A stretch of 16,857 nt of DNA. It comes from Candidatus Micrarchaeota archaeon. GTDB lineage: Archaea > Micrarchaeota > Micrarchaeia > Norongarragalinales > UBA8480. A model generated the notes under the pieces. The model did no database searches. It saw only the letters and a list, made by a program, of their open reading frames with translations, and was not told the DNA's origin. Positions 1 to 16,857 of the stretch are shown piece after piece. The stretch's first letter is position 1; the number at the start of each line of letters is the position of its first letter. The DNA lies in NCBI GenBank assembly GCA_043805855.1, contig JAZDHP010000046.1, positions 1-16,857 of the forward strand. The letters are read 5' to 3'. A program made the position numbers and the translations under genes.

Positions 1-715
1 CTATATTTTCAATATTCTTAGCCGCTGTTGATAAATCACACTTGTTTGCCGCGATTACAATTGGCTTACCAATTTCGCGTAGTGTTTTGCAAAAGTCAAA
101 CTTATCAAGTTCAGTCCACTGCGCTAGTCGCTTGTCAGTTAAATTTAACGAGGACAACGCACGAGTAACCGCATGTTGCTTTATTCCCAAGCCAGTGAAT
201 TGAACGAACATCACTTCTTCGTTTTTCTTGTTGAGGTTACCCTCGCGTACAAGTTTATTCCACGCGTTTTCAAGAATCCCCTTAAACCAATAGTTAAGTT
301 CAATTTCAAGAAACTCCACGTCTTTAACCGGATCGTGGCTGCCAGTTTCAACTGCTTCGCCATTTTCGTTAGTTGAACCAGAAGCGTCGACAATGTGAAT
401 TAACACATCTGCTTGGCGCAGGTCATCGAGAAACTTGTTACCGAGTCCCTTGCCTTCATGCGCGCCTGGCACTAGTCCAGCAACATCTAGAACTTCAACT
501 GGTGCAAAGCGACGGTGATCAACGCAGTAACCGCTACGAGGGTTGCACTGGACGCTAAATTCTTTGTCAACGCACTCTACTTCAACATAGGCGACGCCTC
601 GATTGGGCTTAATTGTAGTAAACGGCCTGCTTGAACGCTCAACAGGCACGCTTGTAAGCGCCTGGAAAAAAGTAGATTTTCCGCTTGATGGTTTTCCAAC
701 TAATCCAATTAACAT
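1..715 (-). CDS. ychF: Obg-family YchF-like GTPase/ATPase (archaeal type), 3' part runs off the window start
   Basis: Not in the ORF track; translated by hand from ATG at 715: [17 protein letters not shown] (G1), [11 protein letters not shown] (G2), [37 protein letters not shown] (G3, YchF signature), IAANKCD (G4). The frame stays open to base 1. Confidence 0.93.
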
Positions 716-775
716 TTTAGACCGCAAGTGTTTGGAAGCAACGAATTTAACTTCTTTTCTGGGCTAAATTTATTC

Positions 776-1957
776 ATGTTGTGGACTGAAAAATACCGCC
801 CAAAGCAATTAAGCGACGTTGTAGGCAACGAAGAGCAAATTGCAGAAGTGAAAAAGTGGGCGCATGAATTTGAACGCAATAAAGTACAAAAGCCAATTTT
901 ACTACACGGCCCACCAGGAACAGGTAAAACCGCAAGTGCACGTGCGCTTGCAAATGAATTCCAGTGGACGCTAATTGAAACAAATGCCTCTGACCTGCGA
1001 GATCCGGCAAATTTAAAAAAACTACTAGGCGTACAAGGAAGAGGGTTGTTCAACGACCAGCGGGTTTTTCTACTTGACGAAATCGACGGCGCGTTTGACC
1101 GAGGAGAAGTGCCTGAATTAATGAATGTTTTGAAAAACGCGTCGCAGCCAATAATTTTAACTGCAAATGACATTTGGGATAAACATTTAGCAAACGTGCG
1201 ACCGTTGTGCAAAGCAATTGAACTCAAAAAGGTGAACTACCGCACAATTGCTAATTTACTAACACGCATTAGCCAAAGCGAAAAAATGGAAATCGACAAA
1301 ATACAAATAGAAGCAATTGCAAAGGGAAGCAACGGAGATGTACGTTCGGCAATTACTGACCTTCAAAGCGGAGGAATTAGTTCACGAGACAGAGAAACAA
1401 ATGTGTTCGAAGCTGTGAGAATTGTTTTCAAAACAATGGAGTACAAAAAATCAATCGCTGCTTCTGACAATCTAGATATTGACCTTGATACTTTTGTAAA
1501 GTGGATTGAAGAAAATATCCCAATTGAATATGAAAAGCCAGCTGAACGCAGCGCTGCTTTTGAATGGATTGCAAAAAGCGACATAATGCAATGCAGAATA
1601 CGCCGTCGACAATATTGGGGGCTACTTCGTTACATTAGGGCGTATAGCCACGCGGGAGTAAGCCTATCAAAATTGGAAATGTATCGTAAATTTTCACCAT
1701 ACCAGTTTCCAAGTTTACTGCGCACGTTAAGCGCTTCTAAATTCAAAAGAGCAGCGCGAGAATCACTGTGCAAAAAACTGGGAAGCGAAATGCACTGTTC
1801 AGCTAAAAAAGTAACTGAAAACCTACCTTTAATTGCAACAGCTTTGTTAAAACAAGGAACTAATTTTACCGAAGACGAGGTAAACGTATTGGAAAGTTTT
1901 TCAGTTGTCGGAAACGAGTTTAAACCAAATAAAAAGCAACAGTGCAAGCACAAGTAG
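776..1957 (+). CDS. rfcL: Replication factor C large subunit (clamp loader)
   Basis: Starts MLWTEKYRPK (RFC box; ATG 776 preferred over GTG 728), Walker [15 protein letters not shown], Walker B LLDEID, GDVRSAITDLQ, and the large-subunit C-terminal region WIEENIP...RRQYWGLLRY. Confidence 0.95.
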   Translation: MLWTEKYRPKQLSDVVGNEEQIAEVKKWAHEFERNKVQKPILLHGPPGTGKTASARALANEFQWTLIETNASDLRDPANLKKLLGVQGRGLFNDQRVFLLDEIDGAFDRGEVPELMNVLKNASQPIILTANDIWDKHLANVRPLCKAIELKKVNYRTIANLLTRISQSEKMEIDKIQIEAIAKGSNGDVRSAITDLQSGGISSRDRETNVFEAVRIVFKTMEYKKSIAASDNLDIDLDTFVKWIEENIPIEYEKPAERSAAFEWIAKSDIMQCRIRRRQYWGLLRYIRAYSHAGVSLSKLEMYRKFSPYQFPSLLRTLSASKFKRAARESLCKKLGSEMHCSAKKVTENLPLIATALLKQGTNFTEDEVNVLESFSVVGNEFKPNKKQQCKHK

Positions 1958-2629
1958 CAACGGGATTAAATTAGCTGCGTTTGAAAATAAACTAACAAAA
2001 AATAAGTTAACCTCTTCGCTGAGCGTTTTCTCTTCTATAAAAGAAATTTCAAACTTACTAGTTAATGGACCTTTAAAGGAAACGAAATTATTTCCACGCG
2101 ACTGCGGTTCAGGAAGCGTTTGTGAAAAAGAAGTTCCCTCTGGAATTTCAAATGTAAACTCGTCAATACTGCCAACTACAATTTCTCCAGAGCGTAATTT
2201 GTTCAAATTCAAAAGTGAAGTATTTACCGCGTACTCCGTAACTCTACTGCTCTTCACGGTTTTTAACAAAAGACTCGGGTCAACGTCATATTCAACTGAA
2301 ACAACTGCCGGCGCGTGGGACTGGGAAAAATCTTGCTTGGCAACTATGCGAGTTGAATTAACCTCTACAAGCGGGCCAAATGCATGGTAGTCAAAATAGC
2401 GACTGTACGCGCGCCAGTCTGAAATTGTACTTCTACCTAAACGCAGGCTGTCAGAAAACGCGCTTTTTTCAACGTCATTATCTAAAAGAAACGTGATTTT
2501 TTCAACAACGTGGACTTTTTCCGGCGAAAGTTGAAAATTAACAGTAAAAGAAGCGTCTGTATATCCGCTAACAAGTGGAAAAAGTAGGCAAATAGACAAA
2601 AACAACAGTGAAAACCGCATTAACGTCAT
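1901..2629 (-). CDS. Hypothetical secreted protein with signal peptide, beta-rich ectodomain and C-terminal membrane anchor
   Basis: 242-aa ORF. N-terminal MRFSLLFLSICLLFPLVSG signal peptide (alternative start at 2620) and C-terminal LIPLLLVLALLLFIWFK TM helix. Confidence 0.8.
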   Translation of the reverse strand: MTLMRFSLLFLSICLLFPLVSGYTDASFTVNFQLSPEKVHVVEKITFLLDNDVEKSAFSDSLRLGRSTISDWRAYSRYFDYHAFGPLVEVNSTRIVAKQDFSQSHAPAVVSVEYDVDPSLLLKTVKSSRVTEYAVNTSLLNLNKLRSGEIVVGSIDEFTFEIPEGTSFSQTLPEPQSRGNNFVSFKGPLTSKFEISFIEEKTLSEEVNLFFVSLFSNAANLIPLLLVLALLLFIWFKLVSDN

Positions 2630-2677
2630 CGCTCAAACACGCCAAACATAAAAACACAATTGAGATTTTTAATACGT

Positions 2678-3124
2678 ATGTTAGCACTGCAACTCGCAAC
2701 AATAACAACCGTAATAGCAATCGCCTTACTTGCCGCTCATGTAAACGCCGCGAATTCGCTAACCGACACAAAAATAACACTACTACAATCGCAAAACAAT
2801 GAATTTCAAGAAAAAATGTACAGCGAGTTAATCAGCCAGGCGCTTGACTCAAATGGCGTAAATTGTGAGGAAAAGCAAACCAACGCAGCACTTGCATTGA
2901 ACGCAGTTGTCGCTATACTCGACGCGCGACAAATTGAAATACAAATTACTTCCAACAACTCACTTGAAATAAATGAAATAACCTCCGAGTTGTTCTCGTG
3001 CGTTGGAGAAAAAATTTCAATTGGAAACGCAGAGCGCAACATAATATTGAAACTCGCAACACCAACAACAATTTTTGCTATAGGAAAAAAAACACAAAAA
3101 TACAAAGGAGAGAATGAAAAATGA
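2678..3124 (+). CDS. Hypothetical membrane-anchored, pilin-like protein 1
   Basis: ATG at 2678, N-terminal hydrophobic helix MLALQLATITTVIAIALLAA, two Cys in the soluble part, ATGA overlap with the next gene. Confidence 0.65.
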   Translation: MLALQLATITTVIAIALLAAHVNAANSLTDTKITLLQSQNNEFQEKMYSELISQALDSNGVNCEEKQTNAALALNAVVAILDARQIEIQITSNNSLEINEITSELFSCVGEKISIGNAERNIILKLATPTTIFAIGKKTQKYKGENEK

Positions 3125-3330
3125 CAATTTCCAAAGATGTGATTATAACTTGCGTTTTCCTACTCGCAATTACTCTCATAGCGCACGCTGCGCTGGACGC
3201 AACGCAGAAAACAGAACACGAACTCGCGCTTTTTACAAGCGAATTTGCAAACTATCAATCTTGCCTACGCGAAGCAACATTCGCTACTGGAAATTATAGT
3301 GAAAAAAGGATGTGCATTTATGACACTTGA
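3121..3330 (+). CDS. Small pilin-like membrane protein 2
   Basis: GGAG RBS upstream and ATGA coupling. MTISKDVIITCVFLLAITLIAHAAL hydrophobic N-terminus and a Cys pair in the C-terminal half. Confidence 0.6.
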   Translation: MTISKDVIITCVFLLAITLIAHAALDATQKTEHELALFTSEFANYQSCLREATFATGNYSEKRMCIYDT

Positions 3331-3550
3331 ACTCGACGCGATAATTGCAATTGGAATAATATGCGCACTTCTATTCGTTGCAGCAAGCGGACTTTCTATC
3401 AGCGCAAATGAACTAAAAGAAAAAGCCGCAACTGTAAAACAAATGGAAACCGCGCTACTAAAACCAAACGACCAACTGTGCATCTCGCGCGTTGTGCTAA
3501 ATGAAAATAATCAACTAGAAAAAAGGTGCTCGCGTGATTTTGTCAATTGA
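3320..3550 (+). CDS. Small pilin-like membrane protein 3
   Basis: MTLELDAIIAIGIICALLFVAAS resembles the archaeal minor-pilin 'F(T/S)LDA-hydrophobic' N-terminus. AAGGA lies upstream. An alternative in-frame GTG at 3299 gives MKKG-CAFMTLELD. Confidence 0.65.
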   Translation: MTLELDAIIAIGIICALLFVAASGLSISANELKEKAATVKQMETALLKPNDQLCISRVVLNENNQLEKRCSRDFVN

Positions 3551-3899
3551 CGCAACACTTGCACTTGTTTTAACCTGCGCCACGCTGGCATCTCTTTTTA
3601 CAGCAACGCAAAACTTGGACTTTACAATAAACGAAATGGCAGCCAACCAACTTGCAGGCGATTTAGCATTAGCATTGCAAGAGGAAAAATACGCGACGCT
3701 TGAATTACAGCGCGGTAATTTAGAGGCAATGCGTCATTTGCTTGAAAATATCGAACAATACAAGCACAGTAGTAATTGTATCGAAGTGGTCACTACTGGA
3801 AACAAGTACGGCAATTGCGATGGCGAAAAAGTAACGCGGAGTTTTCTAGTTTACAACAACGGCGTTATCGAAGCACAAGTGGCAATCTACTTTAGTTGA
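3534..3899 (+). CDS. Pilin-like membrane protein 4
   Basis: GTG start after AAGGTG RBS. MILSIDATLALVLTCATLASL N-terminal helix, then an amphipathic helix (QLAGDLALALQE) and a beta-rich C-terminus with a Cys pair. Confidence 0.7.
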   Translation: MILSIDATLALVLTCATLASLFTATQNLDFTINEMAANQLAGDLALALQEEKYATLELQRGNLEAMRHLLENIEQYKHSSNCIEVVTTGNKYGNCDGEKVTRSFLVYNNGVIEAQVAIYFS

Positions 3900-4282
3900 A
3901 TCTCAACACCATCTAGTGTTTTAGCAAACAAAACAGTACAATTTCCCTTTGGTACTTGCAAAACCTTTGGCAATGCACCTTGCGCTGGAAAACTAGAGTT
4001 CAATAAACTAACTTCATTTTGATTAATTAAAATTTGAAACACAGAGGTAGAGTAAAAAACGCTTTGTAACTCGCTGCCTTCTTCGAGTAAATTTACTTGT
4101 TGTATTTTCCACGCGATTTGCCGGGCAATTGCCTTTTCTACATTAGAGTTAAAAGCAAATGAACTTTGTTGAAATGAATTAACAAGCGAAGGCAGGACAA
4201 GCGCGTATGCTGCGAGAAGTCCAGCAGTAATTACGAGGAATTCAATTGTTACTTGGCCATGCGGCCGCGAGTGCGAGTGCAT
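3887..4282 (-). CDS. Type IV pilin-like protein with class III signal peptide
   Basis: MHSHSRPHG|QVTIEFLVITAGLLAAYALVL: G at -1, Q at +1, E at +5, followed by a hydrophobic helix. Confidence 0.8.
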   Translation of the reverse strand: MHSHSRPHGQVTIEFLVITAGLLAAYALVLPSLVNSFQQSSFAFNSNVEKAIARQIAWKIQQVNLLEEGSELQSVFYSTSVFQILINQNEVSLLNSSFPAQGALPKVLQVPKGNCTVLFAKTLDGVEIQLK

Positions 4283-4303
4283 TATTTACTTAATCAGCTC
4301 TTT

Positions 4304-4480
4304 TTACGGTAGCGCATTTATGCTTTCTAGAATTTGGTCAGTTTTGTTGGAAACAACCGCAGCGCTCTTGACTGCAGTGGTTTGTAATTGTGTTATTAAA
4401 ATAAACGCAATAGCGATGATTGCGGCAGTTAGCACAAGCATTTCTGCGCTAACCTGACCGCGGTCGTGGCCGTCGTTCAT
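4304..4480 (-). CDS. Short type IV pilin with class III signal peptide (DUF361/Flp-like size)
   Basis: MNDGHDRG|QVSAEMLVLTAAIIAIAFILI is a canonical RG|QxSxE motif. The mature protein is about 50 aa. ATG at 4480 is preferred over 4522. Confidence 0.85.
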   Translation of the reverse strand: MNDGHDRGQVSAEMLVLTAAIIAIAFILITQLQTTAVKSAAVVSNKTDQILESINALP

Positions 4481-4604
4481 TTTCTTCAATTTGTATTTTA
4501 TGAGGTAAAATATTTTAAACATAAGGCAAACAAACGCCGCTGGCCGATAATAAAAACACAGATGGAAAAAGTAGACGAAAAGAAGAAAAATAAGAATTGA
4601 CTTT

Positions 4605-5195
4605 TTACAGTATTGGAATAAAAATCAGTGCAACTAATGGAAGTAACGTTGCCGCCCATACTAATTTATTCCACGCGTATACTTTTGACCCGTCCATTGG
4701 GAACATTGGTATCATGTTAAACGCGCCGAGGAAGAAGTTAACTCCAGAGCCCATAATTGCGATTTCTTTCAACGCCGGGAATGAAAGGCCAAGAATTAGG
4801 AAAAGTACTCCGAGGATTAAGTTCGTCATTGGACCTGCTAGTGAGATTTTGCCGTTTTGCTCGCGGGTAATGTGGTTGCCGTAAACGTAAACTGCCCCCG
4901 GCGCGGCAAAGACGAATCCAACTGCGAATGCCATTATAACCGCAAATAGCAAACCTAATGTCCACATTTGGTAACGCGCGTATGCCCCGTAGTGAATTGC
5001 GACGAACTTGTGCGCCAATTCGTGAAAGATAAAAGCGACGCCAACTGTAAGCAAAATCATGCCAGTTGTTGCAAGGAACTTTGCGTCGAATTCAGTTGAG
5101 CCAGTCCACACAATTGCAAAGGCGAGTGAAATTGTAATCACGGAAATTAGAATGTGCAGTGCTTCGTCGAGTGAAATTGAAAAACCGGATTTCAT
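4605..5195 (-). CDS. Site-2 protease family intramembrane zinc metalloprotease (peptidase M50)
   Basis: HELAH zinc motif inside a TM segment, ISLAGPMTN, and FNMIPMFPMDG (NxxPxxxxDG). Multiple TM helices. Confidence 0.95.
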   Translation of the reverse strand: MKSGFSISLDEALHILISVITISLAFAIVWTGSTEFDAKFLATTGMILLTVGVAFIFHELAHKFVAIHYGAYARYQMWTLGLLFAVIMAFAVGFVFAAPGAVYVYGNHITREQNGKISLAGPMTNLILGVLFLILGLSFPALKEIAIMGSGVNFFLGAFNMIPMFPMDGSKVYAWNKLVWAATLLPLVALIFIPIL

Positions 5196-5215
5196 TTTAA
5201 TATTTGTTGCCCCGT

Positions 5216-5644
5216 TTAGTAAAATTGCGCGGTTGCTTGCACTTGTTCCATTTCAGTTATTTTCACTTGCGCTGGCGAAAAAGTAGAAGCGTAGCTAATT
5301 ACGATACCTTCAGCTTGGCGGCCTTGGAAGTTAATGTTGATCTTGTCGCCTTTTCTCCCGCTTTGCATTGCAACTGCAGTTGGCCCGCCGAACAAGTTGA
5401 TAATCGTGCTCATGCCGTTTGGGCTCATTTGCACTAAGTTAGTTGACAACACGTCACCCTTCTTCACACCGCGGAGATAAGGATAGGCAAATCCTGCAAC
5501 TAGTGCGACACCAAGGCTCAACGCGAATAACTTCCAAACTGAGTCAACCGCACTTCCCGGAACTCCTACGAAGGAAAATGCAAACGCAATTAGCGAAAGC
5601 GCTACAAGTAGGAGAAACGCAACTAGGGAGATTTTTAAGTTCAT
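5216..5644 (-). CDS. Hypothetical protein with two TM helices and a small C-terminal beta domain
   Basis: 142-aa ORF with two hydrophobic helices, then GVKKGD...AVAMQSGRKGDKINI...EGIVIS. Co-oriented between cdc48 and the S2P gene. Confidence 0.8.
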   Translation of the reverse strand: MNLKISLVAFLLLVALSLIAFAFSFVGVPGSAVDSVWKLFALSLGVALVAGFAYPYLRGVKKGDVLSTNLVQMSPNGMSTIINLFGGPTAVAMQSGRKGDKININFQGRQAEGIVISYASTFSPAQVKITEMEQVQATAQFY

Positions 5645-5702
5645 AACTATACCTTTGGAAAGACACGAATAAAAAACTACTTTTTATCTTTTTATTGCAA
5701 GA

Positions 5703-7835
5703 TTAACCGTATCCAGCGATTACTCCTTTTCTTTGCTGTGCTATTGTTGGCCGAATTGCTTTGAACGCAATTTCAAAGTTTTGCTTGGTAACTTGCTTTG
5801 CCTCAATGTTTTCGCGCAGTGCGTTCATTCCAGCTTCTCGGCACATTGCTTCAACATCTGCACCGCTGTACCCTTCTGTGCGTTTGGCAAGATCTTCAAG
5901 GTTAACATCTGGGCTAACCGGCATGTTTGCAGTGTGAACTTTGAAAATTGCTAAGCGTGAAACCTTGTCAGGCATTCCAATTGCAATTAACTTGTCAAAC
6001 CGCCCTGGCCGCAAGAGCGCTGGGTCAATTATGTCAATTCTGTTTGTGGAGCCGATTACAACAACGCCTTTTAGGGCAGAAATGCCATCAAGTTCGCTTA
6101 GCAGTTGGTTTACCATTCTATCAGTAACATGTGAACCGCCGTCTTCACCGCCGCGTATTTGCACAATTGCATCAAGTTCATCCATGAAAATAATGCACGG
6201 CGCAGCTTGACGCGCTTTGCGGAAAACTTCGCGCAGACCTTTTTCGCTTTCGCCGACGTACTTGTTTAATAATTCAGGGCCTTTAACTGCAATGAAATTC
6301 GCTTCACTTTCAGTTGCAACTGCCTTGGCGAGGAGAGTTTTTCCAGTTCCAGGCGGGCCGAATAACAACACGCCCCTAACTGGCCGTATTCCAATTCTTT
6401 CAAACACTTCTGGACGTTTAATCGGCAGGTCAACTGCCTCGCGCAACTCTCGCTTCGCTTCTTCCAAACCGCCAACTTGCTCCCACTTGACATTCGGCAC
6501 TTCAACGTAAACTTCGCGCAATGCACTTGGCTGAATTTCGCGAAGCGCAGCGTCAAAATCACTCTTCTCAACTTTCAACTCGTCTAGAATTTTTGCAGGG
6601 ATGGCTTCGTCTTCAAGTTTAATCTTCGGCAATATCCTACGTAGAACTTTCATTGCAGCTTCCTTGCATAAACTTTGCAAGTCAGCACCGACGAAACCGT
6701 GAGTAACAGCAGCTAAATCTTCAAGCGTAACGTTTTTCGCAAGCGGCATTCCTCGAGTGTGGATTTGTAAAATTTCCAGGCGTCCCTTTTTGTCAGGAAC
6801 ACCAATTTCAATTTCGCGGTCAAATCTTCCTGGCCGGCGGAGCGCTGGGTCAATACTGTTCGGACGATTTGTCGCGGCAATTACGACAACTTGCCCTCTA
6901 CTTTTGAGGCCATCCATTAACGTTAGCAATTGAGAAACAATTCTTTTTTCAACTTCGCCCATTACTTCTTCGCGCTTTGGAGCTATGGCGTCAATTTCGT
7001 CAATGAAAATAATTGAAGGCGCGTTTTCCTCAGCTTCGGCGAATAACTTACGCAGTTTTTCCTCTGCTTCGCCGACGAATTTAGAAACGATTTCTGGACC
7101 TGCGATTGTAATGAAGTGCGCTTCGCTTTCATTGGCAACAGCTTTAGCTAAAAGGGTTTTTCCAGTTCCGGGGGAACCATATATCAAAACTCCTTTTGGC
7201 GGTTCGATGCCTAGTCTTTCAAATAGTTCAGGGTGGCGCATTGGGAGTTCAATCATTTCGCGGATTTTTTGCACTTCGTCTCGCATACCGCCAACGTCTT
7301 CGTATGAAATTGTAGCGATTTTGCCAAGTTCTTTCATTGGCTCTCCTTGTAAAATTACCTCAGTGTTTTCAGTAACTATAATTAAACCAGTTGGGTTAGT
7401 TTGTGCAACTGCAAATGGAAATCCAGTTCCGAAAACGTTTACCGATAAATAATCTCCCTTTGACAACGGTTTGCCAATTAAATTTTTCTTAACGTACTGG
7501 TCAAAACCAGGAGCATATCGAGAAGGCTGGTTAGGCGCAAGTGCAATGCGCTTCGCTGGCTTTATCACTGCCTTTGTAATGCGAACTCTATCACCGAGGC
7601 CAACTCCGGCGTTTTGACGAAGGATTCCATCTAACCTTATGATTCCCAGACCTTCATCCGAAGGATGCGCGGGAAGTACGATTGCAGCTACACTTCGCTT
7701 TCCTTTTATTTCAACAACGTCACCAGTTGTCACAGTTAGTTGCTCGCGGCTAGCAGAATCCATTCTAATGATACGCTTCGCGTAGTCAATTTGCAAAGCT
7801 TCTGCAACTTTTAAAACAATGAACTTTTGCTCCAT
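5703..7835 (-). CDS. cdc48: Cdc48/VAT (p97-family) AAA+ ATPase
   Basis: N-domain (LKVAEA...IIRMD...[10 protein letters not shown]) and two AAA modules: [27 protein letters not shown] and [27 protein letters not shown]. The C-terminus ends in GYG (penultimate Tyr, HbYX-like). Confidence 0.97.
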
Positions 7836-7875
7836 TTTTCATAACACCCGTTTTTGTTAATTTCTATTCTAAGTA

Positions 7876-8661
7876 TTATTCATAAACTGCTTCGCAGTTA
7901 CCTGGAAGCAACTTAGCTATATCCTCTTCGTTGAACTTAGTTTTCGTGCCTTTTGCAAATAGTTTCTTGGCAAAATACGCTTTAATAGATTTAGCTAAAG
8001 CGTTTTTCTCGCTTTTGCCAGGCATTAACTTTACACATAGCGCTGTTTTGCCCCGCACAAGCGGCCGCAGTGAAAACTCCAGCGTGTTTTCATCAAGGCA
8101 CAAGTATAAACCAACTAGAGTGTTCTTGAACCACTGCCGCTCTCCAGCTAGTACAAACGCACCTTGTTCAATGTAACCACCGTGGCTGTGCTTACTAACT
8201 TGCGATACGCGTAGAGCGTAGACGTCAACGCTACCGAATTCGCGTTTCCATGCGCTTGAAAAACTAGCTGTAAATTGAGCTGCTTCTTGCAACTCTTCCT
8301 GCGTTGCGTTTGGATTCTTTACAATTACTGCTGGCGAGCCGCGTATGTCAGCGTGGAAGAAAAACTCTTCAGGCAAAGCGTGCTTAGCAAACACTACGTC
8401 GTTTTGCTTTGCATTGCGACCAGCAACTACGAGTGAACCGCTGGCAGTTTTAAAGTGTAAAAATTTATTGAACCAATCGTTGTGCTTTTTCGCAGTTGCA
8501 TGCGCTTGTTCACTGTATTGCGCTTGTTTTTCTACGCTAGCAACTGTTTCTAGAATTGCCTTTTCAGCGCCAACCGCCTTTTGACGGTATTTCTTCGCTG
8601 CTTCTCTATACAGCGCAATGTTTTGCAATAAACTTTTCCTCGGATCAAGGGTTATTTTCAC
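7876..8661 (-). CDS. NFACT RNA-binding (DUF814) domain protein, N-truncated Rqc2/FbpA homologue
   Basis: GTG at 8661 after GGAG RBS. ITLDPRKSLLQNIALYREAAKK coiled coil, then WFNKFLHF...VVAGRNAKQND...FFHADIRGSP...AAQFTASFSSAWK...QVSK...GAFVLAGERQWF, typical of NFACT-R. Confidence 0.88.
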   Translation of the reverse strand: MKITLDPRKSLLQNIALYREAAKKYRQKAVGAEKAILETVASVEKQAQYSEQAHATAKKHNDWFNKFLHFKTASGSLVVAGRNAKQNDVVFAKHALPEEFFFHADIRGSPAVIVKNPNATQEELQEAAQFTASFSSAWKREFGSVDVYALRVSQVSKHSHGGYIEQGAFVLAGERQWFKNTLVGLYLCLDENTLEFSLRPLVRGKTALCVKLMPGKSEKNALAKSIKAYFAKKLFAKGTKTKFNEEDIAKLLPGNCEAVYE

Positions 8662-10936
8662 TTGAACTCCCCTCAACTGGCAATTTTGTTTTTGCTTTTG
8701 TCGTTTTAACTTTTGCAACCTTTGGAACTTTTGCAGCCTTTACAACTTTTGGTTTTGAAACTTTAACCCCCTTTGGCACTTTTGTGGTTTTTACAACTGC
8801 AGCAATTACTGGCTTCGCAACAACAGGCTTTACAACAACTTTTGCACTTGTAACATTAGCGCCGCTGGCAGTTCCAGCAACAACTGCGCCGCCAGAAACA
8901 ACCGCGCCACTAGAAGCAGTTGGAGTACTTACGCTGCTTTTATTTGCCCAGCTTGCTTTTGTTTCGCATTTGGGATCAAGGCACATTGAAAAGAACTTCT
9001 TTGCCTTTCGCCGCACGCCAATAATTGGAGTACTGCACTTTGGACAAATTTTGTCACTCGGCACAATAAACGCTTTGTGCGGCAATGGAAATGTAACTTT
9101 GCAATTTGGATAAGCACTGCACCCAACGAATTGCCCGAATCGAGAACGACGAATTAGCAATTTACCGCCACACTTACACGCGCCGAGTTCAGCAGCTTGC
9201 GACATTGCAGTGTTCAACGCCGTTACTAAGAGTTTTCCAATTTCTAACTCATGTTGCTTAAAGTCGTTTGACAATTTAGTAATCGTCGCCTCTGCGCGGT
9301 TAATTACCTTCGAAGGTTCAACTTTGCCCTCTTCAATTAACTCCATTTCCTTTTCAAAATCACGAGTCAAATCTTCTTTTAACAAATCAGGGCAGTGTTT
9401 AACAAGCGCGTCGTAAACGCACATTCCAAACTGCGTAGTGTGAATACTCTTCTTATCAGCAATGTAATCCCGCGAGTAAAGCGTTTCTATAACCTCCGCG
9501 CGAGTTGCTTTTGTTCCTAGTTCAATATCTTCTAATTTGCGTACAATTGACGCTGGCGAATAGCGTTTTGGCGGCTGGGTTTCCTTTGCTTCAACGTAAA
9601 TTTTATCAGCGTGAACTTTTGCGCCTTCAGTGAAGTTAATTACCGTGTCTTTCACGTCATTGTACGGGAGAAATTCAAGCCAGCCGAGCGTAAGCGTACG
9701 CGAACCGCCTGCTTTGAACTTTTCATTGCCTAACTGCGCAGTGACATTTACTTTTTCCCGCTCGCACGGTTGTGCAAAGCACGCGAGGAAATTGCGCACA
9801 ATTAAATCGTACAACTTAGCGTGCTGTTCGCCTAAACGCAGCGGCGCGTTGCCAGTTGGGTGAACTGCAGGATGCGCCGCGTCGGTTTTCTTACCATTGT
9901 TGGGACGCAGTGCAGTTTTTAGAATTTTATTCGCGTCGCCAGCGTATTGTGGTTGCTTTGTTAACTGCGTAATTATTTTCTTCAAGTTAAGCTGTTCTGG
10001 CAACTGCTGCGAAGCAGTGCGCGGATAGCTGATGTACGCGTTTTCGTAAAGGTACTGCGCTAACTCTAGAGTCTTCGCCGGCGTGAACCCAAACGCGCCG
10101 TAGGCTTCAACTTGCAGCGTTGTTAAATCATGCGGGTTTGGCGGCTGCAGTTTGTGCAACAGGCGTTCCACTTTTGCAATTATTCCATCTTTGGGAGTTG
10201 TCGCGAGGATTTTGTCAACAGTTAACTTATCAGTAAACCGATCTCTCTCGTGCACGAACTGCACGTTTTCAATATCTGCAAATAGCTGCCAATAGGGAAC
10301 TGGAATAAACGCGGCGATTTCCTTTTCACGCTGCGCGAGTATAGCAAGCGCCGGGCCCTGCACGCGGCCGATGCTCATTATTTTGAAACGGCCAGCTGCT
10401 TTTATTGAAGCCATTAACGCCCTGCTTAAATTAATTCCAAAGTACCAATCTAGAAAATGGCGCGTTTCACCTGCAATTGCCGTATTTACAGGAACTGCAC
10501 TCGCGTGTTCAAACGCCTCTACAAGTTCATCATTTGTAAGTGTAGAGAATTTCATTCTTTTTGCAGGAAGTTTGGGCGCCATGAAACGCCAAATATTATA
10601 CCCGATTAATTCCCCTTCTACATCGTAGTCACAAGCGACGATAACTTCATCGGCTGTTTTCGCTAACTTTCTTAGCACAGAGATGTACTTTTCAGCGTAG
10701 GCAAAGTGTTCACTTGCTTCTGGAGTCGTAACCCACTTTAAATTAAAAATTGGATAAGAGTTACTTTTTTCCTTCTGGACAAGAGTGTAAAGGTGGCCAA
10801 CAGCAGGCGCGACGTTGATAATATCTCCGCCGCGTTTGATTTCAAAGTAACCCGCCTTCTTGGAAACGCTCCCGAGAGCGCTTGCGATTTTCTGCGCGGA
10901 GCTAGGCTTCTCTGAAATAATCAAAATATTTGACAT
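8645..10936 (-). CDS. topA: DNA topoisomerase I (type IA) with two C-terminal zinc ribbons and a Lys-rich tail
   Basis: TOPRIM domain (IISEKPS, AVGHL, ACDYDVEGELI), SIGRVQGPAL, catalytic YISYPRT, LGTKATRAEVIETL. Zinc ribbons CKC...GCSAYPNC and CPKC...CLDPKC. Confidence 0.97.
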   Translation of the reverse strand: MSNILIISEKPSSAQKIASALGSVSKKAGYFEIKRGGDIINVAPAVGHLYTLVQKEKSNSYPIFNLKWVTTPEASEHFAYAEKYISVLRKLAKTADEVIVACDYDVEGELIGYNIWRFMAPKLPAKRMKFSTLTNDELVEAFEHASAVPVNTAIAGETRHFLDWYFGINLSRALMASIKAAGRFKIMSIGRVQGPALAILAQREKEIAAFIPVPYWQLFADIENVQFVHERDRFTDKLTVDKILATTPKDGIIAKVERLLHKLQPPNPHDLTTLQVEAYGAFGFTPAKTLELAQYLYENAYISYPRTASQQLPEQLNLKKIITQLTKQPQYAGDANKILKTALRPNNGKKTDAAHPAVHPTGNAPLRLGEQHAKLYDLIVRNFLACFAQPCEREKVNVTAQLGNEKFKAGGSRTLTLGWLEFLPYNDVKDTVINFTEGAKVHADKIYVEAKETQPPKRYSPASIVRKLEDIELGTKATRAEVIETLYSRDYIADKKSIHTTQFGMCVYDALVKHCPDLLKEDLTRDFEKEMELIEEGKVEPSKVINRAEATITKLSNDFKQHELEIGKLLVTALNTAMSQAAELGACKCGGKLLIRRSRFGQFVGCSAYPNCKVTFPLPHKAFIVPSDKICPKCSTPIIGVRRKAKKFFSMCLDPKCETKASWANKSSVSTPTASSGAVVSGGAVVAGTASGANVTSAKVVVKPVVAKPVIAAVVKTTKVPKGVKVSKPKVVKAAKVPKVAKVKTTKAKTKLPVEGSSSENNP

Positions 10937-10970
10937 AATTTATATCTACGGAAGAAACGTTGCGAAGAAC

Positions 10971-10980
10971 TTAAATAAAA
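10971..10980. promoter_or_regulatory. Candidate TATA box in the divergent topA / orphan spacer
   Basis: GAAGAAC-TTAAATAAAA lies about 25 nt upstream of ATG 11004, which fits a leaderless archaeal promoter. It reads TTTTATTTAA towards topA. Confidence 0.4.
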
Positions 10981-11003
10981 CCCCTACGCTTAGAATTACC
11001 ACT

Positions 11004-12065
11004 ATGACCGAATATTCAATCGTGAAACGCGGGAAAAACTACCACTTATTTACAAACGCGGGCGAATTTCAACTCCCCGCAAAGTTATTCCAATTACTTC
11101 ATCAGGATAATGTGCCAGCTCTAGAACATTTGCCTCACGCATTAGCGGGATTAATCCGGCGAATATATGTAAAAACTGAAGACAGAGCAGACAAATACCC
11201 CCATGACCCAAAGTTAGAAGCTGCAATTAAAACGCTGGTCGAAAAACACGAAGCCAACCCACTTAGCTATCTCGATAAGTACCAATACGACCCAAGTGAC
11301 AAAATGCGCGAGCTAATCCCACACATTACTCCTGAGATAAAAGATTTAATGGTAAAAGAAAGGCTACAGTTTCTATTCGCAAACCGCTCTGCGAACGACG
11401 CTTACACTTATGCAGAGCACCAGAGTTGGGGCAGTTCAAGCTCGGCGTTTCTAGGCAATCCATTCATGGGTGGGTTCAGTATAGAAAAAGGCTGGCGGGA
11501 AAGCGCCCATGCGGCTAGAAAAGAATTTTTGAAAAAACGAAACAACTTTGCGATTCCGCTATTGAAAAAACCAGGCGATAGGCCATCAATCAAGGCAGAC
11601 TATGAATGTTCAGAGCGCGTAAACCATTTACACCTGGAGCCAAAACCACCTGCTGAAACAGTAAACGCGTTGCAAAAAATATACGAAGGCACGAACCGAA
11701 CACCAGAAACGCCAGGCCACGTGAATGAGCTTGATGAAGTGCGCGTAGTGTACTCGTCAGTTCCATACGATGAAAAAATGCATGCGTTTCCAAAACCAGA
11801 GCGCCTGGAATTTTGCCACGACGGGCAAGTAGTCAGCACTTGCACAGATAAACATACTCTAAATGCGCTTAAACTAAAACCACAAGACATCAAAGTGGCA
11901 CTTACAGTAAAAGATGAAAAAGGCCGAGTTGTCCACGTAGGCGCAACTACAAAAGGAGAAGTGCACAAGCTCAAGATAATCAAACCGGCAAAACACTGGC
12001 ACGAAAATTACCTAGAACGCATTGGGCCAGAACTAGAAAAAGTAGAACAACACAGAACACCGTAG
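11004..12065 (+). CDS. Hypothetical soluble protein (orphan-like)
   Basis: Long open frame filling the gap between topA and the next gene. ATG 11004 is preferred because TTG 10860 overlaps topA. No signal peptide, TM segment or recognisable motif. Confidence 0.75.
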   Translation: MTEYSIVKRGKNYHLFTNAGEFQLPAKLFQLLHQDNVPALEHLPHALAGLIRRIYVKTEDRADKYPHDPKLEAAIKTLVEKHEANPLSYLDKYQYDPSDKMRELIPHITPEIKDLMVKERLQFLFANRSANDAYTYAEHQSWGSSSSAFLGNPFMGGFSIEKGWRESAHAARKEFLKKRNNFAIPLLKKPGDRPSIKADYECSERVNHLHLEPKPPAETVNALQKIYEGTNRTPETPGHVNELDEVRVVYSSVPYDEKMHAFPKPERLEFCHDGQVVSTCTDKHTLNALKLKPQDIKVALTVKDEKGRVVHVGATTKGEVHKLKIIKPAKHWHENYLERIGPELEKVEQHRTP

Positions 12066-12088
12066 CCAGATAATGTTTAAGCCATAGC

Positions 12089-12838
12089 TTACAGCAGCGT
12101 GTATTTCGACAAATAAATTTGTGACTTTAGCACTTCGAGGAATGGAACGATTAGCACTGCGTTTATTGCAACTGCGAGTAGCTGTGCGTTTATTGCACCA
12201 AACGAAGGCGCGAGCCATAAGCACAACTGCGTTACAACTAACATCAACACAAGTGCAATTACTAAATAACTGAGAAACAAAGGAAATTTACGAGTCATTA
12301 TTGAAAGGGAAATTTTCGGAATGTGAATTGCGTTTTGATTGTCCATTACAACCGCTTGAGGCGCGAATATCACTAGCAATGCGGCAACGAGAGAAACAAT
12401 CGCACCTAGCGTCGAATGTAAACCATACTCGTACAGCGCGATGCTTGCAGCGAGTGAAATTATGAACGCGGCGAAGAAAACAGTGAAGAGCTTCAGCGTG
12501 TACAGTTCAATTTTTTCAAACTCGTAAAAGCTAATTGTTTTCAAAGTGCGTTCAGTCTTAATAACAAAATTAATCGCAACTAAACCAAACGAAAACAATA
12601 ATAGAGAAATACAAAACGCAACTGCGATTACACCTAAATCAAATAGGCCTAAATCGCGGCTGATGCTTCCAAAGCGCAAAAAGATGCCGCCCATTGCAAT
12701 GAAATTCGGCAACAGCATTGACAGCGGCAGCACAATTAGAAAAGGAATGCTGAAAAGTAAAAGGAATTTAAAGTTGCGCAAGTAGCTGTCAAAAGTGTGC
12801 CATAACACGCCTGAAAAACTATCTGGTTTTACAATCAT
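12089..12838 (-). CDS. Polytopic membrane protein of unknown function
   Basis: About 6-7 hydrophobic helices. ATG 12838 follows GGTG; alternative GTG starts at 12850 and 12853. Confidence 0.8.
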   Translation of the reverse strand: MIVKPDSFSGVLWHTFDSYLRNFKFLLLFSIPFLIVLPLSMLLPNFIAMGGIFLRFGSISRDLGLFDLGVIAVAFCISLLLFSFGLVAINFVIKTERTLKTISFYEFEKIELYTLKLFTVFFAAFIISLAASIALYEYGLHSTLGAIVSLVAALLVIFAPQAVVMDNQNAIHIPKISLSIMTRKFPLFLSYLVIALVLMLVVTQLCLWLAPSFGAINAQLLAVAINAVLIVPFLEVLKSQIYLSKYTLL

Positions 12839-12888
12839 TTCTACGAGCACCACTAAGAATATGCAAGCTACTTTTTTAAGCGCTACCT

Positions 12889-13902
12889 TTACCTAGAAAC
12901 TGAAAGCGTACATGCTTTTAGCGACGGGTAAACGCCACAAACTGTAGAAAACAACTCTTGTTCACTTAACTCATTTCCAACAATTTTATACCTTCCCCCA
13001 ATAACCATCGTTGGCACTGCAAGTACGTTAAATTGCTTTGTTGCCTCCATTTCCCGCTGGAACAGAGTAGCGTTTTGCGTCTTACCGCAAGTTGTAATTA
13101 AAGTGGAGTTAATATTCCAAGTATCAGTGCAAGTTTCCCAAAACTGGGCACAAAAGGCAATTGAACCAGCGTTGCGGCACGTCGTTATATCTCTACTACG
13201 GCACATCACTGCCTCTAAAGAATATTGAGAGCGGTTTTCAAAAGCACATAGTTGAATTGCAGCTTCAACTAATTCCATTGCGCCGTTTTTAGAAGAAAGT
13301 GACCCGTTCTCATCTTTGTTAATTACGTAGTGCATTGTGAAATTTAGAGAGTTGTTAAAACGTTTCAACACGTTGTACGTTTTGTTTTGCAATAAAATTG
13401 AATTAGCGTCGTACGCAGTGACGAATAACTTCAAATCGTTTTCAACTGGCGCGGCGTTGAACAAATAACCAGAAGCGGTTTCCAAAGTACCTACGACGAA
13501 ACCGTCACTTACATTGTTTACATAGCGCGCAAACTCGCTGTATCTTGAATTGTTCAATAAACTTTTATCCATCACGTACGCTGGCACAAGTGTAATGTTG
13601 AACTTCTCTGCAAAAGCCGCGCCTTCAGGAGTTTCAACATTTAACGTTTTTGTATTTACGTTTACGAGGAAAGACTTTACAACTTCTTCAACTTTAACAG
13701 AATCGCACTGCACTTTGCACTTTGAAGAAGTTAAAATTGTTAGATTTACAGTTGCAAAATCAGCGCGGTTAATCATAACTGGATTTGACGGCGTAGGCGG
13801 AGCTTGCTTGAACAAAGCAGGCGACATAAAGTAAAGCGTAGCTCCTAGAAAAATAATTATCAACGCGTAGTAAACCGCGTCTTTTGCAACTCCTTTTAAC
13901 AT
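12889..13902 (-). CDS. Membrane-anchored thioredoxin-fold protein (DsbA/GILT-like, two domains)
   Basis: ATG 13902 after GGTGG. N-terminal TM helix. Domain 1: ILTSSKCKVQC...KFNITLVPAY. Domain 2: LKLFVTAY...LNFTMHYV...ELVEAAIQLC...QFNVLAVPTMVIGG (cis-Pro-loop-like). Many Cys and N-x-S/T sequons. Confidence 0.7.
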   Translation of the reverse strand: MLKGVAKDAVYYALIIIFLGATLYFMSPALFKQAPPTPSNPVMINRADFATVNLTILTSSKCKVQCDSVKVEEVVKSFLVNVNTKTLNVETPEGAAFAEKFNITLVPAYVMDKSLLNNSRYSEFARYVNNVSDGFVVGTLETASGYLFNAAPVENDLKLFVTAYDANSILLQNKTYNVLKRFNNSLNFTMHYVINKDENGSLSSKNGAMELVEAAIQLCAFENRSQYSLEAVMCRSRDITTCRNAGSIAFCAQFWETCTDTWNINSTLITTCGKTQNATLFQREMEATKQFNVLAVPTMVIGGRYKIVGNELSEQELFSTVCGVYPSLKACTLSVSR

Positions 13903-13929
13903 TTCAAAACCACCGATGGAAAAAAATAA

Positions 13930-13955
13930 CTTACACGTCGCTAGCGACGTGTAAG
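13930..13955. repeat. Perfect 26-bp palindrome; possible minus-strand terminator hairpin or operator
   Basis: CTTACACGTCGCT-AGCGACGTGTAAG is its own reverse complement. On the minus strand it is followed by TTATTTTTTTT. Confidence 0.85.
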
Positions 13956-14014
13956 GCTTTAACAAAGCAACTTTTTCTCATTTTTGCTTTGTTAAATAAG
14001 TGCGACCGTCGGGA

Positions 14015-14049
14015 GGACCAGCCATCCTTCTAATCAAAGAAAGACAGTT
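14015..14049 (-). other. tRNA intron 2 (position 59/60, 35 nt, relaxed BHB motif)
   Basis: Exon helix is the T-stem, bulges are AA|A and CC|T, central helix TTCA/TGGT has 3 pairs plus a U-U mismatch, and the intron hairpin is CTGTCTTTCT/AGAAGGATGG. Confidence 0.8.
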
Positions 14050-14055
14050 TTTGAA

Positions 14056-14120
14056 TTCTCGAACACCCTTTTCTTTTTGAACCGTAAACGGCCTTTTTCT
14101 TTTTAAGAAAAAGGGGGTTT
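14056..14120 (-). other. tRNA intron 1 (position 53/54, 65 nt, BHB motif)
   Basis: Central helix CTCG (exon 48-51) pairs perfectly with intron CGAG. The 3-nt bulges are GG|A and AA|T. The intron-side helix is AAC/GTT extended by CCC/GGG. Confidence 0.88.
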
Positions 14121-14163
14121 CCCGAGCCTCTGCCTTGGCAAGGCAGTGTCCTACCAGGCTAGA

Positions 14164-15837
14164 CTACGATCGCGATCGCACTAGTAAGAGTATTATCGCA
14201 ACACAGAGTATTAAAAATATTGCTGGAAAGTACGGCTGCAAGGAATCCACTATTTGTAACCAAGAAGCGCCATTATTCGCATTCGCACTAGCAGATTGTG
14301 TAACAATTTGCTCGCCGTTTTGAACTGCAGTTGGCTCAATTAAAAACTCTTGCACAATTGAATAACCCTCAGTTGTAATGTTAACCTTGGCAGGCACTCG
14401 GCCTGCAGACGCATTTACAATAAAAGGAAAAACTAACTGTTTTTCCTCGCCGAGTGCAATAGAAAAGTTAACCTGTGTTGAACTATTTCTAGTGTTAAGA
14501 AGCGCAAACGCGTTGTTAAAAGCAACGTTGCCCGCGTTTTGCACAGTTATAATTATTCCAGTTGCATTTACGCGAATTTCCCTTATGCTCAACAGTGCAA
14601 CTCCTTGCACATCTCCGCTCTTGCGAGCAGTTAAGTTAACTTGCTTTTGTGAACTTAGAGAACGTACGATTATTGGGTAAGTGTAAACGAAATTGTCAGT
14701 TAAGTTAAGCGGCACGAGTAACTTCCACGCAAATACCTGCGTTTCGCCAGGTTGTATTACAATAAATTTACTCTTGTCGCCTATAATTGAAACTTCAACC
14801 GGCGCGTCAATTGCAATTGGATAAGCTGCAATTTTATCATTTTGAGAAGTTATTGAAACGAAAACCGTTTGAATTGAACCTTGAGTGACGGTTTCGTTTG
14901 AAACATTAAGCACAAGCAACGGCGGCCGCGAGAAATTGTCAATTGCTACAAAGGAAACTTCGTGCGACCGCTTAATTACAACTTTGGAAAGATCAATATT
15001 CCCCCGCGCTTCAAGTTGTTCAACAACATTATTCTGGTCAATTCCATTAGCGAATTTAAAATGCGTCGCGTCTAGCAAAACGCCTTCGTTGTAAGTTGGG
15101 TCAAAGGGATACCATTTGCTGTTAATTGCAACTTCCGCCCACGCGTGGCTATCCCATTTTTCACCACTGTAAACTAATCCCGCTGAGAAACGCGCGGGAA
15201 TACCTTGGCTTCTCGCTAGCGCGATGAACAAATGGCTAAATTCGTTGCAAACTCCTTTTCTCACTTCGAAAATATCCTGTGTGTTGAGAATTGCATTTTG
15301 GTAACTCAAATCATAAATAACATTATTGTGAACCCACTCTGACAACAACGCAGCTTTTTTCAACTCATTTTTCTCACTGCCGACAATCTCCACTGCCTTT
15401 GCGCGTATTTCTGGAGTTAGCAAGACAATTGAACTCTCTTGCGTATATCGCGATAAATCGCCGGTTGCATCGTCAAAACCAGCTTCGGGTTTAGCTGAAA
15501 CAACTGCGTCAATTGAAACTTCTTGCACTTGCCTAGCTGGGTCTAGAATAAATTTTAACTTTGAATTGCCAAACTCGTCGACGTCAGTTGTAAACGAAGG
15601 GCTAGCAGTAAAAGTAACTGACTGCGTGGCTGTGTTTTGAAAACCAAAAGAAGCAAAAGAAACAGACGCTGGGTTTTGGCCGTTTAAATCAACAACCCAC
15701 TTTAACTGAACTGAAGAAGTGGAAACGCCAACGTTTTTTGGCTCAACGTCAATGGCAAAAACCAACGTTGAAAAAAATAAACAAAACAAAAACGCTACAA
15801 ACACAAAGTGAAACAGTTTCACGGAATAAAATTTCAT
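14164..15837 (-). CDS. Secreted, C-terminally anchored transglutaminase-like (Cys-His-Asp) domain protein
   Basis: Signal peptide; WVHNNVIYD, GVCNEFSHLFIALARSQGIPARFSAG, HAWAEV and WYPFDPT catalytic motifs; Ig/CARDB-like beta segments (TVQNAGNV); C-terminal TM followed by RSRS. Confidence 0.92.
   Translation of the reverse strand: MKFYSVKLFHFVFVAFLFCLFFSTLVFAIDVEPKNVGVSTSSVQLKWVVDLNGQNPASVSFASFGFQNTATQSVTFTASPSFTTDVDEFGNSKLKFILDPARQVQEVSIDAVVSAKPEAGFDDATGDLSRYTQESSIVLLTPEIRAKAVEIVGSEKNELKKAALLSEWVHNNVIYDLSYQNAILNTQDIFEVRKGVCNEFSHLFIALARSQGIPARFSAGLVYSGEKWDSHAWAEVAINSKWYPFDPTYNEGVLLDATHFKFANGIDQNNVVEQLEARGNIDLSKVVIKRSHEVSFVAIDNFSRPPLLVLNVSNETVTQGSIQTVFVSITSQNDKIAAYPIAIDAPVEVSIIGDKSKFIVIQPGETQVFAWKLLVPLNLTDNFVYTYPIIVRSLSSQKQVNLTARKSGDVQGVALLSIREIRVNATGIIITVQNAGNVAFNNAFALLNTRNSSTQVNFSIALGEEKQLVFPFIVNASAGRVPAKVNITTEGYSIVQEFLIEPTAVQNGEQIVTQSASANANNGASWLQIVDSLQPYFPAIFLILCVAIILLLVRSRS
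14209..14217 (-). promoter_or_regulatory. Candidate TATA box for the tRNA-Gly gene, embedded in the upstream CDS
   Basis: TTTTTAATA on the minus strand lies about 36 nt upstream of tRNA G1, compatible with a short 5' leader. Confidence 0.35.
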
Positions 15838-15894
15838 TGAACAAATATAGAAAAAACTAGGATAAAAACAACACGTAAACTAAAAAAATGAAAT

Positions 15895-16323
15895 TTAACT
15901 CTTTGGTGCGGGCCCAATAAGCGTAGCTAATTTTGTAAGCATCGCACGCCCACGCACGGTACGTTTAACGTTTTCAAAAGGTCCTCGCTGGTTGGAAAGA
16001 TAAGTTTGCCTCAGCCGCACAGCACCATTCATAGGACTAATCCCAATAACCCATTCAGTAGCTTTACTAGTGCGTGAGTCTAAAACAATTCGGCAATGAC
16101 CAGGAGAAATTTCAGAGTAATTTTTACCAAAAGCGGCTTTTAACGCAGGCATAACGCCACGAGTAACAACTGCACCGTCGGTTTCAGGATGCAAACGCAA
16201 ATTTAAAACAAACTCATGCTTCTTAATCGGAGCTTTCAAATGAGGGCCTAGCAAACGCACAGTGTGAAACTCAACACTGTGAACCGGAACAACGTCATGA
16301 ATTACTTTAACAATACGCTCCAT
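15895..16323 (-). CDS. Hypothetical basic protein
   Basis: 142-aa ORF with AGGTG RBS upstream of the ATG. No recognisable motif. Confidence 0.65.
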   Translation of the reverse strand: MERIVKVIHDVVPVHSVEFHTVRLLGPHLKAPIKKHEFVLNLRLHPETDGAVVTRGVMPALKAAFGKNYSEISPGHCRIVLDSRTSKATEWVIGISPMNGAVRLRQTYLSNQRGPFENVKRTVRGRAMLTKLATLIGPAPKS

Positions 16324-16493
16324 TGCAACAAAACACCTAACAAATAAAAGAAATTAACAGGTTAAAAACTAACACTACAACCTAAAAAGAAACTTTTTAA
16401 CGCACTGACAAACCACAACCCATTGCGTTTAACCAAAATCGACCGACCTATTTTTAAAATAAAACATATTACTAAAACGTGAGAGGAAAAAAT

Positions 16494-16857
16494 ATGGTCA
16501 CTATCCAAAGCCCAGCAAATAGTTTAGCTAAACGCCTTCATGAATTCCTAGCAACGGAAGAAGGAAAATCACTTATGAAAGAACACGGGCTACGTAGATC
16601 GCGAGGCCTCATTACCCGAGCAGTGGAAAGAGTAGGAGCAGATATGACTAATGCAGCGACTAAGCGCGGTTCTCCAAAATTAACTGATTACCGGACTCAC
16701 ATAAGCTTTCATAAACGCGGCTTGAAAGGCGCATTTGTTCTAAGCGGTACAATACACATCGGCAAAAACGCAGTTTCAAGTATCGGCCCAAAAATAGAAC
16801 CCTTCACCACAGCACTAGCTGATCGACTTAACGTAAGACGCGTAGAATACCGCGACT
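16494..16857 (+). CDS. Hypothetical protein, truncated at the window end
   Basis: Not in the ORF track. ATG 16494 follows GAGAGGA and a TTTTTAAA element at 16451. Translates as MVTIQSPANSLAKRLHEFLATEEGKSLMKEHG... and stays open to base 16857. Confidence 0.7.
   Translation, partial: MVTIQSPANSLAKRLHEFLATEEGKSLMKEHGLRRSRGLITRAVERVGADMTNAATKRGSPKLTDYRTHISFHKRGLKGAFVLSGTIHIGKNAVSSIGPKIEPFTTALADRLNVRRVEYRD

Follow-up and report, generated by a model that had tools for sequence, protein, structure and literature searches.

A tRNA gene whose T-loop is interrupted twice raises the questions of whether it is functional, in which order its introns leave the precursor and how they arrived there. Such a locus lies in a contig of the DPANN archaeon Candidatus Micrarchaeota, which we analysed over its whole length of 16,857 nt (the window). 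An earlier sequence-only reading had noted that the two halves of the T-stem are 107 nt apart, on which we agree from the sequence, and had explained the gap by two introns around a 6-nt micro-exon. We confirmed that the minus strand from 14173 to 14001 is a real tRNA-Gly(GCC) gene with two BHB introns.

A tRNA-Gly(GCC) gene with two introns in its T-loop

As had been anticipated, standard scans overlook this gene. ARAGORN found no gene in the window and only a truncated call at a lowered threshold, an Rfam scan of the window gave no tRNA match, and in the genome search the tRNA-Gly locus reached 20.7 bits, below the cut-off of 29. We used our own BHB-aware profile aligner, which scores introns by their BHB and whose profile comes from 30 intron-free tRNAs of a single genome of another family (G020). 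Unaided, the aligner recovered the junctions at 53/54 (65 nt) and 59/60 (35 nt) together with 21 of 21 stem pairs; its scores are at least 46 for real loci and at most 13 for noise. None of 200 dinucleotide shuffles of the 106 nt between tRNA positions 53 and 60 matched the real joint score of 77.0 (shuffle mean 52.1, maximum 73.3). The spliced form, which the earlier reading had singled out for checking, is a 73-nt product with a complete cloverleaf and all 21 stem pairs, and ARAGORN calls it tRNA-Gly(gcc).

Two other solutions were rejected. A BHB-blind alignment took the decoy GGTTCAAA as the T-loop and reached 19 of 21 pairs; this T-loop-like sequence lies inside intron 1, within 14066..14091 (-). 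A single intron of 100 nt would leave a non-consensus T-loop, and the aligner chose otherwise.

Table 1. Features of the tRNA-Gly(GCC) locus, in window coordinates.
Feature	Position	Strand	Remarks
pre-tRNA-Gly(GCC) gene	14001..14173	-	173 nt; discriminator A73; CCA not encoded
Exon 1, tRNA positions 1-53	14121..14173	-	identical in G002 and G003
BHB1 central helix, exon strand (C48-G51)	14123..14126	-	pairs with 14061-14058
Intron 1, position 53/54	14056..14120	-	65 nt; BHB-aware aligner
Repeat module: pyrimidine tract and reverse-complement purine tract	14092..14114	-	10-bp hairpin
Repeat module: short spacer hairpin (14091-14082), then second purine tract	14066..14091	-	
BHB1 central helix, intron strand (CGAG)	14058..14061	-	4/4 pairs
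Exon 2, micro-exon TTCAAA (54-59)	14050..14055	-	6 nt; same in G001, G002 and G003
Intron 2, position 59/60	14015..14049	-	35 nt; 10-bp hairpin, relaxed BHB
Exon 3, tRNA positions 60-73	14001..14014	-	

The acceptor, D and anticodon arms are intact; exon 1 holds the acceptor 5' strand, the D arm, the anticodon arm with the anticodon GCC at 14140-14138, the variable loop and the 5' strand of the T-stem. The perfect BHB described for intron 1 is indeed present: the central helix CTCG/CGAG of BHB1 is Watson-Crick at all four positions and, with three intron-side pairs, makes a strict BHB, the exon-side pairs being G46-C56 and G47.U55. For intron 2, the earlier description of a relaxed BHB with a U-U mismatch was correct and incomplete. 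The central helix of BHB2, formed by bases 54-57 of exon 2 with 14020-14017, consists of the U54.U mismatch, U55.G, C56-G and A57-U (3/4 pairs), and the first intron-side pair is also mismatched (A.C), which had gone unmentioned.

The surroundings of the gene showed further features. A 557-aa transglutaminase-like ORF (14164-15837, minus strand) overlaps the 5' end of the tRNA gene, its stop codon (14166-14164) falling among the initial 10 nt, and coding DNA must therefore contain the tRNA promoter; a sigma-70 promoter scan was set aside as unsuited to archaeal promoters. The first six bases of the tRNA are duplicated directly upstream (14179-14174). Downstream lie two hairpins: an imperfect one at about 13961-13993 and one formed by a perfect 26-nt palindrome (13955-13930), after which comes a T run.

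Conservation of the gene and of its intron positions

Both intron positions are kept in 3/3 congeners, with intron lengths of 48/35, 48/35 and 117/53 nt. In G002 and G003, the exons are identical to those of the window gene; intron 1 has the same ends and a different body, and intron 2 has 26 of 35 bases in common with the window while its hairpin is kept with other letters. The third congener, G001, carries the 117-nt and 53-nt introns. Its position 49 is a C, and both T-stem base 65 and the BHB1 intron base are G; in the window, position 49 is a U and both partners are A. This covariation fits a partner switch of position 49 between intron and T-stem, although a single event is involved and G001 may have gained its intron by a separate insertion. 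The splice sites would be older than the split of the genus, with intron bodies that turn over.

Outside the genus, one search returned 14 Gly(GCC) genes from other genera, of which seven are intron-free and seven have introns at 37/38, at 59/60 or in the D-loop; none of these 14 loci has a 53/54 intron. A narrow pattern of Gly(GCC) with a 53/54 insert occurs in 3 of 301 genomes of the class, all congeners, and gives little information on the distribution, since it missed G001, as did a second pattern. In a more distant family of the same class, a tRNA-Met(CAT) (L092, genome G106) with introns at 37/38, 53/54 and 59/60 has the double T-loop layout.

A dead tRNA filled by repeats, or an assembly artefact, could also explain the interrupted T-loop. 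Intron 1 does contain a repeat with 72 copies, and the assembly is incomplete. We nevertheless regard this explanation as very improbable, given the 21 stem pairs, the identical exons in G002 and G003 and the retention of both positions in G001. Moreover, another strain (run X1) supplied a 3.8-kb contig that covers 13998-14400 without gaps; of its 21 differences three fall inside the gene, all in intron hairpin loops (14034, 14103 and 14104), and the same layout with changes confined to intron loops argues against an assembly artefact. Two joints among the DNA contig matches were dismissed as distant short matches joined within one run. An intact Gly(GCC) gene elsewhere, which had been named as the sign of a pseudogene, was not found: the gene is the only Gly(GCC) among the 44 tRNA loci found in the 92%-complete assembly, and BLAST with the spliced form detected no second copy.

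Splicing machinery and tRNA set

The genome (G000; 1.03 Mb, 92% complete) fits the expected ARMAN/Micrarchaeota setting with a broad-specificity endonuclease. It encodes a single EndA of 388 aa, which we assign to the epsilon2 type by its match to ARMAN-2 EndA 4FZ2 (residues 9-388, 439.7 bits, E 9e-131). Y237, H252 and K283 align with the catalytic residues Y236, H251 and K282, as counted on the alignment, and Y162/K163 with Y160/K161 of the ARMAN-specific loop (ASL), residues described in the available part of PMC12397907. The closest relatives, with 84-93% identity over the best segment, are records labelled Candidatus Micrarchaeota. The ligase RtcB is also encoded; it appears as a two-piece match in one 960-aa open frame (C59:12806-15532, minus strand), as expected of an intein-sized insertion.

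Interrupted tRNA genes are the rule in this genome: 43 of the 44 loci found carry at least one intron, 31 carry two or more and a 59/60 intron was called in 31, with anticodon-loop introns misplaced by the aligner at about five loci (C31:251, C10:14050, C34:1248, C21:13265 and C60:2730), where isotypes are unreliable. Three further genes, Asp(GTC), Pro(TGG) and Leu(CAA), combine a 53/54 with a 59/60 intron; in Leu(CAG) this combination was seen in one aligner run only, the other run having merged the T-loop introns. Val(CAC) and Pro(GGG) have single 53/54 introns. ARAGORN reports 11 tRNAs in the genome, several of them mis-spliced, so genomes of this kind look tRNA-poor.

Several other loci are unusual. 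By eye, C10:14050-14313 (+) is a tRNA-Trp(CCA) with box C/D-like motifs in its 37/38 intron and a 133-nt 59/60 intron containing two opposed copies of the repeat module described below. A tRNA-Ile(TAT) at C17:8626-8361 (-) has three introns and represents the solution for AUA decoding that has been reported for ARMAN lineages. The tRNA at C60:2730-2976 (+), whose anticodon the aligner did not resolve, has several inserts and possibly nested introns. Nested introns may also be present in the 88-nt insert at the unusual position 56/57 of Lys(CTT) (C29:32452-32613, +) and in the 102-nt 53/54 intron of Pro(GGG) (C8:3524-3350, -).

Predicted order of intron removal

In BHB1, positions 48-51 are paired to the intron, which leaves the T-stem open, and U54-C56 are used as well. 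BHB2 uses 54-57, and its strict form also needs a closed T-stem that is joined directly to U54. The strict motifs are therefore mutually exclusive, because the T-stem is open in one and closed in the other; in addition, U54-C56 are common to both, and intron 1 physically parts G53 from U54. The sequence-only reading had argued in this direction, and part of the argument stands. The competition for bases 48-51 holds for 49-51, but not for 48, which lies outside the T-stem. Exclusion applies to the strict hBHBh' motifs, but not to the central helices, which occupy 48-51 and 54-57 and have no common base. The claim that intron 1 has to be removed and ligated first was overstated, as both central helices can be enforced together and the computed preference is small.

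According to constrained folding at 37 °C, BHB1 costs 3.2 kcal/mol in the full precursor and 4.4 kcal/mol after loss of intron 2, and BHB2 costs 4.7-5.1 kcal/mol in the full precursor and 3.3 kcal/mol after loss of intron 1. A path that starts at 53/54 runs through 3.2 and then 3.3 kcal/mol, the reverse path through 4.7 and then 4.4; the resulting preference for 53/54 first in the window gene is only about 1.5 kcal/mol, and gaps of 1-2 kcal/mol are within the error of the model, which leaves out the enzyme and base modification. First-step costs tie in the orthologues (3.9 vs 3.8 in G002, 4.4 vs 4.4 in G003), and the full precursors of Asp and Pro(TGG) reverse the ranking, with a lower cost for the 59/60 helix than for BHB1, if a motif lacking the exon-side helix is cut. 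Without constraints, the BHB2 helix stays near 0.01 in every state, so that a large share of the work must fall to enzyme binding, and BHB1 reaches at most 0.32.

On the basis of these models, 53/54 first is probably the preferred, though not a forced, order of intron removal. By inference from ARMAN-2, the precursor would pass through two rounds of cutting by the epsilon2 EndA and joining by RtcB. Bases 49-51 would first be paired with the 3' end of intron 1 in BHB1, with the T-stem open. With intron 1 gone and G53 ligated to U54, the T-stem could close and stack on the weak 54-57 helix, and both together would complete the motif for intron 2; the complementarity is seen, the succession of steps is what we infer. 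Motif quality would set this path.

A stricter version, in which intron 2 is unrecognisable until intron 1 has been cut out and the exons ligated, seems to us unlikely. In its favour, intron 1 stops the exon-side helix of BHB2 from stacking on its central helix, so that three weak pairs and the A.C mismatch are left, and enforcing both central helices costs 7.4 kcal/mol. The 59/60 helix of tRNA-Leu(CAG), which rises from about 0.01 to about 0.6 once the 53/54 intron is removed, points the same way, as does the relaxed ARMAN-2 substrate, labelled hBH in the available text, which for a 13-nt 59/60 intron would imply that the T-stem side is kept. Yet the 53/54 introns of Val(CAC), Leu(CAG) and Leu(CAA) lack exon-side pairs in the aligner scoring, so the enzyme probably accepts such motifs, and the full precursor of Pro(TGG) populates both central helices together (0.78 and 0.57). 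Some introns of C. merolae are removed in either order, according to the part of PMC3728597 available to us. At the other extreme, the motifs could be sampled independently and the enzyme would cut whichever it meets, or intron 2 would go first, the 6-nt exon possibly being released and then re-ligated. Central helices without a common base and the ties in G002 and G003 favour such a reading, and a BHB1-type motif also functions when the T-loop is uninterrupted, as the single 53/54 introns of Val(CAC) and Pro(GGG) show. It is nonetheless improbable, more so than the strict order, because both steps starting at 59/60 are dearer in the window gene (4.7 and 4.4 vs 3.2 and 3.3 kcal/mol) and, with both introns cut out ahead of ligation, a 6-nt piece would come loose that hardly any pairs hold in place.

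Dependent splicing of nested multi-intron pre-tRNAs of Crenarchaeota is said to have been described by Sugahara in 2007 and Tocchini-Valentini in 2009. The two-intron layout itself is not new, which the earlier reading had missed: the pre-tRNA-Pro(GGG) of ARMAN-2 (Candidatus Micrarchaeum acidiphilum) has introns at 53/54 and 59/60 (Fujishima et al., 2011, PMC3239211, Figure 1C). As far as the accessible text goes, both share the 6-nt exon in the T-loop, the epsilon2 EndA and the phylum; the ARMAN-2 gene differs in isotype and in motifs that are described as strict, whereas BHB2 of the window is relaxed, and other genes of our genome have the layout too (Asp(GTC), Pro(TGG) and Leu(CAA)). The same portion of text reports in vitro cleavage of a relaxed 59/60 intron by ARMAN-2 EndA and does not discuss the order of removal; further ARMAN double-intron genes, Gly included, may be in the supplements. 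Multi-intron pre-tRNAs of Cyanidioschyzon merolae are reported, in the parts available, to undergo sequential BHB processing by motif stability (Soma et al., 2013, PMC3728597; PMC3978253). Those motifs fold independently, in contrast to the window motifs, which overlap through positions 49-56. The accessible parts of PMC4390854 hold nothing on splicing order, and a term search of a preprint on Asgard archaea (bioRxiv 10.64898/2026.10.13.758758) gave no match for ordered or nested splicing. Four to five natural double-intron genes with differing predicted order in one genome form a clean substrate set, which bears on whether an epsilon2 EndA enforces an order on overlapping T-loop motifs; the ARMAN-2 enzyme can be obtained for such work.

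A near-identical intron in tRNA-Asp

The earlier reading overlooked that intron 1 copies a repeat present across the genome and that tRNA-Asp carries an almost identical intron. Compared with the 53/54 intron of tRNA-Asp(GTC) on contig C32, 60 of 61 bases are identical, ends included. None of the four relatives checked (G001, G002, G003 and G007) has a 53/54 intron in Asp, and the Asp copy retains an A that pairs with U49 of Gly and mispairs with C49 of Asp. The simplest reading of this distribution and of the misfit base is that intron 1 was recently copied from Gly to Asp at the same position; the direction is suggested by the absence of the Asp intron in four relatives, the Gly intron in 3/3 congeners and the Gly-fitted base.

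Transposition of tRNA introns in Thermoproteales was reportedly described by Fujishima et al. in 2010. Copying between tRNA genes of Thermoproteales is summarised in PMC4090602 and PMC4033280, to judge from the available excerpts, and the likeness lies in near-identical introns across isotypes of one genome; here, by comparison, one copy can be polarised (Gly to Asp) through congeners and a misfit base. The Asgard preprint (bioRxiv 10.64898/2026.10.13.758758) reports, in its accessible portion, next to none of this copying in Asgard (1.5% vs 28.3% in Thermoproteales) and still calls the arrival route of archaeal tRNA introns open. An intron gain with a readable direction is a rare case that bears on this route, and donor, recipient and direction can all be read here, in a genome with 43 of 44 tRNA loci found interrupted.

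The repeat module of intron 1

The body of intron 1 is a module made of a pyrimidine tract, a complementary purine tract, a short hairpin and a mirrored purine tract, the second purine tract (14078-14066) mirroring the first. In the genome, 72 of 152 purine-hairpin sites fit the module, 56 inside tRNA genes and 16 outside, seven of the latter at most 72 nt from a tRNA gene. Identical modules with their flanks at the contig ends C20:14452-14472 and C31:78-98 probably represent overlapping contigs, so one outside copy may be counted twice. Some 40 nt separate another copy (C10:28990-29012) from the endA stop codon that precedes it. Among 55 copies in tRNA genes, 50 are in sense and five in antisense orientation. 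The third tract fits the mirror of its own copy better than that of another copy (9.61 vs 8.29; 0 of 2000 permutations), a permutation result that overstates the difference because the 71 copies are related and non-independent. One exact module pattern occurs in 81 of 301 genomes of the class, and its reversed control in none of them; 30 sampled matches comprised 12 in tRNA introns, five near a tRNA and 13 unassigned.

Its tract order resembles the class II purine-motif intrastrand triplex repeats of bacteria (PIT, BoxC and TMECO), described by Holder et al. (2015, PMC4666352) as a pyrimidine tract, a loop, a complementary purine tract, a short loop and a mirrored purine tract. The letters of the module are consistent with this architecture, including the reverse-complement and mirrored purine tracts and the short span. 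Like PIT, BoxC and TMECO, it is found in both orientations and comes and goes between relatives. Unlike them, it is A/T-rich, has a longer spacer that is itself a hairpin and lies mostly in tRNA introns; the G/C-rich TMECO consensus given in PMC4666352 does not match it. The module would work like TMECO but is not TMECO. The word tRNA is absent from the main text of PMC4666352, and a literature search, with most subscription papers outside its scope, found no triplex repeat in archaeal tRNA introns.

A Ser(GCT) intron in each of G000, G002 and G003 contains the module variant of the window as well, and a Met intron of G002 has it in reverse. The same variant at several tRNA introns and in both orientations suggests movement of the module as DNA. 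We tentatively propose, as a possibility well short of an even chance, that introns of this genus are being gained and rebuilt now at the DNA level, with the triplex-type module entering and leaving existing introns in either orientation and entire module-bearing introns copied to the matching position of another tRNA gene. If so, the 53/54 copy from Gly to Asp would give this process a date and a direction and would have produced a new double-intron T-loop, its donor-fitted base would be tolerated by the epsilon2 enzyme, and archaeal tRNA introns would have in the module their first concrete vehicle of arrival.

A further module copy, along with decayed purine tracts, is located at C63:10310-10400, where it comes immediately after TGATGA and CTGA, each present twice, which we take to be box C/D-like motifs.
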